Source: a virus
DNA length: 64,000 nucleotides
Strand: one strand, 5' to 3'
IMG/VR virus record: IMGVR_UViG_3300042821_000035
Positions within the stretch are counted from its first letter, which is position 1. Every line of letters begins with the position of its first letter. This document shows positions 1-64,000 of this stretch, one piece after another. The notes below the pieces were generated by a model that saw only the letters and a program-made list of their open reading frames with translations, ran no database searches and was not told where the DNA came from. The translations under genes and the position numbers were made by a program.

Positions 1-1600
1 TTGGGGTCTCTACAACGAGAGTTATTGAACATCTGTACCAACCATTACCGACACTTTGAATAGCCGGAGATAGTGCCACTCCAGAAACCGCACCAATCAC
101 ACCGTTGGTCAGATCAAAATTTACAGTACCGAGGGGACTGCTAAGGTAAAGCTGCATCCATGTCAGCGTGCTGGCCTTAACGTAGACTGAATATGTGATT
201 TGTTTTCCGGCTATGCCCTCCCCCACAGTAATCATGTATGCGGTGTGGTTCTGGTTCGCTGCGGTATCAATAATCCTTTCCGCTGTCAGTGTACCATCCG
301 GTGCGGTGGTTGCGTCAGCCGCAATCGTTGAACCGTTCAGATTCCAACTGTTCATCGTATTTGAATAGGGTAGCCAATTGGTGCGCGTGACATTGGCACT
401 GAGCGCGGCCGTGCCAGTGTAGGCCGGTGACACCAGCGCGGACCACGCCGAGAAACCGACAGGGACAACTTGGGTGAACTCGTGAGCCTCGGTGCGAAGC
501 GTGTCAGCTGCCAGATTACCTGACAGATAGCAATACAGCGCGTAGTCGCCCGCTGCTATCGCGGCAACGTCGAAACCTCCAGCGCCCGTTGCCGGATCGT
601 GCGTCGCGTTGTTATTCCAGTTGCCAGCGTTCTGCCGAAACCAAATCTTGTTGGCGGCAGTATCCCACGCCACGCTGACAACGTCGTTTTTCAGCAAGGC
701 ACCAAGACAGGCGACGGATGTATTCGGCGGGTCGATCCAGAAGTTTCCGTTGGCGGCGATGTAGGCGGCATTGGTCCTGACATCAATAACCGAAGTCTTG
801 TTCATGATCCCGATGAAGTGACTGCTCGCCGACGGGATCACGGTGACATGGAATTCGGCGTAGAGTTTAGCGGCAGCCGATTTGTTGTAGGTCTGTGTCG
901 AGCGGATGCCACCATTGCCAGCGGCACGGGTAGCGAGCTTGTCCTTGTAGAGGGATGCTCCCAGCCCCCGGCTTCGGTCAGTTTCATTCCATCCGCTGAC
1001 GGATGGCGGCAGCATGTCATCCCAAGCAAAGAAGCGATTAGGTACCGGGTAGACGAATGGCGTGTCGCCGGTGTTGATGGTGGCTATCGGACCGGCGGCA
1101 CCGACCCACTCCGCTATGACGAAGAGTTCAATGCCTGACACGCCGCTGCCGGAATAGTTCATGCCGCCAACGATCAATGACGGATCGGCCGTACCTCCGG
1201 TATTCCATGGTCCGCCATTGACGCGGACCCATAAGGCGGTAGTCGTAAAGTCGAATGCGACGCTGATGACATCGCCGGAATTGAATACGAGATGAGGCTG
1301 TGCAGCGATGTTATTGAAGTTGTCGCGGTTCTTCACCTCGCCGTTGCGCTGAAGCCAAACCGTCTTGCCCTTGTCCTTGGTGCTGATGCCGATCCGTGGA
1401 TAGGTGTCGGCAGACGTTCCGACGAGAGCGCCAATCGTGATCTCGGCGTAGCTCCTGTCGGCATAATTGCTTTGATGCGCTACGGCGTAGGACGTGGTCG
1501 AGAACGCAAAGCCATCCCCGGCAAAAGCAACGGTCTTGTCACCGTTGCTATAGCTGAGGTTGGTGACAAAGCTGTTGTCCCACGCGGCCCTGAGCGGCAT
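1..1600 (-). CDS. Head spike/fibre-like virion protein with two SPRY/ConA-like domains (3' end runs off the window)
   Basis: Translated by hand from ATG at 1600 (absent from the ORF track, consistent with no stop inside the window). SPRY-like motifs GDVISVAFDFTTTALWVRVNG and NDVVSVAWDTAANKIWFRQN, then TRTNWLPYSN...SVGNGWYRCSIT as in phage fibre domains. Confidence 0.7.
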   Translation of the reverse strand, partial: MPLRAAWDNSFVTNLSYSNGDKTVAFAGDGFAFSTTSYAVAHQSNYADRSYAEITIGALVGTSADTYPRIGISTKDKGKTVWLQRNGEVKNRDNFNNIAAQPHLVFNSGDVISVAFDFTTTALWVRVNGGPWNTGGTADPSLIVGGMNYSGSGVSGIELFVIAEWVGAAGPIATINTGDTPFVYPVPNRFFAWDDMLPPSVSGWNETDRSRGLGASLYKDKLATRAAGNGGIRSTQTYNKSAAAKLYAEFHVTVIPSASSHFIGIMNKTSVIDVRTNAAYIAANGNFWIDPPNTSVACLGALLKNDVVSVAWDTAANKIWFRQNAGNWNNNATHDPATGAGGFDVAAIAAGDYALYCYLSGNLAADTLRTEAHEFTQVVPVGFSAWSALVSPAYTGTAALSANVTRTNWLPYSNTMNSWNLNGSTIAADATTAPDGTLTAERIIDTAANQNHTAYMITVGEGIAGKQITYSVYVKASTLTWMQLYLSSPLGTVNFDLTNGVIGAVSGVALSPAIQSVGNGWYRCSITLVVETP

Positions 1601-1603
1601 GCG

Positions 1604-1981
1604 TTACGCAGGCGCCGAATAGGTCAGAGAGGTCAGCGAGACTTGCTGGCCTGCGGAGATAACCACTGAATTCAGCTGGATATCCCCGCCGCCGCCAGTC
1701 GTGGTCACGCTGCAGAGCACGATGGGCGTGGCATTGCCTTGCCGAAGCTCAGCCTTGGCAATGGTGCCGCCCACCGCGTTGGTGTCGGCAACGATGGCGT
1801 TGGCCGTCGCAGTGCCCGACGCTGCAGCACCGAATGCCGGGTTGGCGAATGTCAAAGTCGCGACGGTCGCGCTGGCGGCGGTCTGCATCACCAGCTTGCC
1901 GGGAGGCGTGTTGACATCAATCTGATCGACCACGAAATCGCACAGACCGTTTCGGACTGCGGTGGGGTGAGTAACGGCCAT
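1604..1981 (-). CDS. Small virion structural protein (beta-rich, Ala/Thr/Gly-rich)
   Basis: 125 aa ORF with AGGAG RBS, directly upstream of the fibre gene. Confidence 0.7.
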   Translation of the reverse strand: MAVTHPTAVRNGLCDFVVDQIDVNTPPGKLVMQTAASATVATLTFANPAFGAAASGTATANAIVADTNAVGGTIAKAELRQGNATPIVLCSVTTTGGGGDIQLNSVVISAGQQVSLTSLTYSAPA

Positions 1982-2020
1982 GTTGAATTCTCCTGTGACT
2001 TGGGATGTGGGTTGATGGGA

Positions 2021-2257
2021 TTAGCGCTTCTTGCGCGGCGGCTCGTCGTCTTCGTCGGGAGCGTCGGTAACCTCCGCAGTGCCCGAGACCTCGGCTTGCG
2101 GTCCGCCCTCGCGCACCTTGCCATCCTCGATCCAGCCATCGAGCAGGCCGAGCAGCTGCTCGTCCTCATCGCGCGCGGTGTAGGAAAGCCCAGCGACATA
2201 GTCGCAGTTGAATTCGTCGCTGTGGAAATCGTCGATTGCAGTGAACACTCTGGGCAT
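2021..2257 (-). CDS. Hypothetical phage protein (78 aa)
   Basis: Start moved to ATG at 2257 (MPRVFTAID), which has a GGAG RBS; the longer ORF-track start overlaps the candidate RNA locus. Confidence 0.65.
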   Translation of the reverse strand: MPRVFTAIDDFHSDEFNCDYVAGLSYTARDEDEQLLGLLDGWIEDGKVREGGPQAEVSGTAEVTDAPDEDDEPPRKKR

Positions 2258-2270
2258 GTATCTCTCCGTT

Positions 2271-2377
2271 GTTAAGACTATTGGCAAGGCGGTGCACGGC
2301 AAGTCGCGGTCAGGCCGGTTCAGGTTTGGTGGCGCTGGTCAAGGCACGGGAAGGGGTGGACTTCGGTCTGCCCCTTC
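2271..2377 (+). ncRNA. Stand-alone GGY-NN guide-like RNA (solo VIPR-type unit) with 3' hairpin
   Basis: 20-nt leader GTTAAGACTATTGGCAAGGC identical to 31554-31573; 13 in-register pentamers 2283-2347; hairpin GAAGGGGTGGAC-TTCG-GTCTGCCCCTTC at 2350-2377. Confidence 0.75.
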
Positions 2378-3311
2378 ATTCTTCCTGCTCTTGGATAGCT
2401 GCAAAACGTCGGTCCCCCCATGGAATAAAACTGCATCTGCAGTTGGGATGAGCGGGAATCAAATCGCTTGCTTGATCAATGTCGTAAGGTCCGCCCTCGG
2501 CGATGTCTAAGCAATCATCACAAACCCGGTCGTCTCCCGCAGTCAAAACGTTGACCAGCTTGATTTTGGCTTGCTCCTCCTCGATGGCGGCGAGCAACTC
2601 GGCTACCACCTCGGCCACCACCAACGCCTTGGCGGCCTTCCTCTTGCCCCCCCTACCCTTGCGCTTGGCGTCGTGAATATGCGGTAGCCACTCAGGATCA
2701 ATGCCGACCTGCTTGATGCCCGCGTGCTTGTAGGCGTGCAGCTTGCCTGCGTTGACGGCTCGAACCACACCGGTGTTGACCAGCAAGTGCAGCCTGAGCT
2801 TGGTGATCTTCTCCAGCGTCGCGCGTATCTCGCGCATCAATTCTTCCGGGCTGCGCTTGCGCAGCACCGCGTGCGAGGTGTGCCGGATCATCCGCCGCTC
2901 GGTCTCGGACGCGATCCCGATCACCTCGGCGGTCGCCATGTAGCCATGGGTCTGGCCGAGATCAGTGGAATCCAGCTGCGCCATGTCGTGCTTCAATTCG
3001 CGCTCGGCTTGGCCGATGCCATGCTCGACTGCGTCCGCCATCACCTTCCACAGCCAGTGCGGCTCGTTGGATAGCTCACGCCCCACCACCTGCCGCATCA
3101 TCATCTCGGAGCGCGACATTTTCTGGGACTTGCTCTCGATCCACGCAATGATCTCACCCGGCAGCATCGGGCCCTCGCTGCGCAGCCCGGTCACGTCATG
3201 ATCGAGCACCGCCTGCCGCAGCAAAGTGTGGACGTTGAACACCTTGCGATTGACCAGTCCTCGCCCGCGCTGGCGCAATGCGAGGCTCTTGGTGGGGTCG
3301 CGGTGGTTCAT
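2376..3311 (-). CDS. MuF / SPP1 gp7-like head morphogenesis (minor head) protein
   Basis: C-terminal DDRVCDDC...IPAHPNCRCSF motif; position downstream of the portal. Confidence 0.85.
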   Translation of the reverse strand: MNHRDPTKSLALRQRGRGLVNRKVFNVHTLLRQAVLDHDVTGLRSEGPMLPGEIIAWIESKSQKMSRSEMMMRQVVGRELSNEPHWLWKVMADAVEHGIGQAERELKHDMAQLDSTDLGQTHGYMATAEVIGIASETERRMIRHTSHAVLRKRSPEELMREIRATLEKITKLRLHLLVNTGVVRAVNAGKLHAYKHAGIKQVGIDPEWLPHIHDAKRKGRGGKRKAAKALVVAEVVAELLAAIEEEQAKIKLVNVLTAGDDRVCDDCLDIAEGGPYDIDQASDLIPAHPNCRCSFIPWGDRRFAAIQEQEE

Positions 3312-3493
3312 TTTTTCTTCTTGCTCTGGCCCTGACGTTGCAGCGCCTTGGTGCGCGCCATCTGCTTCTTGCGGCGGTCCTCGTCGAACTGGCCCGAGTA
3401 CTTCACCTTGGGGTCAAGCCAGTGCGGCTTCTCGTTGACGATCTCATCGGCGAGAATGTCCACGTGTATCGTCGGCGGCTTCTCCTTGGCCAT
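3308..3493 (-). CDS. Small basic hypothetical protein (61 aa)
   Basis: ATG at 3493 overlaps the portal stop (ATGA coupling); its stop overlaps the MuF start. Confidence 0.6.
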   Translation of the reverse strand: MAKEKPPTIHVDILADEIVNEKPHWLDPKVKYSGQFDEDRRKKQMARTKALQRQGQSKKKK

Positions 3494-6400
3494 CACGCCA
3501 CCTTCATCTTGACGGCGCTGAGCTTCGGCGCCTTCTCGATCCACGCATCCCATGCTTTCCACGCGGTGCCCGCAACCACCACTTCCTGCTCGGATTTGAC
3601 GTTGATGCCGTAGGCCGGGATCGACAGCGCTGCAGTGCGCGGCATCAGCGCACGCAACACGATGCGAGACCCATCAGATGACCAGCCATTAGCAATGTCC
3701 GGGTTGAAGGTGGTCGAGGCGGCGCCGTTGCGCACCACATTGAGGTGCGGCACCTTTTTGTAGCCACCCTCCGCAACGCTGTAGGCCTCGGCCTCTTCAT
3801 ACTGTTCCTTCGGCAATACGATGCCGCGATAAAGCTCAAGCTCCTGCAGCCCCGCCTTGTCGAGCAGCATCTGCGTCGTCTCCCACTTGGCGCGCACATA
3901 GGCCTTGATGCCCTCATAGCCGCCGACATCGCCATAGTCCTTATCGGCCTTCTTGGCGATGACATCCTTTTCCAGCCTGATCTTGCCGTCGCGCCCGGTC
4001 ACCTCGTTGAGGCGCCCGCCCAGTTCATCGGCGGTCGCCACCTGCAACAGCTGGCCCTCTTCACTGGTCGAGGATGCTTTCCACGCCGTCCACAGCTTGG
4101 CATCCAGCCTGCGCAGGTCGATCCGCTCAATGTCGATGTCGCGATCCTTGAACACCTGCTCGGCGCGATCCAGCGACAGCTGCCGCGCGATCTTCTGCGT
4201 CTTCTTGTAATCGTCGCCCGAGGTCTCGTTGAGCGGGTCGAACTTGGCAGGCATGCCGATGGTGCCGGTGGGGGTGACGCCGGTCTGCTCGTACTCTGCC
4301 ATCGCCGTGTTGTACTCGTCCATCAGGTCGCCGATGATCGAGGTGTTGAATTTGGCCCACTTGAATTTCTCGTCGTCGTCCATGCCGGAGTAAGTCTCTT
4401 CCATGTACTCCTTGGCGCTGTCGGAGAAATCAGGCGGCTCCTCGTTGCTGGCGTTGTCCTGCGCCTTGTCGTTGAACTTCTCGACCAGCATGCCGGACAA
4501 TTCCATCCGCATTTTCTCGGTCAACAGTTTGGAGTAGTCCTGCTTCTCGATGCCCTCCATCTCGATCTGGTCCGGGTCTTCGAGGCTGTCGGCCTTCAGA
4601 CTGTGCAACAGCTTGTCGTCGTACTCGACATCGACCGAGCCGCCGCCCTCGCCATCGCTGTCATACCTGATGCGGATCGCTTGGCCCAGTTCAAGCGCGT
4701 TGAATGGAAACTCGGTATCGGTCTCGCGCAGGATGTCGCCGTCGCTGTCCTTGCTGACTTCCAGATATTCCGCGATGGCCTCGTTGATGAACAGTTCAGC
4801 ATCAGAGCCGTCGGCCAGATTGCCCTTGGCCTGATCCAGCGCGCCGCCGTTCTGCTGCCAGCTTTCGGTCTCGCTGTCGATGTAGCTGCTTAGCTCGTGA
4901 TCGTAATACGCGCTCTCGATGTCGGCCTGCGTGGACTCGCTCAGCATGTCCCAGCTTTCAGGCTCCGGCGGTCCGTCGTATTCGTTCTCCTCATCGGGCT
5001 CGGCTGAACCCTCTTCCTCGGGCTGGTCCGCGCCCGAGTACTTGTTCAACAGCGCTTCCATCGCGGGCTTGGCGCTCTGGTACTGCGTCTCCAGCCGCAC
5101 CGCGAGCGCCTTATTCCATTCGTCGCCACCAACGTCGATGGCCTTCGGCTCCAGCTTCAGTTGTGGCTCGCCAGCCTTCTTGCCGCTCAGCGCAGCAATC
5201 GCGGCGGCGTTCTGTGCCTTGCGATCCGGCGCGTTGGAGCCGAACTCACCCTCCTCATTGCGCGGATGCAATTCTTCCTTGAAGGCCCCGGCGTCCATGT
5301 AGCCGTTGACGGTGGGGCCGAACGTAATCTCAAAAGGGCCGTCACTGTCACCCAGTCCCTTGGCCTTCTCGCTGGCAGCCTTCTTGCCCTTGCCGCCGGT
5401 CCACTTCTCAGCCTCCTTGATCAGGTCAATGATGCCGATGTTGATGCGCGCCACCTTCACCTGTCGGCCGTCATTGGTGAGGTTGTTGTCGGACGCGTCA
5501 TGCGCCAGCTGCCCGGCCCATGTGTGATGACCATCGAGAATGTAGTCGTCGCGCGAGATCACGATGCGCTTGTAGAATTTGCCCTCTTCCTCGATCCGCT
5601 TCATCGAGGCGGCGACCTTCTCGCCACTTAGCTCGCTCTGCGACGCGCGCAGGTTGGCGGCCTTCTCGCGGCCCTCGTCCACCTCGTAGCCCTGCTCAAC
5701 CAGATACTTGACGAAGTCCCCGGTCTTGGAGGCGCGGATCACCGGCATCTCGACGCGCGGCACCCCGATCTGATCGGCGCAGAATAAATTGGTGCCCTTG
5801 ATGGTGACGTTGCACAGATTGAACGTCGGCGCCGATGAGCCGCCCTCTGCCATCTCCAGCGCGGTCTCGCCGAGCCGCTGGATCAGGGTCGTGACCTGCT
5901 TCGGTTGCTTGAGGTCCACCCGGCGATCTTCGAACAGCGCGCGCTGTGCATCGTAGACGTTGGAGGTGTGGATAACCCCGTTGCGGTCGATGAACGCATC
6001 CGGCGAGTAGCCCTTGCCGGGATGCTTGCCCGAGGTCTGCGTGGTGGCCTGTACTACGCCCTTGCCCTTGCGCGCGGCCACCGACTTGATGCCTGACAAC
6101 GTCTTGAGCAGCGCGCTTTCATTGGCGGCCAGCGCCTTCGCCTCACGCCGGGCCGATCCCTTCAGCGCTTTCAGTGCGGCTGCGTTCTTGGCGTTGCGGT
6201 TAGGTGCGGTCGAGCCGAACTCGCCTTCCTCGTTGCGCTTGATCAGTCGCTCATTCCAGATGCGGACATCCTCGAAGGCGGCGTCCTTCAGAGATCGCCC
6301 ACCCCGCGCGCCTGCTCCAGTGCGATATTGATCTCCTGATCGGACAGCGTCCTTCCTTCGAGACGCTCCAGCGTTTTTATCAGGCTTGCCTCCTCCGCGT

Positions 6401-8562
6401 TCAGCCGCTTCTTGATCGGCTCCTCCGCTGGCGGCGTTCGTTCTGGAGCTTTCTTTGGCGGCTTCCCAATCATCGGTGTACTCGCTGGCCTTGGTGGGTG
6501 CTTCCCAGTTGGCGCGGTTGGCCGTGTTGGCGCGCGCAATGGCGTCGGCGCCGTCCTTGCCAAGGTAACCACGCCAACTCATGAACACTATATCAGGTTG
6601 CCCCATCTTGTCGAAGTCCCAACCCTCCGGCGCAAACTCCGGGTTGAACTTCATCCGCATGTCTTCTTCAAATCCGAACTGGTGATAGAAGTGGTTGAGA
6701 TGCCCAGCGTAGCAGTCCAGTGTCCTGCCGCCGTTCTCAATCGCCTGCACCATGGCATAGGCGCCCGAACCCTTGGGCCCGCCATTGTTGAACACGTTCT
6801 GCACGTCGCCTTGCGGATCGACGCTCACCCCTGCGGTGGAATCCTTGTTCATGAACAGCTTGTGGCCAGCCAACTCCTCGGCGGGATGCGCCGAGAGGAA
6901 TTGCTGCCGGGTGGACTTGTCGCGCGCGGCCACGAATTCTTCTGGCGCTGCCTTGTGGAAGTCGCTCGGCTTCTTGTTGGCGAGCGAGCTTAGCGCCTTG
7001 CGCGATAGCTCTTCCTTGGTGGGCGCCTCACCGCCACCACCCGGACCGAATTGTCCCTTGTTCTCGGGCTTGCCGCGTGAGTGGTTGGCTTCGTTCCAGA
7101 GTGCGTCGATATGATCGGCCAGCCTGCGCAGCCTCTCACTGTCAGACGACGGTCGCGAGTTGGGCGGCGCCAACTGCTTGGGTGGTCCACCGGGAGGGCC
7201 ACCGGGAGGACCATCGTCGCCACCATCCTCATCGTCCGGAGGCTCCAGCATCGGCGGCTCCACCGGCATCTCTTGGTTCTCGATGGCCTCTTGGATCGCG
7301 GCCTCCAGCCCCGGATAGGTGCCGTCCTCGACCAGCTGGTTGCACCTGCCCTTGACCAGCGCCTCGAACGGGATCAGCCCGGTGTTGGCATCAACAGCGG
7401 CAGCATCTGCCTTGGTCTTGGCAATGGTGGCCTTCTGCGCATCGTCCATCTGCCACAGCGGATTCCACGTGTAGTGGATGTCCTTGTCGTAGCTTCCCAA
7501 CGCTGAGCGCTGCAGCGCCATGTCGAGCTTCTCTAGTGCGGGACGCAGACGCAATTCCTGATCGGAGGCAATGCGGTCGTAGTAGTTTTGCAGATCGCTG
7601 TCGCCGGTCGCGTTCAATCCTGCAGGTGACATGCCGAGGAAACGCGTCGCAGGAATATCGGCCGCACCCGCTGCGATCTGCAGATACATCTGCAGCACCT
7701 CGGGCATCCCGGTGAGGTTGACACCGATGCGCTCCCATTCCTCCTCGGCATCCATCACGATGGCATTGATGACCGACTTGGCAACGTTGGCCTCGGAGAA
7801 CCGCTTGATCAGCTTGTCGGTGCCCTTGGCGGTCGAGAATATCTCAGTCAGTCCGGGTATCTTGATCACGTCGAACTTGGCTTCGGCAATCAGTGAAGCG
7901 ACGCTGCCCATGACAGTGCCCGCACTGTTCACCGCATCGTGGATCACCTGCAGCAACGGATCGCCCCAGCCGAAATTGATCATCGGGTCCGGCGCATCGA
8001 GACCAGTGAGACGCACCATGCGCGAGGGATGTATCTTCACCTCGTTGAGCAGCTGCTTGTTGGGCGTGTTGGCGCCGCCTTCACTGCGCAGGATGTAGTG
8101 CTCGGGCTGCCCGTAGTAGGGCGATGAGATATCGCGGATCATCTCCTCGACATGCAGCTGCCACGGCGCCAGCACGTGAATGAACTTGAGCCCGTCCTTC
8201 TTGATCTTCTCGGGGTCCAACTCCTTTTCCATGTTGCCGTCAACGCCGATCAGCATGCAGGCGCCGCCATAGAGCCGAGCTTTCACCATGGCCTGCTGCA
8301 GTTTCAGCTGCAGCTGCAATCTCTTCTCGGTGGCTTCGAGCTTCTCGATCTGGTCAGCCTCGGCCTGCCACGCCCGCCACTCACGCGTTGCGTCGAACGC
8401 CGGGATCGAGATCGCCTTGCGTGCGATCCAGTCCGACTTGAACGAGGATTCCAGCTGCTCGCGCGTCCACAGCACGGTGACATATCTGGACGCAGTGAGC
8501 TTGTCGCGGCCGGGCACGCCCAAGCCACTGAGGAAATTGCTGAAGGTGTCGAACAGGTACAT
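3493..8562 (-). CDS. Portal protein (DUF1073/HI1409-like) fused to GNAT-like, ParB/Srx-like and ADP-ribosyltransferase-like modules (1689 aa)
   Basis: N-terminal ~440 aa portal-like (WIARKAISIPAFDATREW, ARLYGGA, AGAADIPATRFLG); follows terL; downstream motifs GGRTLDCY...FYHQFGF, IVISRDDYILDGHH, LYRG...ASTT...SEQEVVV. Confidence 0.85.
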   Translation of the reverse strand: MYLFDTFSNFLSGLGVPGRDKLTASRYVTVLWTREQLESSFKSDWIARKAISIPAFDATREWRAWQAEADQIEKLEATEKRLQLQLKLQQAMVKARLYGGACMLIGVDGNMEKELDPEKIKKDGLKFIHVLAPWQLHVEEMIRDISSPYYGQPEHYILRSEGGANTPNKQLLNEVKIHPSRMVRLTGLDAPDPMINFGWGDPLLQVIHDAVNSAGTVMGSVASLIAEAKFDVIKIPGLTEIFSTAKGTDKLIKRFSEANVAKSVINAIVMDAEEEWERIGVNLTGMPEVLQMYLQIAAGAADIPATRFLGMSPAGLNATGDSDLQNYYDRIASDQELRLRPALEKLDMALQRSALGSYDKDIHYTWNPLWQMDDAQKATIAKTKADAAAVDANTGLIPFEALVKGRCNQLVEDGTYPGLEAAIQEAIENQEMPVEPPMLEPPDDEDGGDDGPPGGPPGGPPKQLAPPNSRPSSDSERLRRLADHIDALWNEANHSRGKPENKGQFGPGGGGEAPTKEELSRKALSSLANKKPSDFHKAAPEEFVAARDKSTRQQFLSAHPAEELAGHKLFMNKDSTAGVSVDPQGDVQNVFNNGGPKGSGAYAMVQAIENGGRTLDCYAGHLNHFYHQFGFEEDMRMKFNPEFAPEGWDFDKMGQPDIVFMSWRGYLGKDGADAIARANTANRANWEAPTKASEYTDDWEAAKESSRTNAASGGADQEAAERGGGKPDKNAGASRRKDAVRSGDQYRTGAGARGGRSLKDAAFEDVRIWNERLIKRNEEGEFGSTAPNRNAKNAAALKALKGSARREAKALAANESALLKTLSGIKSVAARKGKGVVQATTQTSGKHPGKGYSPDAFIDRNGVIHTSNVYDAQRALFEDRRVDLKQPKQVTTLIQRLGETALEMAEGGSSAPTFNLCNVTIKGTNLFCADQIGVPRVEMPVIRASKTGDFVKYLVEQGYEVDEGREKAANLRASQSELSGEKVAASMKRIEEEGKFYKRIVISRDDYILDGHHTWAGQLAHDASDNNLTNDGRQVKVARINIGIIDLIKEAEKWTGGKGKKAASEKAKGLGDSDGPFEITFGPTVNGYMDAGAFKEELHPRNEEGEFGSNAPDRKAQNAAAIAALSGKKAGEPQLKLEPKAIDVGGDEWNKALAVRLETQYQSAKPAMEALLNKYSGADQPEEEGSAEPDEENEYDGPPEPESWDMLSESTQADIESAYYDHELSSYIDSETESWQQNGGALDQAKGNLADGSDAELFINEAIAEYLEVSKDSDGDILRETDTEFPFNALELGQAIRIRYDSDGEGGGSVDVEYDDKLLHSLKADSLEDPDQIEMEGIEKQDYSKLLTEKMRMELSGMLVEKFNDKAQDNASNEEPPDFSDSAKEYMEETYSGMDDDEKFKWAKFNTSIIGDLMDEYNTAMAEYEQTGVTPTGTIGMPAKFDPLNETSGDDYKKTQKIARQLSLDRAEQVFKDRDIDIERIDLRRLDAKLWTAWKASSTSEEGQLLQVATADELGGRLNEVTGRDGKIRLEKDVIAKKADKDYGDVGGYEGIKAYVRAKWETTQMLLDKAGLQELELYRGIVLPKEQYEEAEAYSVAEGGYKKVPHLNVVRNGAASTTFNPDIANGWSSDGSRIVLRALMPRTAALSIPAYGINVKSEQEVVVAGTAWKAWDAWIEKAPKLSAVKMKVA

Positions 8563-8564
8563 GG

Positions 8565-8753
8565 CTATCGGTTCACATGATTGACGGCGGATTGCATCTG
8601 CAGCCACAACGTTTCGCGCACATACATGCGGCGGCTATCGTTGCTCATCAGGGTGTCGTGGCGACCGAGCTTGGTCAGGATGTTGCGCGGAATATGTCGA
8701 GGGGCGAGTGAATTATCATCTGGGACTACGACCACCTCGACCTTGTCAATCAT
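8565..8753 (-). CDS. Hypothetical protein (62 aa)
   Basis: ORF coupled to its neighbours in the terL-portal interval. Confidence 0.5.
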   Translation of the reverse strand: MIDKVEVVVVPDDNSLAPRHIPRNILTKLGRHDTLMSNDSRRMYVRETLWLQMQSAVNHVNR

Positions 8754-9148
8754 CGCCGGGCTACCGGTGTGATGAGTGCGGTGTAGGGACTAGGTGCATC
8801 GCCTCCACCACCTAGTGATGGCATCGTTGGTATCAGCGCCACCTTGAATTCGCGGCGCTCCGATTGCGGTACTGACGATCTGAACTTCATGAACGCGGTG
8901 GCTCTCCCGAGATCGGCAGGCACAATCACACTGGAGCCGGGCACTACGGTCTTGATCGTCGCGGCAAAGCCGTCGAACTGGTAGAGATCGCAGAACGTCT
9001 TGCCATCGGGCGAAAACTGAAACGACAGGTTCGCCTTGTCCCACCCTTCCGGAATGGTGATGCAGACCAGCTGGCCTGCGCAGCAATCAATCGCATCGGA
9101 CAGTGACTCGCCTGCCTCGATGGTGGGGCCGTTCAGGACTTGCAGCAT
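8750..9148 (-). CDS. Hypothetical phage protein (132 aa)
   Basis: ORF with AAGGA RBS in operon orientation. Confidence 0.65.
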   Translation of the reverse strand: MLQVLNGPTIEAGESLSDAIDCCAGQLVCITIPEGWDKANLSFQFSPDGKTFCDLYQFDGFAATIKTVVPGSSVIVPADLGRATAFMKFRSSVPQSERREFKVALIPTMPSLGGGGDAPSPYTALITPVARR

Positions 9149-9253
9149 GGGTCAATCCTTGCGTAATCTGTTCACAATGCGTGGAGGGTTTGTGCACCCC
9201 CGATGAAGCGCAGGTGGCAAGCCCGGACGTAAAAAGGCCAACGCCGCACCCTG

Positions 9254-9409
9254 TTAGCCGGGCCTGCAGGGTGCGGGCTCTACTGGCACTTCCTTGTTGC
9301 CGCACCTCGGGCAGAACGGCAGACCCTTGGCGAATGTCTTGATGGTGATCGAGCGGGTCGCCTTGCACGCAGTACAGCGCAACAGCACGCGCTCGATCTT
9401 CTTAACCAT
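9254..9409 (-). CDS. Small zinc-ribbon protein
   Basis: CTAC...CPRC pair; start placed at ATG 9409 (MVKKIERV). Confidence 0.55.
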   Translation of the reverse strand: MVKKIERVLLRCTACKATRSITIKTFAKGLPFCPRCGNKEVPVEPAPCRPG

Positions 9410-9614
9410 TGCGCACGCGCGCAAGCTCGCGCTCGATGTCAGCCAAGATGTCCTCACGCGGTCGCTTCGGTGGCAGGCCTCGCGATAAGGCTTCAACCTC
9501 GATGATCAGGTTGATCAGCCCGACATGCTTATCCGCTGACATCGTGTTGGCGGCGACCCTCAAGGCGCGCTGCTTCATGATCTCGACAGCGTCCCTGATC
9601 TCGTCGTCGGTCAT
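9402..9614 (-). CDS. Hypothetical protein (70 aa)
   Basis: ATG at 9614 overlaps the upstream stop. Confidence 0.55.
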   Translation of the reverse strand: MTDDEIRDAVEIMKQRALRVAANTMSADKHVGLINLIIEVEALSRGLPPKRPREDILADIERELARVRNG

Positions 9615-9805
9615 CTTCTTTCCAGCCACGGCGGCAATTCCTCTGGCACGTTGGTGCACTTGGTCAGCTTGATCTGATCAGCGATGGGCTGTGCCTCCCA
9701 CTCCCACGTCATGCCGTTGCGCGCCTGCTCCTTGAGCCATTCGCGCCAGCTTTCATCGCGCGGGGTCTTCCACAGGTCGATGAAGAGCGTGTCGTGCTTA
9801 GCCAT
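9611..9805 (-). CDS. Hypothetical protein (64 aa)
   Basis: Overlapping, coupled ORF in the operon. Confidence 0.55.
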   Translation of the reverse strand: MAKHDTLFIDLWKTPRDESWREWLKEQARNGMTWEWEAQPIADQIKLTKCTNVPEELPPWLERR

Positions 9806-9946
9806 CGTCGTCGCCCAGATACGCCAGCGCCTCGCGCAATGCGTCCCTCACGTCGTCGAAGTCTGCCTGCGCGGGCGATAGCCCCTCGGTCTTGTGCTCG
9901 GTGTCGTAGCTGTAAAGCTCGACCGATCCATCTCTCACAACAACAA

Positions 9947-10141
9947 TCATGGCTTCGGCTTCTCAGGTTTTTTCCAACGGTCCAGCGCGTCCATCAGCTT
10001 CAGCGATGGCACCTCCTGCCCGCTCCACTCCCCGGTGGTGGCGTGCACGGCCAGACGGACGGCGCACCAGTACACCAACTCGCGCGGCATGGCCCATGCG
10101 ATGCGCGCCCAGATGTTGTCGCGGTCAAAGGTGCGGCTCAT
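9947..10141 (-). CDS. Hypothetical protein (64 aa)
   Basis: ATGA-coupled ORF in the operon. Confidence 0.55.
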   Translation of the reverse strand: MSRTFDRDNIWARIAWAMPRELVYWCAVRLAVHATTGEWSGQEVPSLKLMDALDRWKKPEKPKP

Positions 10142-10402
10142 TCTTTCCCATGTCTCTCGGTGAAGCCGTGTTCACGCTCGGCTGCCTGTCGCGCTGCAAT
10201 GGCCTCGTCTTGTGTACCGAACGTGCCCAGCCAGATTGTCTTGTTGTTAACAATCGACAACGTGCATGCTGTTGAACGCTGGCTTGCCTGCGTAGCGAGT
10301 ATTCCACCAATCAAGATCGCGCTTCTTCCAAACAAACAAACCGGTGCTCGGGTTGTAGCTCAGATGCTCGCGTGCTATCTCTTGTGTAAGTTGTGTTTTC
10401 AT
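10138..10402 (-). pseudogene. Internally deleted HNH/AP2 homing endonuclease remnant
   Basis: ATG 10402 overlaps the terL stop and reads MKTQLTQEIAREHLSYNPSTGLFVWKKR...WNTRYAGK (HNH N-terminus), then stops; another frame gives the AP2-like end KTIWLGTFGTQDEAIAARQAAE; no HNH core between. Confidence 0.7.
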
Positions 10403-11877
10403 CCAACCCAATCTAAACTTGAATCGTACTTGCGCATGCTCTCAGCGAGTTTGTTAAACGCCCCCGCCGTCGCGTCCACCTGATCTTTATACTTTCCTAA
10501 AGGGAATTGCTCGTGCTCATCGAGGAACGCCCTATTCCATTCGCCTGCTACCAGTGAGACATCGCCATTCTGCACGGCACCGGCGTACGGCTCGGCGCGC
10601 ACTTCCTTGGCGCCGGTCACCTTGTCGGCAAAGGCGCCGAACTGCTTGAACCTGCGGATCGAGGCCTCGGCACTCTCCTTGCCGCCTGAGCCCGGCTCCT
10701 GCTCGAACCAGATCGAGTATTGCCTGCAGGAGGCGTCATCGGCCTCGGCGGCCTGCATCAGGCGGCGCTCCCGCTCCAGCACCGGCCACTGCCCCCGCAG
10801 CATGTCTTCCACCACGGTGGTGCCGTCCCGCATGTCGTGCACGAGGGCGGCTGCCGTATAGGCGCCATCCTCCTCGGTCGATGCCTTGTCCACGTAGCGG
10901 ATGCTGCGGCGCACCTGAGAACGGTTGAAGCTCGTGATGATCTTGAACCGGTCCACCGGAAACATGTCACCACCGGCGGCAATCGGTGTCTGTTGATAGA
11001 CGCTCTGCCAGCCTGCCTCGGTCAGCACCTTGCGGCGTTCATTGAGGAACGACAGTGGCTTCAGCTGGGGAAACAGCGCCTCGCCCTTGTTGCGGTGCTT
11101 CTCATCGCGCTCGGCAATGGCCGGATATCGCAGCACCTTGGTGTTGGGGAAGTGCTCCAGCCACCTGCCTGCCGGATCGTCGAGGTGCCACCTCGTCATG
11201 ATCATCAGGAAGCCCGCGTTGTTGGAGAACCGGCCGAAGAAGTCGTCGGTGAACCAATTCCACGTCTTGTCGCGCACGGTCTTGGACGATGCCTCGGCGC
11301 GGCCCTTCATCGGGTCATCGACCACCCCGAGGTCGAGCCCCATGCCGTTGATCTGGCCCATCACGGTGGTGTTTCGGAAGCCGCCCTGATGGCCGACATA
11401 TTCCAGCACCGAGCTATTGCGCATCCACCGGCCCGAGCCCTCCATCGCGGTGTTGGTGTCGTTCAGCTTGGTCTTCCTGAACGCCAGCTTGTAGTTGGGG
11501 CTGTCGAAGATGCGCTGCAGCGACAGGTTCACCCGGACGCCGAGGTCTTCCGAGTAGCTGGCAAAGATGGTTTTCAGGTCCGGGTTCATCCCGGCCACCC
11601 ATGCCACGAAGTCGCTCACCTGCTCGGTCTTGCCGTGCTGCGGTGGCGCCTGCAGCACCATGGCCGGGCGCTTGCCTGCGACAAGGTCGTCCCAGAACGT
11701 CATCAGGTGCTTGGCAACATCCTCTTGCCACCACGCGTCCAGCATCTTGGGCCGGATCAGGCGCCTGAAATGCTTGAAGTGCTTGCGGGCATTGGAGCCT
11801 GCCAACTCCTCAGTCAGCGCTAACTCGGTCGAGTTGAACTCAGTCTTGACTGGAAGAAACTGGACCATTGTCTGCAT
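10399..11877 (-). CDS. terL: Terminase large subunit
   Basis: Walker A APPQHGKT, Walker B VVDDP, IMTRWH motif, nuclease-domain DKAS and C-terminal KDQVDA. Confidence 0.95.
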   Translation of the reverse strand: MQTMVQFLPVKTEFNSTELALTEELAGSNARKHFKHFRRLIRPKMLDAWWQEDVAKHLMTFWDDLVAGKRPAMVLQAPPQHGKTEQVSDFVAWVAGMNPDLKTIFASYSEDLGVRVNLSLQRIFDSPNYKLAFRKTKLNDTNTAMEGSGRWMRNSSVLEYVGHQGGFRNTTVMGQINGMGLDLGVVDDPMKGRAEASSKTVRDKTWNWFTDDFFGRFSNNAGFLMIMTRWHLDDPAGRWLEHFPNTKVLRYPAIAERDEKHRNKGEALFPQLKPLSFLNERRKVLTEAGWQSVYQQTPIAAGGDMFPVDRFKIITSFNRSQVRRSIRYVDKASTEEDGAYTAAALVHDMRDGTTVVEDMLRGQWPVLERERRLMQAAEADDASCRQYSIWFEQEPGSGGKESAEASIRRFKQFGAFADKVTGAKEVRAEPYAGAVQNGDVSLVAGEWNRAFLDEHEQFPLGKYKDQVDATAGAFNKLAESMRKYDSSLDWVG

Positions 11878-12020
11878 CCGCCACGGCGTCTTCTAGAGCA
11901 TCGGCCGGGACGTTGGCCTCCAGCAACAGCTTTTTGCGTAACTCGGCGCGGTCGAACTCGCCGTTTCGGTAGTCTCTGATGATCTCGTCGGCCTCGGTCA
12001 GGTCTAATAGCTGGGTGGGG

Positions 12021-12446
12021 TCAATCTTGGTTGGCGTCCTCCAACGCATCTTCGAACTCCTCCTCGTTGTCGATCTCGGGTGGGTTGAGCAGCCGGATGT
12101 CGATACCCCGGCTTTCCAGTTCACGGCGGATTTCCTCGACGCTGCGGTAGGTCACCTCTACCCGCACGTCGGTCTGATTGTTCTCCTGCACCGGGATCAG
12201 GCGCCCGAGCAGCATGCAGAAGGTGCGGCTGTCGTCACGTGCCACGCGTCTAAGATACCCGATCAGCTTGCCCGTGCCACAGCAATCGGAGCCCTCCATC
12301 TCGGCGGCGATCATGATCGCTTCCTTGAGCACGCGGGTGACGTGATTGCCCGAGCCGATCTTGCGGCCGCCCTTCTTCTCGTGGCCGGGTTGAAACAAGT
12401 TCTTCGGCGTCTTGGGTTGCGCAACAGCCTTGGCTGCCTTTGCCAT
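12021..12446 (-). CDS. terS: Terminase small subunit (putative)
   Basis: FQPGHEKKGGRKIGSGNHVTRVLKEAI N-terminal motif typical of small terminases; upstream of terL. Confidence 0.65.
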   Translation of the reverse strand: MAKAAKAVAQPKTPKNLFQPGHEKKGGRKIGSGNHVTRVLKEAIMIAAEMEGSDCCGTGKLIGYLRRVARDDSRTFCMLLGRLIPVQENNQTDVRVEVTYRSVEEIRRELESRGIDIRLLNPPEIDNEEEFEDALEDANQD

Positions 12447-12549
12447 TGTGAAGTCCTCACTAATTTAGTGGAGCGGGTTTTTTGAGGGCCTACCGGCGGT
12501 CCACGGAATCAACGATTCCGATCAGCCACGACACATGTCTCTCTCATCA

Positions 12550-13023
12550 TCAGCGCAGGAGACCGGACGCTAATTCCATTCGACCCAGTGTATTCAGCAA
12601 AACGACCTCCCGTTGCTGGGAGGTCGCGCCTTGGTAGAGACCTTTGCATCCAATGAACAGGCCGCCGGTGACTTGGACTGCCTGTCCCTTGGTGAAGTTG
12701 GATTTCTTCGGTAGCTCGATCAGCCCGTTGCGCTCTGAGGCTTTCATCTTGGTGACGAAGTCATCGGGCAATCGTGCGGGCTCTTGGCCGTTCATCAACA
12801 CCTTGGTGACACCGAAGGTGGAGAACAGCCGGTGCCATCCCTCCTCGATCAGCACGAACAGATAGCGCGGGAAGATGTAGCGCGATGACGGGATGCGGCG
12901 GCCGCGTGTGACGCGAGTGATTTTTTCGCGCGGTGCGTAGTGCGTGAAGCCTTGCCGGTCGAGATGCATGATCACTCGGCGCTCGTTCATCGGCTGTGCT
13001 TGCACCACGGTCCAGAACGTCAA
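12550..13023 (-). CDS. NusG/RfaH-family transcription antiterminator
   Basis: NGN-like WTVVQAQP...YIFPRYLFV and KOW-like FTKGQAVQVTGGLFIG; GGAG RBS before TTG start; heads the late operon. Confidence 0.85.
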   Translation of the reverse strand: MTFWTVVQAQPMNERRVIMHLDRQGFTHYAPREKITRVTRGRRIPSSRYIFPRYLFVLIEEGWHRLFSTFGVTKVLMNGQEPARLPDDFVTKMKASERNGLIELPKKSNFTKGQAVQVTGGLFIGCKGLYQGATSQQREVVLLNTLGRMELASGLLR

Positions 13024-13186
13024 CGCGATGTCTCCCCGGCGATGCTTGGCGAATCACTGTGCGCACGCTGAACGACGCGCGCGGCGCCGTCAATCTGGCT
13101 CCGAGGGCACCCCGGGTTGTCTGGCACGAACGTGTCATTCGGCATGGTGCACAGGGCGCCACGCCCGAGATATCCTCCTAAGTGCT

Positions 13187-13204
13187 TGATATTGCTCAAT
13201 ATCA
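13187..13204. promoter_or_regulatory. Perfect AT-rich palindrome TGATATTG-CT-CAATATCA (operator-like)
   Basis: 8-bp inverted repeat in the divergent intergenic region between the late and early operons. Confidence 0.45.
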
Positions 13205-13713
13205 TATATCACACGCCGCTCTTGAATACCGGGCACGGTGCCCGTATATCTAGTCCTACGGTTGGTTCATTTACCAGCCGGGCGGCACCGGGCCTCTAGC
13301 AACCCCGGCGCCCACACCGGGACCCAGCAAACCCGGCCTGAGCGCGCACCACCTCGGCGGCGGCTGTCATGGAAAAAAGCGGGTCGTCTCAGTGAGGCGG
13401 GGAAAACGTGGAAACATTTGTGCGGAGATCGCGCAGCAGGTCAGGCAGACCATCCACGATAACCCCGAAGCGGCATTGAGGCGGTGAATTCGCGGGACGC
13501 CTCATTGGCTGGCCACGCGGCTGTAACGGCCCAGACTGGGGGCCGACGTGGCTGAACAGACAGCCTCCAAACATTCACAACAAATTCCACTCGCTTACGA
13601 GCGAGTGCATCTACTTCGCGGCGCCAACCGGGACAACGCAGTTTGCAATTCAAGCCCGCAGCGCCGCGACAAGATGCACTACCAACCCACCTGCCATCAA
13701 AGGAGCAACCAAC

Positions 13714-14739
13714 ATGGCAAACCTCTCCGTTAAAGAGCACACCGTTTCCGTTTCCGAAGCAGCGATCATGCTGCGCTTCATGACCGACGCCGGTGACCCC
13801 GTGATGATCTGGGGCCCACCCGGCGTCGGCAAGTCGGACATCGTCCGCCAGCTTGGGCTGGCGACCAACCGCAAGGTGATTGAATTCCGCACCAACATTC
13901 GTGAGCCGGTTGACGTGCGCGGCATCCCGGTGCCCGACATGGTGACCGGCAAGACGCGATGGTTCGTCCCCGACGAACTGCCGCAGGTCGAGCGTGATGG
14001 CGAATTCGGCATCTTGTTCATCGACGAAATCAACACCGGCTCGCCGCAGATGATGGCGGTCATGTTCCAACTGATCTTGGATCGCTGCGTCGGTGACTAC
14101 CACCTGCCCAAGGGCTGGGTGATCGTCGCGGCAGGTAACCGCGTCGGTGACCGCGCCTCGGCGCAACGGATGCCGACCGCGCTGCGCAATCGTTTCGCGC
14201 ACATATTCGTCGAGGCCGATGTCGCATCGTGGACCAACTGGGCCACGGCCAACGACGTGCCGCCTGAACTGGTCGCCTTCATCCGCCTGCGCGGTCAGGA
14301 CGTGCTGCACGTCATGCCGAAGGGCGATGAGAACGCGTTTCCGACTCCACGGTCGTGGACGCGCTGCGGCAAGTACGTCACGGCGCCGAAGCAACACCGC
14401 ATGCGGCTATTCGCTGCCCATGTCGGTGATGCCTACGCTGCCGAGCTTGATGGCTTCATCGACCTCTACAATTCCATCGGCTCGCTCGACGACATCCTCA
14501 CCAACCCGGCCGACGCGAAAGTGCCGACCGAGCCGAGCGTCCGGTTTGCGATCTGCACGGCGCTCGGTCGCATGGCCACCAAGAAGACCTTCCCGGCCAT
14601 CGTCGAATACGCCCAGCGACTGCCGCGTGAATCACAAATCCTCGTGGTGCACGACGCAACGCTGCGCGATGCCAAACTAAAAAACACGGCGACCTACGGT
14701 CAGTGGGCCGTCGCCAACCAAGACTTGGTCATCCAGTGA
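13714..14739 (+). CDS. MoxR-like AAA+ ATPase
   Basis: Walker A GPPGVGKS, Walker B ILFIDEIN, AAGNR and ALRNRF motifs. Confidence 0.9.
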   Translation: MANLSVKEHTVSVSEAAIMLRFMTDAGDPVMIWGPPGVGKSDIVRQLGLATNRKVIEFRTNIREPVDVRGIPVPDMVTGKTRWFVPDELPQVERDGEFGILFIDEINTGSPQMMAVMFQLILDRCVGDYHLPKGWVIVAAGNRVGDRASAQRMPTALRNRFAHIFVEADVASWTNWATANDVPPELVAFIRLRGQDVLHVMPKGDENAFPTPRSWTRCGKYVTAPKQHRMRLFAAHVGDAYAAELDGFIDLYNSIGSLDDILTNPADAKVPTEPSVRFAICTALGRMATKKTFPAIVEYAQRLPRESQILVVHDATLRDAKLKNTATYGQWAVANQDLVIQ

Positions 14740-14747
14740 TCGAGCAG

Positions 14748-14773
14748 CGGCGCCAATCCCGGCGCCGCTTTTC
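14748..14773 (+). terminator. Hairpin GCGGCGCC-AATCCC-GGCGCCGC + TTTT
   Basis: 8-bp GC stem followed by T-run after the AAA gene. Confidence 0.6.
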
Positions 14774-14793
14774 ATTCTCAAAGGAGCAACACC

Positions 14794-15684
14794 ATGAACT
14801 CGATGCAAATCACCACGCCGTTGTCACGCAAGGCCGTTCTGGTCTCGGTCAACATCTCGCAGTGGACTGCCCGCAAGCTCGACCGCAAGGTCACCGACGA
14901 AACCAACCGCAAGTATCACGCGGCCGACGACGCCGGGCGCTACAACAAGCTGCTCATCGCCTCCGAGCATCTGGCTGAACTCACCGGCATGGTGAGCAAG
15001 GCGCGCATGCTGCACTACAAGATGACGCAGCCGTGGGCCGACGATGGCCCGCGCATTCTGCCCAACGCGCTGTTCTCGAAATTCAGTGATGAGTTTCGCA
15101 CCCTGAAGCGTGAATTCAACGATGCCGCCGACCGCTTCTGTGCGGCCTACCCGGCATTCGTCGAGGAGCGCAAGAAGGCGCTGAACGGCCTGTTCAATGA
15201 CGGCGACTACCCGTCGGCCGATGACATCCGCAGCAAGTTCAATCTTGATCTGACCATCCTGCCATTCCCCGACGCTGCCGACTTCCGCAGCGAGCTGGAC
15301 GATGACACGGTGGCTGAGATCAGGGCGCAGCTGCAGGTCACCACCTCCACGGTGGTTGACAAGGCGATGGCGCACACGGTCGAACGGATCGTCTCGGTGG
15401 TTGGCCACATGGCCAACAAGCTGACGGCCTACTCGAACCGGGCGCCCGGCGAGTTAGGCGGCGTGTTCAGGGACTCGCTAGTCGAGAACGTTCGCGAACT
15501 CGCCGATCTGTTGCCCGCCTTCAATCTGGTGGGCGATGCCAAGCTCGATGAGATCGCCAAGCGGATCAAAGCCGAGCTTTGCACCGAGGACGCCAAGAGC
15601 CTGCGCGAAAACGACGGCGCCCGCGAAGCCGTGCAGAAGTCCGCAGACGAAATCGTTGCCGCAGTCTCCGGACTATTCGGCTGA
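14794..15684 (+). CDS. DUF3150-like protein
   Basis: 296 aa; LVSVNISQWTARKLD...YP...IRSKF pattern resembles DUF3150; sits between the AAA and VWA genes. Confidence 0.55.
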   Translation: MNSMQITTPLSRKAVLVSVNISQWTARKLDRKVTDETNRKYHAADDAGRYNKLLIASEHLAELTGMVSKARMLHYKMTQPWADDGPRILPNALFSKFSDEFRTLKREFNDAADRFCAAYPAFVEERKKALNGLFNDGDYPSADDIRSKFNLDLTILPFPDAADFRSELDDDTVAEIRAQLQVTTSTVVDKAMAHTVERIVSVVGHMANKLTAYSNRAPGELGGVFRDSLVENVRELADLLPAFNLVGDAKLDEIAKRIKAELCTEDAKSLRENDGAREAVQKSADEIVAAVSGLFG

Positions 15685-15749
15685 TCACTGAGTGCAGCGG
15701 GCATGTCCCGCTGCATCACAGTGACCATCAATCAACAAAGGAGCAAACC

Positions 15750-17261
15750 ATGTCAGACCTCAACACCAAAGCGATGTCACGCATCGAGAAGGCGCGCGTC
15801 CGGTTATCACTGGAGCGCAAATTCTACGGCGTGCTGGTCGCCAACGTCGAGCCGGTGATCTCGGAAAAGTTTCCGACCGCCGCCACCAACGGCAAGCAGC
15901 ACTTCTGGAATCCGAAGTTCATCTCTGAACTGACCGAGGACGAAGTGCTCGGCGTGCAGGTGCACGAATCAGAACACGATGCGCGCCATCACGGCACGCG
16001 TCGCAACGGGCGCGATCCCGAGCTTTGGAATATCGCCTGCGACTACGCGATCAACATCGACCTGATCGACGAGGGCTTCACGTTGCCGAAGGGCGCGCTG
16101 ATCGACCCGAAGTATCGCGGCATGTCAGCCGAGGATATTTATAGATCGCGCGAACTGGATTCGCGGCAGCCGCAACCCGAGCCCGAGCAGCCCGGCGACG
16201 ACACCAACCCGGATCAGAACCCGGACGAACCCGGACAGAACCCGGATGAGCCCGGACAGGGCGACGATGGAACCGCTGGCGAGGCCGCTGGTGAGGGCGA
16301 AGGCGATGAGGGGCAGGAAGATGCCCCCGGCGCCGGGAACTCACCCGGCGAGGCTGGCAACGAGGCTGGCGAGGCGTCCGGTGATGAACCGGGCACCGAA
16401 CCCGGCGACGGCACCGGCAACGGTGCTGATGGCAAGGCGCGGCGTGGCTTGGCATGCACTGGCGAGCCACGGCTCGGCGAGGCAGGCGAGGCCGACGGTG
16501 AAGGCGAGCCGGAGCAATCCGGTTCGCCCGATCCGGCAGCCTCCGGCGATCCCGGCCAGTGCGGTCAGGTGCTGGACTCGGTTGGCGATGCCAACGAGAT
16601 CGCCGAACAGGACAGCGACTGGGAGCGCAAGGTCCGGCAGGCGGTGTCGATGGCGAAGGCCGCTGGCCAGCTGCCCGGCTACGTCTCCCGCGACATCGAG
16701 CGCGCCAATTCACCGCCGCGCGATTGGCGGGATGAGCTTCGCGAATTCGCGGAGCAGGGCGCGCTCAGGGTCGAGACTTGGTCAAGACCGAACCGGCGCT
16801 TCATGGGTCGCGGCCTGATCCTGCCGTCCACCCAGAAGGACGGCGTCAACAAGGCATGCTTCCTGATCGACACCTCGGGCTCGTGCGACCAAGTCGCGCT
16901 GGCCCTCGTCAACGATGAAGCTCAGGCGCTGCTCGATGACGGCGTGGTCGATCAGGTCATCGCGATCTATGGCGACACGCGGGTTACTCGCGTGGATGAG
17001 TACAACAGCGGCGACGAAATCGAGTTCGACCCCCGAGGCGGTGGCGGCACCGACATGGCGCCGCTGTTCGACTACGTGGCAACCGAGCACGATGACGCCT
17101 CGCTGATCATCTGCTTCACCGACTTGGAATTCTACAAGTCGTGCGGTGACGAACCGCAGTGCCCGGTGCTGTTCGCCGTGCACGGCTACCCGCAGAACGT
17201 CAGGCGCCTGATGGAGACCGCCCCGTGGGGCGCACGCTGCATCGACGTTGGCGTTCACTGA
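15750..17261 (+). CDS. DUF2201-like metallopeptidase + VWA domain protein
   Basis: TAATNG, HESEH (HExxH), WNIACDYAIN; acidic G/E/P linker; MIDAS DTSGS; GGGGTD; start at 15750 after AAAGGAGCAA. Confidence 0.88.
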   Translation: MSDLNTKAMSRIEKARVRLSLERKFYGVLVANVEPVISEKFPTAATNGKQHFWNPKFISELTEDEVLGVQVHESEHDARHHGTRRNGRDPELWNIACDYAINIDLIDEGFTLPKGALIDPKYRGMSAEDIYRSRELDSRQPQPEPEQPGDDTNPDQNPDEPGQNPDEPGQGDDGTAGEAAGEGEGDEGQEDAPGAGNSPGEAGNEAGEASGDEPGTEPGDGTGNGADGKARRGLACTGEPRLGEAGEADGEGEPEQSGSPDPAASGDPGQCGQVLDSVGDANEIAEQDSDWERKVRQAVSMAKAAGQLPGYVSRDIERANSPPRDWRDELREFAEQGALRVETWSRPNRRFMGRGLILPSTQKDGVNKACFLIDTSGSCDQVALALVNDEAQALLDDGVVDQVIAIYGDTRVTRVDEYNSGDEIEFDPRGGGGTDMAPLFDYVATEHDDASLIICFTDLEFYKSCGDEPQCPVLFAVHGYPQNVRRLMETAPWGARCIDVGVH

Positions 17262-17268
17262 CAAAGAC

Positions 17269-17294
17269 CCGGCGGCAATCGTGCCGCCGGTTTC
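17269..17294 (+). terminator. Hairpin CCGGCGGC-AATCGT-GCCGCCGG + TTT
   Basis: 8-bp stem after the VWA gene. Confidence 0.55.
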
Positions 17295-17312
17295 CATTCA
17301 AAGGAGCAAGCC

Positions 17313-17516
17313 ATGATCGTTCAGTACAACAACAAGACCTATCGCGTCAGCGGCACCACCGGTGACGTTGAGGTTCGCATCAAGCAGGGCGAACCGCGCG
17401 TCATGCAGCGCAGCCCGCGCTCGGCATACTGGCGCAGCCTGAAGCGTAGCAGTGAGACTGCGCTGCAGGTTCGCATTCGTGCTTTCATCAAGACCCCAAA
17501 GGAGCAAACCAAATGA
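17313..17516 (+). CDS. Hypothetical early protein (67 aa)
   Basis: AAAGGAGCAA RBS; coupled ORF. Confidence 0.7.
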   Translation: MIVQYNNKTYRVSGTTGDVEVRIKQGEPRVMQRSPRSAYWRSLKRSSETALQVRIRAFIKTPKEQTK

Positions 17517-17806
17517 TTGACCCAACCAGACTCGACGCCAACGCAATACTCGCAATGATCGACCGTGCCTTGCACAGCGAACCAGAGCCGCCGCAGCCGC
17601 TCGACCTCAACACCGCACAGTTGATCAGCCGCCTGATCACCGCGCGCTCGGTGGCGCAGGACGGCGTCAACCGCGTCCTGAACGACGACGACGACAAATT
17701 TGATAACGCGAAGTTCAACCGCTACCGGCAGGAGCACATCGAGGCCAGCAACCAACTCGGTGCGCTCGGCATTTTCGTCAACACCTATGAGGGAGATGTC
17801 ACGTGA
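17513..17806 (+). CDS. Hypothetical early protein (97 aa)
   Basis: AAAGGAGCAA RBS; coupled ORF. Confidence 0.7.
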   Translation: MIDPTRLDANAILAMIDRALHSEPEPPQPLDLNTAQLISRLITARSVAQDGVNRVLNDDDDKFDNAKFNRYRQEHIEASNQLGALGIFVNTYEGDVT

Positions 17807-18060
17807 GGTTCTATTACGTTGACGCCTGCGACGAACTCGAACTGGCTGGCGATCCCGCCCGCTATCATGCCACGCTGGCCAGCGCCAAGCTGGCCGCCCA
17901 GTGGGCCGCCAACGAGCGCGGTGGCCCCGTCGCGATAGAATGCATCTACGTGCCCGCCACCAAAGACAACGTGCTGCTCCTGCTCAATTGCTGGAGCGGC
18001 ACCGAGGTCGTCAAGGCCATTGTCTACACCGTAAACCCAAAGGAGCAACACGATGACTGA
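17803..18060 (+). CDS. Hypothetical early protein (85 aa)
   Basis: GGGAG RBS, GTG start overlapping the previous stop. Confidence 0.65.
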   Translation: MRFYYVDACDELELAGDPARYHATLASAKLAAQWAANERGGPVAIECIYVPATKDNVLLLLNCWSGTEVVKAIVYTVNPKEQHDD

Positions 18061-18355
18061 GAGACCTGATCCTGTACTGATCCTGAGCGACGCGCGCGGC
18101 GTCTACATCCCGCGTGACTTCACCTCCAACGTGGCGCGCGAGCGTGTCACTGGCGTGAGCGACGAGGACTGGGCCGCACTCGCGGCCGGTCCCGATCATT
18201 CCGAGTACTGGGATGCGTGGGGCGATGTCTGCGACCACGCCGTCGTCACCGATGACAACGGCAACAAGTATCGCGTCTATCAAGAAGGCGATTGCTGGCT
18301 GATCCCAGACGGCATGACGTGGGATGATGAAGCAGATGGCTGGCGCTGGCCATGA
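18053..18355 (+). CDS. Hypothetical early protein (100 aa, acidic/Trp-rich)
   Basis: AAAGGAGCAA RBS. Confidence 0.7.
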   Translation: MTERPDPVLILSDARGVYIPRDFTSNVARERVTGVSDEDWAALAAGPDHSEYWDAWGDVCDHAVVTDDNGNKYRVYQEGDCWLIPDGMTWDDEADGWRWP

Positions 18356-18378
18356 CAACCACCAAAAGGAGCAACCAA

Positions 18379-18702
18379 ATGGACGAAATGAAATCTCACT
18401 ACCTCAAGCTCGCCCGCGATCTCTACCGGGGGAGCGGCACCATCGAGCAGCGCGAACAGGCGTTGCCCTACGTCTCGTTCTGCATCGACGATGCGATGAG
18501 CGAGCGATCCATCGAGGACATGCCCGCCAACGCACGGCTGGTTGGCTGGCAGTGCGGCTTCGAGCCGCTGTTCGTCGCGGTCTGGTCTTACCTCGACGTT
18601 CGCATCGACGATGCCGAGGCCGAGGAGTTGGCCGCGTGCTATTTGGTGGAGCGCAAATGGTTCGCCGCCGGTGAGGCCCGCCCCGCTGATTACATCCTGT
18701 GA
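18379..18702 (+). CDS. Hypothetical early protein
   Basis: AAAGGAGCAA RBS before ATG 18379. Confidence 0.7.
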   Translation: MDEMKSHYLKLARDLYRGSGTIEQREQALPYVSFCIDDAMSERSIEDMPANARLVGWQCGFEPLFVAVWSYLDVRIDDAEAEELAACYLVERKWFAAGEARPADYIL

Positions 18703-18716
18703 GAAAGGAGCAACCA

Positions 18717-18926
18717 ATGACACAGGACAGACCACGCCTGATCGACAACGACGCAGGCGAAATCACCGTCTCGATCAACGGCGCCGAGGTGCGCGGCTGG
18801 TCGTATCAGAACGACAGCGAGCGGCGGCTCAAGATGCTGGTCGCTCGCGAATTCGTCGAGGGCTGGTACGAGGGCTATTCCTCCGGGCTCAAGCGCGCCG
18901 GTGACATGCTGGAGGAGCGAGCATGA
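18717..18926 (+). CDS. Hypothetical early protein
   Basis: AAAGGAGCAA RBS before ATG 18717. Confidence 0.7.
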   Translation: MTQDRPRLIDNDAGEITVSINGAEVRGWSYQNDSERRLKMLVAREFVEGWYEGYSSGLKRAGDMLEERA

Positions 18927-19247
18927 CCGGACCCATGACCCATCGCTGCCAGCGCTGCCCGCGCGTCACCGAACTCTACTACTGCCGCGCCGTCGATGAG
19001 TATCTCTGCGAGGAATGCATCGAGGCCTTCGAGGGAGAAGGCGAGAAAGAAAACGACGACGAATAATTATTTTCGCCGACGGCGCCGCTATACTGTCGGC
19101 GTTTACGATCACGAGGCGCGCGGTTCACGCGCGTCTCACCCTATGTTTTTCCCGTGTCAAGTTTTCGAAATCGCAACAGCTGCTGCTTGTATAGCAGCGG
19201 ATGCTGCACGCTGATCGCAACGTTCTGCGATTTGGCGGAAGTGCGTT

Positions 19248-19256
19248 TGCTATACT
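19248..19256 (+). promoter_or_regulatory. Candidate extended -10 element TGCTATACT
   Basis: TGn-TATACT 30 nt upstream of 19286; GCTATACTGT also at 19087; no clear -35. Confidence 0.4.
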
Positions 19257-19285
19257 GTGCCCATCGTCAACCAAAGGAGCCAACC

Positions 19286-19834
19286 ATGGCACGAAAGAAG
19301 AAAGAGACCATCGAGCAACTCGACGCGAGCATCGCGCGATGGAAGACCCGGCTACGGCGAGCGGTCAACACGCTCGGCACGCTGGAGAAGCGACGCAAGC
19401 GACTGGCGGCCAAGGTCCCGGCCTCCACGCTGGTGGCTGCGGTCAAGGGCCACATCGAGCGGAGCAAGCGCCCGCGTGCCCATGCTGCCCTCGCTGACTT
19501 CGGCGCCACGCTCGGCCCGGCGATCAGGGAGGCTGCCGAGGATGCCGGTATGCCCTTGGTCAAGGTCACCTCGCACCCGGTCACCAACCCGAACGATGTC
19601 AAGCTGACGTTCGAGCCGGTGCCTGATATCCCCGACTTTCTGAAGCGGGCAAAGGAGGCGGCCGCCGATGAGATGATCGACGCCGCAGCCGAGGCAATCC
19701 GCGAGGAGCAGGCCGCCACCAAGAAGGCCAAGGCGGCCGGGCGCATCGCCAAGATGAAGGCAAAGAAGAGTGGAGAAACCAAAAGAATGCCGGTCAGCGG
19801 CAAAGCAGCACTGGACCTGATCCGCAACGGCTGA
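19286..19834 (+). CDS. Hypothetical basic/coiled-coil protein
   Basis: AAAGGAGCC RBS; followed by a terminator-like hairpin. Confidence 0.75.
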   Translation: MARKKKETIEQLDASIARWKTRLRRAVNTLGTLEKRRKRLAAKVPASTLVAAVKGHIERSKRPRAHAALADFGATLGPAIREAAEDAGMPLVKVTSHPVTNPNDVKLTFEPVPDIPDFLKRAKEAAADEMIDAAAEAIREEQAATKKAKAAGRIAKMKAKKSGETKRMPVSGKAALDLIRNG

Positions 19835-19846
19835 CATTAAACTCAG

Positions 19847-19880
19847 CCCGGCAGCAATCCCGCTGCCGGGTTTTTCTTTT
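19847..19880 (+). terminator. Hairpin CCCGGCAGC-AATCCC-GCTGCCGGG + T-run
   Basis: 9-bp stem followed by TTTTTCTTTT. Confidence 0.75.
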
Positions 19881-19894
19881 CAAAGGGAGCAAAC

Positions 19895-20134
19895 ATGAGC
19901 AGCGACTACGACGCCGGGCGCAAGGCCGGGCGGGACGAACTACGCAGGGACCTGCAGCCGCTGGTCACTGCCGTGCAGGATACCTTGCTGATGTTCGAGG
20001 ACATCCGCCGGGCCCGCCAGCTGCCGCCCTACGGCAACGTGGTGGAGCAATACATCGCCATGGGCAAGCAGCTGCGGCGCCTGCTCGACGCCTCCGGGCT
20101 CAAGATGGTGCACGAGCAGGAGCACCTGCCGTGA
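19895..20134 (+). CDS. Hypothetical protein (79 aa)
   Basis: GGGAGC RBS. Confidence 0.65.
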   Translation: MSSDYDAGRKAGRDELRRDLQPLVTAVQDTLLMFEDIRRARQLPPYGNVVEQYIAMGKQLRRLLDASGLKMVHEQEHLP

Positions 20135-20490
20135 CCCCGACCGAGATGGCCCGGACCATCCTGACCAGCATCGAGACCGCGAGGGCCGTCATGGAAGACG
20201 GCCCGACCGGCTACGTGCTGCACACCTGCGACTTTACCCAGTTCATCTGCAGACGCGGGGCGGTGCTGCGGCTTGACACGCCGTTGTCAGACGATGTCGC
20301 GGTTCTGACGCATGCCTCGGCGACTGTGACGCGGCGCTTCTGGAATACAGGCGCCGACGACGTGTACCACCCGAGGCTCTGCATCTCGCTGCGACGCGAG
20401 GCGCTGGTCTCCTACTGCGACCGGCAGCAACTCCTGCTCGATACCCTGATCGAGATGGGCGCGCTGCCGCAGCAAGAAAGTGCGGCCTGA
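20131..20490 (+). CDS. Hypothetical protein (119 aa)
   Basis: Coupled GTG start. Confidence 0.6.
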   Translation: MTPTEMARTILTSIETARAVMEDGPTGYVLHTCDFTQFICRRGAVLRLDTPLSDDVAVLTHASATVTRRFWNTGADDVYHPRLCISLRREALVSYCDRQQLLLDTLIEMGALPQQESAA

Positions 20491-20603
20491 TGCCATGTTA
20501 CCCGAGGATATATGGCTGATGTCGTTGGCGGCGCTGTTTGCCGCCATCGTCATCGTGACGCTGTTTCTGTTGAACTACTACTGACCAAAGGAGCAAGCCT
20601 GCA

Positions 20604-20789
20604 ATGAACGACCAAGACATGACTGCGCTCGTGGCGTGGCTTCGGCAACGCAAACGAGGGCAGCAACCCGCGTCACAGATCACCATGATGGTGATCGAGT
20701 ATGCGGAGAGCATCGGCATCACGATCACCGATCAGGATGCCGTCGATCTGTTTCACTTCATCAACCACCAAAGGAGCATCCTGCAATGA
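20604..20789 (+). CDS. Hypothetical protein (61 aa)
   Basis: AAAGGAGCAA RBS. Confidence 0.6.
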   Translation: MNDQDMTALVAWLRQRKRGQQPASQITMMVIEYAESIGITITDQDAVDLFHFINHQRSILQ

Positions 20790-21178
20790 CTGAGCTATTA
20801 AAATTCATAGTGTTCTGCCACGTCGTCAACAACGCACCGTCCGGCTTCGACTTCAAAGACTTCCTGAAGGGGCTGTTCAAGATCGCGGTGTTTCTGTTTC
20901 TGGTTTCCGTTGCCATCGGCTTTGGCTGCTTTATGGCCGAACAAATCTTCGGCCCGCAGATATGGGGCAACAAGGCACACGGCCAGACCATCAACCGCAC
21001 CTATCAGGACAACATGGGGCGCAACACCGGCCGCTCCTCCACCGACACGCGAGGCAACACTACGTTCTACAATGAGCGCGGCCAGAACACCGGCCGGTCG
21101 AGTACGTCAAACGGCACGACCACCTTCTACAACGAGCGCGGCCAACAGACCGGCGCCACTAAGGAGCAGCGCAAATGA
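20786..21178 (+). CDS. Membrane-anchored protein with repeated TTFYNERGQxTG motifs
   Basis: One hydrophobic segment, then 2-3 tandem repeats; AAAGGAGCAT RBS. Confidence 0.65.
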   Translation: MTELLKFIVFCHVVNNAPSGFDFKDFLKGLFKIAVFLFLVSVAIGFGCFMAEQIFGPQIWGNKAHGQTINRTYQDNMGRNTGRSSTDTRGNTTFYNERGQNTGRSSTSNGTTTFYNERGQQTGATKEQRK

Positions 21179-21399
21179 TTAAGATGAGGTGGCTCGTCAC
21201 GGAAGGCGACCCAAGAGTTCACATCTTTCTAAACGACGATGACGGCAACGAGAAAGGAAAAATCATATTAACCCGAGATCGTCTGTGCACGATGCTGGTC
21301 GCGATTGACCAGCACAACCCGCCAAAGGACACGCCGCAGGTTCATCATTTCTTGGACGATGAGCCGCAACAGGAGGGAGCACCGCGAGATGACAAGTGA
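21175..21399 (+). CDS. Hypothetical protein (74 aa)
   Basis: Coupled ORF with GGAG RBS. Confidence 0.6.
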   Translation: MIKMRWLVTEGDPRVHIFLNDDDGNEKGKIILTRDRLCTMLVAIDQHNPPKDTPQVHHFLDDEPQQEGAPRDDK

Positions 21400-21691
21400 A
21401 AAAATGCAGGAGCGTATCCTGCTTGACCTTGCCAAGCTGACGGTTGATCGCGTCCGCAAGCAGGTGGTGCTGGTCACTCAGGTGCTGGAAGACGAAACCG
21501 ACACCGCCGCGATCATGCTGGCCGTCGCCTCCGACATGATCGCAGGCGCGGCCTATCACATCGACATGAGCGAGGAGGACATCACAGAAGAGCAGGCCAT
21601 CTGCCGGGTCTTCGACGCCATCCTCGGCACCCTCAACGCGAGGGACAAGGCCGCCGTCCGCAAACTCATCATAAGGGAGAAATCAAAATGA
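21389..21691 (+). CDS. Hypothetical protein (100 aa)
   Basis: GGAG RBS before ATG 21389. Confidence 0.6.
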   Translation: MTSEKMQERILLDLAKLTVDRVRKQVVLVTQVLEDETDTAAIMLAVASDMIAGAAYHIDMSEEDITEEQAICRVFDAILGTLNARDKAAVRKLIIREKSK

Positions 21692-21984
21692 TCTGGCGCC
21701 TCTTGGTATCGGTGCTGGCGATCACTGACACCGGCGGCATTGCCGTCACGTCCGAGAATTCGAACTGGCCCAGCGAAGATCAATGCCAGTGGGTGTTGCG
21801 CAGTTTCTACCAGAACCCTCCGTCGCAGGAGATCGGCGGACACCGCGTCACCATGAAGGTCTCGGGAAGCTGTGTCCCGGTGGACTTCGGTCCAGCTGGC
21901 GCCGCGCTCGCCAATGGCGGATACATCCGTGTCCCGCCTGAGCTTAACCAAGGCCGCTACGGTGGCCCACCCTTCACGAGGTAA
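21688..21984 (+). CDS. Putative secreted protein (98 aa)
   Basis: N-terminal hydrophobic signal-like segment; two Cys. Confidence 0.55.
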   Translation: MIWRLLVSVLAITDTGGIAVTSENSNWPSEDQCQWVLRSFYQNPPSQEIGGHRVTMKVSGSCVPVDFGPAGAALANGGYIRVPPELNQGRYGGPPFTR

Positions 21985-21996
21985 GAGGAATGCACA

Positions 21997-22212
21997 ATGA
22001 CCGGCAACGAATACCGAGCAGCGATCCGCAGACTCGGCCTGTCTCAGGCTGGCGCCGCAAGGCTTCTCGGTGTCAACGAGACCACGTCACGGCGCTGGAT
22101 CAAGGACAAGCACCCGATCCCGATCAGCGCTGACTTGCTGTTGCGGGTGATGGTGGCGCACCGCATCACGCCTGAAAACGTCATGCTGCTCAGCACCAAA
22201 AAACTGAAATGA
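21997..22212 (+). CDS. XRE-family helix-turn-helix protein
   Basis: LGLSQAGAARLLGVNETTSRRW HTH pattern. Confidence 0.8.
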   Translation: MTGNEYRAAIRRLGLSQAGAARLLGVNETTSRRWIKDKHPIPISADLLLRVMVAHRITPENVMLLSTKKLK

Positions 22213-22255
22213 AAAAGGCCCCGTCTGTCAGCAATGACAGGCGGGGCCTTTTTTT
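22212..22255. terminator. Bidirectional intrinsic terminator
   Basis: AAAAAGGCCCCGTCTGTCA-GCAA-TGACAGGCGGGGCCTTTTTTT at the convergence of + and - operons. Confidence 0.9.
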
Positions 22256-22286
22256 GTGTCCAAATCCCCTAGCTAGAGATTCGTTC

Positions 22287-22460
22287 TTAGCCGCCCTGCT
22301 TCGGTTCGTCCAGCTGTGCTTCCTGCGACAACTGGTCTGCCTGCTGCTCGGCTTCGGTGAGCGCCTGATCCATCTGCTGCTCGTTGCCGCGCGCGTCCCT
22401 GATCTTGCCGATGGTCTGCCTGAGCTTCTGGATTTTCTGCGCCGTTTCCCTGATGTTCAT
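22287..22460 (-). CDS. Small coiled-coil protein (57 aa)
   Basis: Hand-translated MNIRETAQKIQKLRQ...KQGG*, with GGAGG RBS. Confidence 0.55.
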   Translation of the reverse strand: MNIRETAQKIQKLRQTIGKIRDARGNEQQMDQALTEAEQQADQLSQEAQLDEPKQGG

Positions 22461-22644
22461 TTTGTTGTTTCCTCCGGGTGACGCCTGACAGGATGTTGTC
22501 AGGCGTGAGATACGCAGACGGGCGACAGGCTTTCACCTGCCGCCCGCCCGGTCCAATGCTCAAGGTCGAGTAAAGGAGCAAACCTCACCGAGCCTCATCA
22601 CCGCCGAGGCGGTGGCGCATGGAAGCGCAGAACATAGACACCTA

Positions 22645-22857
22645 TCAGTGCTCCGGCAACCCCGGCAGCTTCTTGATCGAGATGGAAAGCAAATCCCCCG
22701 ACTGGATCGCTGGCCGCTCGGTGCCAACCCAGAGCGATAACCCGAGCCGCTTGATCACCAGCCACCATCCGCTCGACCGTTCTTCGACTGTGGTCGCCAC
22801 CTCTTCGAACTCAAACCGACTCTCTGGTCTCTCCGCTAAACTCATGGTGGGCTCCAT
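22645..22857 (-). CDS. Hypothetical protein (~70 aa)
   Basis: ORF in operon orientation. Confidence 0.5.
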   Translation of the reverse strand: MEPTMSLAERPESRFEFEEVATTVEERSSGWWLVIKRLGLSLWVGTERPAIQSGDLLSISIKKLPGLPEH

Positions 22858-23059
22858 TATTGCTTCTGCTGTTTGCCTCCTCCCGCGCCCGCTCCAACGT
22901 ATGCAGCACCGCGACCATCACCGAGGTCTTGGTGGTTGCGTCGTCCTTCGTCATCCGACCTTGATCAATCATGCGCAAGTATGTCCGCCTGCGCATCTCA
23001 ATCTCCCGGCGGACCTCGGCTATCTGATCCGGCAGCGTTGCCATATGAGTTACACTCAT
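22811..23059 (-). CDS. Hypothetical phage protein (~82 aa)
   Basis: RBS upstream; QIAEVRREIEMRRRTY motif typical of small phage proteins. Confidence 0.6.
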   Translation of the reverse strand: MSVTHMATLPDQIAEVRREIEMRRRTYLRMIDQGRMTKDDATTKTSVMVAVLHTLERAREEANSRSNNGAHHEFSGETRESV

Positions 23060-23247
23060 TGTTGCTCTTCCTTTTCATAAAACCCTCCATTCAACCAAGG
23101 TGCAATTAACTCCCGAACGCATTTCGTGCGTCACCCGATACAGCGCGATCTGACGATCATACGTCGCCTCTAATTGCTGCCGCTCGTGCTCGATGTCGTC
23201 GTCTCGAACTGACGTAGTGAACCAGAGCGAGGTCTTCTCCAGTAGTT

Positions 23248-24831
23248 CTATCGGCTCCACTGACTGGTCCAATTCACATTCTCCTTCGCTTTGGCTTTGG
23301 CGTATGCAATCTGCCGAGACTTGATCCAGCTCAACGTATCGGGCGATGGCGGCAGCGGAATGACCTCGCCCACCGCTGGCCAAACCCCGAAGCGCTCGCG
23401 GTACTGGTTCGAGGCCCAGCCCTTCTGATAGCCCTGTCGGCGCCCGTAGAACTGTAGCTCGGCAAGGAAGATGCGTTTCTCCTCCATGCTCCAAAGAACC
23501 GGCGGCACCGGCTTCGGCTTCGGCGGCGGCTTCAGCGCGCGAAGCTCGCCAGCGTCCGGCTTGATCTTGCTGACCGCCTGCGCCACGAAGCCGCAGCCCG
23601 GACACTGCGCCATCTTCGGTGGCTTCAGGTAGGCGCACTTCGGGCATTCCTTGGGCAGCCGGATGCCCTCGGTGCGGTTCTCGTGCTCCGGTGTCTTGCC
23701 CTTGCGCAGCCCGGTGTAACTCTCATCAATGTCGGTCACGAAGCCGAGCCGCATGTGGTTGTCGCTGTGATCGAGGATCAGGCAGTCGTCCTTGCCCGGA
23801 GCATTGCGCAGGCCGCGCCCGATGATCTGGGTGAACAACATGTCGGAGCGCGTTGGCCTGCACATCACGATGCAGCGCACATCCCAGTCAATGCCGGTGG
23901 TCAGTGTGCCGACGTTGCACACCACCTGATATTCACCGTTGTGGAATTTCTCCCTGACCGCCTTGCGGCCCTCGACCAACTCGCGACCGATGATGATGCC
24001 GTCCTTGTCCTTCAGCTTGCGCCATTTGCTGGCGTCTGGCGTGTCGCCGTCCTGATAGCCGCACTTCACCCCGGCAGCGATGAACTGTTGCTGCAGTGCC
24101 TTGGCATGCAGCCGGTCAACGCCATAGCACAGCGTCGGCCGTCCCTCGCCCAGCTGCAGCCACGTCTGCACCGCGTCACCGGTCAGCCGCGAGGTGTTCA
24201 TGCGCGCGGCCAATTGCTTCTCGTTGTAGTCGCCTGCCGTCATCTTGATGCCTGACAGGTCAGGGTGCGTCGGCGCATAGACCCGGAACGGCGACAGGTG
24301 CCCGGCGTCGATCATGCCTTGCGTGGTCGAGGCCTTATGGAAGTGGTCGAACCAGTCACCGAGCCCCTTGGTCCACGGCGTCGCGGAGAGACCGATGAAC
24401 GGCACGTTGGCCCATTCCGGCTTCCAGAAATCCTTGGTGCCTACCCAGCGCTCGTAAAACTTGAACCAGATGTGGCACTCGTCGATCAGCACCACGTCGG
24501 CCTTTGGAATCTGCCGCTTCATCAGTGTTTGTACACTAGCGATCTGGACCGGCTGCACCCAATCGTAATTCGGGTTGTCGGCTTGGATCACGCCGACCTC
24601 GGTGATGCCTTGGCTGGCGAACATCGCCATGGTCTGGTCGATCAGGTCGAGCGCTGGCACCGTGAACAGCACACGCTTCTTGCGTTGCAATGCGCTGTTC
24701 ACCAGTGCGGCAGCCAGCACCGTCTTGCCGAAGCCGGTTGAGGCCTGCATGCAGATGCGACGGCGCCCCTCCTTGACCGCGTCGCGTAACGCCTCCAGCG
24801 CATCTTGCTGGTCGTCTCTCAATGTCTTCAT
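23248..24831 (-). CDS. SF2 DEAD/DEAH-box helicase (RadD/YejH-like) with C-terminal zinc finger
   Basis: STGFGKT, DECH, GLSATP, QIIGRGLR; CPKC...CPGC. Confidence 0.93.
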   Translation of the reverse strand: MKTLRDDQQDALEALRDAVKEGRRRICMQASTGFGKTVLAAALVNSALQRKKRVLFTVPALDLIDQTMAMFASQGITEVGVIQADNPNYDWVQPVQIASVQTLMKRQIPKADVVLIDECHIWFKFYERWVGTKDFWKPEWANVPFIGLSATPWTKGLGDWFDHFHKASTTQGMIDAGHLSPFRVYAPTHPDLSGIKMTAGDYNEKQLAARMNTSRLTGDAVQTWLQLGEGRPTLCYGVDRLHAKALQQQFIAAGVKCGYQDGDTPDASKWRKLKDKDGIIIGRELVEGRKAVREKFHNGEYQVVCNVGTLTTGIDWDVRCIVMCRPTRSDMLFTQIIGRGLRNAPGKDDCLILDHSDNHMRLGFVTDIDESYTGLRKGKTPEHENRTEGIRLPKECPKCAYLKPPKMAQCPGCGFVAQAVSKIKPDAGELRALKPPPKPKPVPPVLWSMEEKRIFLAELQFYGRRQGYQKGWASNQYRERFGVWPAVGEVIPLPPSPDTLSWIKSRQIAYAKAKAKENVNWTSQWSR

Positions 24832-24861
24832 CGTTTTGCTCCTTTTTTTAGCCCGGCTAAA

Positions 24862-25089
24862 TCAGCCGACTCCCATCGCCCAGTCTTCTGTCAGCATGTC
24901 CTCCTGCGTTGGCGTCCACGGCACACAGACGCCGCTGTCCATCTCACCCGACTGTTGATAGATGAAGGGCCGCGTCATCTTGGAATGGTCGTCCGGCTTC
25001 TGAATCATCAGGAAGATGCCGCGCGCCCATGACTGGCGATACACGCTGTCGCCACCCTTCATCGTGTGAATTGCACCACCGAAATCCAT
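24862..25089 (-). CDS. DUF2829-family protein (Tad2-like)
   Basis: MDFGGAIHTMKGGDSVYRQSW...PWTPTQEDMLTEDW; start at ATG 25089 coupled to the upstream stop. Confidence 0.75.
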   Translation of the reverse strand: MDFGGAIHTMKGGDSVYRQSWARGIFLMIQKPDDHSKMTRPFIYQQSGEMDSGVCVPWTPTQEDMLTEDWAMGVG

Positions 25090-25313
25090 CACCTCAACTC
25101 CTTTTTGATCTCTTCGGAAAATTTCAACATCATCGGCCGCACCGCCTTCTTGTCCTCGGGCGTCATCTGCTGAACCGCGTGAGCGATGCACCAGAGACAC
25201 GAGAACACCGCATCGGGGAGCCGCTCCCGCTGCAGCACGTCACCGATACGCTCGGACAATTCTCGCAGGTACTTCGCTCGATCAGCGGCGTAGCTTACTG
25301 GATCATCCGGCAT
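25089..25313 (-). CDS. Hypothetical protein (74 aa)
   Basis: Coupled ORF starting MPDDPVSY. Confidence 0.55.
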   Translation of the reverse strand: MPDDPVSYAADRAKYLRELSERIGDVLQRERLPDAVFSCLWCIAHAVQQMTPEDKKAVRPMMLKFSEEIKKELR

Positions 25314-25569
25314 CGGCCATCTCCTCGATCTGGACCGTGAGCGTTGGCTCTGCGGTGCGAGCGACCTTGCCAACGGCGTCAGGGATGGCGCCGACAACCC
25401 ACATCAAATTTGACTCGCGAATCCACGCTACCGCCGTGTCGGCGCCGATCAAATTGGCCTTCAGGGCAATGCCGATGGTCTCAAGATCGGCGTTCATCAC
25501 CCGGCAACGCAGCGCTCCGGCGCGCAGGGCCTGCAGTAAAAACTCGCGGTGGGATTCCTCCTCATCCAT
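25303..25569 (-). CDS. Hypothetical protein (88 aa)
   Basis: AAAGGAGCAA RBS on the minus strand. Confidence 0.7.
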   Translation of the reverse strand: MDEEESHREFLLQALRAGALRCRVMNADLETIGIALKANLIGADTAVAWIRESNLMWVVGAIPDAVGKVARTAEPTLTVQIEEMADAG

Positions 25570-25706
25570 TTCGTTTGCTCCTTTGCTTCCGCTTCTTGTG
25601 CTCCTTCATCTTCTCGGCCATCCAGCTTCGCTGCTTGATGCCCCATGCTGGACGGCAGGCCTCGCACATCGTTGACCAACCGATCTGGTTGGTATCGACC
25701 TCGTGC

Positions 25707-25952
25707 TCAACATCGCACTTCGTGCATCGCATGACGGTCAAGACGCGGCTCCTTTCGCTGCAGGCACATCCAGCAAATCTCCTTGCCGTCGTTGCTCTCG
25801 CGGAGGGAGTAGCGGGATAATTTTAGCCCACCGGTCGATGCCATTCGGCAAAGCGTGTCTCCGTCATTCCAGTAGTGGGCCTTTGGTTTTAATCCTCGCT
25901 TCCTGACGAGAAATTGTTCGCTCACGGTGTGCTCCTTTTGGTTGTGGGCCAT
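25707..25952 (-). CDS. Small Cys/His-containing protein (start probably GTG ~25928)
   Basis: AAAAGGAGCAC RBS before a GTG; H...C...C..C pattern. Confidence 0.5.
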   Translation of the reverse strand: MAHNQKEHTVSEQFLVRKRGLKPKAHYWNDGDTLCRMASTGGLKLSRYSLRESNDGKEICWMCLQRKEPRLDRHAMHEVRC

Positions 25953-26666
25953 CAGACTCTTTCAACAACTACTACTGTCTTCTTTTTCCTTACTTCCTTC
26001 ACTGGTAGCCTCTGGCTAAGGTTTCCCCCACTTACTCCCCACAGTAGCGAATCCCAGTGTTCGCCATTGCTCCCGCAGACCGCTGAGAAACCCAGCGGAG
26101 AGAACAGGACTCAAGGAGCAGGTGGGGAAAACTGCGCTGTACACGCGCCGCTCGTCCGGGCTCATTGCAACCACCAATCGCGCACCCGGACCGGCAATGA
26201 ATGCCGCTCCCATCACGTTGATGACCGGAACTTTGTTTTGGCTGGGGGCTTGAAGGCGCTGTGCTTGACCATTATGGTTCGCACAGGCGATCCAGCCTTT
26301 GCTCTGAACAAAGGTGTCGGATTATGAGGGTCAAGGCTCGTGTTGCGCAGCCTTGGCCCTCGCTGTTTTCAGGATGGGCCGCGAGCATCGCCGCCGTCAA
26401 ACTGAATCTGACTCCGTCCCCCAAAAAAAATGTCCGCTACCCGACACTGGAATCGCTTGCCACAAAATCTCGTGGCAGGTCACGCGAGGCCTACGATATT
26501 TTGGGGAAGCATTTCTGTCTTAGTCGCGCAGCTAAATCTCACTTTCAAATTACACGCGCGTGTCACACAGAATCTGTGAATTCTTCGCAGTGCAACTGGA
26601 CAAGTGATTCGCGCGTTGGTTAAAGGCGGACACTAACCCCCCACCCTTAATGTCCAACCAAAGGAG

Positions 26667-26927
26667 TTGTTGATGACGGACGCGACCCAGAGCAACACCA
26701 ACCACACCCTTGACCGGCGCCGGGAAGAAAAAGCCGTCGAGCATCTGGTGCAGGATGGCGCCACCCGGTTCACCGAACTGGCCACGGCGCAGATGGAAGT
26801 CTGGCAGCGCCAGATGGCACTGGGAAATCAGATCGTTTCCTACTGGCACGACGCATTCAATATCGGTCAGCAGTCGCTCACGCGCCTGATCGACAACGCT
26901 CAGCAGCAGACGCGCAAGGCATCTTGA
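26667..26927 (+). CDS. Helical hypothetical protein oriented against the operon
   Basis: AAGGAG RBS; Gln/Ala-rich amphipathic sequence. Confidence 0.6.
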   Translation: MLMTDATQSNTNHTLDRRREEKAVEHLVQDGATRFTELATAQMEVWQRQMALGNQIVSYWHDAFNIGQQSLTRLIDNAQQQTRKAS

Positions 26928-26978
26928 TCTTCTGTTGACTGAAGCAGGACCGGCGGCCTTCGAGAATTCAGCCCCCTA

Positions 26979-27539
26979 TTACCCTTCGAAGGTTGTCGGT
27001 CCGCGCTTCGGATAAAACAGCGGCGTTGATCTCGCCGCGATCTGCGGATCGAGCCAGCAACATTGATAATCCCACAGCGCGCAGGCATCGCTCTCGTCGG
27101 TGGTGCCACACATCCAGCCCATCGCCTGACAGCGCTCCAGCACCATCGGCTTGGCAATCGAGGCGCGCAGGTTCTGGCCGATGAAGTGACAGCGCACCTG
27201 TGACGCCGTGGCTTCGCGCAGATCGCATCTGCCGTGGGCCCACTCCTCCAGATGCTCAGCCAGTCCCATCAACAACCGCGTGGTGTCGATGTTGGTTTTG
27301 CCGCCCATGTGCATGCTGAGCGCCGGTGACTCATAGACGATCAAGTCCGGCATCTCACCGCGTTTGCCCCACGTGATATCGAGCCAATTGCGAAAGGCGC
27401 GATAGGTCTCGGCGCGCGAGGAGCCCTTCTTGGTGAAGCGCAGGTGGCCGAACTCCGGCAGGTGACCGGGAGCACCGAACGCCCAGCCGGTTGTCGTTGC
27501 GAGATCGAGCGCTAGTACCGTGCCGGTGAAGGTTCTCAT
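26979..27539 (-). CDS. RuvC-like Holliday junction resolvase
   Basis: LALDLATTTGWA (catalytic D), IVYESP (E), DESDACAL (D..D); start ATG 27539. Confidence 0.85.
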   Translation of the reverse strand: MRTFTGTVLALDLATTTGWAFGAPGHLPEFGHLRFTKKGSSRAETYRAFRNWLDITWGKRGEMPDLIVYESPALSMHMGGKTNIDTTRLLMGLAEHLEEWAHGRCDLREATASQVRCHFIGQNLRASIAKPMVLERCQAMGWMCGTTDESDACALWDYQCCWLDPQIAARSTPLFYPKRGPTTFEG

Positions 27540-27886
27540 GGCTTTGGCAACGGCGCCGTCAGCACAACATAAACGTCGGTCTCCCTGCCGTGGCTTGGCA
27601 ACGTCTTCATGTGCTTCCGCTTGCCGTTCTCTATGATGCGCCGCTGCTTGATCGCTTCCATGATCATGGCGCCCCATGCGTTGTGATGGTGCGGCTTTTC
27701 GAGACCTTTCATTCGCAGCCTGATCCTGATGTCCTCGGCGGTGCCCTCGAAGCCGGGGATCAGATGCAGCGCCATCAGCGCGCGACGCTGCCAGTTGCCG
27801 CCGTGCTCGGTGACACGGCGCAGCGCCTCATCGCGGAGCTTCTTGGTGTCCTCGGGATCACCGTCGAATAAATCATCCATCCGCAA
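27536..27886 (-). CDS. Hypothetical phage protein
   Basis: Coupled ORF. Confidence 0.6.
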   Translation of the reverse strand: MRMDDLFDGDPEDTKKLRDEALRRVTEHGGNWQRRALMALHLIPGFEGTAEDIRIRLRMKGLEKPHHHNAWGAMIMEAIKQRRIIENGKRKHMKTLPSHGRETDVYVVLTAPLPKP

Positions 27887-28367
27887 CCTCGTTCAGCTTG
27901 ATGAATTCAACCTTCTCCATCGGGCAGCAATAGACCTGCTCGGCAACGCCAGTGTTGGACGGCACGCGCTCGACAATATACCACGTTGGCTTGGTCGATC
28001 CGTAGATCACCGCCGCATGAGCGAAGTCGATACTCACAACCGCGTAGGCGTAGACCACGCCGTTGCGATCAACCGCAGGGACGTTGCTGACGAAGACATG
28101 CGGATCAGGCCAGTCTTCGGCTGACGAAAAATGGCGCTGGCGATGCTTGACCTCGACACGCAGGCGCCGGTCGTCGGTCAGGATAAACAGGTCGCCACCA
28201 TCGAGATATTTCATATTCACTGCCGCACTGGGCGCCAGTCTCAGTGGCGGAATCTCCACACCGCGCCCTCGGTTGTGCTGATACCTCGCGACCGCGAACA
28301 CCGCATCCGATGACGCCTTGAGGCGCTGCAAGAACCGCCCGTGCTGCTCCTCTGACCACTTTGGCAC
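27873..28367 (-). CDS. Putative PD-(D/E)xK nuclease-fold protein
   Basis: DGGDLF...RVEVKHR motif. Confidence 0.55.
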   Translation of the reverse strand: MPKWSEEQHGRFLQRLKASSDAVFAVARYQHNRGRGVEIPPLRLAPSAAVNMKYLDGGDLFILTDDRRLRVEVKHRQRHFSSAEDWPDPHVFVSNVPAVDRNGVVYAYAVVSIDFAHAAVIYGSTKPTWYIVERVPSNTGVAEQVYCCPMEKVEFIKLNEVADG

Positions 28368-28547
28368 CTAGCGACCCCTGCCGCTGCGCTTCGACGGCTT
28401 GAACTGCACCACCACCTTGCCGCCCTTGCGGGTCTCGGTCTTTTTCTGCTTGAAGGCGTTGTCCATCATCTTCTTGTTAGCCTCGACCCTCGCCTCGCGC
28501 ATTGCGCGCAGCTGCGCCTCGCGTGGCCCGATCTTTTTCTCGCTCAT
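28368..28547 (-). CDS. Small basic protein (59 aa)
   Basis: AGGAGG RBS before ATG 28547. Confidence 0.55.
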   Translation of the reverse strand: MSEKKIGPREAQLRAMREARVEANKKMMDNAFKQKKTETRKGGKVVVQFKPSKRSGRGR

Positions 28548-28725
28548 CGTCCTTCCTCCTGTTGAGTTCGTGGTATTGCTCGCACCAGCTGTCAATGTCG
28601 TCCTGCGTGTAGCCGCGCGCGTTCATCTCCTGCCAGAATGTCTCGCGCGTCATCTGGTTGTCGCCGTACTGACCGAGCAGGTAGTGCAGCGCGTCGTACT
28701 TGGTTGTCGGCTTGGTTTTTATCAT
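28477..28725 (-). CDS. Hypothetical protein
   Basis: ATG 28725 coupled to the MTase stop. Confidence 0.5.
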   Translation of the reverse strand: MIKTKPTTKYDALHYLLGQYGDNQMTRETFWQEMNARGYTQDDIDSWCEQYHELNRRKDDEREKDRATRGAAARNARGEGRG

Positions 28726-29330
28726 CGCCTGCTCCTCGGCGCCTCGGCGCCCCAGCGATCCCAATTGACACGCACCTTGCGGGCATTCAACTCGATCTTG
28801 GGCAGCGTCGGATAATAGGCCTCGATCATATCGTAGAAGACACTCGGCTTCTCGCTGTGCCTGCCGCGCGGCGACGTGATCACCGACGCCCATTGCGTGC
28901 CCGGCGCCGGAGCCGGAATGCTGCCACGGGTACCGACCAGCAATAGCTCATGCGTATTCCGATTCCAGTATCCGGTGCCGATCTTGTCCTTGAGCCAGAC
29001 CCAGTGCGATTTGTACTTGAAGCCCCAAGCCTTCATCACCTCCAGCGCCTGCGTCAGCATCGGCACTGTGGCCCAGAGAAACAACACGCAGTGCCGGGCG
29101 GCGATGCTCAGCACGTTGCGCGACTTGATGATGTCCAGCGACGAGGTGGCGTAGTGGTTGTCGGCAGCGCGATCCATCCCGGTAATGCGGGAGCGCGGTT
29201 CGAACCGCCACTCCGGGTCCGCATAGATCACGCAGTATTTTTTCTTGGGCAGCGCGCGGATTTGCTTTGCTAGTGCCTTCTCGCGTCGCGCCCTGAGCTT
29301 CTGCTTGTCCTTGGTCTTCTGGCTGATCAA
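28722..29330 (-). CDS. MT-A70-family N6-adenine methyltransferase
   Basis: YCVIYADPEW, NHYATSS, CVLFLWAT, AWGFKYKSHWVWLK, HELLLVGTRG, HSEKP. Confidence 0.88.
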   Translation of the reverse strand: MISQKTKDKQKLRARREKALAKQIRALPKKKYCVIYADPEWRFEPRSRITGMDRAADNHYATSSLDIIKSRNVLSIAARHCVLFLWATVPMLTQALEVMKAWGFKYKSHWVWLKDKIGTGYWNRNTHELLLVGTRGSIPAPAPGTQWASVITSPRGRHSEKPSVFYDMIEAYYPTLPKIELNARKVRVNWDRWGAEAPRSRR

Positions 29331-29827
29331 CCAAGCCTCCGGACATTGTGGTTGCTGTACAGGCGCAGGTGCACCCGGCAATAGCTCGACCGTGAGCCGT
29401 TGGCATCAACGGTGCGTGGCTTTCCGCAGACCTTTTGCAACAACCATTTTCCAGCGCGTGGTCGATCCAGAATTGCCTTGCAGCCGTTGGCGGGCAGGTC
29501 GAGGTAATCGACACCTTTCCACACTCGAAGGGCTTCGAGGTCTTTCTCTGTGACGGAAGCCTGCGGGGTTGCTGCTTTGTCGGTCATGCGCGTGCTCCTT
29601 GGCTGGTTGATAGGATGGATAATTTTCGGTGGCGTTGTCTTCGTCGGTTGCGATGTAGTGCGACGGAAAGGATTCTGTTTCTCCGCGATGCGAAAGCGGC
29701 GCCCGGCGATGGCATTGCGGCTGACGTTGTAGCCCTTCGCCTTCATGCCCTCGGCGACGTAGCCGTATGATCCGCCCTCGTCGAACAACTTGATCAGCAG
29801 ACTGTCCGCTTCTTCGGTCCAGATCAT
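29327..29827 (-). CDS. gcrA: GcrA-like cell-cycle transcription regulator
   Basis: WTEE...VSRNAIAGRRFRI HTH; C-terminal YLDLPANGCK...VCG...SYCRVH Cys/His motif. Confidence 0.8.
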   Translation of the reverse strand: MIWTEEADSLLIKLFDEGGSYGYVAEGMKAKGYNVSRNAIAGRRFRIAEKQNPFRRTTSQPTKTTPPKIIHPINQPRSTRMTDKAATPQASVTEKDLEALRVWKGVDYLDLPANGCKAILDRPRAGKWLLQKVCGKPRTVDANGSRSSYCRVHLRLYSNHNVRRLG

Positions 29828-30057
29828 CAAGCTCGCCTTTTGAAAACGTCCGGGCGAATCTGCTCGGGTGTCATCTCCAGTAGCGGCGCCAGATCGAGCA
29901 CGTGGTGGGCCGGGACTCGTTTCCACGCCGAGACGTTCTGCGGTGAGATGCCGAGATGCTTGGCGACCGCCGCCGCAAACCCGGCCCGTGCGAAAATCAT
30001 TTTCATCACGTCGTCCCGGTGCTCACCACGCTCTGATCTCTTCATGTACTTGCTCAT
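29827..30057 (-). CDS. Cro/YdaS-like helix-turn-helix regulator
   Basis: AAAVAKHLGISPQNVSAWKRVPAHHV...EQIRPDVF; exact start uncertain (30057 or 30099). Confidence 0.85.
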   Translation of the reverse strand: MSKYMKRSERGEHRDDVMKMIFARAGFAAAVAKHLGISPQNVSAWKRVPAHHVLDLAPLLEMTPEQIRPDVFKRRA

Positions 30058-30145
30058 CAAGGGGTTTCTGCGTGACACGACGTTGCTGGTTGTGCTCATC
30101 AAGTTCGACCTCGTATCAATGCCTATGTGCCAAAGCACGAAGCTG

Positions 30146-30174
30146 TTTACAATCACATTTCTATTACGTATATG
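30146..30174 (+). promoter_or_regulatory. Candidate sigma70 promoter TTTACA-N17-TATATG for the RAMP operon
   Basis: AT-rich divergent intergenic region, ~50 nt upstream of ATG 30227. Confidence 0.5.
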
Positions 30175-30226
30175 CTGATTGTTGCCAAAATCCAAATTTC
30201 AATTTTTCAAAGGAGCAAGAGACCAA

Positions 30227-31012
30227 ATGGCAGTGAAGAAGAAGACCGAGAAGCCCGCCCCCATCACAACAAAGGGGGTGATCAACCTCGCCGAGTTGAT
30301 GTCCACCGAGGTGGCCTACCAGCATTTCCGCATCTGGCTGGTTGGCGGTACGCCGCTGATCACGCACGCATGGTCCGAGAAGGCCAAGCGGGAGATGCTG
30401 CAGAAGCAGGTCAAGGGTACCAAGGGCGGCAAGGAAGCCCGCGATCCGCATGATGACTTCGTGAACTCGCTCTATGAGATGGGCCACGTCAAAGGCAAAC
30501 CGATCTATGGTTTCCCGGTCACCGGAATCAAGAACGCGATTCTGTCTGCCGCGCACAAGGACAAGGGCGTGCCACGCACGACCGTGATGAGCGCACTCTA
30601 TCTCGACGCAAATTTGGTTCGCGTCAGGCCAGCGCTCGCTGGTGCGATTTGTGACATGCCCTTGGTGCGCATCTACTCCGGCGATCCGGAGATGCGCGAG
30701 GACATGGTTCGCGTCGGTGCTGGCCTGAACAAGAAGGCATCGCTCGCCTATCGCGGACAGTTCACGCACTGGGCGGTCAGAATCACCGGCAAGTTCAATA
30801 GCGCGGTGCTCAACGGTCAGCAGCTTGGCTTCCTCATCAACGAGTCTGGCACTGGGGTGGGCATTGGCGAATGGCGCAACGAAAAACGTGGCATGTTTGG
30901 CGCGTTCCGCATGGCCAACCTCGCCGAGGGTGAGGCTTGGGAAAAATTCGCGGCGGGTAAGGGGCCGCTGCCGAAGCGTGAGGAAGACGACATTCTGGAA
31001 GCAGCGGAGTAA
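30227..31012 (+). CDS. Cas7/RAMP-like RNA-binding protein (Vipr-like effector), 261 aa
   Basis: N-terminal strand FRIWLVGGTPLITHAW, central YGFPVTGIKNAILSAA, C-terminal Gly-rich loop GTGVGIGEWRNEKRGMFGAF; AAAGGAGCAA RBS; adjacent pentamer array; no cas1/cas2/cas3 nearby. Confidence 0.75.
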   Translation: MAVKKKTEKPAPITTKGVINLAELMSTEVAYQHFRIWLVGGTPLITHAWSEKAKREMLQKQVKGTKGGKEARDPHDDFVNSLYEMGHVKGKPIYGFPVTGIKNAILSAAHKDKGVPRTTVMSALYLDANLVRVRPALAGAICDMPLVRIYSGDPEMREDMVRVGAGLNKKASLAYRGQFTHWAVRITGKFNSAVLNGQQLGFLINESGTGVGIGEWRNEKRGMFGAFRMANLAEGEAWEKFAAGKGPLPKREEDDILEAAE

Positions 31013-31019
31013 TCACAAC

Positions 31020-31553
31020 ATGATCCGATACGTTTTTAAGGACAAACCTCTCGTCATCAAGGGAGGCGCTAAAGCCGATCCACAAAAGATCGGCGAGGCG
31101 CTGGCGAGAATCAGGGAGCAGACCAAGGGCCGGTGCAATTCAAAGACCGTGCTCGATGCTGCGCGCAACAACAAGCACTACCTGCATCGCTTCTTTGAAT
31201 GGCGCGACACCATCGCGGCGGAAAAGTATCGGCAGGAGCAGGCGCGCGAGCTTGTCGGCTGCGTTGATATTGTCGAGCGCGCTGAGAAGAAGGGCGATGC
31301 CGACAGGCGGTTGCCTGCGTTCATCAGCCTGTCAGAAAAGGGCGGTCGCAATATTCGCACGGTGCAGGAGGTGCTCGAAAGCAGCGCGCTGCAGGCGATA
31401 GCGCTGAAGCAAGCGGAAAATGATCTAGCTGCTTACGAGCGGCGGCTAGAGGTATTCGGTGATATCTGCAACGCGATCAGGCAAGCAAGAGAAATGATCG
31501 CTGCGCGGCGCGCACGGTACGAGGCTTCGGGCGGTTTTCCGGGGCACGCGTAG
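31020..31553 (+). CDS. Conserved-looking accessory protein between the RAMP gene and the array (177 aa)
   Basis: ATG 7 nt after the RAMP stop; LHRFFEWRDTIAAEKYRQEQARELV motif; its stop abuts the array leader. Confidence 0.75.
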   Translation: MIRYVFKDKPLVIKGGAKADPQKIGEALARIREQTKGRCNSKTVLDAARNNKHYLHRFFEWRDTIAAEKYRQEQARELVGCVDIVERAEKKGDADRRLPAFISLSEKGGRNIRTVQEVLESSALQAIALKQAENDLAAYERRLEVFGDICNAIRQAREMIAARRARYEASGGFPGHA

Positions 31554-32403
31554 GTTAAGACTATTGGCAAGGCAGGTCATGGCTCGTTCTGGTTTGGCGT
31601 GTCGGGGCCGTAGTCAGGCATGGCAAGGCAGGCGAGGCACGGCAAGGCCCGGCTGCGCAAGTCGGGGCATGGCGAGGCCGAGCAAGGCAAGGCAAGGCAG
31701 GCGAGGCGTGGCATTGTATGACTCGACTCGGTCAGGCAGGTCCGCGCGTGGCAAGGCAGGCATGGCTTGTCCGGTCAAGGCCCGGAGCGGCGATGGCGTT
31801 GTAAGTCGGCGCACGGCAAGGCAGGCACGGCGTGTCTGGTTCAGGCTTCGCATCGCAAAGCGCTGCAGGGCTAAGGCAAGGCAGGCGTGGCGCGGCGCGA
31901 CGTGGCTAGGTCAGTCAGGTTCAGGCGAGGCTTGGTCTGTTGCGGCGAGGCAAGGCAAGGCAAGGCAGGCGTGGCTTGGCACTCTACGGCAAGGCGGTGT
32001 CCGGCACGTCGGTGTAAGGCAGGCATGGCCGGGCTGGGTGCGGCAGAGTCGGGAGTGTCATGTCGTGTTCTGGTCAGGCAAGGCAATGCGCGTCTGGTCT
32101 CTGCAAGGCAGGCACGGCGGGGCGCGGCTGATCTGGGTTAGGTTGGTCGCGTTACTGCAAGCCATGGCAAGGCAGGCTTGGCAAGGCTGGTCTCGGAGTG
32201 GCGATGTCAGTTCAGGCATTGCTAGTCGGGAGGCTGGCGAGGCAAGGCAGGCAAGGCGTGGCGACGCAATGCGCGGCTAGTCCGTGCCGGGCGGTTGCGA
32301 GGCTTAGTCTGGAGTGCCAAGGCAAGGCAGGCAAGGTCCGTCCAGTCCGATCTAGTCGAGGCGTTTTTCGGCGAGGCGGGGTGGTGCTGGTCAAGGCAGG
32401 CTA
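31554..32403 (+). repeat. GGY-NN pentamer array (candidate multi-guide vrRNA), 12 units delimited by AAGGCAGGC
   Basis: 5-nt periodicity; AAGGCAGGC at 31625, 31694, 31753, 31818, 31878, 31962, 32016, 32105, 32169, 32244, 32324, 32393. Confidence 0.93.
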
Positions 32404-32406
32404 ATC

Positions 32407-32432
32407 GGGGGTGAGCGCTGTTGCTCACCCCC
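32407..32432 (+). terminator. Hairpin GGGGGTGAGC-GCTGTT-GCTCACCCCC closing the array
   Basis: Perfect 10-bp stem right after the last AAGGCAGGC. Confidence 0.7.
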
Positions 32433-32457
32433 ACAATTTCAAAAAAGGAGCAAAAAA

Positions 32458-33393
32458 GTGGAAGTCAGAAAATGGGATGGCAAGCCAATCACAGAGAACG
32501 GTTGGGTCAGCGACATCCCCATTGAGCGCTATCACAGCGCCGGAATGTGCTCTGGCCCGTCGGTGTCGAGCACTGATTTGCGCACGTGCTGGAGCCACTC
32601 GCCCGCGAAGATGTTTGCGTTCTGGGCCGAGAATCCGCAGCGCGAGGAGCGCGAGGTCACCAACGCCATGCTGCTTGGCGGCTGCGCGCATTATCTCCTG
32701 CTCGGCGAAGCAAACTTCCGTCAGAAGTATGCGGCGCAGCCCGAAGAATATCCGGGCCCGAAGGGCGAAATGAAGAAGTGGCACATGGGCGCCGACTACT
32801 GCAAGGAGTGGGTCGCGTTTCATGAGGCCAAGGGCTTCACCATCGTCACGGTCAAGATACTGAACGCTATCGTCAAGATGGCCGAGTCGCTGCGCATCTT
32901 GGCGCTGGTCAAGGATGGCTTGCTGCGTGGCCATGTCGAAACGTCTGGCTTCTTCTGGGACCAAGAAAGCAACCTTTGGTTAAAAGTCAGGCCCGATGTG
33001 GTCCCGTCCGACGGTCCCGAGTTCGTAGACCTGAAGACCGCTGCCGACGTGACAACGGTCGCGCTGCAGAACAGCATCCACACCTATGGCTACAATCAAC
33101 AGGCTGCGCTGATCGCCGAAGTCTGCGAAGGACTCGGCCAGCCGTTTGACGGCTTCATGTGCATGTTTGTCGAGACCAAGGCGCCGTACTGCGCGCGCAT
33201 GGCGCCGCTGACAGACGTTGATCTCGGGCTGGGCCGCCAGCAAAACCGCGACAGCCTGCGCAGGATCAGCGCGAGCATCAAGGCCGGACACTGGCCGGGG
33301 CCGGGCGAGGACAACCCGCTGCAGCCGCTGGGCATGGGCAAAGACAAACGCGAGCGCATCATGGCGAGATTGACGCATGAAGGATTGGTATAA
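32458..33393 (+). CDS. Exonuclease VIII/RecE-like PD-(D/E)xK nuclease (DUF3799-like)
   Basis: VSSTDL, LKVRPDVV, FVDLKTAAD, YGYNQQAA; upstream of recT. Confidence 0.85.
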   Translation: MEVRKWDGKPITENGWVSDIPIERYHSAGMCSGPSVSSTDLRTCWSHSPAKMFAFWAENPQREEREVTNAMLLGGCAHYLLLGEANFRQKYAAQPEEYPGPKGEMKKWHMGADYCKEWVAFHEAKGFTIVTVKILNAIVKMAESLRILALVKDGLLRGHVETSGFFWDQESNLWLKVRPDVVPSDGPEFVDLKTAADVTTVALQNSIHTYGYNQQAALIAEVCEGLGQPFDGFMCMFVETKAPYCARMAPLTDVDLGLGRQQNRDSLRRISASIKAGHWPGPGEDNPLQPLGMGKDKRERIMARLTHEGLV

Positions 33394-33977
33394 TGGCTAA
33401 GACTTTTTCGGTGAGACTGGAGATAGAAGAGATCGCGCTCGGCACCGTGCTGCGCAAGCTGCACGACATGCCCGGCGTGGCGAAGCTCGATCTGGATTTC
33501 GGGGAGGGTGGCAAGGGGCCCGGCAAGGAGAAGCTGCAGCAGGCGGCAGCCGAGTTGAACGGCTCTCCGGAGGAGGCGATCCTCAAGGCGCTGGCCAACG
33601 GCCCGATGAAGTCGCGCGACCTGATCAACGCCACCGGCATGAAGGACCATCGCGTCTATTATGCCATCGGCAAGCTCGGTCTCAAGCGCAACGCCGAGGG
33701 CCTGTATCAGGTGACGGCGCTGTCTGCTCCTGATGTCCAGCGTGGTCCAAACGGCCGGGCGGCGCCGGGATCGGGTCCGGCTTTACTACGGCTGGCACTG
33801 GGCTCGGGCCCGCTACCGGTCGCCGAGTTGAAGTCGATCCTGCGTGGCCACGGCATGTCTCCCAAGTCACTGTCAGGCGTGATGGACCGAGCCAAACGGG
33901 ACAACCTGATCAAGAAGGTTGGCGAGGGCTACACGCTGACCGCCAAGGCGAAGGCCAACGGTGAAGCGCATGGCTAA
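33393..33977 (+). CDS. Putative winged-helix DNA-binding protein
   Basis: Two wHTH-like segments (ILKALANGPMKSRDL; LRLALGSGPLPVAEL). Confidence 0.55.
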   Translation: MAKTFSVRLEIEEIALGTVLRKLHDMPGVAKLDLDFGEGGKGPGKEKLQQAAAELNGSPEEAILKALANGPMKSRDLINATGMKDHRVYYAIGKLGLKRNAEGLYQVTALSAPDVQRGPNGRAAPGSGPALLRLALGSGPLPVAELKSILRGHGMSPKSLSGVMDRAKRDNLIKKVGEGYTLTAKAKANGEAHG

Positions 33978-34311
33978 GTGGGTACGCATCTATCGGACCT
34001 ACCAGTACGTGGACAAAAATCCTGTGGTGGACCGCGTCCGTACCATTGTGCAGGACGAGAAACTGTTTGATAAACTGGGCATCGTGCACGAGCTTTCGAA
34101 CGTCTCGAAGGCAACCTTAGTCGGCTGGTTCCATGGTTCGACGCGCAATCCGCAGCACCATACGGTTGCTGCAGTGGTGACCGCGATGGGCTATGAAGAA
34201 CAGTTCGTCAAGAAAAAGGACCTGAACGTCGAACGCGAACGCAAGATCGCGGCAGACTGGACGGCGAAGCAGACAAAGAAGCCGAAGAAAAGGAGCAAAC
34301 CGAATGCCTGA
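33970..34311 (+). CDS. XRE-type HTH protein
   Basis: HELSNVSKATLVGWFHGSTRNPQHHTVAAV. Confidence 0.7.
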   Translation: MAKWVRIYRTYQYVDKNPVVDRVRTIVQDEKLFDKLGIVHELSNVSKATLVGWFHGSTRNPQHHTVAAVVTAMGYEEQFVKKKDLNVERERKIAADWTAKQTKKPKKRSKPNA

Positions 34312-35371
34312 CATGGCAGATAATCTCGCGAACATTGAGCAGCGCACCGACATGGTGAAAGCCGCCGCTGTTCAGATCGGCACCACGCTGGGCGGCGTCA
34401 CGATCAACACTGTCAACGACGTTGACGTGATGGCCCTGCGGCTGTCGCGCGGCGAGGTGGCAGTGCCGGTGCACTGTCGCGGCAAGATGGGCGTGTGCCA
34501 CGCGCTGATCCTTCAGGCGCTGGAGTGGCGCATGCCGATCATGTCGGTGATCAACAAGTCCTACGTGGTGAGCAACAAGGGCGTCGAGCGCATCGCGTAT
34601 GAGAGCCAGATGATTCACGCGATCATCGAGCGCAACGCGCCGATCAAAGGGAGGATGCGTTACGAGATCGGACATCTTGTTAACGGTGTCTGGGAAAAGG
34701 GCGGCGAGGAGGATGACGACCGGCGCTGCAAGGTGTGGGCCACCTTCCACGGAGAGACGCAGCCGCACGACTACACCTCGCAGCCGCTGGGTAAGCTGCG
34801 CGACGCGCGCGGCCGCAACGAGCAGGGAAACGTCAAAGGCTCGCCGCTGTGGGACAAGGACCCGGAGGTGCAGCTGTTCTATTCGGCGTCGCGGCAATGG
34901 GCCCGGAATTATTGCCCCGACGTGATCCTCGGCGCCTACACGCCGGAAGACCCGTACTATGCCGACGCCATGGCTGCCACCGATGTCACCCCGGTGGCCG
35001 ACAAGGTTGCTGCCTACGCACAGAAGCTGAAGGACGCCAAGGCGACCCACGTCCGAGGCTTCGACGCCGATCACGTGACCCGCGAGGCGTCAATGCGTAG
35101 CAGCCACATCATCGAGGGTGACATCATAAAGGAAGACCCAGATGGACGTACCGAAGAACGCAAAGATGCTCCTGACCCTGAGCGAGGGCCGGATGCTCCT
35201 GCACGTGGACCCGACGACAATCGAGACCAAGGCGGAAGCGGAAACCTTCATAGCGCTGGTTCAGCAGTTCGCAGTCAGCCTGCCGGAGAACAAGCCGCGC
35301 CAGCGCAAGGTGAAGGGCAAGAAGACAACATCTTCCCGCCAGACCGCAAGTCGCCGAAAGGTAAACGGTGA
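34304..35371 (+). CDS. recT: RecT/Bet-like single-strand annealing protein
   Basis: IAYESQMIHAII, W..DPEVQLFY, RNYCPDVILGAYTPED; paired with the exonuclease. Confidence 0.75.
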   Translation: MPDMADNLANIEQRTDMVKAAAVQIGTTLGGVTINTVNDVDVMALRLSRGEVAVPVHCRGKMGVCHALILQALEWRMPIMSVINKSYVVSNKGVERIAYESQMIHAIIERNAPIKGRMRYEIGHLVNGVWEKGGEEDDDRRCKVWATFHGETQPHDYTSQPLGKLRDARGRNEQGNVKGSPLWDKDPEVQLFYSASRQWARNYCPDVILGAYTPEDPYYADAMAATDVTPVADKVAAYAQKLKDAKATHVRGFDADHVTREASMRSSHIIEGDIIKEDPDGRTEERKDAPDPERGPDAPARGPDDNRDQGGSGNLHSAGSAVRSQPAGEQAAPAQGEGQEDNIFPPDRKSPKGKR

Positions 35372-35694
35372 CGTTGAGACAGAGACAGCCGAGGCTAACT
35401 GATCCCGGCTATCTCGCTTGGCTGCGCAAGCAGCGCTGCGCCTGCGGATGTCTGCAGGCGCCACCATGCGACGCGGCGCACTTGCGTGCCACGTCATTCC
35501 AGTACGGCAAGACCGGCGGATGGGGCAGGCCTGATGATCGTTGGGCCTTGCCGCTCCGGCACCAGCACCACATGGCTCAGCACCATCACGGTGACGAGCT
35601 TGCATGGTGGGCCGCACACGGGATCGCTGATCCGTTTGCACTCGCTCAAGATTACTACCAACGCTATCAACGGACCAAAGGAGCAAAAGAATAA
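35368..35694 (+). CDS. DUF968/Ref-like HNH-fold nuclease
   Basis: YLAWLRKQRCACGC...DAAHLR...DDRWALPL..QHH. Confidence 0.7.
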   Translation: MTLRQRQPRLTDPGYLAWLRKQRCACGCLQAPPCDAAHLRATSFQYGKTGGWGRPDDRWALPLRHQHHMAQHHHGDELAWWAAHGIADPFALAQDYYQRYQRTKGAKE

Positions 35695-36029
35695 TGCTGA
35701 TAAATACCCCACAAGCGATGAACCAATACGTCGGCGCGGTCATGGTGCGAGCGCGCCATCACGGCGGCAACGTCACCGATGCCGTCCGGATGCTGAAGCT
35801 GTTGGTCACCGAGTACGGTACCGATCTGCAAATCAGCGACCGCAAAGGTGGCAAGATCGGCAACGTGTCGTGGTTCAAATCGCTGGCAACCGGCAAGGCG
35901 TATTACTTCCGCTACTCCTACGCGAAGGGGATCGAGATGCGGAACAACAATTGCCATGGGCGCGTGATTGCGCGCTTCGACAACAATACCACCGCATCTG
36001 AATTCATCTCGATCTTCGAAGCCATCTGA
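35694..36029 (+). CDS. Hypothetical protein (111 aa)
   Basis: AAAGGAGCAA RBS. Confidence 0.65.
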   Translation: MLINTPQAMNQYVGAVMVRARHHGGNVTDAVRMLKLLVTEYGTDLQISDRKGGKIGNVSWFKSLATGKAYYFRYSYAKGIEMRNNNCHGRVIARFDNNTTASEFISIFEAI

Positions 36030-36041
36030 GGAAAAAATCAA

Positions 36042-36518
36042 ATGACCACCACATCCGTCATCCCGCACGACCGCCTGCATGTTATCCACGAGGTCGAGCA
36101 TGAGCTATCCCGCAAGTTCACCGATCCGAAAGCCATGCCAATCAAGCACAATCTCAGCGACCTCGGCCGCATGTCGGCTGAAGCGGTGATGACTCAGTAC
36201 GAAGCCACCGCCCAGTGCGTCGAGGACATGGGCAAGACAGTGAAGGGCATGGCAGAACAGATCGCCGCCAAGCTGGTCGAATACGACACTGACATGAAGC
36301 GGATGGTTGCCGAGACCAGCACGATGGTGCGCGACACCGCAAACAAACTGGCCGAGGTGCTGGTCGAGTGTGATGCCGACATGAAGATCATCAAGGAAAC
36401 ATCCGAGGCGATCCGCGAGAAGGGCAAGCACAGCCAAGCCCTGATTGAGCAGGTCAGCGCGCTGTCAGGCGCGATCCGCGAAACCTGCGCCGACTTCAGG
36501 CAGAAGATGGGGACATAG
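36042..36518 (+). CDS. Coiled-coil protein with an internal repeat
   Basis: AKLVEYDTDMKRM / KLAEVLVECDADMKII duplication. Confidence 0.65.
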   Translation: MTTTSVIPHDRLHVIHEVEHELSRKFTDPKAMPIKHNLSDLGRMSAEAVMTQYEATAQCVEDMGKTVKGMAEQIAAKLVEYDTDMKRMVAETSTMVRDTANKLAEVLVECDADMKIIKETSEAIREKGKHSQALIEQVSALSGAIRETCADFRQKMGT

Positions 36519-36611
36519 TTGACTTCCCTGACCACGATAGAGCCGAGGAGCCTGCGCATACCAACGCAGTGGCGTGTGCTGTCTGAGTGGCTGCCGCAAG
36601 GGAGTAGCAGC

Positions 36612-37001
36612 ATGACACCTGCAAAGCTCGTGCTCGCCTTCACCGCGATGACCTCGCTCCTGATGGTGTTCGCGATTCAGCGGCTGCCGGGAGATGAGCG
36701 CATCGAGGTGCCGAAGGTGGCGGACGAAGTGCAGACCTCGGTCGTCAAGAAGACAGACATGGTCAGGCAAATTGATATGGTTGCGCCGCCGGTGGCGGCG
36801 ATGTCCAAGCCGGTAGTGACAGAGCGCATCGTGCCCGAGGCGCCTGTTGCAACGCCGCCGGTCGCTGCTACCGAGGAGGGGGAGCAGCGACCGGCCAAGA
36901 AAAGCAAGCAGGTCTACGCCAGCGCCGAGAGCAACGTCTGCACGCGGCACAACATGCGGAAGGTGATGGTTGGAAAGTATCGGTGGAGGTGCAGACGATG
37001 A
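36612..37001 (+). CDS. Putative exported protein
   Basis: GGGAG RBS, N-terminal hydrophobic helix, C-terminal CTRH...WRC. Confidence 0.6.
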   Translation: MTPAKLVLAFTAMTSLLMVFAIQRLPGDERIEVPKVADEVQTSVVKKTDMVRQIDMVAPPVAAMSKPVVTERIVPEAPVATPPVAATEEGEQRPAKKSKQVYASAESNVCTRHNMRKVMVGKYRWRCRR

Positions 37002-37017
37002 TTCTGGAGCAGGACAA

Positions 37018-37917
37018 ATGACCACGCGAATTGTCCGCCAGAAGAACGACCGCATCGCGACGTTGGAGGCCAGTTTGTATCTGAAGGAAAAGTATATCGG
37101 GCACGCCAAGGCCCGCATCGAGGCGCTGGAGGCGGCGCTGCGGGAGCCGAACGGCTTCGCAAACCTTCGCGCTATTATGGCTGATCAACCGTACCGCAAC
37201 AGTGGTCTGAGCGTTCACGAAATTGAAGTCATCTTGGCGAACAAGGGTGGCTTTATGCCTGATGAAGCGACGGTGTGGTTTCGTGAGGCGCGCGGAAAGT
37301 TAGGCATCGCACCAGAGCAAGACAAATGAACGAAGCAGAACTGGGTTTTGAATTGAAAAATGCCTTAGCCCGCATCGAGGCGCTGGAGGCGGCGCTGCGG
37401 GAAGCACGCCAGTATGTTTCTGATGCTGGTGGAGATGAAGATTGTGAAGTCCAACAAAACTCCACCGCTCTGCTTATTGTTATTGATGCCGCCCTCGCAC
37501 CGGAGACAGACGCGGGCATTGGCTGTGGCAAGTCTGTCATAGAGCCGTGGGGCACACCGGAGCAGAACAAATGAAACGCTGGCCCATCATCCGGCACGTC
37601 AGGTATTTCATCGGCATGTACCGGGTCAACCGGCATTACGACAGGTGGAGGTCGGTGGGCTACCTGCCGGTGTACGCCCAGCACGACTATGACGTGCTCG
37701 ACCGGATATGGCGAGGTGAAGCATGAGCGACAATGATCACCTGACCGAACCAATGCTGAGTGCTTCAATGGATGAAGTGATCAGGTTACGCACCCGCATC
37801 GAGGCGCTGGAGGCGGCGCTGCACAAGATTGATGACATAACAATCGACCACACTGCGATGGGGATCGCCCGCAAAGCCCTCGCCAGCGCCGCCCTCGCAC
37901 CGGAGCAGGACAAATGA
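37018..37917 (+). repeat. Cluster of small ORFs (37018-37329, 37326-37574, 37571-37726, 37723-37917) sharing 30-35 bp direct repeats
   Basis: GCCCGCATCGAGGCGCTGGAGGCGGCGCTGCGGGA at 37111 and 37368, a 30-bp copy at 37793; GAGCA(G/A)(G/A)ACAAATGA junction motif four times. Confidence 0.85.
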
Positions 37918-38129
37918 TGTGGGGCAGGCACAAAGAAAACGGATTATGGATTGCCAAGGTATCTGACTGGCGGTTCATGTTCCGAAACCATGACGCTCTT
38001 TACATTGCGGCAGGCAGGCTTCGCCTTCGCCTGATGCGTGCCGCCCTCGCCCAGAGTTCACCGCCCAAGGCCAGTGACTGACCTTGAGCGGTGCATTCCG
38101 CACCAACTTCCTAGCTAGGAGATCATACT

Positions 38130-38840
38130 ATGAGAAAATTATTGGCAGTCACGGCACTACTTGGGTTAGTGGCGGTAACACCCGCCAGCGCTGACGTTAT
38201 GCTCGACACCACCGGACTGGGTGGCACGGGAAACAATGTTGTTTTCACCAGCGTTGCTTCTTCCAGCCTTGTTCTTGGTCGCCTCAACGGCCAGAACAAC
38301 GAGGTTGTCCGGTTCTTTGATAGGTCCGGCACTCAAGGCTTCTCTGGTGCCCAGAACGGCAATGACATCAAGATCGTCAATACGCGCGATCTCGACATCA
38401 CGGTCTATGACAGCACCAACTCGATCCTGCTTGGCACCACGCGGGATATTTTCTCGCTGAAGGGCACTGGTGATGTGTTCTTCCGCGTGTCGGCGGTGGA
38501 CGCTCTTGGTAACGAAGAGACGTTCAACTTCACCGGCCTTGCTGGAAATCTGCCGGGGCTCGGTGGTGGTGGCTACAATCTTGGCAACGGCAACCAACAG
38601 AACGGGTTCGACTTCACCACAAGCAAGGGTGAAGTGATCACGGACATCGACATCTACCTTGGTCTCACTGGCAAGATCAACGACTTCGAACACTTCAGGA
38701 TCGACGCCGCTCCGATCCCGACAGCGGCTGTGCCCGAACTTTCGACTTGGTTGTACATGCTGTGTGGATTCGCCGGTCTCGGTTTCATGGCCTATCGTCG
38801 GCGTGAAAACATCGGCGGTCATGCGTTTCGCGTAGCGTAA
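38130..38840 (+). CDS. PEP-CTERM (PEPxxWA-type) surface protein
   Basis: Signal peptide; C-terminal AVPELSTWLYMLCGFAGLGFMAYRRR. Confidence 0.85.
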   Translation: MRKLLAVTALLGLVAVTPASADVMLDTTGLGGTGNNVVFTSVASSSLVLGRLNGQNNEVVRFFDRSGTQGFSGAQNGNDIKIVNTRDLDITVYDSTNSILLGTTRDIFSLKGTGDVFFRVSAVDALGNEETFNFTGLAGNLPGLGGGGYNLGNGNQQNGFDFTTSKGEVITDIDIYLGLTGKINDFEHFRIDAAPIPTAAVPELSTWLYMLCGFAGLGFMAYRRRENIGGHAFRVA

Positions 38841-39087
38841 AGCGTAAAGCGTAGTGGGGTGCGGTAACACGCACCCCATTTTCTGGCAACAGGGAGCGAT
38901 AAGGAGATGACCTGTGACCATCGCTGCTACAATCTCGCTGCGGTCATCCTGCAGGATGAGCCGCACTGGTTTGATCAGCCGCTGCAAGTCCGCGAGGAGA
39001 CCGTAGCGAAGCTGGCCACGCTCATCCAGTCAACGATTGAGGATTGGATCAACCAAACAAGGAGCAACCAATGAAGAGGACTAACCA

Positions 39088-39936
39088 ATGCTCACTCGGG
39101 ATCGCCTGATAGAGGTTCTGCGTTGCGATCCCAAGGCGGGTGAGTTCACTTGGCGACTACAACCCGGCTCGCGTTCCGACATGATCGGGAAGCGAGCCGG
39201 TTATAACGGACCGGGAAAGTATCGGTCCATCACGATTGATGGAGAGGGCCACCTTATTCATCGGTTGATGTGGCTCTACGTCCATGGACAATTCCCAACC
39301 TATCAACTCGAACACATCAACAAGAATCCGGCGGACAATCGCATCGCAAATTTGCGCGAGGCCGTTCGCAGTCCAAACTATCGTGACAAAAACTCGCACG
39401 AGAAATTATACAACTTCGACGATTGGGAATTGGAATGTCAGGATGATCTGACGCAGGAATTGCTAAAGACCGCACTGCACTACGACCCAAAGACCGGAGA
39501 CTTCCATTGGCGGGTGAAACCAGCGTCACGCACTCACATTGGTGATCTGGCTGGCTGTATAGAACCCTGCGGCTACCGAGTCATTGGGATGGCGGGAATA
39601 GGATTCAAGGCGCACCGGCTGGCATGGCTTTACGTTTACGGAGAATTTCCGACGGAGTTGGATCATAAAAACCGCAATCGAGCAGACAACAGGATCAGCA
39701 ATTTGCGGGAGGCTACCCGGCCTCAGAACGCAGGCAACGCGATATGTCGAAGAGAGGGGCGATTAAAGGGTGCGTACTGGCACAAGAGAGATAGGCGATG
39801 GGCAAGTGCAATTCCCATAAAAGGAAAATCGGTTTGGCTGGGGCAATACGCAACTGAAGAAGAGGCCCACGCCGCCTACTGCGATGCCGCCAGAAAGAAG
39901 TACAAAGAGTTTTTTTATGCAGGGCAAAAACGATGA
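39088..39936 (+). CDS. HNH homing endonuclease with two HNH units and an AP2-like end
   Basis: HRLMWLY...EHINKNPADNRIANL and HRLAWLY...DHKNRNRADNRISNL; WLGQYATEEEAHAAY. Confidence 0.92.
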   Translation: MLTRDRLIEVLRCDPKAGEFTWRLQPGSRSDMIGKRAGYNGPGKYRSITIDGEGHLIHRLMWLYVHGQFPTYQLEHINKNPADNRIANLREAVRSPNYRDKNSHEKLYNFDDWELECQDDLTQELLKTALHYDPKTGDFHWRVKPASRTHIGDLAGCIEPCGYRVIGMAGIGFKAHRLAWLYVYGEFPTELDHKNRNRADNRISNLREATRPQNAGNAICRREGRLKGAYWHKRDRRWASAIPIKGKSVWLGQYATEEEAHAAYCDAARKKYKEFFYAGQKR

Positions 39937-40145
39937 CCGATTATAAAAGCAAATATTATAAACCGGACTACGTGCAACAAATCGAGGACACCCGGATTAA
40001 GCTGGAGCGACTTCAATTGCTACGCGAAATTTCCGAGATCGACAATAAACTGAGAATACTGGAGGCCAACCTGACGATGTATCCACCGCAAGAGGCTTGC
40101 GAAGGCGAGGAGCCTCTCGCGGTGCATAGTGCACCAATCCCCTAG
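39933..40145 (+). CDS. Small coiled-coil hypothetical protein
   Basis: ATGA-coupled ORF. Confidence 0.5.
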   Translation: MTDYKSKYYKPDYVQQIEDTRIKLERLQLLREISEIDNKLRILEANLTMYPPQEACEGEEPLAVHSAPIP

Positions 40146-40155
40146 CTAGGAGACA

Positions 40156-40731
40156 ATGAAGATGAAGAAACTACTATTTGCTGTTGCCGCAGTACTGGCG
40201 CTATCCGCGCCAGCCAACGCGGCGATTATTAGTGACTTCGGCATCGACCCGCCGTCGTCGTCGGCCCCTTTCGGTAACGCACCGGGTGCCGGGCTGTTCA
40301 CCGATTACTACACTTTCCAACTCTTGGAGGGATCGTACATCGCGGTCGCCAACGCCACCAACACGTTTGCTGATGGCGTCATCGGTGGCGCCAACTACAT
40401 CGGGAATTTCGCTGCGGCGATCTTCGAGACGGTTGGTGAACCCGGTGGTGGTGACGACACTCTGGTGTTTGGGCCGCAGTTCGCGACTCTGAACACCGGC
40501 GAGAGGAGCCAGTCGCTCAACGGCATCGGCTTCTTGGATGCAGGCAACTACTACCTGCAGATCGCGGGTAACGCCGGAGCGACCGCAGGCTATGGCGGCA
40601 ACTTCTCCGTCACGCAGGTGGCACCTGTCCCCGAGCCTGCTACGTGGTTCCTTTTAATCGTCGGCTTCGCAGGCGTGGGCTTCATGGCCTATCGCAAGCG
40701 TAATGATGCAGCGACTCTTCGTCTAGCGTAG
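40156..40731 (+). CDS. FxDxF-family PEP-CTERM surface protein
   Basis: Signal peptide; GLFTDYYTF; C-terminal [26 protein letters not shown]. Confidence 0.88.
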
Positions 40732-40819
40732 CTGTACTGCACTAGATGAGAGGGGGCGGGGGCGTGCAGGTTTCCTGTCAGGGACGCGCCCCCGTTTCTC
40801 TTTTTCAAAGGAGCGATCC

Positions 40820-41095
40820 ATGTCCGCCGAAGACGAACAAGACAAACTGAAAGCGCTCGGCAAGTACGTGCACGACACGCTGCGCCTGCTCAAGATCGGC
40901 GGCAGCGGCGCCATCAGCTGCACCAAACAATTCTCGGCGCGAGACATCATGGAGTACATCGTCGGCTATTCGTTTTACAAACGAAAGTGGTTCGAGACCA
41001 AGCACGACTCGGTCGCCAACGCCGTGCTGGTCAAGCGGGTGCCGGTGCCGAGCTTCCTGCCGGTGCACGAGCCCGGCGAGTTCGAGGAGCAGTGA
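40820..41095 (+). CDS. Hypothetical protein (91 aa)
   Basis: AAAGGAG RBS. Confidence 0.65.
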   Translation: MSAEDEQDKLKALGKYVHDTLRLLKIGGSGAISCTKQFSARDIMEYIVGYSFYKRKWFETKHDSVANAVLVKRVPVPSFLPVHEPGEFEEQ

Positions 41096-41096
41096 G

Positions 41097-41375
41097 ATGG
41101 AGGAGGTGGATGGCAAGCGGGTCGATATGACCCTGCGGGAGGCGATGGAAAGCATCGCTGAGGGGCTGGACCGGGTTCTCAACGGCACCGGGGAGGGACC
41201 GAGGACAAACGGCTTTGTGCTGATCGTGCACCCGTACGGCGACCGCAGTGGGATGTCCACGATGGTCAGCAACGATGCCACCCCGGACCAAGTGGTCGAG
41301 ATATTCCGGGCTTATGTCAGGGTGGAAGATGAAAAGAAAGGAGAGGGGGATGAGCGAAAAGTGGATGTCGGTTGA
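41097..41375 (+). CDS. Hypothetical protein (92 aa)
   Basis: ORF in operon orientation. Confidence 0.6.
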   Translation: MEEVDGKRVDMTLREAMESIAEGLDRVLNGTGEGPRTNGFVLIVHPYGDRSGMSTMVSNDATPDQVVEIFRAYVRVEDEKKGEGDERKVDVG

Positions 41376-41805
41376 CGAGGTCATCGAGCACGTCATGAAG
41401 GTGGAGAAGTGCTCGCGCCGGACCGCGCGGCGCAAGGTGGCCGAGGCGGCCAAGAGCAACAAGCTGCCATTCAAGAAAGTGCCGATAACAATGCCCGCTC
41501 CGAAACCGATGGACCCGGAGGAGGCGGCCCGGCTGTTCGAGGAAGACCCGGAGTCGATCTACACGACGCTGGCAGACCTGATGGTGCGCCACGATTTCAC
41601 CGGCGAGGAATTGCTGGAAGAGCTTCGCAGCGGGCGCCTGCGCGCCAACGCCAGCGAGGCCACCGCGTTCAAGATGCAGATCGGGGAGAGGTGCGGGCCA
41701 GCCGAGTTCGCGGTGGACTACAAGTCGCTGGTGAACTGGCTGGCGCATCCGCAGACGCCGCAGCACCTGATCGCCAAATTCTATCGAGAGCGAAAGATGC
41801 AATGA
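41350..41805 (+). CDS. Hypothetical protein, possible HTH
   Basis: GGAGAGGGG RBS before ATG 41350. Confidence 0.6.
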   Translation: MSEKWMSVDEVIEHVMKVEKCSRRTARRKVAEAAKSNKLPFKKVPITMPAPKPMDPEEAARLFEEDPESIYTTLADLMVRHDFTGEELLEELRSGRLRANASEATAFKMQIGERCGPAEFAVDYKSLVNWLAHPQTPQHLIAKFYRERKMQ

Positions 41806-42179
41806 AGAAATATCTGCCGGTGATGTTGCTGGATGGCCGGGTCCGCGATGGCCGAATGGGCTCGGACGAAAGCTATGGCATGGCGGGCGCATTCCAGCTG
41901 ACCACCCCGCAGGGCACGCGGTTGGTGGCGGTGTCGTCCGGCGTCGATGAGCAGTACGGTTGGGAGCACGTCAGTGTCACGGCGCAGGGGCGCTGCCCGA
42001 CATGGGATGAGATGGCGTGGGTGAAGGATTTGTTCTGGGAAAAACACGAGATGGCGGTGCAGTACCATCCACCGGAATCGGAGTATGTGAACTGCCACCC
42101 GCACTGCTTGCATTTATGGCGAAGTCTCAGGATGAGCATCCCGATGCCGCCTATGTTGCTGGTGGGACCTAAGCGATGA
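41802..42179 (+). CDS. Conserved phage protein (WEHVSV...CPTW...HP...YVN.HP.CLHLW family)
   Basis: Motif recognised from many phage hypothetical proteins. Confidence 0.7.
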   Translation: MKKYLPVMLLDGRVRDGRMGSDESYGMAGAFQLTTPQGTRLVAVSSGVDEQYGWEHVSVTAQGRCPTWDEMAWVKDLFWEKHEMAVQYHPPESEYVNCHPHCLHLWRSLRMSIPMPPMLLVGPKR

Positions 42180-42451
42180 AAACGCACGGCCACTCACCGC
42201 GCAATGGCAAACCAAGCCCAACCTACAATTCATGGCGCGCGATGATCGACCGATGCAGGCCGGGGAAGGTCTACGGCAAGCGCGGCATCACGGTGTGCGA
42301 CCGCTGGCGCGTGTTCACCAATTTTCTAGAGGACATGGGCGAGCGACCAGTGGGCATGGAGATAGATCGCGGGAAGGGCAACTACACGCCGGAGAATTGC
42401 CAATGGCTGCCAGTGAGTCAAAACCGAGCACAGCGAAGTAATCCGCAATGA
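42176..42451 (+). CDS. Short HNH-like protein
   Basis: TYNSWRAMIDRC...GITVCDRW..F..FLEDMGERP...IDR...YTPENC.W; the His in the core appears to be missing. Confidence 0.7.
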   Translation: MKTHGHSPRNGKPSPTYNSWRAMIDRCRPGKVYGKRGITVCDRWRVFTNFLEDMGERPVGMEIDRGKGNYTPENCQWLPVSQNRAQRSNPQ

Positions 42452-42720
42452 ACACGAACGTGCTGCGCACCACCTGCCCGTTCTGCGGCGAGCACAATGA
42501 CCGCATGACGGGCGCCCGGAGCAGGGAAGACCAGCGGCCGAGCGACGGCGACATCAGCCTGTGCTGGGAGTGCGGCGAGATCAACATCGTGGACCTGACC
42601 ACCGATGCCGGACTGCGCAAGCCAACCAAGAACGAACGGCGCGTGCTCGACGCCGATCAACGGATCATGGATTTGCGCTCCGGCTGGGAGCGGATCAAGC
42701 CAAAGCCGCCATTGAGTTGA
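42448..42720 (+). CDS. Zinc-ribbon protein
   Basis: CPFC...CWEC. Confidence 0.6.
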   Translation: MNTNVLRTTCPFCGEHNDRMTGARSREDQRPSDGDISLCWECGEINIVDLTTDAGLRKPTKNERRVLDADQRIMDLRSGWERIKPKPPLS

Positions 42721-42735
42721 TTGAGGGAGGGGAGG

Positions 42736-43008
42736 ATGAGGCTGATCTGCGAGACCTGCCACGGGCGCTGGATACTGCCGCCCGGCAGAAAGCGTCATAG
42801 CTCCTGCCCTAAGTGTTCACGCGCGCGTGACACGGTCGCGATCCGGCGCCGCAGGATCATCAGGGAAGCCCGTACAGTGGGGTCAGAGCCCGGCCCTACG
42901 GTGACCCCGGACGAACTCTTGAAATTGATGGGCGAACTGGATTTGGTCAGCGCGCGGGCCCTAGCGGTCGCCCGAGCGATCCCGGTCACCGGCAGAAACA
43001 CCCAGTAA
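42736..43008 (+). CDS. Zinc-finger-containing hypothetical protein
   Basis: CETC...CPKC; GGAGG RBS. Confidence 0.55.
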   Translation: MRLICETCHGRWILPPGRKRHSSCPKCSRARDTVAIRRRRIIREARTVGSEPGPTVTPDELLKLMGELDLVSARALAVARAIPVTGRNTQ

Positions 43009-43128
43009 AATACTACCGCAAAACTACGCAAAACTACGCGAAAGTGCGCGCGCATAAACGCGCATCAGCAGCCCCGGCAGATTGACGGCGGCGCCGGTGG
43101 GGGCGGGGGCATCACCTCCAGCCGCTCC

Positions 43129-43341
43129 CTATCTCAACCGGGGTGCTCCTCCATCCAGCACGCCGATGAAATTCAGCAGCAGCAGGATGACGATCAGGAC
43201 CGAGATCACCATCAGGGCAACCCTCGCGATCTTGCGGAAAGGCTCCTGCAGCGGCACGGCGTCGATCAGGTAATTGAGCAGCCACACCACCAAGCCCAGC
43301 ACGACGATGTAGACCACAAGATAGATCAGGGAGGAGATCAT
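43129..43341 (-). CDS. Two-TM membrane protein, putative holin
   Basis: Two hydrophobic helices; directly downstream of the endolysin. Confidence 0.6.
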   Translation of the reverse strand: MISSLIYLVVYIVVLGLVVWLLNYLIDAVPLQEPFRKIARVALMVISVLIVILLLLNFIGVLDGGAPRLR

Positions 43342-43353
43342 GATGGTTTCCTT

Positions 43354-44925
43354 TCAGGCCATAGCCTCCGGGTTCTCAGCAGAGTCCTCGCTGAGCAGAT
43401 GCTGCACTTCGAGCAGCATGTCGTTGGCATCGGCGCGCAACTCGACATCGTGGCGGTTAATCGGACCCCAGTGCTGGCGCCGGTAGCGCAGACCGACACC
43501 GGAGACGAAGCAATGGAAAGCGGGGCAAAATTTACTTAGGAACTGGAATTTGGCGCCGTCGCCTGATCCGTAATTGCCGAGGTCGTCCTTGTTCAGCTTC
43601 ACGCCGTCTTGGAAGTACGGCAGGAAGCCGTTGGGGTTGGCCCAGTACTCTTGCAGCAACGGCGGGATGGATGACGAGCACGAGCGGATATTCCACGAGG
43701 TCTGATACAGCGACGCCTCGGCGGTGTCGGCGGTGACGTTGCTCGCGCTCATGTCGCGGCCCTCGCAGTAGCGCCCGCTGCTCTCGCGCGCGCCGAGCCC
43801 CAGCATCAGCACGAACAGATGGCGCAGCGTGTCAATGCCGTCTTGGCTGTTGTCCATGCCGAGGTCCAAGAACTCGTCGCGGTACCAACTCAGCGCATCG
43901 TTATCGGCGTCGTTGCGGTCCGCCTGCGCCGCAGTGGTGGCGATGGGATGACCCTGCAGCAACCGCGTTGCCGCCAGCCCGAAGCACAGCGCGATGCCGG
44001 AGGTGTAGCCGAGCGGCATCTTGCCGCGATCTCTCCACGCATAGTTCGCAATCTTCGAATGCTCGGCAAGCTCGACGATCCTGCGCGCCTGATCCTGCGG
44101 CAGCCGGTCGTTGCCGGAGGACTTGGCGTCCGCCAGATAATCCAGTGCAGTCCACGTCTTCGGTCCGACGATGCCGTCCGTCTTGACGCCTTCACCATAG
44201 GCCGCCTGATAACCGCGCACGGCTGAGTCAGTGATCGGACCGAAATCACCGTCGGCCGGAAACACGCCGAGCAGGTTCTGGATGTAGATCACATCGACGC
44301 CCTGATCGCCGAGCCCGAGCGTCGGCCGTCCCGGCTCCTCCTCCGGTATCTCGACTGGCAATGGCGGCACCGGATCAATTTCCGGCAGCGGTGGCGCCGG
44401 AGCGATGTGCTTGCTTGACAGCGCCGTGGCCAGCGCGCTGCACACCGCAGAGAACTGCGCGTTGTAGGCGTCGGCGTCGGCCAGACTGTCCACGAACACG
44501 ATCTCAGCCAGCACGCTCGGCTTGGCTGTGGAGTTCAGGAAGAAAAGGTTGTCGCGATACTTCGGCCCGCGATTCGGCAGACCGGTCGCCTTGGCGATGC
44601 CGTCGGCCACCTTCTTGGCGAGGTCTTTCTGCGTGAGGTAGAGACACTCAACGCCCATCATCTTTGTGGTCGTCTGATACGCATTGAAGTGCACCGACAC
44701 GTCCAAGGTTCGCGACTTCGAATTGTGCCAGTTGACGATGCGGTTCAGGTTCTCGTTCTGTGAATGGCTGGCATCGTCGTGATATGTCAGCGTTTCGACT
44801 CCGGCCGCGCGCAGCAACCGCGCGGTTTCCTCGACCACGCGACGCGCTTCATTGACTTCATCGAGATAGCCCGAGGCGCCTCGAATGTATTTGCCGTGGC
44901 CTGAGCTTAGACAGATGCTGGTCAT
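43354..44925 (-). CDS. Endolysin: Amidase_3 + PG-binding domain + C-terminal lysozyme-like domain
   Basis: SSGHG...E, VSVHFNA, VLAEIVF; DGDFGPIT/DGIVGPKTW; ARESSG...LYQTSW. Confidence 0.88.
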   Translation of the reverse strand: MTSICLSSGHGKYIRGASGYLDEVNEARRVVEETARLLRAAGVETLTYHDDASHSQNENLNRIVNWHNSKSRTLDVSVHFNAYQTTTKMMGVECLYLTQKDLAKKVADGIAKATGLPNRGPKYRDNLFFLNSTAKPSVLAEIVFVDSLADADAYNAQFSAVCSALATALSSKHIAPAPPLPEIDPVPPLPVEIPEEEPGRPTLGLGDQGVDVIYIQNLLGVFPADGDFGPITDSAVRGYQAAYGEGVKTDGIVGPKTWTALDYLADAKSSGNDRLPQDQARRIVELAEHSKIANYAWRDRGKMPLGYTSGIALCFGLAATRLLQGHPIATTAAQADRNDADNDALSWYRDEFLDLGMDNSQDGIDTLRHLFVLMLGLGARESSGRYCEGRDMSASNVTADTAEASLYQTSWNIRSCSSSIPPLLQEYWANPNGFLPYFQDGVKLNKDDLGNYGSGDGAKFQFLSKFCPAFHCFVSGVGLRYRRQHWGPINRHDVELRADANDMLLEVQHLLSEDSAENPEAMA

Positions 44926-45042
44926 GGGTGCTCCTTGGCTTACCGAAAAAGCGGATCGTCAACGGATGCATAACGCAACTGTCGGACTGGAGGGGACACC
45001 GCAGCGGCGCCTCCGTTGACGATCCTAGTTTTCGGGAGCGGC

Positions 45043-46605
45043 TTATCTGAATGGGTTGAAGAACCCGCCGGGCTCGAACAGTCCGAACTTTTTATTCGGA
45101 TCGTAATAGCCGGGCGCATTTGGATCGGTTGACTGCGCCTTGACGTAGCCGGGCGCGCCCGGATGGGTGGACTGCGGCTTGACCTCGATCTCCTGCCCGG
45201 TATGCAGATCAACCGTCGGGTCGTAATCGCCCATCGGATTGCCCGTCGGCGCAGGCGGTTCGACGTAGCCGGGTTTGGTGGGATCGGTCGATTGCTTCTC
45301 GACCGGCGGCGGCTTCTTCTTCTTCGGCTTCGTCTTCCACTTGTAACCGGTGACGATGGGCTCGGGGTACTGCACGTTGGCCCGCGTGGTGTAGCCGCCG
45401 CCCCGCGTGTAATTGTGCTCGGCCTCGGTGCAAAGATAGGTGCCATCAACACCGGGACGCGCGCCGGTGATCGCGATCTGGCAGCCGCCGTAGCACAGCG
45501 GCTCGCCGTTCAGAAGTATCCAGCCCTTGCCGCGCTTGCTCTTGGAGTCCTCTGCGCCGCCTTTGTTGCCTTGCTCGGCCTCGCCCTTGGTGGCGACCTG
45601 CGCGATGTTGTGCATGACGGCGTCCGAGCCACCGAACGGCGTGTCACCACCGATGGCCGACTTGATGGTCTCGTGCGCCGCGTTGTGGATGTTGAAGATG
45701 CGTGCCGCTGTTTCGCCGAACTGCGGGCGCCCGGCATACGGCTTGATGCGCCAGCCGATCAGGTTGACGCCCCACACCGCGTCGATCTGGGCCAGCTTCT
45801 TACCCAGTGAGTTCACGCCACCCTTGGCCGGGATCATCATCGCGGTGCCGTTGGCAATCTTGAACAGCATGCCGTTGCTGCGCGCCATGCGCTGCGCAAA
45901 GTTCATTGGGCTGTCGTTGACGTGCCAGTAGTCCCGCGCGATGTTCTCCAGCCCCGGCGCCATCTGCACATTGAGACCGGCCTTGCTGAACATGTCGGTG
46001 AGCACGGTCTTCAGTGGAATCTGGCCGCCACCGCCGCCACCTGCACCACCTGCACCACCTGCACCGCCACCTCCACCGGCGCCGCCTTCGCCTCCGCTGC
46101 TGTCATCCTTGGAGCCCTCACCCCAGTGGTGCTTCTGCAGGCCCTTGACCTGACCTTTGACATCGCCCGAGGTCGCCTCGATCCATAGCCTGCGGCCGCC
46201 GCCCTTGCGGCCGAAGCCGCTCTCGACGTTCGACACCACGCCGTTGAATACTTCTGCCATGCCCGGCCCGCCAAACGGCATCTCCTGCGCACCGTACTGC
46301 AGCGCGGTCTTCTGCGATTCCAGCGTCGTGATGCTGGTGAAGCCCTCGCTGTAGCGGCCTTCATTGATCGGGCGCGGGCCGGTGTTGGCCCAGCCGAGCA
46401 GCACCTGCAGGGTGACACCATCCGGTGGTATCTGCAGCACGCCGTAGGAGTCGTCGAGTTCTATGTTGGCGGTGTCGTGACCTCTCTGAAACGAATCCAC
46501 CACCTGTATCGAGATCAAATACGGATCGAGTTTCGAGGAGATATCCCTGCCGTCAACGATCACCATGTACTCAGCGTGACGGCGAGGGCCTTGATGCTCA
46601 GCCAT
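45043..46605 (-). CDS. Baseplate hub, P2 gpD-like
   Basis: Follows gpU/gpX; DTANIELDD, DSPMNFAQRMA, GTYLCTEAEHNYTRGGGYTT. Confidence 0.85.
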   Translation of the reverse strand: MAEHQGPRRHAEYMVIVDGRDISSKLDPYLISIQVVDSFQRGHDTANIELDDSYGVLQIPPDGVTLQVLLGWANTGPRPINEGRYSEGFTSITTLESQKTALQYGAQEMPFGGPGMAEVFNGVVSNVESGFGRKGGGRRLWIEATSGDVKGQVKGLQKHHWGEGSKDDSSGGEGGAGGGGGAGGAGGAGGGGGGQIPLKTVLTDMFSKAGLNVQMAPGLENIARDYWHVNDSPMNFAQRMARSNGMLFKIANGTAMMIPAKGGVNSLGKKLAQIDAVWGVNLIGWRIKPYAGRPQFGETAARIFNIHNAAHETIKSAIGGDTPFGGSDAVMHNIAQVATKGEAEQGNKGGAEDSKSKRGKGWILLNGEPLCYGGCQIAITGARPGVDGTYLCTEAEHNYTRGGGYTTRANVQYPEPIVTGYKWKTKPKKKKPPPVEKQSTDPTKPGYVEPPAPTGNPMGDYDPTVDLHTGQEIEVKPQSTHPGAPGYVKAQSTDPNAPGYYDPNKKFGLFEPGGFFNPFR

Positions 46606-46608
46606 GGC

Positions 46609-46893
46609 TCACGTCCCTTGCGTCATGTTGCCCTCCGGAGTGGTGCCCCACAGCACGACCTGATTGGTTTGCTGTGGCGCTCCAGCGAGGATCGAGTAGT
46701 CAATCGGGATGCGCACCTGCGTGCCGACTGGCAGGAACGGCGAGTAGCGATGCGCCTTGGCCAGATGCGGATTGTCGTCGAGCAGCCGCTCGATCATGCC
46801 CGGCGCCCGGTTGCGGTAGCGTCGCCACAGGATGATATCGGCGGTGATGTAGTCGCTGCCGACAGTGACCAGATCGTAACTCGTCACGTTCAT
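46609..46893 (-). CDS. Tail protein X (P2 gpX-like)
   Basis: DIILWRRY...LLDDNPHLA...PVGTQVRIP. Confidence 0.88.
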   Translation of the reverse strand: MNVTSYDLVTVGSDYITADIILWRRYRNRAPGMIERLLDDNPHLAKAHRYSPFLPVGTQVRIPIDYSILAGAPQQTNQVVLWGTTPEGNMTQGT

Positions 46894-47459
46894 GCGAATT
46901 CCTTCGCTGGCTCGGGTTGGGTTTGGCCGGTGACATCTTGAAAATTCGAGGCGCCGTCATTGGGAATCGGGACGCGCTGAAACTGCGCTTCGAACTCGAT
47001 CTGCTGCCCGATGCCGTCAACGGCCAGCAACGAGTGGCCACGGTTCAGGGACTCGATGATGAACCAGCCGAAGTGCCAGCCGTCACCGCGAATGAGAATG
47101 TGCGCCTGACCGAGCCTGCGCATGTTGTCCAGCACGTCGAGGTGCATCAGGCCACCGGCCGAGGTCAGTTCACCGACCTGCTGGCGCAGCAATCCATTGC
47201 CGTCACGCGATGCAGCATCGCCGGTCATCGGCTCGTGGATGCCACGCTGGCGCGACTTGCGCGCGAAGTAATGCGGGAAGACCTTGCCCTTCAGCGTGAT
47301 CATCTCATCCGCTTCACCGACCCACTCACGATACATCGCGGCGCCAGCAATCTCTTTCTTTGCCCAGTCGGCGCTGGTGTGATGCGAGTAGTTATCGACG
47401 TTGAAAGGGAAGACCTGAAATTGCATCGGTCCCCATTGAAACAACACCCAGTTGGCCAT
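46890..47459 (-). CDS. Tail tube initiator, P2 gpU-like
   Basis: LFQWGPMQF...WAKKEIAG...ITLKGKVFP...GWFIIESL. Confidence 0.85.
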   Translation of the reverse strand: MANWVLFQWGPMQFQVFPFNVDNYSHHTSADWAKKEIAGAAMYREWVGEADEMITLKGKVFPHYFARKSRQRGIHEPMTGDAASRDGNGLLRQQVGELTSAGGLMHLDVLDNMRRLGQAHILIRGDGWHFGWFIIESLNRGHSLLAVDGIGQQIEFEAQFQRVPIPNDGASNFQDVTGQTQPEPAKEFA

Positions 47460-47668
47460 CAGTCCCATCCCTCCACAAGGCTGTCCCATTGCGCCGCTGG
47501 TCCGACAATCGGGTGCCATGGGCGAATGGTAGTAAGCCGATCACTGTCACCGCCACTCAGCGAGTGCTGCCTGATCCGCATGCACTCATCAAAGTCGCCG
47601 CGAAAGAATTCCTCGATCAGAAAGTTGCGTTCGTTTATCTCGATCCGGTAGGTGACCACCCAGTCCAC
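47459..47668 (-). CDS. Hypothetical protein between tape measure and gpU
   Basis: GTG start; stop coupled to gpU ATG. Confidence 0.5.
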   Translation of the reverse strand: MDWVVTYRIEINERNFLIEEFFRGDFDECMRIRQHSLSGGDSDRLTTIRPWHPIVGPAAQWDSLVEGWD

Positions 47669-47673
47669 AGCCG

Positions 47674-50600
47674 TCAGGCAGTGCCGATGTCGTGGTAGGT
47701 CGCGCCACGGGTACGGTCCATCGAGGCGTGCACCTGCCGGTCAATGGTGTTGCGTGCGAACTGCACCTGAGATGAGTTGACGTTGACGTTCATGTTGATG
47801 TCGCGGTTCTGCGACATGATTGCCCCAGAATCGACTGGCGCCCGCGTCGCAGGTGGCGCGTTATCTGTCGGCTGAACCGGGGGTGCCGCCGCTGGTGCTG
47901 GCGCAGCAGTCGCCGGTGCTCTGTTTCTGTTGCTTCTGGCTTCGCGCTCCGCTCTCATTTGCTCCGGTGTCAACCGCGTATCGAGACCGCGCTGCACCGC
48001 CGCTCTCTCTGCCGCCGTTCCGGCATAGGCACCAAGACCCTCACCGACAATCGCCTTATTTCCGGTGATACCCATGTGAATTTTATTGGGATCGTCCATG
48101 TAGCGCGCGCCGCTGCCGCCTGCGCCTCGTCGCGCTGCCTCCTCCAGCACCTTGAGACGGCGCGGGTCGCTTAGCGGCAGCACCTTGTTGGTCTTCGGGT
48201 CGATGACATCAACGTCGGCGGCGCGGCCCTTGTCGTGACGATGCGATCCAGTGTGACCGTGCGCGCCTTCCATGCGCTGACCGCCAGAGGTGACACGAAT
48301 CTTGACACCGGATGCTTCAGCAGCACCCTCCAGCGCATCTCTCAGTCGCGGATCGAGTTTGCCCCTTCGGATACCAGCCACACGCCCTTGCGCTTCCTCG
48401 ACGAGGTTGCCAACGGCGGGCGCCCCGGCTCCACCAGCGGCACCCGCCACGCCGGGCTCGATTGCGCCTGCACCACCGGGTGTCCTTAGCTCAGGCGGCA
48501 ACACCGGCGCCGAGGTGCCAGCTTGCGCCGGGACGCCGGGCGGCACCGGAATTCCGTCCGAACTCGGTGGCGGTGCGGTTGGCAACCCTCCGGCCGCCAC
48601 GCCAGCGGCCTGCCGGGTGCGGCCGAGCCGCCTGCTCATCTGCCCTTCGCCCTGATCGGCTGGTCGCTCGAAGTCCTTGGTGATCGTTCGCACCGCTTCG
48701 GCCCGCGTCGCCGGGTCCGCGCTCTTCAACGCCGCAGCCGTCCTCGGGAATTTGTAGCGCCCCTTGGAGTCCTTGCTCATCGCCTCCTTGATCATGTAGC
48801 GCGACTGACCGGCCAGCGAATTCCTGTCGTAGCCGTTTGCCTTCAACCACTCGTGCATCTTGGTCCGGCGGTCGAGGCGCGCGCCGTAGATGCCGTGACC
48901 GGTACCGCTGTCGTGTGACAGCGTCGGATTAAGCTCGCTCTCCGACAGGCCCTGACCGGCCATCAGGTTGGCAGCCTCTTCCGCGCGTGCCGGGTCGATG
49001 CCCTGCCGGATCGCCTCATCCTTCATCGCGGCCTTGGCCTGCGCGATGCGGCCCTGCGCGCTTCGTGGCGTCTGCGCACTCTGATCGCCAGTGACGGCGC
49101 CGCCGGTGGCGCCGGTGGTTGATGGATCGGTCGCTGGCGCCTCATCGGCACCAGCTGCCGGGACTGTACCGTCACCGCGTCGCGGAGCGGTGTAGCCCGG
49201 CTGTGGGCGCGTGCCGCCGCCGTAGCCGGTGCCGCCGGTGCCCGGCCCGGCCTGCTCCGGCGTGCCGCCACTGCCAACGCCTTGGCTCGGGCCGTAGCCG
49301 CCGGGACCGTAGCCGCCGACACCACCATGCGCGCCGGGCACATAGCTGGCGTTGAGATACTTGGCATCGGTCGAGGTGCCATAGACACCGGCGCCGGTGC
49401 CTGCGGTCATGTGCGCCGGAGCCAGCGCCGAGTGGCGGCCGCCGCCCCAATAACCGACGGGGCTGATCCCAGTAGCGGTGCCAAGCCCGCCAACGGACTC
49501 CTTGAACCCCCGGACACGTTCATCGTCGTCGGGCAACAGCGACGCGAAGTGCCGCAGCTTCTCGGCGGTGGTGTCGAACTCCTCGTTGAGGTAGTGCACC
49601 TTCTCGCCGAGTCCTTTGTACTGCCGCTCCTGCTGTGCTGGCGAAGCTGGCGATCCCTCCGGCGGCGTCGGTGCGGCTGGCGGCTCTCCGTCCTTGTCAT
49701 AGTCCTTGTTGTACAGCGGGCCCCACAAACCAAATGGACCCTGCAGGCCCTTGGTGATCCACTCGCCGAGCGGCTTGGCTATCGGTGGCAGCTTCTCGTA
49801 GAAGTGCTCTTGCTTCCGGTCCTCAAGCTCCTCCTCGGAGTATCGCGGATTCGGCTTCGGTCCGCCACGGAAGGCCCAATTCCACGCCTCGCGTATCTGC
49901 TTCAGTGACCGGCGCACGCTGTCCAGCTGCGTCGCGATGCTCTTGATGGCCGTGGTGGCGCCGAACTCGTCGAGCAATGCGCCGTACTCATCGCCAAGCT
50001 GACTCATGATCTCCATCAGCTTGTTGATCTCCTGCAGCGGGCCGGAGAGGACATCCTTGGCGACCTTCGCACCCTCGCTGCCCTTCTGCAATTCTCTCAG
50101 CATCTTGACGTTGTCGCCGACGATGGCCTTGTTGTCGTCAGCCAGAAGCCGCTTGATCGCCGCTCGCTGCTTGACCGACATATTGCCGAGCACCGCTTCC
50201 TGATCGGTGGCAGTGCGGATCAATTCAATCACGGTCGCTATCGGATTCTCGGTGCCCTTGATCGCCCTCATCATGCTTTCTTGCGAGGCGAATCCCAAGT
50301 CCTTGGCGCTGGCGCCCAAGTTCTGCATCAGTCGCTCGAACAGAGCAGCCGACTCGCCGGTGTCTCCGGTCGTCTTGTTGAGCGAAGCCATGATGGCCTC
50401 GATCTGAACCAGCGCTTCGGTGCCGCTGTAGCCAAGATCGGTCATGTAGGTGGTTAGCTCGGACATGTGCGGTCCGATCTTGTCAATGTCCACGCTGAGA
50501 TGTCGGGCACCGGCCGACATGATCTCCATGGCTTCGCCAGCTTGCTCCGGCGCAATTTCGAGATTGCGCAGCACGTCAGCAACCGACCGCGCCATGGCCT

Positions 50601-51462
50601 TCGGCGCGACGCCAGCGCCCTTGGCCATCAGCGCAATCTGCGGGAAGATTTTCTTGGCTTGGTCCATTGGTATCTGCGCGGTGTCGGCGAGCGTCTTGAA
50701 GGCGTCATATATTTCGGCGCTGCTCTCGGCGGTCTTGCGCGCGGTGTAACGGATGGTCTCCTCGTATTCCTTTGCTTCCTTTGTCGTGGCGCCCAGTGCA
50801 CCCTTCATCAGCCGCATCTTGTTGTCGAACTCGGCAAAGCCCATGAACGAATTCTTGGTGATATCAATCGCCTTGCTCACCGACATATAACCAATTGCCA
50901 TGCGGCCGAGCCCGGCGGCGACGCTTTGTATCGCCATGGCGTGCTTGCTCTGGCCTTGCGCGGCCACGTTACCCGCCGCCGCCGCCGCCTTGCCCTGTTC
51001 TGCTGCCGCGTTCTTGGTGTCAGTGTAATATTTTCTCAGGGTCTCATTGCTGGCGACGTATGTTTTGCTGGTCTTCTGCACCGTCTTCGCGGTCTCATCC
51101 ACCGCCTTGGACTTCACCTTCTCGGATTCAACGAACGTCTTACCGGCTTTGGCGGCCTCGATGTTTCGCCGGTTTAATTCCTGCGCGTATGCATTGCCCT
51201 TGCTGATATCATTCTGGATGATACCAGCCATCGCCTTCGAGGTTTCCTCAGCGTATTTTATCCGCTTCTGGCCAGCCTCCTTGAATAGTTCGCCCTGCCG
51301 GTGCGCCGCCGCCCTGACGGAGACCAGCGTCTTGGCTTCGGTCTCCTTGAACATCTCCTGAACTTCTTTGTTCAGGTTCTTGAATCCGGCCGTAGCGGAC
51401 TTGATCGCAGGAGCGGTGTCGTCCTTGCCTGTGATCCTGATTGTCGGGTCTTTGTCGGCCAT
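47674..51462 (-). CDS. Tape measure protein with C-terminal tail-lysozyme-like and M15 peptidase-like domains
   Basis: Ala-rich helical N-terminus; SESELNP...DSGTGHGIYG; TSGGQR...SHRHDKGRAAD...KIHM. Confidence 0.9.
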   Translation of the reverse strand: MADKDPTIRITGKDDTAPAIKSATAGFKNLNKEVQEMFKETEAKTLVSVRAAAHRQGELFKEAGQKRIKYAEETSKAMAGIIQNDISKGNAYAQELNRRNIEAAKAGKTFVESEKVKSKAVDETAKTVQKTSKTYVASNETLRKYYTDTKNAAAEQGKAAAAAGNVAAQGQSKHAMAIQSVAAGLGRMAIGYMSVSKAIDITKNSFMGFAEFDNKMRLMKGALGATTKEAKEYEETIRYTARKTAESSAEIYDAFKTLADTAQIPMDQAKKIFPQIALMAKGAGVAPKAMARSVADVLRNLEIAPEQAGEAMEIMSAGARHLSVDIDKIGPHMSELTTYMTDLGYSGTEALVQIEAIMASLNKTTGDTGESAALFERLMQNLGASAKDLGFASQESMMRAIKGTENPIATVIELIRTATDQEAVLGNMSVKQRAAIKRLLADDNKAIVGDNVKMLRELQKGSEGAKVAKDVLSGPLQEINKLMEIMSQLGDEYGALLDEFGATTAIKSIATQLDSVRRSLKQIREAWNWAFRGGPKPNPRYSEEELEDRKQEHFYEKLPPIAKPLGEWITKGLQGPFGLWGPLYNKDYDKDGEPPAAPTPPEGSPASPAQQERQYKGLGEKVHYLNEEFDTTAEKLRHFASLLPDDDERVRGFKESVGGLGTATGISPVGYWGGGRHSALAPAHMTAGTGAGVYGTSTDAKYLNASYVPGAHGGVGGYGPGGYGPSQGVGSGGTPEQAGPGTGGTGYGGGTRPQPGYTAPRRGDGTVPAAGADEAPATDPSTTGATGGAVTGDQSAQTPRSAQGRIAQAKAAMKDEAIRQGIDPARAEEAANLMAGQGLSESELNPTLSHDSGTGHGIYGARLDRRTKMHEWLKANGYDRNSLAGQSRYMIKEAMSKDSKGRYKFPRTAAALKSADPATRAEAVRTITKDFERPADQGEGQMSRRLGRTRQAAGVAAGGLPTAPPPSSDGIPVPPGVPAQAGTSAPVLPPELRTPGGAGAIEPGVAGAAGGAGAPAVGNLVEEAQGRVAGIRRGKLDPRLRDALEGAAEASGVKIRVTSGGQRMEGAHGHTGSHRHDKGRAADVDVIDPKTNKVLPLSDPRRLKVLEEAARRGAGGSGARYMDDPNKIHMGITGNKAIVGEGLGAYAGTAAERAAVQRGLDTRLTPEQMRAEREARSNRNRAPATAAPAPAAAPPVQPTDNAPPATRAPVDSGAIMSQNRDINMNVNVNSSQVQFARNTIDRQVHASMDRTRGATYHDIGTA

Positions 51463-51466
51463 TGCC

Positions 51467-51889
51467 TTACGGCTCCTCGGTCAGATCAAAACCGGGCTCC
51501 ATCTCCGGCGGGATCGGGACACCGGGCGCCGCCGTCACCGGCTCGCCGCTGCCGTTGGTCACGCGCGCGGGAGCGGGCTCGTCGGTCTCCTGCTTGATCG
51601 GTATCTCGCCATTGGCGATGTCGTTGCGCACCTCCGGCGTCAGCAGCGCGAAGAACGCTTCCATCACCCGGTCAGCATCGGGAAAGCGAAGCTCGCGCAG
51701 CACCGCCTCCTGCTCACCAGACAATTCCACCATCAAGTCGAACTGGCTTTGCCAGCGGCCCTGATTCCAAAGCAGCACGTGTCCGAGCTTGAAGGGCCCG
51801 AACACGATGCGCTCGATCTGCTTGCCGTTGAATTCAAACGGGGCGAACAGTTCAACAGTCCTGCCGCCCAGTTTGGTGCTGGTGATCAT
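51467..51889 (-). CDS. Tail assembly chaperone (gpE-like)
   Basis: Between tube and tape measure; ELFAPFEFNGKQIERI, ELRFPDADRV. Confidence 0.75.
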   Translation of the reverse strand: MITSTKLGGRTVELFAPFEFNGKQIERIVFGPFKLGHVLLWNQGRWQSQFDLMVELSGEQEAVLRELRFPDADRVMEAFFALLTPEVRNDIANGEIPIKQETDEPAPARVTNGSGEPVTAAPGVPIPPEMEPGFDLTEEP

Positions 51890-52050
51890 ACGTGAATCCA
51901 AACCGTGATAACGTTCTCGCCCTTCTCGACACGCTGATCGACGAACTCGACATCAGCCGCCTTGCGTCCGGCACCGTCGGTGTCGGACACTACCACTCGT
52001 TTATTGTCAGCGTGCCTTGACAGCAGGTCAATCAGTTCCTTGACCGTCAT
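51886..52050 (-). CDS. Small hypothetical protein (54 aa)
   Basis: Hand-translated MTVKELIDLLSRH...WIHV*; ATGA-coupled at both ends. Confidence 0.55.
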   Translation of the reverse strand: MTVKELIDLLSRHADNKRVVVSDTDGAGRKAADVEFVDQRVEKGENVITVWIHV

Positions 52051-52682
52051 CAGATGTTCTCAGCACCTTCGGCGATGCCAGCCTCGGCGATATCAGGCTG
52101 GGTGTCCACCGCGTTGCCCGGAATCGCCAGCAGCCGCACCATGTCGTCGTTGAGATCGACGCCGTCGATGCGCTTGATCGAGGTGAAGAAGTCCCAGCTG
52201 TAGATTTCACGCAGCAGCGGGTCTTCCGTCGTGCGCTGCATGAACAGTTGGTACGACACGATGCTCTTGATGGAGAACTCGTGGCTCATCATGTTGCCCT
52301 TCGAGAACGCTGTCGGGTTCACGCGCCCGATGCGGCCTTCCATGATCGCCACGCACTGCAGGGCGGCAGAGGAGCGGCGGTCGCGGATCAGACCATAGGC
52401 CGTGAAGCGCTGATGGAAGCGGGTCTCACGACCGAGGAAGACCATCACGTCCGGGTCCCAGCCAGCGAGATTGAACGTCGCTTCGAGCTTGTTGATGTGC
52501 GACGGAATCTCGATGCCAACGGCGGCGCCGCCGGGGGTGTGGTCAACGTAATTTTCCTCCAGTGTCGGCAGCTTCAGTTCCTGCAACACCAGATGGGTCG
52601 AGATACCGGGAGAGGTCTTTGCGGAGATGTCGCCGCAAATCAAGTTGGCGCTCTCCATCGTGTAAACAGTGTTAGATGCCAT
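52050..52682 (-). CDS. Contractile tail tube protein (P2 FII-like)
   Basis: ELKLPTLEE...TPGGA...KLEATF; follows the sheath. Confidence 0.88.
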   Translation of the reverse strand: MASNTVYTMESANLICGDISAKTSPGISTHLVLQELKLPTLEENYVDHTPGGAAVGIEIPSHINKLEATFNLAGWDPDVMVFLGRETRFHQRFTAYGLIRDRRSSAALQCVAIMEGRIGRVNPTAFSKGNMMSHEFSIKSIVSYQLFMQRTTEDPLLREIYSWDFFTSIKRIDGVDLNDDMVRLLAIPGNAVDTQPDIAEAGIAEGAENI

Positions 52683-52748
52683 GGTTCTATCCTTTCAGGC
52701 GTGAGCCGGTGACGGGCGGCGTCTCGCGCCGCCTCGTCGATGGAGGGG

Positions 52749-54512
52749 TTAGGACGACAGGTTGAGTTGGCTGGCGAGGTCAGACACCATCGCGTCAACG
52801 GCCTGACGGTAACGCGCTGACTCAATGGTCAGATGCTTGAGCACCGGCGGCTCTTCAGCGGCGAAGCCGACAGTCAGATGGCCCAACCTGATCTGCTCAG
52901 GCGAGTTGCCAGCGGTGCGGAAGTTGACCTTGTAGCCAAGGATGTGCTGGTCCGCGTGGAGGTCGCGCAGGAAGTAGTTCATGGTGTTGAGAATCGCCTG
53001 CACGGTGTGGCCGATGATGTTGTAGCGGCCGAGGAAGTAACGCAGTGCGCGCAGCATGCCGAGATGGATGTAGTCGCGGCCGCGCATCACGTTGTACATC
53101 TGCCACAACGGGTCTTCGCCAGCATTGTCGGTCGAGATCAGCACGAAGCCGCCCGAGGCAATCGCGAAGTCGTCGCCGATTTCGCCGCGCACCAGAACCC
53201 CGATGTTGGCGCCGAGAAGCTCCTGAGCTTCGTTCGCGGAGTCGGTGAGGTTGAACCCGATCTCCCGGTTGGGCGAGATGATGCCCTGCACCGCTTGGTT
53301 GGCCGCCGAGTGGAACGGCGCGCCGGTCTCGTGGTCACGACGCACCATGATGCCAGCCATGCGCGGAGACAGCGGACGGATGACGATGAACGAGGTCGCC
53401 GGGTCCATCACGCGGCAACCGCCGGAAAGCGGGATCAAGCGATGGCTCTGCATCGTCTCGCGCCAATCCAGATCGTTCTGCATCGAGGAGCCTGCCGACT
53501 CCACGATCATCTGACCCATCAGCTGATTGCAAATCGAGGTCGCGCTGGCGACCACCGGGTTGGCACCTGAGACCAGTTGACACTCGTACTCAGCGACTTC
53601 ACCGACGGTGTCCCACACCAGATCAAACGCGGCACCGGCGCCTGCGCCGGTCGAGGTGATCGGTTGAATAGGAACGTCGCTGGGCTCTTCGGTGCCGACA
53701 AGGAAGCCGGGCGATATCACCGAGACCGTCAGCACACCGCCGCCGATGGCGTCTACAGTTTCGACCTTGAGGATGACATCGTTGGGCAGCATCAGCTGCT
53801 CATCCTTCAGATAGCCGATGCCGCCGGTTGCGACCGTCGCTGTCTGAACGTCGCGGCCGGGCGGCGGCGCCTCGATGGTTGGCGGCGTCATATACCAAGC
53901 GCCGGGCATCTCCAGCGTGATCTGGCCAAGCGAGCCGTTGGAGAGACCGAAGGCATGGCCCACGGCCTGCACCACGTCCGGACCGCCACCGCTGAAGGTC
54001 ACCGGATAGAGGTGATCCATCACGTAGTTGGTGCCGGGTGCGGTGCGCTCGATCAGGCCGACGCCGTTGGCCATCTGCGAGGTGTAGCCCGGTGCGATCA
54101 GGATGCGCGGCGTAAAGCCGAGCTTGGGCGCCGCTTTTAGAAACGCCCACATCCCCGTGCCGTTGAGCGAGTCACCGGCGATGTTGGAGATGGTCTTCTG
54201 CAGCTTGACTGCCTGATCTGTATCGGTGCCCTCTGGAGTGCGGACGATGACGATGCGGGCGGCATACTGCGTGGCACCGAGTTGGTCATTGATGCCGCGC
54301 ACTGCGTCAGACAGGTAGCCCAACTCGCCGAGCTTCCTCGTCTTCTTGGTATCGTTGGAGTTGAGGAACACCGGCGTGTTGTAGGGGAAGAGCACGGCAT
54401 CAGCGAGCGGCGCCGGGCCGACGATGCCAATGGTGGAAAGATCGGCGGCCAATACCGGACGCGCGCCTTCATCGACTTGACGAATGCTAATGCCGAAGAC
54501 TGGATCAGACAT
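52749..54512 (-). CDS. Contractile tail sheath protein (P2 FI-like) with an internal insertion
   Basis: PRILIAPG, FHSAANQ, LWQMYNVMRGRD, EPPVLKHL. Confidence 0.92.
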   Translation of the reverse strand: MSDPVFGISIRQVDEGARPVLAADLSTIGIVGPAPLADAVLFPYNTPVFLNSNDTKKTRKLGELGYLSDAVRGINDQLGATQYAARIVIVRTPEGTDTDQAVKLQKTISNIAGDSLNGTGMWAFLKAAPKLGFTPRILIAPGYTSQMANGVGLIERTAPGTNYVMDHLYPVTFSGGGPDVVQAVGHAFGLSNGSLGQITLEMPGAWYMTPPTIEAPPPGRDVQTATVATGGIGYLKDEQLMLPNDVILKVETVDAIGGGVLTVSVISPGFLVGTEEPSDVPIQPITSTGAGAGAAFDLVWDTVGEVAEYECQLVSGANPVVASATSICNQLMGQMIVESAGSSMQNDLDWRETMQSHRLIPLSGGCRVMDPATSFIVIRPLSPRMAGIMVRRDHETGAPFHSAANQAVQGIISPNREIGFNLTDSANEAQELLGANIGVLVRGEIGDDFAIASGGFVLISTDNAGEDPLWQMYNVMRGRDYIHLGMLRALRYFLGRYNIIGHTVQAILNTMNYFLRDLHADQHILGYKVNFRTAGNSPEQIRLGHLTVGFAAEEPPVLKHLTIESARYRQAVDAMVSDLASQLNLSS

Positions 54513-54540
54513 GTGGTTGTCTCCTGTGGGGTTTGAGAAT

Positions 54541-54834
54541 TTAGAACGTGCTGGGCGGCGTCACGATTTCCAGCTGCTTGACTGTCAGCGCGTGCAATCG
54601 CACTGACAGCAGAAGCTCCGGCTCGGCGCCTGACACCGGAAGCGAGAAGATTCGAAGCTCACGAACGTAGTCGCCGAGTTGCGGGTCCTGAATGATCGGT
54701 GTCACCGACACCTGTCCGACCGGATTGCACACCAGCTTGGTCATGATCGTGGTCAGCGCGACCACCGGAGACACCGCATGCCCCGGTGGAATCTGCGTGA
54801 CCTGCCGCCCCTCGAAGAATGCTATGTCAGCCAT
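54541..54834 (-). CDS. Hypothetical tail-region protein (97 aa)
   Basis: GGAG RBS; in operon. Confidence 0.6.
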   Translation of the reverse strand: MADIAFFEGRQVTQIPPGHAVSPVVALTTIMTKLVCNPVGQVSVTPIIQDPQLGDYVRELRIFSLPVSGAEPELLLSVRLHALTVKQLEIVTPPSTF

Positions 54835-55277
54835 GGTTTTCGGCTCCTGTTGTTGGTTAGCTGGTCGAGTCTTGCCTGCAGCTTGTCGGCGTCCAGTCCA
54901 AGCTCCTCGATCAGCACCTGCATCATTGAGGGAGGCGGCGGCGGTCGCGGCAAAAACCTTTTCTCCTTGAGGTCGATCCGTAGCGTTCGCAGCGATTCGT
55001 GATCGGCAGGCGCGTCGATCACCTCGAACAGCCGCATGCCAGCGGTGGGAAACAGCATCGAGGGATCGTGCGTTGTGGTGGCAACCGACAGCCCACCGTC
55101 TTCGGTTGGGATTGCAACGACCAACAGCCCCTTGGCGTCGATCAACTGGCGCTGAAATATGTACCAGTCAGCGCCGTCCGAGACGCGCCGCGAGAAGATG
55201 ATGTTGTCCGGTAGCTTGACCGGATAATTCTCTGGCTTGTCGCAAGCGACCCACTCGCCATGGTCTATGATTTCCAT
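54822..55277 (-). CDS. Tail fibre assembly chaperone-like protein
   Basis: Directly after the fibre; FSRRVSDGADWY; start ATG 55277. Confidence 0.65.
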   Translation of the reverse strand: MEIIDHGEWVACDKPENYPVKLPDNIIFSRRVSDGADWYIFQRQLIDAKGLLVVAIPTEDGGLSVATTTHDPSMLFPTAGMRLFEVIDAPADHESLRTLRIDLKEKRFLPRPPPPPSMMQVLIEELGLDADKLQARLDQLTNNRSRKPWLT

Positions 55278-55278
55278 T

Positions 55279-64000: not shown

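Follow-up and report, generated by a model that had tools for sequence, protein, structure and literature searches.

A probable distal guide RNA gene of a phage VIPR system, matching the MuF gene of sister phages

The window analysed here is a stretch of 64,000 nt within G000, an 85,350-bp phage genome. Its positions 2271-2387 probably represent a distal vrRNA gene with a single guide, belonging to the VIPR system of the phage itself and aimed at the MuF gene of sister phages, a reading to which we assign a probability of roughly three in four. VIPR systems combine a RAMP protein (Vipr), an accessory gene (vap) and vrRNAs made of GGY/NN pentamers (bioRxiv 10.64898/2026.04.26.720920). The NN dinucleotides pair with double-stranded DNA in the pattern NNx NNx, on either strand, and the skipped base is usually a codon wobble position (10.64898/2026.04.26.720920). 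The binding of one GGY per Vipr protomer, with the NN presented, is established for type II VIPR (10.64898/2026.04.26.720927), and the 1-nt skip and silencing have been shown experimentally for type II only (SUSP1 and P. fulva). An earlier reading of the same DNA, made from the sequence only, had proposed that the element is a single guide of a RAMP/pentamer-array system acting in trans; the target found in sister MuF genes by sequence comparison strongly supports this proposal.

The predicted target in sister MuF genes

Targets were scored by the published 1-nt skip rule (NNx NNx) with the 80% cut-off of the paper, and the sister loci L046, L047, L048, L001 and L002 were fetched by protein similarity, independently of the guide pattern. 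All 22 informative bases of guide units 1-11 match in L046 and L048, whose MuF proteins are 57-62% identical to that of this phage, as well as in L063 and L065-L067, and 21 of the 22 match in L047, L001 and L002. The gapped target search (AAxGGxACx...) proposed in the sequence-only reading thus returns the MuF motif at 22/22, against a maximum of 17/22 on the same DNA for 2000 shuffled guides (1000 unit-shuffled and 1000 base-shuffled). With skips of 0, 2 or 3 nt instead of 1, the score is 15/22; this difference recovers the 1-nt skip rule independently and supports its generality.

The matched DNA encodes the MuF motif HPNCRCAFVPF. The reverse complement of the guide, when divided into codons, gives TTx CAx CCx AAx TGx CGx TGx GCx TTx GTx CCx, which is the MuF core, and the skipped bases coincide with codon position 3 of the MuF ORF in L049 and its relatives. 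Among relatives, the wobble bases vary and the NN positions are invariant. One exact 10-unit pattern is present in a single IMG/VR contig, L049. The match there can be extended to 11 units, is located at the 3' end of a portal-MuF fusion ORF and encodes LHPNCRCALVP. A second pattern, made of units 2-11, gave 21 exact hits in IMG/VR, every one of them at this motif in a MuF-like ORF, from phages whose MuF proteins are 27-55% identical. Since the target is the invariant HPNCRC core, one guide could be effective against many sister phages, over a range of 27-62% protein identity. Moreover, samples 3300044492 and 3300043601, from which L065, L066 and L067 originate, yielded contigs of this phage as well. 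These matches strongly support a specific target of the guide, the coding motif HPNCRCAFVPF in the MuF genes of sister phages. The guide corresponds to the sister motif but not fully to the copy in its own genome, and thus has the appearance of a weapon directed against close relatives.

Anatomy and possible expression of the guide unit

The unit starts with GTTAAGACTATTGGCAAGGC, of which the window contains two exact copies, both on the + strand, one at 2271-2290 and the other at the beginning of the main array (31554-31573), as had been noted before; an exact 20-mer match is not expected by chance (0 expected, from 100 shuffles), and no convincing third copy was identified within the window. 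The A/U-rich leader head GTTAAGACTATT (2271-2282, + strand), part of this 20-nt leader common to unit and array, is unpaired in the predicted fold, and the 20-mer overlaps guide unit 1. The sequences upstream of the 20-mer are unrelated between guide unit and array, and the leaders of related arrays are not conserved. No exact copy of the 20-mer was found in IMG/VR or JGI metagenome contigs, a search from which the records of this genome itself may be excluded. The shared 20-mer may be a promoter -10 region, an RNase entry or processing site, a 5' boundary or a duplication scar.

From position 2283 there follow 13 in-register 5-nt units: GGCAA, GGCGG, TGCAC, GGCAA, GTCGC, GGTCA, GGCCG, GTTCA, GGTTT, GGTGG, CGCTG, GTCAA and GGCAC. 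Units 1-11 (GGY-NN x 11; 2283-2337, + strand) are the part that matches sister-phage MuF DNA, with AA, GG, AC, AA, GC, CA, CG, CA, TT, GG and TG as their NN; these and the AA and AC of units 12 and 13 are exactly the 13 dinucleotides listed in the earlier reading. The same NN string at 5-nt spacing occurs in no other IMG/VR contig. A strict GGY is found in 8 of the 13 units and G[G/T]Y in 11, the variants being the same as those of the array, and the six most frequent trinucleotides of the array are those of the unit (GGC, GGT, GTC, TGC, GTT and CGC). A scan of the entire genome (85,350 bp) reveals in-register pentamers above background at three + strand places only, namely the guide unit (8/13 for strict NNGGY and 11/13 for the loose form), the array at 31554-32403 and a third run at 16409-16498; the genome-wide maximum on the - strand is 5/13 strict and 6/13 loose.

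Units 12-13 (GTCAA and GGCAC; 2338-2347, + strand) have NN that mismatch the family targets. They resemble the array landmark GGCAAGGCA and, according to the alignment, are together with units 10-11 homologous to the last units of the array, whose counterpart of orphan units 10-13 reads GGTGG, YGCTG, GTCAA and GGCA. Next comes a 12-bp hairpin with a C(UUCG)G loop, followed by a T-rich tail (2350-2387, with the hairpin at 2350-2377, + strand), which we interpret as a terminator and/or a vrRNA 3' cap. The preference of this hairpin for the + strand, already proposed from its two G-U pairs, is borne out by the predicted energies (-21.9 kcal/mol on the + strand and -15.1 kcal/mol on the - strand, where these pairs become A-C). 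It is terminator-like on the + strand only, with the tail ATTCTTCCTG, and no U-tract is present on the - strand.

The claim that the leader is common to the array holds, but it was incomplete, as the 3' end is common too: positions ~2326-2362 of the orphan unit and ~32377-32417 of the array are homologous, and what these two copies share is the last ~20 nt and the start of the terminal stem. Because both ends are common to the array, the unit can be described as an array head and an array tail that enclose seven or eight units specific to it, and the internal guide units are not copies of any array unit. The landmark-like ends of the orphan keep the 5-nt register (GGCAAGGC-GG at the start and GTCAAGGCA-C-GGG at the end), and there is one guide. 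Scans of the window against Rfam (gathering threshold) and for tRNAs gave no match.

Independent transcription of the guide unit from the + strand is suggested by its geometry, since the neighbouring genes are all on the - strand and the unit has its own + strand terminator. A sigma-70 promoter scan identified none near either leader copy. In a soil metatranscriptome, one unstranded 151-nt contig covers 2275-2425 and extends 48 nt past the hairpin; two metatranscriptome runs gave three read-length contigs in all across 1600-3300. As it overruns the hairpin, the 151-nt contig is more likely to derive from - strand operon mRNA or DNA carry-over than from a terminated vrRNA. A weak TTGCAG-17-TATCTC arrangement, discernible by eye and ending 7 nt before 2271, fails the criteria of the scan, has no counterpart at the array and is not claimed as a promoter.

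The MuF junction and self versus non-self

The guide unit lies antisense inside the head operon, 29 kb from the array. The upstream gene of the junction (2376-3311, - strand) codes for a MuF-like head morphogenesis protein of 311 aa, with matches to Pfam Phage_Mu_F and to PHROG head-morphogenesis families, and is followed on its 3' side by a 78-aa gene (2021-2257, - strand) whose orthologue abuts the MuF stop in relatives. As the earlier reading had it, the element fills the gap after the MuF stop, which measures 118 nt from this stop (2376) to the ATG of the next gene (2257); the JGI gene calls on identical contigs show the same gap. The 78-aa gene is 70% identical to L047:1585-1794, and the L047 copy starts 1 nt past the MuF stop. 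In both L047 and L048 the orthologue begins at or right after the MuF stop and the insert is absent, and in L001 and L002 the gap after MuF is just a few nucleotides. No pentamer run was detected at the MuF loci of L046, L047, L048, L001 and L002. At the MuF/small-gene junction of L046, whose MuF is 57% identical, an unrelated 220-aa gene is present (L046:4030-4692) and no guide, and this different insert suggests that the junction between MuF and the 78-aa gene behaves as an insertion hot spot. Judged by these comparisons, the guide unit is a lineage-specific insertion. The same strand also carries a 1704-aa ORF (3493-8607, -) with Phage_portal_3 in its first ~400 residues and a very long C-terminal extension; the portal ORFs of relatives are likewise long (1689-1732 aa).

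The phage belongs to a large family of ~80-89-kb genomes present in metagenomes only, with MuF proteins 43-62% identical, and near-identical copies of it occur in soil and freshwater-sediment metagenomes from ~15 studies. Three copies of the phage that were assembled independently carry the unit without any difference, and this invariance in the aligned copies leaves no variation from which to read selection. The sequence-only reading had named the persistence of the element in relatives lacking the RAMP gene as evidence that would count against it. Two such relatives, G005 (95% complete) and G006 (92%), possess the target sites and carry neither vipr nor the element nor any GGY/NN run, G000 and G004 being the positive controls of the vipr search. 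This outcome favors the earlier reading. A blastn search with the MuF region gave no match among cultured phages, and the GTDB species genomes yielded remote archaeal MuF fragments only, with no prophage relative and no host identified among them.

The phage's own MuF gene contains a near-target, the codons for AHPNCRCSFIPW (2419-2456, - strand), which is homologous to the guide's target with 5 mismatches and starts 42 nt beyond the hairpin of the unit. It scores 17/22 (77%) over units 1-11 and 17/26 over all 13. The five mismatches are distributed over four units and correspond to R encoded as AGA, A to S, V to I and F to W. The own motif AHPNCRCSFIPW is unique among 104 family members with a readable motif, where A-F-[VI]-P-x dominates. 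No site of at least 80% exists in the phage's own 85-kb genome, and the other sites are at the level of shuffled guides, except for the unit itself (with 3-nt spacing). The own MuF would therefore be spared by its five mismatches, although self-sparing is not certain, as 77% is close to the 80% cut-off of the papers.

More tentatively, the guide and the neighbouring MuF allele could form a linked cassette of a weapon plus an immune allele, acting by RNA-guided marker exclusion. This possibility, which we regard as somewhat doubtful, is raised by the fact that, in a genome of 85 kb, less than 100 nt separate the guide from the homologue of its own target, by the uniqueness of the own motif among the 104 homologues and by the insertion-hot-spot character of the junction. 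Homing endonuclease genes similarly ride beside their own cleavage-resistant target. If such a cassette exists, in a mixed infection the guide would shut every sister MuF/head operon with the consensus motif, and co-inheritance of the resistant SFIPW/AGA allele, at a distance of 42 nt, would allow the pair to spread through the family by recombination.

The VIPR locus, possible mechanism and known systems

The RAMP protein that the earlier reading took as the partner of the guide is encoded by vipr (30179-31012, + strand) and indeed belongs with the Vipr family: a profile of this protein and 11 IMG/VR homologues matches PDB 36pp, 'SUSP1 Vipr protein', with an E-value of 4.5e-6. The alignment to 36pp includes the thumb arginine (YR) and the G-loop G.G[D/E]WR (G.GEWR), two features that hold the GGY bases (bioRxiv 10.64898/2026.04.26.720927). 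No match to the protein was found in Pfam or NCBIfam. In a Foldseek search with a model of Vipr, the top 50 PDB matches are all Cas7-type RAMPs and weak; as the model is poor (pLDDT 58), we treat these fold matches as supportive. From the profile match, the protein qualifies as a Vipr family member remote from SUSP1 Vipr, and the Vipr proteins of relatives are 57-71% identical. The conserved accessory gene vap (31020-31553, + strand) is beside vipr in 12/12 related loci. Its model (pLDDT 86) consists of a winged-helix-like domain and a ~48-residue C-terminal helix, with no nuclease fold and no significant neighbour in the PDB, where the matches are at most weak ones of winged-helix type.

The main vrRNA array (31554-32432, + strand) starts with the same 20-mer as the orphan unit and ends with a terminal hairpin (32407-32432). 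It harbors ~12 landmarks in which GGCAAGGCA runs into GGC (GGCAA-GGCA, then GGC), giving a 4-nt step, that is, the 1-nt overlaps of 'staggered' arrays, a class that has already been described (10.64898/2026.04.26.720920). Its guide a1 (31566-31610, + strand) matches 18/18, wobble-aligned, on G004:C1:6920-6945 (L056), which encodes the helicase motif CRPTKSDILF of the related VIPR+ phage G004 from IMG/VR; a1 scores 16/18 in G005 and 12/18 on the phage's own helicase gene (23248-24831). Going by these scores, a1 follows the same self-avoidance logic as the orphan guide. The other ~11 array guides (31611-32403, + strand) have no site of at least 16/18 in five sister genomes or fragments, and their targets are possibly host prophages or other elements. 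Conversely, guides from the arrays of 12 related VIPR loci gave no match of at least 16/18 on this genome.

We propose that a vrRNA of ~100 nt would be transcribed from the + strand, against the head-gene operon, and would end at its own UUCG hairpin. Vipr protomers encoded at 30179-31012 would each bind one GGY and present the NN dinucleotides, and the resulting filament would pair with double-stranded DNA, reading it as NNx NNx with a 1-nt skip. As computed from the alignments, the guide would spell codon positions 1-2 of H-P-N-C-R-C-A-F-V-P-F, the most conserved MuF motif, so that a sister MuF would be recognised whatever its wobble bases. By analogy with published VIPR silencing, binding near the 3' end of MuF may block transcription of a rival's head operon, either in co-infection or against a resident relative, and the phage's own MuF, with five mismatches (77%), would be spared.

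The guide might instead, or in addition, be loaded by the Vipr of a rival phage and turn the machinery of this competitor on its own MuF. Solo vrRNAs that redirect foreign Vipr are documented (10.64898/2026.10.15.759431), related VIPR+ phages such as G004 share habitats, and the target is the family-consensus MuF motif, all of which would fit. We nevertheless consider this unlikely, as two near-complete relatives bearing the target possess no Vipr to hijack, and self-loading is the simpler reading for a phage with its own vipr-vap and an array with which the unit has both ends in common. The same shared ends, which copy those of the array, might also mark the unit as an inert by-product, an unexpressed, collapsed duplicate of the array (head plus tail) that ended up in an insertion hot spot; the different insert at the L046 junction, the negative promoter scan and the invariance of the unit in three aligned copies are consistent with this. 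A random remnant would not be expected to give 22/22 of the MuF motif in the wobble register, the internal units copy no array unit, and the hairpin has retained its + strand G-U pairs and T-rich tail, making such an origin very unlikely.

Autoregulation, in which the guide would bind the 3' end of the phage's own MuF and time or damp its own late head operon, has in its favor that the guide adjoins a near-cognate site (17/22, at 42 nt) and is convergent with the operon. It appears highly improbable, since the own site has five mismatches over four units where relatives match perfectly, and relatives run the same operon without the element. Moreover, published VIPR systems have no self-targets of at least 80%, and perturbation of NN pairing abolished silencing (10.64898/2026.04.26.720920; 10.64898/2026.04.26.720927). 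Finally, the unit could be read as a - strand feature (an operon attenuator or an mRNA-stabilising hairpin), as the hairpin still forms on that strand (-15.1 kcal/mol), or as part of a 100-aa + strand ORF (2208-2510), as an open frame spans it. Both are scarcely credible: the - strand lacks a U-tract, its stem is weakened by two A-C mismatches and the 5-nt periodicity is specific to the + strand, while no PHROG family matches the ORF and open frames occur frequently in DNA of 60% GC.

The preferred reading, a distal guide of the phage's own VIPR system, agrees with several features of known systems, namely a RAMP-type Vipr with an adjacent vap, 9-16 GGY/NN pentamers (here 13) followed by what may be a structured 3' tail, wobble-aligned targets with a 1-nt skip in genes of competing phages, no self-target of at least 80% and a main array that fits the staggered class. 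However, in the characterised type II VIPR systems (E. coli phage SUSP1 and a P. fulva prophage) all vrRNAs flank vipr, whereas this one is 29 kb off; its 3' end, as predicted, is a simple UUCG hairpin instead of the pseudoknot tail of characterised VIPR vrRNAs, and the Vipr is only remotely similar to that of SUSP1 (profile E-value 4.5e-6). A natural comparison is also offered by virus-borne mini-CRISPR arrays and by the marker exclusion of T-even homing endonucleases, which have specificity against a conserved gene of relatives and leave the own allele immune, the weapon being linked to the immune allele in homing systems. Unlike these, the present element has no CRISPR repeat-spacer structure and no Cas nuclease, its recognition is noncontiguous (NNx), and there is no sign of DNA cutting.

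Solo or orphan vrRNAs are known from F5 satellites and VIPR-null SUSP1-like phages (bioRxiv 10.64898/2026.10.15.759431), and the unit resembles them as a single vrRNA gene away from a vipr operon, aimed at conserved codons of a rival with the skips on wobble positions. These elements have no vipr and borrow the protein of a rival, whereas the present 85-kb genome encodes vipr, vap and an array, and we thus call the unit a distal vrRNA, as it falls outside the solo vrRNAs of Lopez et al. 2026. The published elements are directed at vipr itself, other vrRNAs, satellite genes or host REP decoys, in contrast to the structural-module gene MuF, and, unlike them, the present guide is next to a presumably resistant MuF allele of its own genome.

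VIPR, staggered arrays and orphan vrRNAs are therefore already published. What is new is the distance of 29 kb between a guide and the locus of a VIPR+ phage, the construction of the unit as a minimal head-and-tail copy of the array and, on the strength of the alignments, a structural-gene target (the MuF core motif) and the proximity of the guide to a presumably resistant allele in the same genome. The kind of target differs from published ones (satellite recombinases, lysogeny switches and vipr itself), and the finding takes VIPR biology past the type II systems of enterobacteria and Pseudomonas, into a widespread family of ~85-kb soil phages that have a staggered array. The guide also provides a natural self/non-self pair (22/22 versus 17/22 over the same 11 codons) that could be used to measure the mismatch tolerance of VIPR. 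If VIPR+ phages can scatter guides outside the locus, surveys limited to the surroundings of vipr undercount guides.

The third GGY/NN run (16431-16485, + strand) lies in frame in an acidic low-complexity insert of a DUF2201/VWA-like gene (15579-17261). It comprises the units GGCAA, GGCGC, GGCGT, GGCTT, GGCAT, GCACT, GGCGA, GCCAC, GGCTC and GGCGA, then GGCA and GGC, with array-like landmarks at both ends, and might represent a vrRNA embedded in an ORF, a decoy or a remnant of recombination. Its best target score in the local set is 15/20, which is at the null level, and no exact pattern was found in IMG/VR.

The text of 10.64898/2026.04.26.720920 names no actinophage or soil clade. Homologues of Vipr with 32-36% identity, annotated as hypothetical, are present in Gordonia and Mycobacterium phages (NC_031249.1, 32708-33310; NC_023580.1, ~36584-37512), and in the mycobacteriophages pentamer-repeat DNA lies just upstream of the homologue, suggesting that cultured actinophages carry VIPR loci of this clade.

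Follow-up and report, generated by a model that had tools for sequence, protein, structure and literature searches.

Effectors packaged in the phage head act on the cell ahead of any phage gene expression; apart from T4 Alt, P1 Dar and the N4 vRNAP, very few of them have to our knowledge been studied. The layout in which the portal is the carrier has, as far as we know, been predicted from genomes and never examined experimentally. In established portal structures the C-terminus points into the capsid, and the portal remains in the capsid after ejection. About 40 copies of T4 Alt are packaged; gp21 trims them and they are ejected together with the DNA, and C-terminal fusions to T4 gp20 yield active phage (PMC9026906). 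Fusions of portals to PBECR, 2H, InPase, Nudix and ADP-ribosyltransferase (ART) domains have been reported and are predicted to be packaged and injected (PMC5512222, PMC9503650). Here we describe a phage gene that we judge, with rather better than even confidence, to be a sole portal with a C-terminal array of polyvalent cargo, an array that would be packaged in 12 copies, freed and injected, its ART acting early and a small partner protein restraining or chaperoning that ART.

The window, by which we mean the whole 64,000-nucleotide stretch analysed, comes from an uncultured soil phage with a contig of 85,350 bp, and all features described below lie on its minus strand. A single uninterrupted ORF occupies positions 3493-8607 (ORF list and translation), with the ATG at 8562 as its likely start, giving a portal-polyvalent fusion gene (3493-8562, stop codon included) that encodes a 186-kDa protein of 1689 aa. 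Database record P0004 holds an identical sequence of the same 1689 aa, in agreement with the initial annotation, which had recognized one portal-fusion gene with its end coordinate at 8562 and had raised the question of a stop-loss or assembly artefact. A 15-kb contig from run X2 and a 5.2-kb contig from run X5 span the fusion gene with 0 differences and no indels, the boundary between portal and extension is bridged by a 995-nt contig of the independent run X19 (7140-8134), also with 0 differences, and no stop follows the portal. The fusion sequence is present in 19 runs from about 15 studies. Portal and extension remain a single reading frame in at least 14 relatives from other samples, whose contigs measure about 85 kb; full-length identity is 53-61%, and conservation of the cargo modules roughly equals or exceeds that of the portal. 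Stop-loss and misassembly are excluded because the independent contigs are identical and the fusion is conserved in relatives. Gene boundaries do move, since some relatives encode the array as two neighbouring genes (P0033 directly follows a 1142-aa portal gene), yet in the face of these contigs, runs and relatives it is extremely improbable that the fusion is a product of misassembly or sequencing error, or a recent and functionless read-through of the portal stop codon. Metatranscriptome run X20 contains contigs on both the portal part and the cargo part; DNA carry-over is possible, and these are not counted as expression.

The approximately 440 aa of portal proposed initially correspond to residues 16-455 (7243-8562), a portal domain of the DUF1073/Phage_portal_3 type identified by profile and PDB matches. 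PF06381 matches residues 51-404 over profile positions 2-356 of 357 (E 6.5e-102; 341.3 bits vs a cut-off of 33.8), phrog_146 (E 8.6e-123) and TIGR01555 (E 1.4e-76; 258 bits, cut-off 196) match as well, and the solved Pam3 portal 8hds and the E217 gp19 portal are recovered at E 1.2e-91 and E 3e-15, respectively. By tblastn the portal part has one place only in the 85-kb genome, making this the sole portal gene. The large terminase gene TerL (10399-11877; PF03237, PF17289; phrog_38, E 7e-69) is found upstream at a distance of about 1.8 kb, on the same strand, and the gene order runs from TerL through the portal fusion, a small ORF, a MuF-like gene and virion proteins to a DUF2213/phrog_530 'head maturation protease', a cement protein and the major head protein. 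The MuF-like minor head protein of 311 aa (2376-3311) matches PF04233 at E 2.3e-5, below the cut-off, and phrog_115 and phrog_758 ('minor head / head morphogenesis') at E 5e-11; it had been described as free of cargo, and Pfam and phrog searches found no extra domain in it.

Behind the portal lie three modules spaced by predicted disordered linkers, each with a leader motif. Their predicted folds have pLDDT values of about 88-95 and their motifs fall in invariant or near-invariant columns across 29-57 homologues; Pfam and NCBIfam gave no matches on pieces of residues 455-1704. The first is a GNAT-fold acyltransferase-like module at 6508-6975 (residues 545-700), close to the 6560-6960 first suggested, and the predicted structure supports the fold assignment strongly: the PDB structure-search lists, for a model in which the GNAT and ParB-like domains were folded together, are filled by GNAT matches. 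G-P-K-G-S-G occurs at residues 610-615 (within GGPKGSG, 6763-6783), and Tyr641 in L..FY.QFGF (FYHQFGF, 6670-6690) is invariant in alignment A2. GPKGSG may correspond to the acetyl-CoA pyrophosphate loop of GNAT enzymes (Q/R-x-x-G-x-G/A, strand 4/helix 3) and Tyr641 to their conserved tyrosine in helix 4. No curated GNAT model in Pfam or NCBIfam matches residues 455-720 up to E 10, a PDB profile search with the GNAT alignment gave no meaningful match, and the GNAT Pfam match of relative P0021 falls in another region than the shared GNAT module.

The second module, which the initial annotation had put at about 5400-5830, extends over 5338-6030 (residues 860-1090; pLDDT about 90), and its predicted assignment to the ParB/Srx-like superfamily has moderate support from fold-cluster scores and a DGHH motif. 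Among ESM Atlas clusters, one with 57% ParBc_2 members gives a feature score of 0.94, and one with 74% ParBc_2 members aligns with the model of the module at TM 0.52 (186 aligned residues, rmsd 4.1); the PDB lists were taken up by the GNAT matches. The wider family has the consensus D.YV.DGHHRWAA, for which the best PDB matches at the motif are 1vk1 and free serine kinase (E 0.077-0.2), and at least 515 stand-alone relatives of the module have no ParB-family Pfam domain on record. The giant virion proteins of the cultured phages F116 and Pavtok, considered as a bridge, gave tblastn matches to the module and were set aside, there being no ParB Pfam domain at the matched places. All 33 close relatives in alignment A3 share Arg987, in LRASQ (5638-5652). 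At the superfamily's canonical active-site arginine the phage protein has Thr1029 (DGHHT, 5521-5535), and in its close relatives this residue varies between H, K, A and R. Because threonine replaces this arginine, the ParB-like copy may be noncatalytic.

The third module combines an acidic region (4141-5157, residues 1151-1489; by composition net charge -53 and pI 4.07) with a C-terminal ART domain of the R-S-ExE type (3496-4140, residues 1490-1704), and the two always travel together as a module of about 550 aa (query residues 1109/1150-1701 in the BLAST module map). An R-S-E ART-like domain had been proposed at about 3493-3900, and the assignment now has good support from the conserved motifs LYRG (3823-3834), GAASTT (3709-3726) and SEQEV (3580-3594) and from a predicted structure with the ART fold. 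In that model the arginine lies on strand 100-108, the serine on strand 141-144 and Glu-x-Glu at the start of strand 186-189; Arg1594, Ser1631 and Glu1675 are invariant among 37 ART-family sequences and Glu1673 is at least 90% conserved. None of these 37 members matches the curated ART families PF03496, PF18760, PF01129 or PF07357, barring one DRAT match at E 0.056. Family scans of all ART and ParB alignment members likewise gave noise only, plus weak DRAT and ParBc_2 matches, and a PDB profile search with the ART alignment gave no meaningful match. The ART-PolyVal domain of P0033 and P0042 maps outside the region shared with the ART module. The family amounts to 842 sequence clusters covered by no Pfam model, and tblastn with residues 1151-1704 found nothing in 50,697 phage records, the ART module being carried by no cultured phage.

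In a BLAST module map of 78 relatives the modules are reordered, lost or newly partnered: the ParB-like module stands ahead of the GNAT module in P0018 and P0019, and P0010-12 are without the GNAT module. The cargo modules also occur behind lambda-type and HK97-type portals, beside Acb1 anti-CBASS domains and as free-standing genes of the head module, so that three unrelated portal families carry them. At 37 IMG/VR loci no portal was detected, the queries being three portal types only, and this is not to be read as absence. Further relatives are found in Bradyrhizobium genomes, Bradyrhizobium elkanii WSM2783 among them, presumably as prophages.

How would such cargo leave a portal? Since the portal stays behind in the capsid after ejection, tethered cargo has to be cut to leave, and the injection of 12 effector sets requires a release step that the initial annotation had not addressed. 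In our preferred reading the portal ring would bring the array into the head in 12 copies. The head-maturation protease would be the most likely agent to release the modules, at or near their leader motifs; once free, they would exit along with the DNA to act at an early stage in the next host, where the ART would ADP-ribosylate host proteins as T4 Alt does. No peptidase domain for self-processing was found in the fusion protein. A junction motif of the type HPR-x(2-8)-G-x-[FWY], which had also gone unremarked, precedes each module. Regular-expression searches place a degenerate copy between the portal and the GNAT module (7030-7101, residues 503-526, NHSR...GQFGPGGGG), a second degenerate copy in a low-pLDDT linker (6211-6264, residues 782-799, ...KRNEEGEFGS) and a canonical copy, AFKEELHPRNEEGEFGS, at 5236-5286 (residues 1108-1124). 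Within the phage genome the motif is confined to the fusion gene, and of 66 copies in homologues 0 lie inside mapped modules, with 30 of 54 sitting 15-44 aa ahead of the next module. A term search of the text of Iyer et al. 2017 (PMC5512222) did not find it. Of 65 complete ART-module ORFs, the strict expression recovers the motif in only 30. This, the absence of the ART module from cultured phages and the Thr-for-Arg replacement in the ParB-like copy count against the preferred reading.

If nothing is released, the extension would stay tethered to the portal and never be injected; it would act within or at the capsid, or else in the producing cell, ahead of assembly. For example, the DNA end might be held by the ParB-like domain, with the acidic region as a DNA-mimicking plug or spacer, and the enzymes might act late in infection as parts of portal monomers not yet assembled. 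A simple sequence scan found no slippery heptamer, homopolymer run or internal SD-ATG for a separate short portal product, other mechanisms being outside its reach, and with one portal gene and no such signal every portal subunit would bear the extension. The lack of the canonical arginine would fit binding over catalysis, and the net charge of the acidic region also counts in favor of tethering. However, NAD+ and acetyl-CoA are not expected in a sealed capsid, the catalytic-type residues of the ART and GNAT modules are conserved, and free-standing modules and carriage by unrelated portal families fit interchangeable cargo better than a portal-specific structure. We consider permanent tethering unlikely.

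The ART is followed by a 61-aa ORF (3308-3493) that the initial annotation had overlooked; as read from the sequence, its ATG overlaps the fusion-gene stop and its own stop overlaps the MuF start. A homologue lies no more than 450 nt downstream of the ART ORF in 67 of 75 IMG/VR loci, one copy per locus, and the next gene is MuF-like in only 5 of 32 loci, so the small ORF goes with the ART and not with MuF. It matches no Pfam family, and tblastn found no match in cultured phages. A predicted complex of the ART domain with the 61-aa protein scored a median of 0.56, against 0.39 for a control in which the ART was replaced, which speaks neither for nor against binding. In the reading that we favor, the protein would restrain or chaperone the ART in the producing cell. 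Alternatively, ART module and small gene could be a MuF-type toxin-immunity cassette mounted on the portal, serving competition between phages or lysogens rather than host takeover, in which case cells without the immunity gene would be killed or excluded. The overlap with the ART stop and the close tracking of the ART would suit such a cassette, as would the relatives in presumed Bradyrhizobium prophages, and there are known MuF toxins whose immunity gene lies downstream (PMC5576092, PMC11699363). Against this, the small protein is basic, about 60 aa long and of no known immunity family, and in a late head operon the partner would be co-made with the ART, so that a role as chaperone or in assembly fits equally well; we rate the cassette as slightly less probable again than permanent tethering. 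A bolder form of the favored model, in which the HPR-x(2-8)-G-x-[FWY] leader would be a general loading and cutting signal for capsid cargo, the portal a rack bringing exactly 12 copies of each enzyme into the head for the head protease to free, and the 61-aa protein a dedicated inhibitor or chaperone of this large ART family, is more speculative, and we offer it tentatively; if it holds, the injected proteomes of uncultured phages would become predictable from sequence.

A portal carrier would set the dose at 12 copies and hold the cargo beside the exit channel. The locus makes a clean test case: its sole portal gene carries three separable modules, its ART belongs to a family outside all Pfam models, and a conserved small partner gene follows. 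The Bradyrhizobium relatives could give a tractable system. Should the junction motif serve in processing or loading, cargo would become predictable from sequence in metagenomes.

Compared with the C3/VIP2-like R-S-E ARTs (Vis, VahC, C3bot, ExoS and C2-I), the phage ART has a similar predicted fold, including the N-terminal helices (model residues 6-205 aligned), and places its motifs alike: strand 1 carries the arginine, strand 2 carries Ser-Thr, and Glu-x-Glu precedes strand 5. As in T4 Alt, an R-S-E ART ends a unit of 550-680 aa encoded with the head genes, but there is no detectable sequence similarity between Alt and the phage ART module; Alt enters the head by a capsid-targeting sequence in about 40 copies, whereas the portal as carrier would fix the number here at 12. 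The gene is also reminiscent of the MuF polymorphic toxins (Jamet et al. 2017, PMC5576092; Bxa/Bsi, PMC11699363), which have a head-protein carrier, a C-terminal toxin-like enzyme, ARTs among them, and a small gene directly after. Unlike in those toxins, the portal serves as carrier, MuF stands apart as a bare gene of 311 aa, and there are three modules instead of one. The polyvalent proteins (Iyer et al. 2017, PMC5512222; Iyer et al. 2022, PMC9503650) also carry several conflict-type enzyme domains per polypeptide among the head genes, with ART, GNAT and ParB-superfamily domains as typical parts that shuffle between relatives. None of the three modules matches the Pfam models made for these proteins. 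When P1 DdrB, the prototype for the ParB domains of this group, was compared with alignment A3 by hhalign, the probability was 0.15%, no detectable similarity with a single-sequence template of low sensitivity. The defining arrangement is nevertheless here, three modules behind a portal in a head operon, in an order that varies among relatives. Portal-effector fusions, whose presence in the literature the initial annotation had missed, and polyvalent proteins have been described already, and the present gene is a further such case.

How secure is a gene that joins a phage portal to a three-module extension? The fusion gene is one open frame of 1704 codons at 3493-8607 on the minus strand, as seen in the ORF list and the translation of the window. 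Its first ATG is at 8562, the gene end given in the initial annotation, and yields a protein of 1689 aa, the same length as the identical database record P0004; residue numbers used here count from the frame start at 8607. A lost stop codon or an assembly artefact, which that annotation had raised as a concern, finds no support in public sequencing runs. About 100% of the sampled words of the 1001-base portal/extension boundary stretch were found in 19 runs from approximately 15 studies of soil and freshwater sediment. Contigs from four runs were aligned with the fusion gene over its full length: a 15-kb contig and a 5.2-kb contig spanned it with zero differences, no insertions or deletions were listed, and run X19, which was not flagged as a possible source, provided a 995-nt contig over the boundary (7140-8134) with 0 differences. 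Because independent contigs match without differences or indels, the portal part is not followed by a stop, and nothing points to misassembly. Both cargo and portal parts are also covered, with 0-1 differences, by contigs from a soil metatranscriptome library, X20 (4411-4741, 6309-6565 and 7487-8199), which hints at expression in the field, with DNA carry-over as an alternative source.

The portal part is readily recognized. PF06381 aligns end to end with residues 51-404 (E 6.5e-102), PHROG 146 'portal protein' aligns with residues 15-463, and the solved Pam3 portal matches the fusion protein with an E value of 1.2e-91. Among cultured phages, the most similar portals belong to phages of Rhizobium, Stenotrophomonas and cyanobacteria (about 40-44% identity), and all of these lack the extension. 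The fusion gene is the sole tblastn match to the portal part in the whole contig, and the fused protein must therefore serve as the portal; a simple sequence scan for signals that could yield a separate short portal product was negative for slippery heptamers, homopolymer runs and internal Shine-Dalgarno sequences with an ATG. The window belongs to a single 85,350-bp contig (L001), with the phage head module on the same strand as the fusion gene, in the order large terminase, fusion gene, 61-aa ORF, MuF-like 311-aa protein, small virion proteins, 1099-, 1945- and 906-aa proteins, DUF2213/phrog_530 'head maturation protease', E217/Pam3-type cement protein and major head protein. The three very large ORFs between the MuF-like gene and the head protease, at L001 15792-19091, 9462-15299 and 6732-9452 (all minus strand), have no Pfam matches, and the first extends into window positions 1-1600. 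The 1099-aa ORF matches phrog_5939 'tail protein' and phrog_10080, the 1945-aa ORF matches phrog_10080, and all three are candidates for additional internal or ejection proteins.

Mapped by BLAST across 78 long homologues, the extension falls into three independently moving blocks, at about 545-780, about 860-1085 and about 1109/1150-1701. The blocks match no Pfam or NCBIfam model, so each was tested by alignment and fold. The GNAT-like, ParB/Srx-like and C-terminal R-S-E ADP-ribosyltransferase (ART)-like modules proposed in the initial annotation are all upheld, the second on moderate evidence. The GNAT module (545-700) makes up the first 155 residues of a model of residues 545-1095 based on 60 sequences; its pLDDT there is >90, and Foldseek matches it to GCN5, PCAF, PaiA and other GNATs with probability 1.0. 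The sequence G-P-K-G-S-G occupies what we take to be the GNAT acetyl-CoA pyrophosphate-binding position, and the invariant Tyr within L..FY.QFGF is presumably that of the GNAT motif. The ParB-like module (residues 860-1090) is well folded in the model (pLDDT about 90), its closest neighbours in language-model features are ESM Atlas clusters with ParBc_2 or ParB_N (0.94, 0.91), its predicted structure has a TM of 0.52 to a cluster that is 74% ParBc_2, and two members of its alignment have weak ParBc_2 Pfam matches. A profile of the wider family has the consensus D.YV.DGHHRWAA, and exactly at this motif lie its best PDB matches, with non-significant E values of 0.077-0.2, to 1vk1 and free serine kinases, which we take to be ParB/Srx-fold proteins. 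Combined, these several weak lines argue moderately for a ParB/Srx-like module. The family includes at least 515 stand-alone proteins of approximately 280 aa; none of the stand-alone relatives listed has a ParB-family Pfam domain, and hhalign against P1 DdrB detected no similarity to what the polyvalent-protein paper terms the 'DdrB-like ParB' family. Where the motif canonically has Arg, the fusion protein has Thr (DGHHT) and close relatives show H, K, A or R, and ParB-like catalysis may therefore be altered or lost.

The acidic region and ART module (residues 1151-1704) always travel together in the BLAST map, and residues 1151-1489 have a net charge of -53 and a pI of 4.07. In an alignment of the last 215 residues with 36 relatives, Arg1594 (LYRG), Ser1631 (GAASTT) and Glu1675 are invariant and Glu1673 nearly so. 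The ART model (pLDDT 87.9) places the Arg on strand 1, the Ser on strand 2 and the Glu at the start of the post-loop strand, a predicted layout that is that of R-S-E ADP-ribosyltransferases. Its top match among AlphaFold DB clusters is an 'ADP ribosyltransferase domain-containing protein' (E 1.5e-9, TM 0.57), and the exoenzyme type and DraT are among the other clusters named as ARTs. Among the 37 alignment members, Pfam ART models gave no match beyond one to DRAT at E 0.056, and where relatives carry Pfam ART-PolyVal or ADPrib_exo_Tox, it is not part of the region shared with the fusion protein. A profile search of 1.84 billion representatives found 842 clusters at E <=0.001, 293 of them at <=1e-30; the module is absent from cultured phages (50,697 records). 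The alignment of one close relative, P0008 (1793 aa), collapses in a frameshift-like manner just past the ART Ser-Thr motif, over the C-terminal 60 residues, which may reflect either a sequencing error or decay of the copy.

Two features were not listed in the initial annotation. One is a 61-aa partner ORF (3311-3493), read from the 3' end of the fusion gene, whose ATG overlaps the fusion-gene stop and whose own stop overlaps the MuF start. The partner protein combines a conserved IDIL..E...PHWL.P core with a basic tail, and it has no Pfam family and no match in cultured phages. A profile of it finds a homologue <450 nt after the ART ORF in 67 of 75 IMG/VR loci, exactly one per locus; 26 of those loci and the window's own ORF were used to build the profile, so about 40 are new finds. 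The next gene is MuF-like in only 5/32, which indicates that the partner goes with the ART and not with MuF. The other feature is a short junction motif before each module, [FWY]-x-E-x(2)-H-P-R-x(2-8)-G-x-[FWY] followed by Gly-rich residues, canonical at residues 1108-1124 of the fusion protein and degenerate at 503-526 and 782-799. The 78 homologues contain 66 strict matches, 0 of them inside a mapped module; the motif stands 15-44 residues ahead of the next module in 30/54, and often close to the N-terminus in free-standing relatives. Within the phage genome, the fusion gene is the only one with the motif in a plausible coding frame, and a term search did not find the motif in the text of the 2017 polyvalent-protein paper (PMC5512222).

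Long relatives found via the extension carry PF06381 in 14 cases, a lambda-type portal (PF05136) in three and an HK97-type portal (PF04860) in three, and others have Acb1 anti-CBASS, DUF7178, Nudix or capsid/protease domains. In 78 IMG/VR loci with the ART module, it is in the portal's own ORF in 8, directly after the portal ORF in 4 and within a few kb of a portal in 18; 11 loci are cut by the contig end, and 37 are without a portal detected by a search covering three portal types. In one relative the array is split, a 1142-aa portal gene having a stop that overlaps the start of a 1189-aa ART-PolyVal and ART-module gene. The carriers, the portal among them, are therefore several and interchangeable, and gene boundaries shift. 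Acb1 (PF23474; E 1.2e-25 in P0017, where it was confirmed) is combined with ParB-like and/or ART modules in ten relatives (P0017, P0023, P0025, P0028, P0038, P0045, P0048, P0049, P0050 and P0057), company that would fit a counter-defence role for these arrays. A relative of the acidic and ART module from NCBI, P0061 (1224 aa), has Sigma70 region 1.1 (PF03979, residues 514-568, E 1.2e-21) directly before the shared module, an acidic, DNA-mimic-like host sigma factor domain within a phage cargo protein.

Among 185,579 species genomes the ART module occurs in only 3, two Bradyrhizobium and one Xanthobacteraceae MAG; together with the G+C content of 60% and the Rhizobium-phage-like portal, this points to hosts among soil Alphaproteobacteria. 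Cultured Bradyrhizobium elkanii WSM2783 encodes a 1149-aa ORF with the same ART module at its end (locus L086, 3178-6627, plus strand; also L087 and L085). This ORF, presumably in a prophage, is a host clue and a possible experimental handle, and the fusion would be a good entry point for experiments if a related Bradyrhizobium prophage is inducible.

What might such a portal do? The sequence analysis establishes the architecture, the folds, the conservation of the fusion and of catalytic-type residues, and the partner gene; the mechanism that follows is a proposal. The C-termini of solved portals point to the capsid interior, and twelve copies of the 136-kDa extension would be carried into the head, where by our arithmetic they amount to about 1.6 MDa, approximately 1% of the volume that 85 kb of DNA requires. 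The T4 portal tolerates C-terminal fusions, and the packaged Alt protein of T4 undergoes trimming by the prohead protease and ejection (PMC9026906). The head protease might cut the modules free near the leader motifs and the freed modules would exit with the DNA; the main alternative, with which the sequence data are also compatible, is a tethered extension that works either at the portal or prior to assembly. The ART would modify host proteins early in infection. The partner protein could restrain the ART in the producing cell, like the immunity protein of MuF toxins, or help to fold or load it.

Polyvalent proteins include ART, GNAT and ParB-superfamily domains among their parts (PMC5512222), portal fusions to PBECR, 2H, InPase, Nudix and ART domains have been reported and predicted to be injected (PMC5512222, PMC9503650), and virion proteomics has recently detected a giant polyvalent protein in the heads of phi24B. 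The portal-cargo concept is already published; particular to this phage are the full three-module array on its sole portal, the large ART and ParB-like families without a family model, and the very tight linkage of the ART and its partner as a cassette.

Follow-up and report, generated by a model that had tools for sequence, protein, structure and literature searches.

What is the role of a small open reading frame (ORF) that lies, in a viral genome, between the gene of a RAMP protein and a repetitive array? The question is raised by a locus in the 64,000-nt stretch of DNA analysed here (hereafter the window), whose parent record, a complete virus genome of 85,350 bp, contains the ORF in single copy. 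The ORF spans 31020–31553 on the plus strand, from an ATG at 31020 to a TAG at 31551–31553, and encodes a protein of 177 amino acids. The gene is real, since homologues are found down to an E value of 1e-68 and the product matches phrog_15946 (E 6e-20), a PHROG listed as being of 'unknown function'. An initial annotation had placed its start 7 nt past the RAMP stop codon and its TAG at the leader of the array, and both placements are accurate: exactly 7 nt (31013–31019) separate the TAA of the upstream gene (31010–31012) from the ATG, which has GGAG 10 nt on its 5′ side, and the array tract runs from 31554, its first GGCAAGGCAGG unit beginning at 31566, 12 nt past the TAG.

VIPR (Viral Interference Programmable Repeat) systems were first described in 2026 (bioRxiv 10.64898/2026.04.26.720920). 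Their loci comprise vipr, which encodes a minimal RAMP protein polymerising on the guide, the vipr-accessory protein gene (vap), and vrRNAs built from GGY/NN repeats, in which the NN dinucleotides read double-stranded DNA, with one base skipped per unit. The present locus is a VIPR system and not a CRISPR system. The gene upstream of the ORF, whose true start is the ATG at 30227 with AAGGAG ahead of it, matches phrog_4652 (E 6.8e-19), the same PHROG that is matched by the Vipr protein of Escherichia phage SUSP1 (gp039, E 1.4e-96), and a profile of its family, built from 25 homologues, matches the PDB entry 36pp_D, 'SUSP1 Vipr protein' (E 2.1e-12). The tract downstream of the ORF contains no direct repeats of the CRISPR type (25–40 nt) and is thus not a CRISPR array. 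Additionally, Pfam and NCBIfam revealed no Cas families in the neighbouring genes scanned, and Rfam and tRNA scans of the window gave no matches. What had been called the RAMP gene and the array in the initial annotation are thus vipr and its vrRNA array; the ORF between them occupies the vap slot. Another reading, a prophage early region with an unexplained 5-nt tract (a DNA coating site, a Chi-like cluster or an R-loop origin), was considered because the tract is followed by genes for a RecE-like DUF3799 exonuclease and RecT (Pfam/NCBIfam and PHROG matches), and it was dropped since the claims of the VIPR papers held at this locus.

The repeat tract itself was characterised in several ways. 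Tandem Repeats Finder assigns a period of 5 to the stretch of about 850 nt that follows vap, in which GGC, GGT and GTC cores are separated by variable dinucleotides, and the G-periodicity power at period 5 reaches 10.7 times background in the first 400 nt past vap. The GGY-phase scanner that finds this array also recovers the published vrRNA arrays of SUSP1. Furthermore, three related metagenomic contigs (L004, L005 and L006; proteins 60–66% identical) carry the same trio, consisting of a 261–277-aa gene, vap a few nucleotides further on, and a pentamer tract whose length and sequence differ strongly. The array in the window holds 13 AAGGCAGG landmarks and no obvious tail structures, and the landmark recurs in the arrays of related loci, including L009, L010 and L133. 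Its enrichment together with an N-terminal extension of this Vap subfamily was noted and not counted as evidence, given that shared ancestry confounds the two.

The best explanation of the arrangement is that vap is co-transcribed with vipr, with the guide array directly after vap, and the spacing of only 7 nt between the two genes speaks for an operon (Table 1). The promoter listed for it is a candidate only, because a consensus scan at its threshold made no call at that site. The hairpin closing the array, a perfect 10-bp stem in the RNA fold (centroid −23 kcal/mol), likewise received no call in a terminator scan; the array of L005 ends in an analogous hairpin, there with a T-run.

Table 1. 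Features of the VIPR locus in the window, with the basis of each assignment
Feature	Coordinates	Strand	Basis
Candidate promoter of the vipr-vap-array operon	30147..30175	+	TTTACA, 17 nt, TATATG, read from the sequence
vipr, minimal RAMP protein of 261 aa, predicted to bind vrRNA	30227..31012	+	phrog_4652; profile match to 36pp_D
vap-type accessory gene, 177 aa	31020..31553	+	phrog_15946; AlphaFold2 pLDDT 90; linkage to vipr
vrRNA array of GGY-NN pentamers, ~850 nt, in which AAGGCAGG(C) landmarks recur	31554..32405	+	Periodicity; array scanner
10-bp G+C-rich hairpin closing the array, without U-tract	32407..32432	+	RNA fold

Several further observations concern the array and its surroundings. 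The RecE-like gene begins 26 nt past the hairpin, behind a AAGGAGCAAAAAA motif (32440–32460) that closely resembles the sequence ahead of vipr, AAGGAGCAAGAGACCAAATG, and the two may represent a shared translation-initiation or processing signal. ORFs extend across the arrays in the window (31564–32280, plus strand, 238 aa) and in L003 (4626–4949), L001 (4026–4190) and L004 (9067–11182); array-spanning calls include 'gp40' of Gordonia phage UmaThurman, 'gp53' of Mycobacterium phage Gorge, and the 238- and 486-aa genes of L004. Stop codons are scarce in G-rich pentamers, which is why such ORFs arise, and as genes they are almost certainly spurious. When the first guide after vap (31566–31615) is decoded with one base skipped per unit, 18 of 20 informative positions match positions 2816–2844 of the related phage contig L005, which lie in a DEAD/ResIII helicase gene, and the bases skipped are wobble positions of that gene. 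The search with this guide returned two matches of at least 18/20, compared with none when the dinucleotide order was shuffled, which suggests that the array targets sister phages. Elsewhere in the window (16416–16495, plus strand), about a dozen GGC-NN units, GGCAGGCGAGGC among them, follow one another in phase within the long ORF 15579–17261, which has coding-like codon bias; the run may be G-rich by chance or may be a further stand-alone guide embedded in the ORF. Finally, an A+T-rich viral contig with the order vap-array-vipr (L058, 4500–5230) has, in its intergenic tract, a pentamer core of the ACA/GAC type (as in GACAG AACAG AACAC) instead of GGY; non-canonical VIPR repeat units have been reported (bioRxiv 10.64898/2026.10.21.760802), and this tract fits such units.

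Whether the ORF belongs to the system is answered by the gene neighbourhoods of its homologues. A profile search with a cut-off of E <= 0.001 recovered 12,775 cluster representatives, 8,753 of which remain at E <= 1e-10, and more than 90% of the Atlas clusters of the family are viral. The 116 loci examined, comprising 80 viral contigs, 29 species-representative genomes, three phage records, three metagenome contigs and the window, were scanned for Vipr with an HMM derived from its homologues, and for arrays with the GGY-phase scanner. Among these loci, which sample the 12,775 profile hits down to about 26–30% identity and favour the closest relatives, in 115 of 116 the vap homologue and a vipr gene share a strand and lie no more than about 1.4 kb apart, and after clustering at 70% identity 59 of 60 clusters are vipr-linked. 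For GTDB genomes, vipr stands alongside in 28 of the 29 homologue carriers, a set that extends over Alphaproteobacteria, Firmicutes, Bacteroidota, Chloroflexi, a CPR bacterium, a Methanosarcinales archaeon and a Woesearchaeote; vap also adjoins vipr in Gordonia phage UmaThurman, Cyanophage Cy-LDV1 and cluster-F mycobacteriophages. Counted by cluster, the gene order is vipr-vap-array in 24 cases, vipr-array-vap in 26 and vap-array-vipr in nine. The single homologue locus without a recognisable vipr (L112, 3006–5087) has an integrase fragment upstream and a GGY run (4362–4451) downstream, and in one other locus, L029, vipr is a truncated remnant. Past the GGY run of L112 lies a 175-aa ORF without a PHROG match, which could be a very divergent Vipr.

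The reverse test gave a matching picture. Loci were anchored on Vipr proteins 39–70% identical to that of the window, with a profile of closer sequences (the broad alignment having no sufficiently conserved block), and the vap family is present in 79 of these 80 loci; the sole exception is a contig that ends 170 nt past vipr, and the count for loci with enough flanking DNA is 79 of 79. Over the sampled range, the linkage of vap and vipr is mutual and near-obligate, and among the sampled loci the family occurs only beside Vipr genes of one clade, in a sample in which many viral contigs come from one source sample, the HMMs were refined on the same loci, and most E values lie between 1e-40 and 1e-85. 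The initial annotation had described a dedicated accessory partner of the RAMP gene and array, a view that is strongly supported by these co-occurrences (115/116 and 79/79); homologues that mostly occur without either element are clearly not what the neighbourhoods contain. The absence of an annotated function, both for the gene and for its PHROG, would also suit an unrelated phage early gene that merely happens to stand beside vipr in this genome, but co-occurrence across phyla and domains of life, along with the operon-like 7-nt spacing, makes such an origin extremely unlikely. Its basic identity as an accessory gene of a VIPR system is highly probable.

The protein offers further clues to its function. 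The LHRFFEWRD..AAEKYRQEQAR motif pointed out in the initial annotation is present at residues 55–76 and is the most conserved stretch of the family, with W61, A66 and Q74 invariant and L55, H56, F59, R71, A75 and R76 near-invariant. Pfam and NCBIfam searches match the protein to no family, and no nuclease domain is therefore detected, in line with the earlier remark that no nuclease motif could be recognised; a Pfam KH_1 match (E 0.075) was set aside, being below threshold and falling on a helix. AlphaFold2 predicts a confident structure, with a pLDDT of 90 both for the full protein and for residues 1–122 alone. The predicted N-domain (residues ~18–120) is a winged-helix-like alpha/beta unit of four helices and a four-stranded sheet, to which this subfamily adds an extra N-terminal strand. 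In the predicted model, the invariant FEW...AAEKYR.QAR motif maps to the end of helix 54–58 and to helix 67/68–80, and the conserved R71, Q74 and R76 sit on the latter, immediately before the beta-hairpin. The C-terminus, previously described as helical, is predicted at the same pLDDT to form one long helix (residues 122–169, ~48 residues), with hydrophobic residues at positions 136, 139, 143, 146, 149, 153, 156 and 160 in 64–96% of 179 distinct sequences. This 3-4 heptad rhythm points to oligomerisation or docking, as in coiled-coil helices.

Structural comparison in VIA assigned nearly all of the 50 best matches of the N-domain to winged-helix proteins, with Z scores of 4.6–6.1 over 61–89 aligned residues. 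The matches include YceH, MecI/BlaI, Fur/PerR, MarR, PadR, FoxP, KAT6A, SAMD1, Z-alpha, LOTUS, ESCRT-II and SelB, and they are modestly in favour of a consistent fold class, at Z scores (4.6–6.1) too low to prove homology. With the full model, VIA mostly matched the long helix, a trivial result; Foldseek searches of the PDB with the full model and with the N-domain returned nothing at E <= 0.001, and PDB sequence searches with the single protein and with two profiles returned nothing significant. A winged-helix-like fold would modestly favour a module for nucleic-acid or protein docking. The net charge of the N-domain has a family median of −3, with +8 over residues 1–121 in this member; a mildly acidic N-domain across the family would be unusual for a general DNA binder, and protein docking may fit at least equally well.

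Small phage regulators typically combine a winged-helix-like domain with a dimerising helix, and Vap might then be a dimeric winged-helix transcriptional regulator that acts on the VIPR operon or on early genes nearby and times vipr and array expression during infection, apart from the silencing complex. Its position in an early/regulatory region, in relatives with a divergent Cro/YdaS-like gene as its neighbour, would agree with such a role, and a higher effector level could also explain the extra protection obtained by co-expression of the SUSP1 Vap1 (see below). However, vap follows vipr itself through three gene orders and very different genomic settings, with no single promoter context, and a regulator would be lost or replaced more easily than retention in 79 of 79 loci suggests. 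We therefore consider a separate regulatory role very unlikely.

Experimental background comes from SUSP1, whose Vap1 is the only Vap tested experimentally. In that system, vipr and one vrRNA gene suffice for mature vrRNA (~100 nt), RNP assembly, specific DNA binding and GFP repression, and Vap1 is dispensable for RNP formation as well as for repression under VIPR over-expression. Co-expression of Vap1 enhances defence, and its deletion (delta-vap1) results in a 10^4 plaquing loss on a satellite lysogen, the same as that of delta-vipr. Other VIPR types have nucleases or helicases in the vap slot, which makes this slot look like an effector position. In P. fulva, VIPR RNPs were purified from a vap1-containing construct, and accessory genes appear only in the discussion of that paper, as uncharacterised; a stable complex between Vap and the apo-RNP is for this reason unlikely in the P. 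fulva system.

Considered as a whole, the best explanation, to which we give a probability of roughly 0.6, is that the ORF is the vap gene of a phage VIPR RNA-guided DNA-silencing system, with a proposed co-repressor role. The narrower assignment of Vap as the effector or co-repressor module of the system is more tentative, somewhat short of even odds, and is drawn by analogy from the behaviour of the non-homologous Vap1 of SUSP1. In the proposed mechanism, the Vipr-vrRNA filament would engage the target DNA first and Vap would join afterwards. Vap may oligomerise via its long C-terminal helix, while its winged-helix-like domain would dock it on the filament or on distorted DNA, and docking would then lead to transcriptional silencing that is strong enough at native expression levels.

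Several features of the locus would also suit a factor for vrRNA biogenesis or filament length, which would read the AAGGCAGG(C) landmarks or the array transcript, set the ends of filaments or vrRNAs, and act in a long 'staggered' array without ribozymes and structured tails. The array adjoins vap in all three gene orders and vipr in only two; the 13 landmarks without obvious tails, also seen as the same landmark in L009, L010 and L133, the published staggered arrays without a described processing factor, and the RNA-binding winged-helix folds (SelB and LOTUS) among the structural matches all agree with it. Such a function is nevertheless rather unlikely, as mature ~100-nt vrRNAs, RNPs and silencing are obtained from SUSP1 vipr and one vrRNA gene without Vap, the link between the landmark and the Vap subfamily is inseparable from shared ancestry, and no nuclease or RNA-binding family was detected in Pfam or NCBIfam.

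The initial annotation had spoken of a dedicated accessory subunit; the accessory partnership stands, and the physical subunit is unsupported, in that the complex prediction for Vipr and Vap (score 0.00) gave no verdict, neither for nor against binding, and the lone apparent fusion is a frameshift. The latter, gp54 of Mycobacterium phage Gorge (405 aa, matching both PHROGs; L001 4227–5444), was rejected as a Vipr-Vap fusion on finding that it is a frameshifted vipr reading into vap: past ~180 residues the reading is off the Vipr frame, continues as an Arg/Pro-rich read-through and then enters the vap frame. The related cluster-F phage Quico encodes an intact 199-aa Vipr and a 151-aa Vap as separate genes, and Brocalys, of the same cluster, also has two intact genes. 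A search for longer, fused forms of the vap family found none, which is weak evidence. As a separate observation, the frameshift in Gorge, provided that it does not reflect a sequencing error, removes the C-terminal G-loop region of Vipr and therefore probably leaves the VIPR system of this phage inactive.

A more far-reaching version of the co-repressor reading, which we regard as decidedly unlikely, would make Vap a second structural layer on the Vipr filament, polymerising via the heptad helix and locking the R-loop triplex, with phrog_15946 as the dominant Vap across bacteria, archaea and viruses. If true, phrog_15946 would be far wider than the 667 catalogued representative systems and a functional analogue of the CRISPR small subunits, and Vap would represent an ancient, separately evolved way to stabilise RNA-guided DNA binding.

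VIPR systems and vap genes as such have already been published. What is new here is that phrog_15946 can be assigned to the Vaps, that the family is so large, and that, across domains of life, it and one Vipr clade are mutually linked; also new are the absence of detectable sequence similarity to the sole tested Vap and a confident two-part predicted model with testable residues. These points matter since the tested Vap is as important as Vipr in natural infection. Candidate residues for experiment are W61, R71, Q74 and R76, together with the heptad positions 136–160. For genome annotation, phrog_15946 and phrog_4652 form a reliable marker pair for VIPR loci, and ORFs called across pentamer arrays are to be treated as spurious.

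Among known systems, the Cas11-type small subunits of Cascade and Csm are small non-RAMP proteins that stand beside a filament-forming RAMP and stabilise the target-bound state; the comparison with Vap is a conceptual analogy only, with no sequence or structural match in any search. The BlaI/MecI, MarR and Fur regulators share with the predicted Vap model a helix-rich domain, a beta-hairpin 'wing' and a helical oligomerisation element, whereas the window Vap differs from them in its low similarity (Z 5–6, <10% identity), its extra strands (the four-stranded sheet and the N-terminal strand), the family-wide acidic charge and the lack of Pfam membership.

The closest positional counterpart is Vap1 of SUSP1 (gp038, 146 aa), which occupies the same slot directly after vipr, is similar in size and has a vrRNA array next to it, Vipr gp039 and Vap1 gp038 being flanked by GGT-NN arrays. 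The Vipr proteins of SUSP1 and the window are homologous, both belonging to phrog_4652, whereas SUSP1 Vap1 falls into phrog_5926 and the window Vap into phrog_15946. No sequence similarity between the two Vaps was found by BLASTP (E 4.9) or in two hhalign comparisons (probability <1%), and a 138-position HMM run against the SUSP1 ORFs alone gave Vap1 an E value of 2.9, with no detectable similarity; an Atlas feature search with both proteins gave no sign either way on relatedness. Given this lack of detectable similarity and the different PHROGs, the analogy with SUSP1 Vap1 is one by position only. The two also differ greatly in family size, with three clusters for SUSP1 Vap1 and 8,753 clusters (E <= 1e-10) for the window Vap. 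In the published scheme, vap is the second gene of VIPR loci (vap1-6), and for types II, VI and VII the Vaps are predicted to bind DNA (bioRxiv 10.64898/2026.04.26.720920). The likeness to these genes lies in position and predicted fold: the published vap genes, like the window gene, are the second protein gene of a minimal vipr-plus-array phage locus, and the window Vap, like the predicted DNA-binding Vaps of types II, VI and VII, is a small protein with a predicted winged-helix-like domain.

What the first reader, a model, noticed from the sequence alone, without database searches (positions are those of the whole stretch)
31554..32403. Internal grammar of the array: constant GGY, variable NN, and a register-shifting AAGGCAGGC delimiter
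Seen: 12 AAGGCAGGC landmarks spaced 69, 59, 65, 60, 84, 54, 89, 64, 75, 80, 69 nt; seven spacings are 5n+4 and four are 5n. The landmark reads GGC-AA-GGC-A-GGC, a single 4-nt step breaking the 5-nt register. The trinucleotide is mostly GGC/GGT with variants (GTC, CGC, TGT, GAC), while NN varies freely. Unit from 31631: GA AC AA CC TG AA GG AT GA CG. Unit from 31700: GA GT AT AT TC TC CA AG CG GT. The units compared differ in NN series, which argues against simple slippage. Inference: the landmark is a processing/boundary site and each unit a separate guide. If every third target base is skipped, pairing could ignore codon wobble positions in a target gene.
Basis: partly seen in the sequence, partly recalled or inferred. 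Interest (0 to 1): 0.88.

Follow-up and report, generated by a model that had tools for sequence, protein, structure and literature searches.

The report
Phage VIPR guide array with punctuation
This 850-base stretch is the guide-RNA array of a phage VIPR system, a CRISPR-related DNA-silencing system first described in 2026. Its 13 guides are separated by a one-base "comma", and three decoded guides spell conserved motifs of rival elements' genes while skipping each codon's third base.

Summary
Observation confirmed exactly. There are 12 AAGGCAGGC landmarks, all on the + strand, against 0.66 expected. The spacings are as stated, and there is strong 5-nt GGY periodicity with single 4-nt steps.

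The stretch is the vrRNA array of a VIPR system (bioRxiv 10.64898/2026.04.26.720920). It lies directly downstream of a Cas7-like Vipr gene and a partner gene in an ~85-kb soil phage. It most likely matches the preprint's "staggered array" format, which is described there only in a figure legend.

- In 7 guide-target pairs from related phages, 91% of NN bases match inside a unit. Only 22-23% (chance) match across the 4-nt step.
- Three of this phage's 14 guides have exact 10-dinucleotide natural targets with the skipped base at the codon wobble position: a sibling phage's helicase motif (also in 7 viral contigs), a MuF-like head-protein motif (also in 21 viral contigs), and tyrosine-integrase genes (12 metagenome contigs).
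- The phage's own homologues differ at NN positions.
- A sibling phage's guide targets this phage in return.

RNA cleavage at the landmark is not shown. This is a new member of a known kind. This scan has already found VIPR systems on at least 8 other genomes.

The parts
30227..31012 (+). vipr gene (261 aa, stand-alone Cas7-like RAMP)
   Evidence: The best PDB sequence hit is the SUSP1 Vipr protein 36pp_D (E 0.02). It aligns thumb Arg (R138 to R176) and G-loop D177-W178-R179 to E215-W216-R217, and these residues are invariant in 42 homologues. The AF2 model has pLDDT 80. All top Foldseek and VIA matches are CRISPR RAMPs, with Z 9.0 to Csm3 9g9f_D.
31020..31553 (+). vap-like accessory gene (177 aa)
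   Evidence: It starts 7 nt after the vipr stop, and its TAG abuts the array. It matches phrog_15946 and has 28 homologues, always next to vipr. The AF2 model has pLDDT 92: a small alpha/beta domain plus a 48-residue C-terminal helix. There is no significant structural match, only weak winged-helix-like rows.
31554..31573 (+). 20-nt array leader, which includes the first two constant tokens (tt-GGC aa-GGC)
   Evidence: It is identical to 2271-2290, the start of the solo guide. There are no other copies in the window and none in 101 fetched loci.
31564..31629 (+). guide unit U0 (13 tokens)
   Evidence: Its 10-token core AG AT TC CT TT GT GG CG CA AT matches 20/20 (24/26 for the whole unit; shuffles reach at most 19) on the DEAD/ResIII helicase gene of the closest relative. 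The skipped base is the wobble position. There are 7 further exact hits in IMG/VR, all encoding MCRPTKSDMLF.
31630..31698 (+). guide unit U1 (a-GGC, 10 core tokens, three aa-GGC)
   Evidence: The core GA AC AA CC TG AA GG AT GA CG has 13 exact hits in metagenome contigs. Twelve are in tyrosine-integrase genes at the motif [DE]TNPC[KN]GIER, in codon register.
31699..31757 (+). guide unit U2 (12 tokens)
   Evidence: Tokeniser. No target found.
31758..31822 (+). guide unit U3 (13 tokens, one 6-nt step 'gat')
   Evidence: Tokeniser. No target found.
31823..31882 (+). guide unit U4 (12 tokens, one 6-nt step 'taa')
   Evidence: Tokeniser. No target found.
31883..31966 (+). guide unit U5 (17 tokens)
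   Evidence: Tokeniser. A 16-nt seed scan gave 19 chance hits with no extension.
31967..32020 (+). guide unit U6 (11 tokens)
   Evidence: Tokeniser. The IMG/VR scan gave 0 hits.
32021..32109 (+). guide unit U7 (18 tokens)
   Evidence: Tokeniser. No target found.
32110..32173 (+). guide unit U8 (13 tokens)
   Evidence: Tokeniser. No target found.
32174..32248 (+). guide unit U9 (15 tokens, one 6-nt step 'gct')
   Evidence: Tokeniser. No target found.
32249..32328 (+). guide unit U10 (16 tokens, one 6-nt step 'ggt')
   Evidence: Tokeniser. No target found.
32329..32401 (+). guide unit U11 (14 tokens) plus the closing a-GGC of the 12th landmark
   Evidence: Tokeniser. The IMG/VR scan gave 0 hits.
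32407..32432 (+). 10-bp G+C hairpin closing the array (3' stabiliser or partial terminator)
   Evidence: RNA fold -23 kcal/mol, z -4.5. Related arrays also end in hairpins, some with T-runs.
2271..2349 (+). solo vrRNA gene 29 kb from the array (same leader, 10 core tokens, ends tg-GTC aa-GGC a)
   Evidence: The leader is identical. The core GG AC AA GC CA CG CA TT GG TG matches 20/20 on the relative's MuF-like gene, with wobble skip. It also has 21 exact hits in IMG/VR (17 DNA variants), all encoding HPNCRCA[FL]VP apart from two with HPKC.
2350..2377 (+). 12-bp hairpin with UUCG loop closing the solo vrRNA
   Evidence: RNA fold -21.9 kcal/mol, z -3.2.
12118..12161 (-). site in this phage that a guide of the sibling phage matches (reciprocal targeting)
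   Evidence: The relative's unit at L102:14694 matches 25/30 (25/28 without its constant aa token; shuffles reach at most 21). The site lies in ORF 12021-12446(-), phrog_11043, just upstream of the large terminase, and the skipped base is codon position 3.
23248..24831 (-). this phage's own helicase, homologue of U0's target
   Evidence: It is 61% identical to the relative's helicase. At the homologous site only 18/26 guide bases match, owing to Lys to Arg and a Ser codon-family switch AGC to TCC.
2376..3311 (-). this phage's own MuF-like gene, homologue of the solo guide's target
   Evidence: The homologous site (2415-2453) differs in 3 codons at NN positions: Arg CGC to AGA, Ala to Ser, Val to Ile.

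Best explanation
The stretch is the guide-RNA (vrRNA) array of a phage-encoded VIPR system. It is transcribed on the + strand, downstream of vipr (30227-31012) and its partner gene (31020-31553). The RNA is a chain of pentamers. By the published mechanism, each GGY triplet is gripped by Vipr protomers that polymerise along the RNA, one protomer per pentamer. The two free bases (NN) are presented for pairing with double-stranded DNA in a gapped register, NN-x-NN-x, where x is usually the codon wobble base. The published outcome is transcriptional silencing of the bound gene.

The array holds 13 guides of about 10-17 pentamers, and a 14th guide stands alone at 2271-2349. Guides are not separated by repeats, tails or ribozymes. 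They are separated by a one-base spacer (GGC-A-GGC) that shifts the 5-nt register by one. In this clade the spacer is embedded in a constant AA-GGC-A-GGC.

Shown here:
- Target complementarity runs from the first NN after one 4-nt step to just before the next, and does not cross it.
- The constant tokens (5' tt/aa or a, and 3' aa) sit outside the perfectly matched core in the three window-clade pairs; their own match (4 of 12 bases) is near chance, so whether they pair is not settled.
- A 3-nt spacer contributes its first two bases (one case).
- Three guides spell conserved peptide motifs of a sibling phage's helicase, of MuF-like head proteins, and of integrases of small integrative elements.
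- The phage's own homologues are spared by changes at NN positions.

Inferred:
- The register break ends one Vipr filament and starts the next.
- The RNA is cut or trimmed there into RNAs of about 55-90 nt.
- Binding silences rival elements in the same host.
For: Protein:
- The nearest PDB sequence hit is SUSP1 Vipr, with the GGY-contacting residues conserved.
- The model has a RAMP fold, Z 9.0 to Csm3, and all top-50 rows are CRISPR RAMPs.

Architecture:
- 70 of 83 loci examined (the window, 80 IMG/VR loci holding a homologue, one genome locus and phage Saal) have a GGY 5-nt array, always on the vipr strand and mostly about 0.5 kb downstream of vipr.
- GGY-N-GGY steps recur in all arrays. 394 of 627 spacings are 5n+4, with modes at 49-64 nt.
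- The closest relative has 37 AAGGCAGGC landmarks in a 3.3-kb array with the same grammar.

Code:
- 548 guides were scored against 1.4 Mb. The 1-nt skip rule gives 7 guides at >=90% match. The 0-nt rule gives 1, the 2-nt rule gives 0, and seven shuffles give 0-2.
- The skipped base is codon position 3 of the long + strand ORF at all five best sites; PHROG matches or the vipr gene itself back the gene call.

Boundary:
- 91% of NN bases match inside units, against 22-23% across the steps.

Window guides:
- U0.
- U1.
- Solo guide.
- Four other 18-20-nt guide patterns gave 0 hits in the same viral collection, so the background is about zero.
- No self-target in the 85-kb contig for the 12 array units tested, U0-U11; the solo guide was checked only at its own homologous site.

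RNA:
- In one soil metatranscriptome, the only two contigs on a 3.7-kb stretch lie inside the array.
- Hairpins close the array and the solo guide.

Mechanism as published: 10.64898/2026.04.26.720920 and 10.64898/2026.04.26.720927.
Against: - No RNA ends were mapped. The metatranscriptome evidence is two low-depth contigs, and DNA carry-over cannot be excluded.
- No binding, silencing or RNP formation was tested for this clade.
- Eleven of the 14 guides have no identified target.
- This Vipr is only distantly related to the characterised SUSP1 protein (E 0.02), and the array lacks the conserved 3' tail and pseudoknot of type II vrRNAs. Details of filament capping may therefore differ.
- I could read only the legend of the preprint's figure on staggered arrays, so the equation 'landmark = staggered junction' is probable, not certain.
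- The pattern scans fix the NN bases by design, so constancy of NN among hits is not independent evidence. The evidence is the number of hits and their shared gene, motif and codon register.
Confidence: 0.85

Rival explanations
1. Same VIPR array, but the landmark is not a cleavage site. The array acts as one long transcript on which separate Vipr filaments assemble side by side. The one-base spacer only breaks filament register, working as punctuation without processing.
For: Nothing here shows RNA ends. No ribozyme or Rfam family lies in the array. The units have no conserved hairpin that an RNase would recognise. Two metatranscriptome contigs, of 151 and 226 nt, span more than one unit.
Against: The preprint's fig. 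S18 legend speaks of 'individual processed vrRNAs' in staggered arrays. Characterised vrRNAs are discrete RNAs of about 100 nt. Contigs from an assembler cannot show whether mature RNAs are shorter.
Confidence: 0.2
2. A DNA-level element, for example a G-rich protein-binding or G-quadruplex-prone array that regulates the downstream RecE/RecT-like recombination genes. The resemblance to vrRNAs would be coincidental.
For: It has a strong G skew and sits directly upstream of the exonuclease/RecT module. The terminator-like hairpin lacks a long T-run.
Against: The array travels with vipr-vap, not with the recombination genes. In the closest relative the cassette lies apart from exo/RecT. It is strand-specific in 70 loci. 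NN strings decode to exact gene targets in codon register. A solo copy sits in the head-gene region.
Confidence: 0.03
3. A degenerate microsatellite produced by replication slippage, or a Gly/Arg/Ala-rich protein encoded by the open frame 31564-32280.
For: Tandem Repeats Finder reports short 5-nt arrays. A 238-codon open frame exists, and gene callers place ORFs over the relative's array.
Against: A 5-nt period is incompatible with coding. The units differ in every NN and no unit is shared with 80 related arrays. The punctuation is regular. Decoded targets exist.
Confidence: 0.01

Closest known systems
VIPR systems with 'staggered' vrRNA arrays (bioRxiv 10.64898/2026.04.26.720920, fig. S18 legend)
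   Same: It has a stand-alone Vipr RAMP and a vap gene. The guides are made of GGY/NN pentamers and placed back to back, so that the end of one marks the start of the next with a 1-nt overlap. Read as NNGGY units, AAGG[C]AGGC shares one C. It is phage-borne and follows the 1-nt skip rule.
   Different: Only the figure legend could be read, so identity of format is inferred. The preprint says this format was not among those confirmed by small-RNA sequencing. Added here: complementarity stops at the step; the spacer base is clade-specific (A here, T or C elsewhere); this clade has an extended constant AA-GGC-A-GGC that lies outside the matched core; arrays reach about 45 guides in a sibling phage.
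Type II VIPR of Escherichia phage SUSP1 / Pseudomonas fulva prophage (same preprints; PDB 36pp)
   Same: The code is the same (GGY held by protein, NN pairs, one target base skipped, wobble register). There are 9-16 repeats per guide. The thumb Arg and G-loop D/E-W-R are conserved. Solo vrRNAs sit elsewhere in the phage. Targets are rival mobile elements, including a recombinase.
   Different: Protein similarity is marginal (E 0.02, one 66-residue stretch). There is no conserved ~40-nt 3' tail or pseudoknot, and guides abut directly. The Vipr is larger (261 against 202 aa). The host and habitat differ (soil; probably an alphaproteobacterial host).
Class 1 CRISPR crRNA arrays with Cas7 backbone filaments
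   Same: A RAMP protein polymerises along a guide RNA and flips out bases periodically. There is an array of many guides against mobile elements, and the fold matches Csm3/Cas7 (Z 9).
   Different: There are no direct repeats, no Cas6-type handle, no adaptation genes and no contiguous spacer. Two of every five RNA bases carry the information, and punctuation is a single-base register shift.
Hammerhead-ribozyme-interspersed VIPR arrays (same preprint, fig. S19)
   Same: Many vrRNAs in one transcript.
   Different: No ribozyme or any Rfam family lies in or around this array.

Membership tests
VIPR system | Stand-alone RAMP (Vipr) with RRM core, thumb and glycine-rich loop, outside any CRISPR-Cas locus | tested here: met
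   AF2 model Z 9.0 to Csm3, with all top-50 rows CRISPR RAMPs. Sequence hit to SUSP1 Vipr, with R138/D177/W178/R179 equivalents conserved and invariant in 42 homologues. The only Rfam row near the array is a sub-threshold CRISPR-DR29 match inside the exonuclease gene, 20.5 bits against a gathering score of 39, and there are no cas genes among the neighbours.
VIPR system | Adjacent accessory gene (vap) | tested here: met
   A 177-aa gene lies 7 nt downstream of vipr and is conserved next to vipr in relatives. A DNA-binding role is not established: there are only weak winged-helix-like rows.
VIPR system | vrRNA genes made of tandem YNNGG (GGY/NN) pentamers, at least 4 units and typically 9-16 per guide | tested here: met
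   169 tokens. 60% are GGC or GGT and the rest are one-off variants. Units hold 11-18 tokens. Across 69 loci the token count per unit peaks at 10-13.
VIPR system | NN dinucleotides specify targets with a one-nucleotide skip, usually the codon wobble base, on either DNA strand | tested here: met
   Only the 1-nt skip rule beats the controls: at >=90% match the 0- and 2-nt rules give 1 and 0 guides and seven shuffles give 0-2; the 7 hits of the 3-nt rule lie on array-like stretches left unmasked. Three window guides have exact 20/20 cores in codon register, on both strands.
VIPR system | No self-targeting by the element's own guides | tested here: met
   The best self scores of the 12 array units U0-U11 on the 85-kb contig lie within the shuffle range. 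The solo guide was not scanned against the whole contig. The own helicase and MuF homologues differ at NN positions.
VIPR system | vrRNAs are expressed, co-purify with Vipr and direct DNA binding or silencing | not testable with these tools
   The only hint is one soil metatranscriptome with two contigs confined to the array.
Staggered vrRNA array format | Guides abut with a 1-nt overlap, so that the end of one marks the start of the next | tested here: met
   There is a 4-nt step GGC-A-GGC at every unit junction. Complementarity stops there. The step recurs with 5n+4 spacing in related arrays. The match to the preprint's figure rests on its legend only.
Staggered vrRNA array format | Individual processed RNAs with ends at the junctions | not testable with these tools
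   The laid runs were assembler contigs, which cannot show RNA ends.
Type II (SUSP1-like) VIPR | Conserved ~40-nt 3' tail with pseudoknot after each repeat tract | tested here: not met
   Units follow one another without any tail. Only the last unit and the solo guide are followed by a simple hairpin.
CRISPR array | Direct repeats of 20-40 nt alternating with contiguous spacers, plus cas genes | tested here: not met
   The only constant element is 9 nt. There is no match to any Rfam CRISPR repeat within the array, and there are no cas1/cas2/cas6 genes nearby.

The most novel reading that the evidence does not exclude
The single-base spacer may be a protein-read punctuation mark. It would be a structure-free, repeat-free way to delimit guides, in which a one-base register slip ends one Vipr filament and nucleates the next. 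That would allow arrays of 13 to about 45 guides with almost no overhead. The guides are aimed at peptide motifs rather than at DNA sequences: one guide covers 17 DNA variants of HPNCRCAFVP. The only synonymous escape, or self-sparing, route is then a switch between six-fold codon families (Ser AGY/TCN, Arg CGN/AGR). That switch is seen at both of this phage's own homologous sites. Sibling phages aim such guides at each other.
Probability: 0.4. Interest if true: 0.6.

Novelty: new member of a known kind. Interest (0 to 1): 0.42.

Why it matters
The system itself was described in 2026 preprints, so the class is not new. This locus is useful for four reasons.
- It is a clean natural example of the least characterised array format. 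That format was not experimentally confirmed in the preprint.
- It gives sequence-level evidence that a one-base register shift is the guide boundary.
- It gives decoded natural targets for three guides, showing that the guides work as peptide-motif probes tolerant of all wobble variation.
- It shows two sibling soil phages that each carry a guide matching the other.

It also points to cultured mycobacteriophages of the same protein family. In those phages the punctuation and processing question could be tested directly.

Tried and rejected
- Rfam scan of 30500-33500: only one sub-threshold CRISPR-DR29 row inside the exonuclease gene, and no ribozyme or known RNA family.
- blastn against phage genomes: found only compositionally similar arrays in mycobacteriophages. 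These turned out to be real VIPR loci.
- Exact gapped scans of IMG/VR: U1 and U2 (20 nt) and U6 and U11 (18 nt) gave 0 hits.
- A 16-nt seed of U5 gave 19 hits, all chance (extension at most 7/16).
- U2-U11 have no target in the own contig, in 80 related loci, in nine complete or near-complete related IMG/VR records, or in 82.9 kb of the closest relative.
- The U1 pattern with up to 1 mismatch gave 0 hits in 401 genomes of the order of the one bacterial genome found to carry a homologue.
- No guide is shared between this array and 80 related arrays.
- The vap model gave no significant structural match.
- The scan of bacterial genomes with a single protein found only one locus, and relatives cannot be drawn for a virus record.
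- Reads could be laid only as contigs, so the proposed mapping of RNA ends could not be done.
- The promoter and terminator scan found no sigma-70-type promoter, and did not call the closing hairpin a terminator.
- Folding single units gave only weak z-scores (-2.4 and -1.9) and no recurrent hairpin.
Full report
**1. The observation**

The sequence is as described.
- AAGGCAGGC occurs 12 times between 31625 and 32393, only on the + strand. Shuffles of the window give a mean of 0.66 and at most 3.
- The spacings are 69, 59, 65, 60, 84, 54, 89, 64, 75, 80, 69.
- GGC autocorrelation is concentrated at lags 5, 10, 15, with a side peak one base shorter. The stretch is 41.5% G.
- A dynamic-programming tokeniser that allows spacers of 1, 2 or 3 bases before each GGC-like triplet reads the region as 13 units of 11-18 tokens.
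- The first unit follows a 10-nt leader. Each of the other twelve begins with a one-base spacer (a-GGC) and ends in aa-GGC.
- The four spacings that are multiples of five each contain one additional 6-nt step.
- Triplets are GGC (91 of 169), GTC, GGT, TGC and rarer variants. The variants cluster in the middle of units.
- All 16 dinucleotides occur as NN.

**2. Context**

The window is part of an 85,350-bp virus record.
- The array follows two + strand genes. The first (30227-31012) encodes 261 aa and matches phrog_4652. The second (31020-31553) encodes 177 aa and matches phrog_15946. The second gene's stop codon abuts the array.
- Downstream are a RecE-like exonuclease, RecT and an HNH protein.
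- Upstream and divergent are a Cro/YdaS-like gene and a GcrA-like gene.
- A 10-bp G+C hairpin closes the array (-23 kcal/mol, z -4.5).
- Rfam finds no family in the array.

**3. What it is**

- VIPR systems consist of a stand-alone RAMP protein (Vipr), an accessory gene (vap) and vrRNAs of 9-16 YNNGG repeats.
- Vipr protomers polymerise on the RNA, one per repeat, and sequester each GGY.
- The NN bases pair with double-stranded DNA while every third target base is skipped. The skipped base is usually the wobble position.
- The outcome is transcriptional silencing of competing mobile elements.
- Seven types are reported. Array formats include tails with a pseudoknot (type II), hammerhead-interspersed arrays, single vrRNAs, and 'staggered arrays with overlapping vrRNAs'. 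The last was not among the formats confirmed by RNA sequencing.

**4. Membership, tested**

- The 261-aa protein's best match among all PDB sequences is the SUSP1 Vipr protein (36pp_D, E 0.02).
- The aligned stretch places this protein's R176 on the thumb residue R138. It places E215-W216-R217 on the G-loop D177-W178-R179, the residues the cryo-EM preprint reports to hold G1, G2 and Y3.
- All of these residues are invariant in an alignment of 42 homologues.
- An AlphaFold2 model (pLDDT 80) matches only CRISPR RAMPs. Foldseek probability is 0.98. VIA Z is 9.0 to Csm3 over residues 28-233, and all 50 top rows are Csm3, Cas7, Cas7-11 or Cmr.
- The family is large and unannotated: more than 1,467 homologues, none named.
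- The partner protein folds confidently (pLDDT 92) into a small alpha/beta domain plus a long helix. It has no significant structural match, and the weak rows are winged-helix proteins.

**5. The array format is conserved**

- 70 of the 83 loci examined (the window, 80 IMG/VR loci that encode a homologue, one genome locus and phage Saal) carry a GGY 5-nt array. It is always on the vipr strand and mostly about 0.5 kb downstream of vipr, that is, after the partner gene.
- Every array contains GGY-N-GGY steps.
- Of 627 spacings between such steps, 394 are 5n+4 and 151 are 5n, with modes at 54, 49, 59 and 64 nt.
- Token counts per unit peak at 10-13.
- The spacer base is clade-specific. It is A with the full AAGGCAGGC in the window's clade (L003, L015, L017, L018, L040). 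It is T or C elsewhere (AAGGCTGGC, GAGGCTGGC, AAGGCCGGC).
- The closest relative is an 86-kb ENA contig whose Vipr is 74% identical. It has a 3.3-kb array with 37 AAGGCAGGC landmarks and about 45 units of the same grammar.
- Around the landmark only GGC-AA-GGC-A-GGC is conserved. The NN on both sides are variable.
- No guide of the window is shared with any of the 80 related arrays.
- Related arrays also end in hairpins, some of them classical terminators.

**6. The code and the boundary**

- 548 units from 69 loci were scored against 1.4 Mb of related phage DNA with the arrays masked.
- At 90% or more of NN bases matched, the 1-nt skip rule gives 7 units.
- The 0-nt rule gives 1, the 2-nt rule gives 0, and each of seven shuffles of NN order gives 0-2. 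At 85% the counts are 28 against 10-20.
- The best sites lie in a major tail gene, a large terminase, a ParB-methyltransferase, a phrog_15346 gene and another phage's vipr.
- In all five sites checked, the skipped base is codon position 3 of the long + strand ORF.
- In seven pairs, 138 of 152 NN bases match inside the unit.
- Tokens of the neighbouring units, continued in register across the 4-nt step, match at 21/97 or 19/83. That is chance level.
- Complementarity is therefore bounded by the steps.

**7. Targets of this phage's own guides**

*U0 (31564-31629).*
- Its 10-token core matches 20/20 on the DEAD/ResIII helicase gene of the sibling contig, at the peptide VICRPTKSDMLFT. For the whole unit the match is 24/26, and 50 shuffles reach at most 19.
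- The skipped bases are the wobble positions.
- The 3-nt spacer 'cgt' pairs through its first two bases.
- The same core has 7 exact hits in IMG/VR, in 6 DNA variants, all encoding MCRPTKSDMLF.
- This phage's own helicase is 61% identical. At the homologous site it matches only 18/26, through Lys to Arg and a Ser AGC to TCC family switch.

*The solo guide.*
It shares the 20-nt leader with the array and ends in the same tg-GTC aa-GGC a, followed by a hairpin.
- Its 10-token core matches 20/20 on the sibling's 333-aa MuF-like gene at AHPNCRCAFVPWG, in wobble register.
- It has 21 exact hits in IMG/VR, in 17 DNA variants from contigs of 43-66% G+C. Nineteen encode HPNCRCA[FL]VP and two encode HPKCRCAFVP. 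Every skip position varies.
- The own homologue (2376-3311, minus strand) differs in three codons at NN positions, one of them a synonymous Arg CGC to AGA switch.

*U1.*
- Its core has 13 exact hits in metagenome contigs.
- Twelve are tyrosine-integrase genes with Arm-binding, central and catalytic domains. The site is [DE]TNPC[KN]GIER, in four DNA variants.
- One such contig shows host genes, then the integrase, then small ORFs and a VapE-like gene. That layout is typical of a small integrative, satellite-like element.
- It recalls the published SUSP1 case in which a satellite's recombinase is the target.

*Background and self-targeting.*
- Four other guide patterns of 18-20 specified bases gave no hit at all in the same viral collection.
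- The U1 pattern with one mismatch allowed gave none in 401 bacterial genomes.
- The 12 array units U0-U11 have no self-target above shuffles in the own contig. The solo guide was compared only with its own homologous site.

*Reciprocal targeting.*
- One unit of the sibling's array matches this phage at 12118-12161. The match is 25/30, or 25/28 without its constant token, and shuffles reach at most 21.
- The site is in codon register inside the small ORF just upstream of the large terminase.

**8. RNA**

- The identical array is present in soil and sediment metagenomes from at least 15 studies.
- In the one metatranscriptome that holds it, the only two contigs on a 3.7-kb stretch (vipr to exonuclease) lie inside the array, at 31874-32024 and 32155-32380.
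- This fits a stable, abundant array RNA. But depth is low, DNA carry-over is possible, and contigs cannot show ends.

**9. Mechanism**

*Shown:*
- the protein family;
- the array grammar and its conservation;
- the 1-nt-skip wobble register;
- guide boundaries at the one-base spacer;
- constant end tokens that lie outside the perfectly matched cores (4 of 12 bases match, near chance);
- natural targets for three guides;
- sparing of self.

*Taken from the preprints:*
- filament assembly with one protomer per pentamer;
- a gapped R-loop/triplex on double-stranded DNA;
- silencing.

*Inferred:*
- Two neighbouring protomers jointly hold each GGY at a fixed 5-nt pitch, so a 4-nt step cannot be bridged. 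It would end one filament and begin the next.
- The exposed junction would then be cut or trimmed by a nuclease that is not identified.
- The main rival is the same system without cleavage.

**10. Novelty**

- The class, the code and the wobble logic are published.
- A second preprint recovers 99 VIPR-like 5-nt clusters from sequence alone.
- This scan has already reported VIPR systems on at least eight other genomes, several filed under staggered arrays.
- This locus is therefore a new member of a known kind.
- I could not find the following in the accessible texts:
  - the flank test showing that the register step bounds complementarity;
  - the clade-specific spacer base and the extended constant AA-GGC-A-GGC;
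  - the first-two-bases behaviour of a 3-nt spacer (one case);
  - the codon-family switches at the phage's own homologous sites;
  - the reciprocal guides of two sibling phages.

Noticed in passing
window 2271-2377: A solo vrRNA gene lies in the head-gene region on the strand opposite to its neighbours. It shares the array's 20-nt leader and is closed by a UUCG hairpin. It sits about 40 nt from the 3' end of this phage's own MuF-like gene, which is the homologue of the gene it targets in other phages.
   Followed up: yes
L001 3001-3986 (Mycobacterium phage Saal, NC_023580.1 36584-37569): Cultured mycobacteriophages (Saal, Gorge, DRBy19, Donkeykong, Mattes and about 20 more) carry a GGC pentamer array directly upstream of a 248-aa 'hypothetical protein'. 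That protein is a clear Vipr homologue (hhalign probability 99.3%, E 7e-21). They offer a laboratory model for this protein family.
   Followed up: partly
L102 11700-15110 (ENA contig_56424): The closest relative's array is 3.3 kb with about 45 guides. Gene callers placed spurious ORFs across it, just as the window has a 238-codon open frame at 31564-32280.
   Followed up: partly
window 23248-24831 and 2415-2453: At both sites where this phage's own genes are homologous to its guides' targets, one of the differences is a synonymous switch between six-fold codon families (Ser AGC to TCC, Arg CGC to AGA). This is the only kind of silent change that a wobble-skipping guide can see.
   Followed up: partly
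L033 3636-3684 and L032 4103-4128: In a related phage, a solo guide upstream of vipr matches another phage's vipr gene at 17/18 in codon register. This is consistent with the published report of VIPR systems targeting each other.
   Followed up: partly
window 29327-29926 (-): A GcrA-like cell-cycle regulator gene (PF07750, E 5.5e-10) lies next to the Cro/YdaS-like gene. The only bacterial genome found with a homologous vipr is a Tianweitania (Hyphomicrobiales). Together these suggest an alphaproteobacterial host.
   Followed up: no
window 31874-32024 and 32155-32380: In one soil metatranscriptome, the only assembled pieces over a 3.7-kb stretch fall inside the array. None fall on vipr, vap or the exonuclease gene.
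   Followed up: partly
L147 136-164: One of the 13 exact U1 matches lies in an unrelated Cys-rich MopE-like repeat protein that happens to contain DTNPCNGIER. This shows that motif-level guides can have off-family matches.
   Followed up: no
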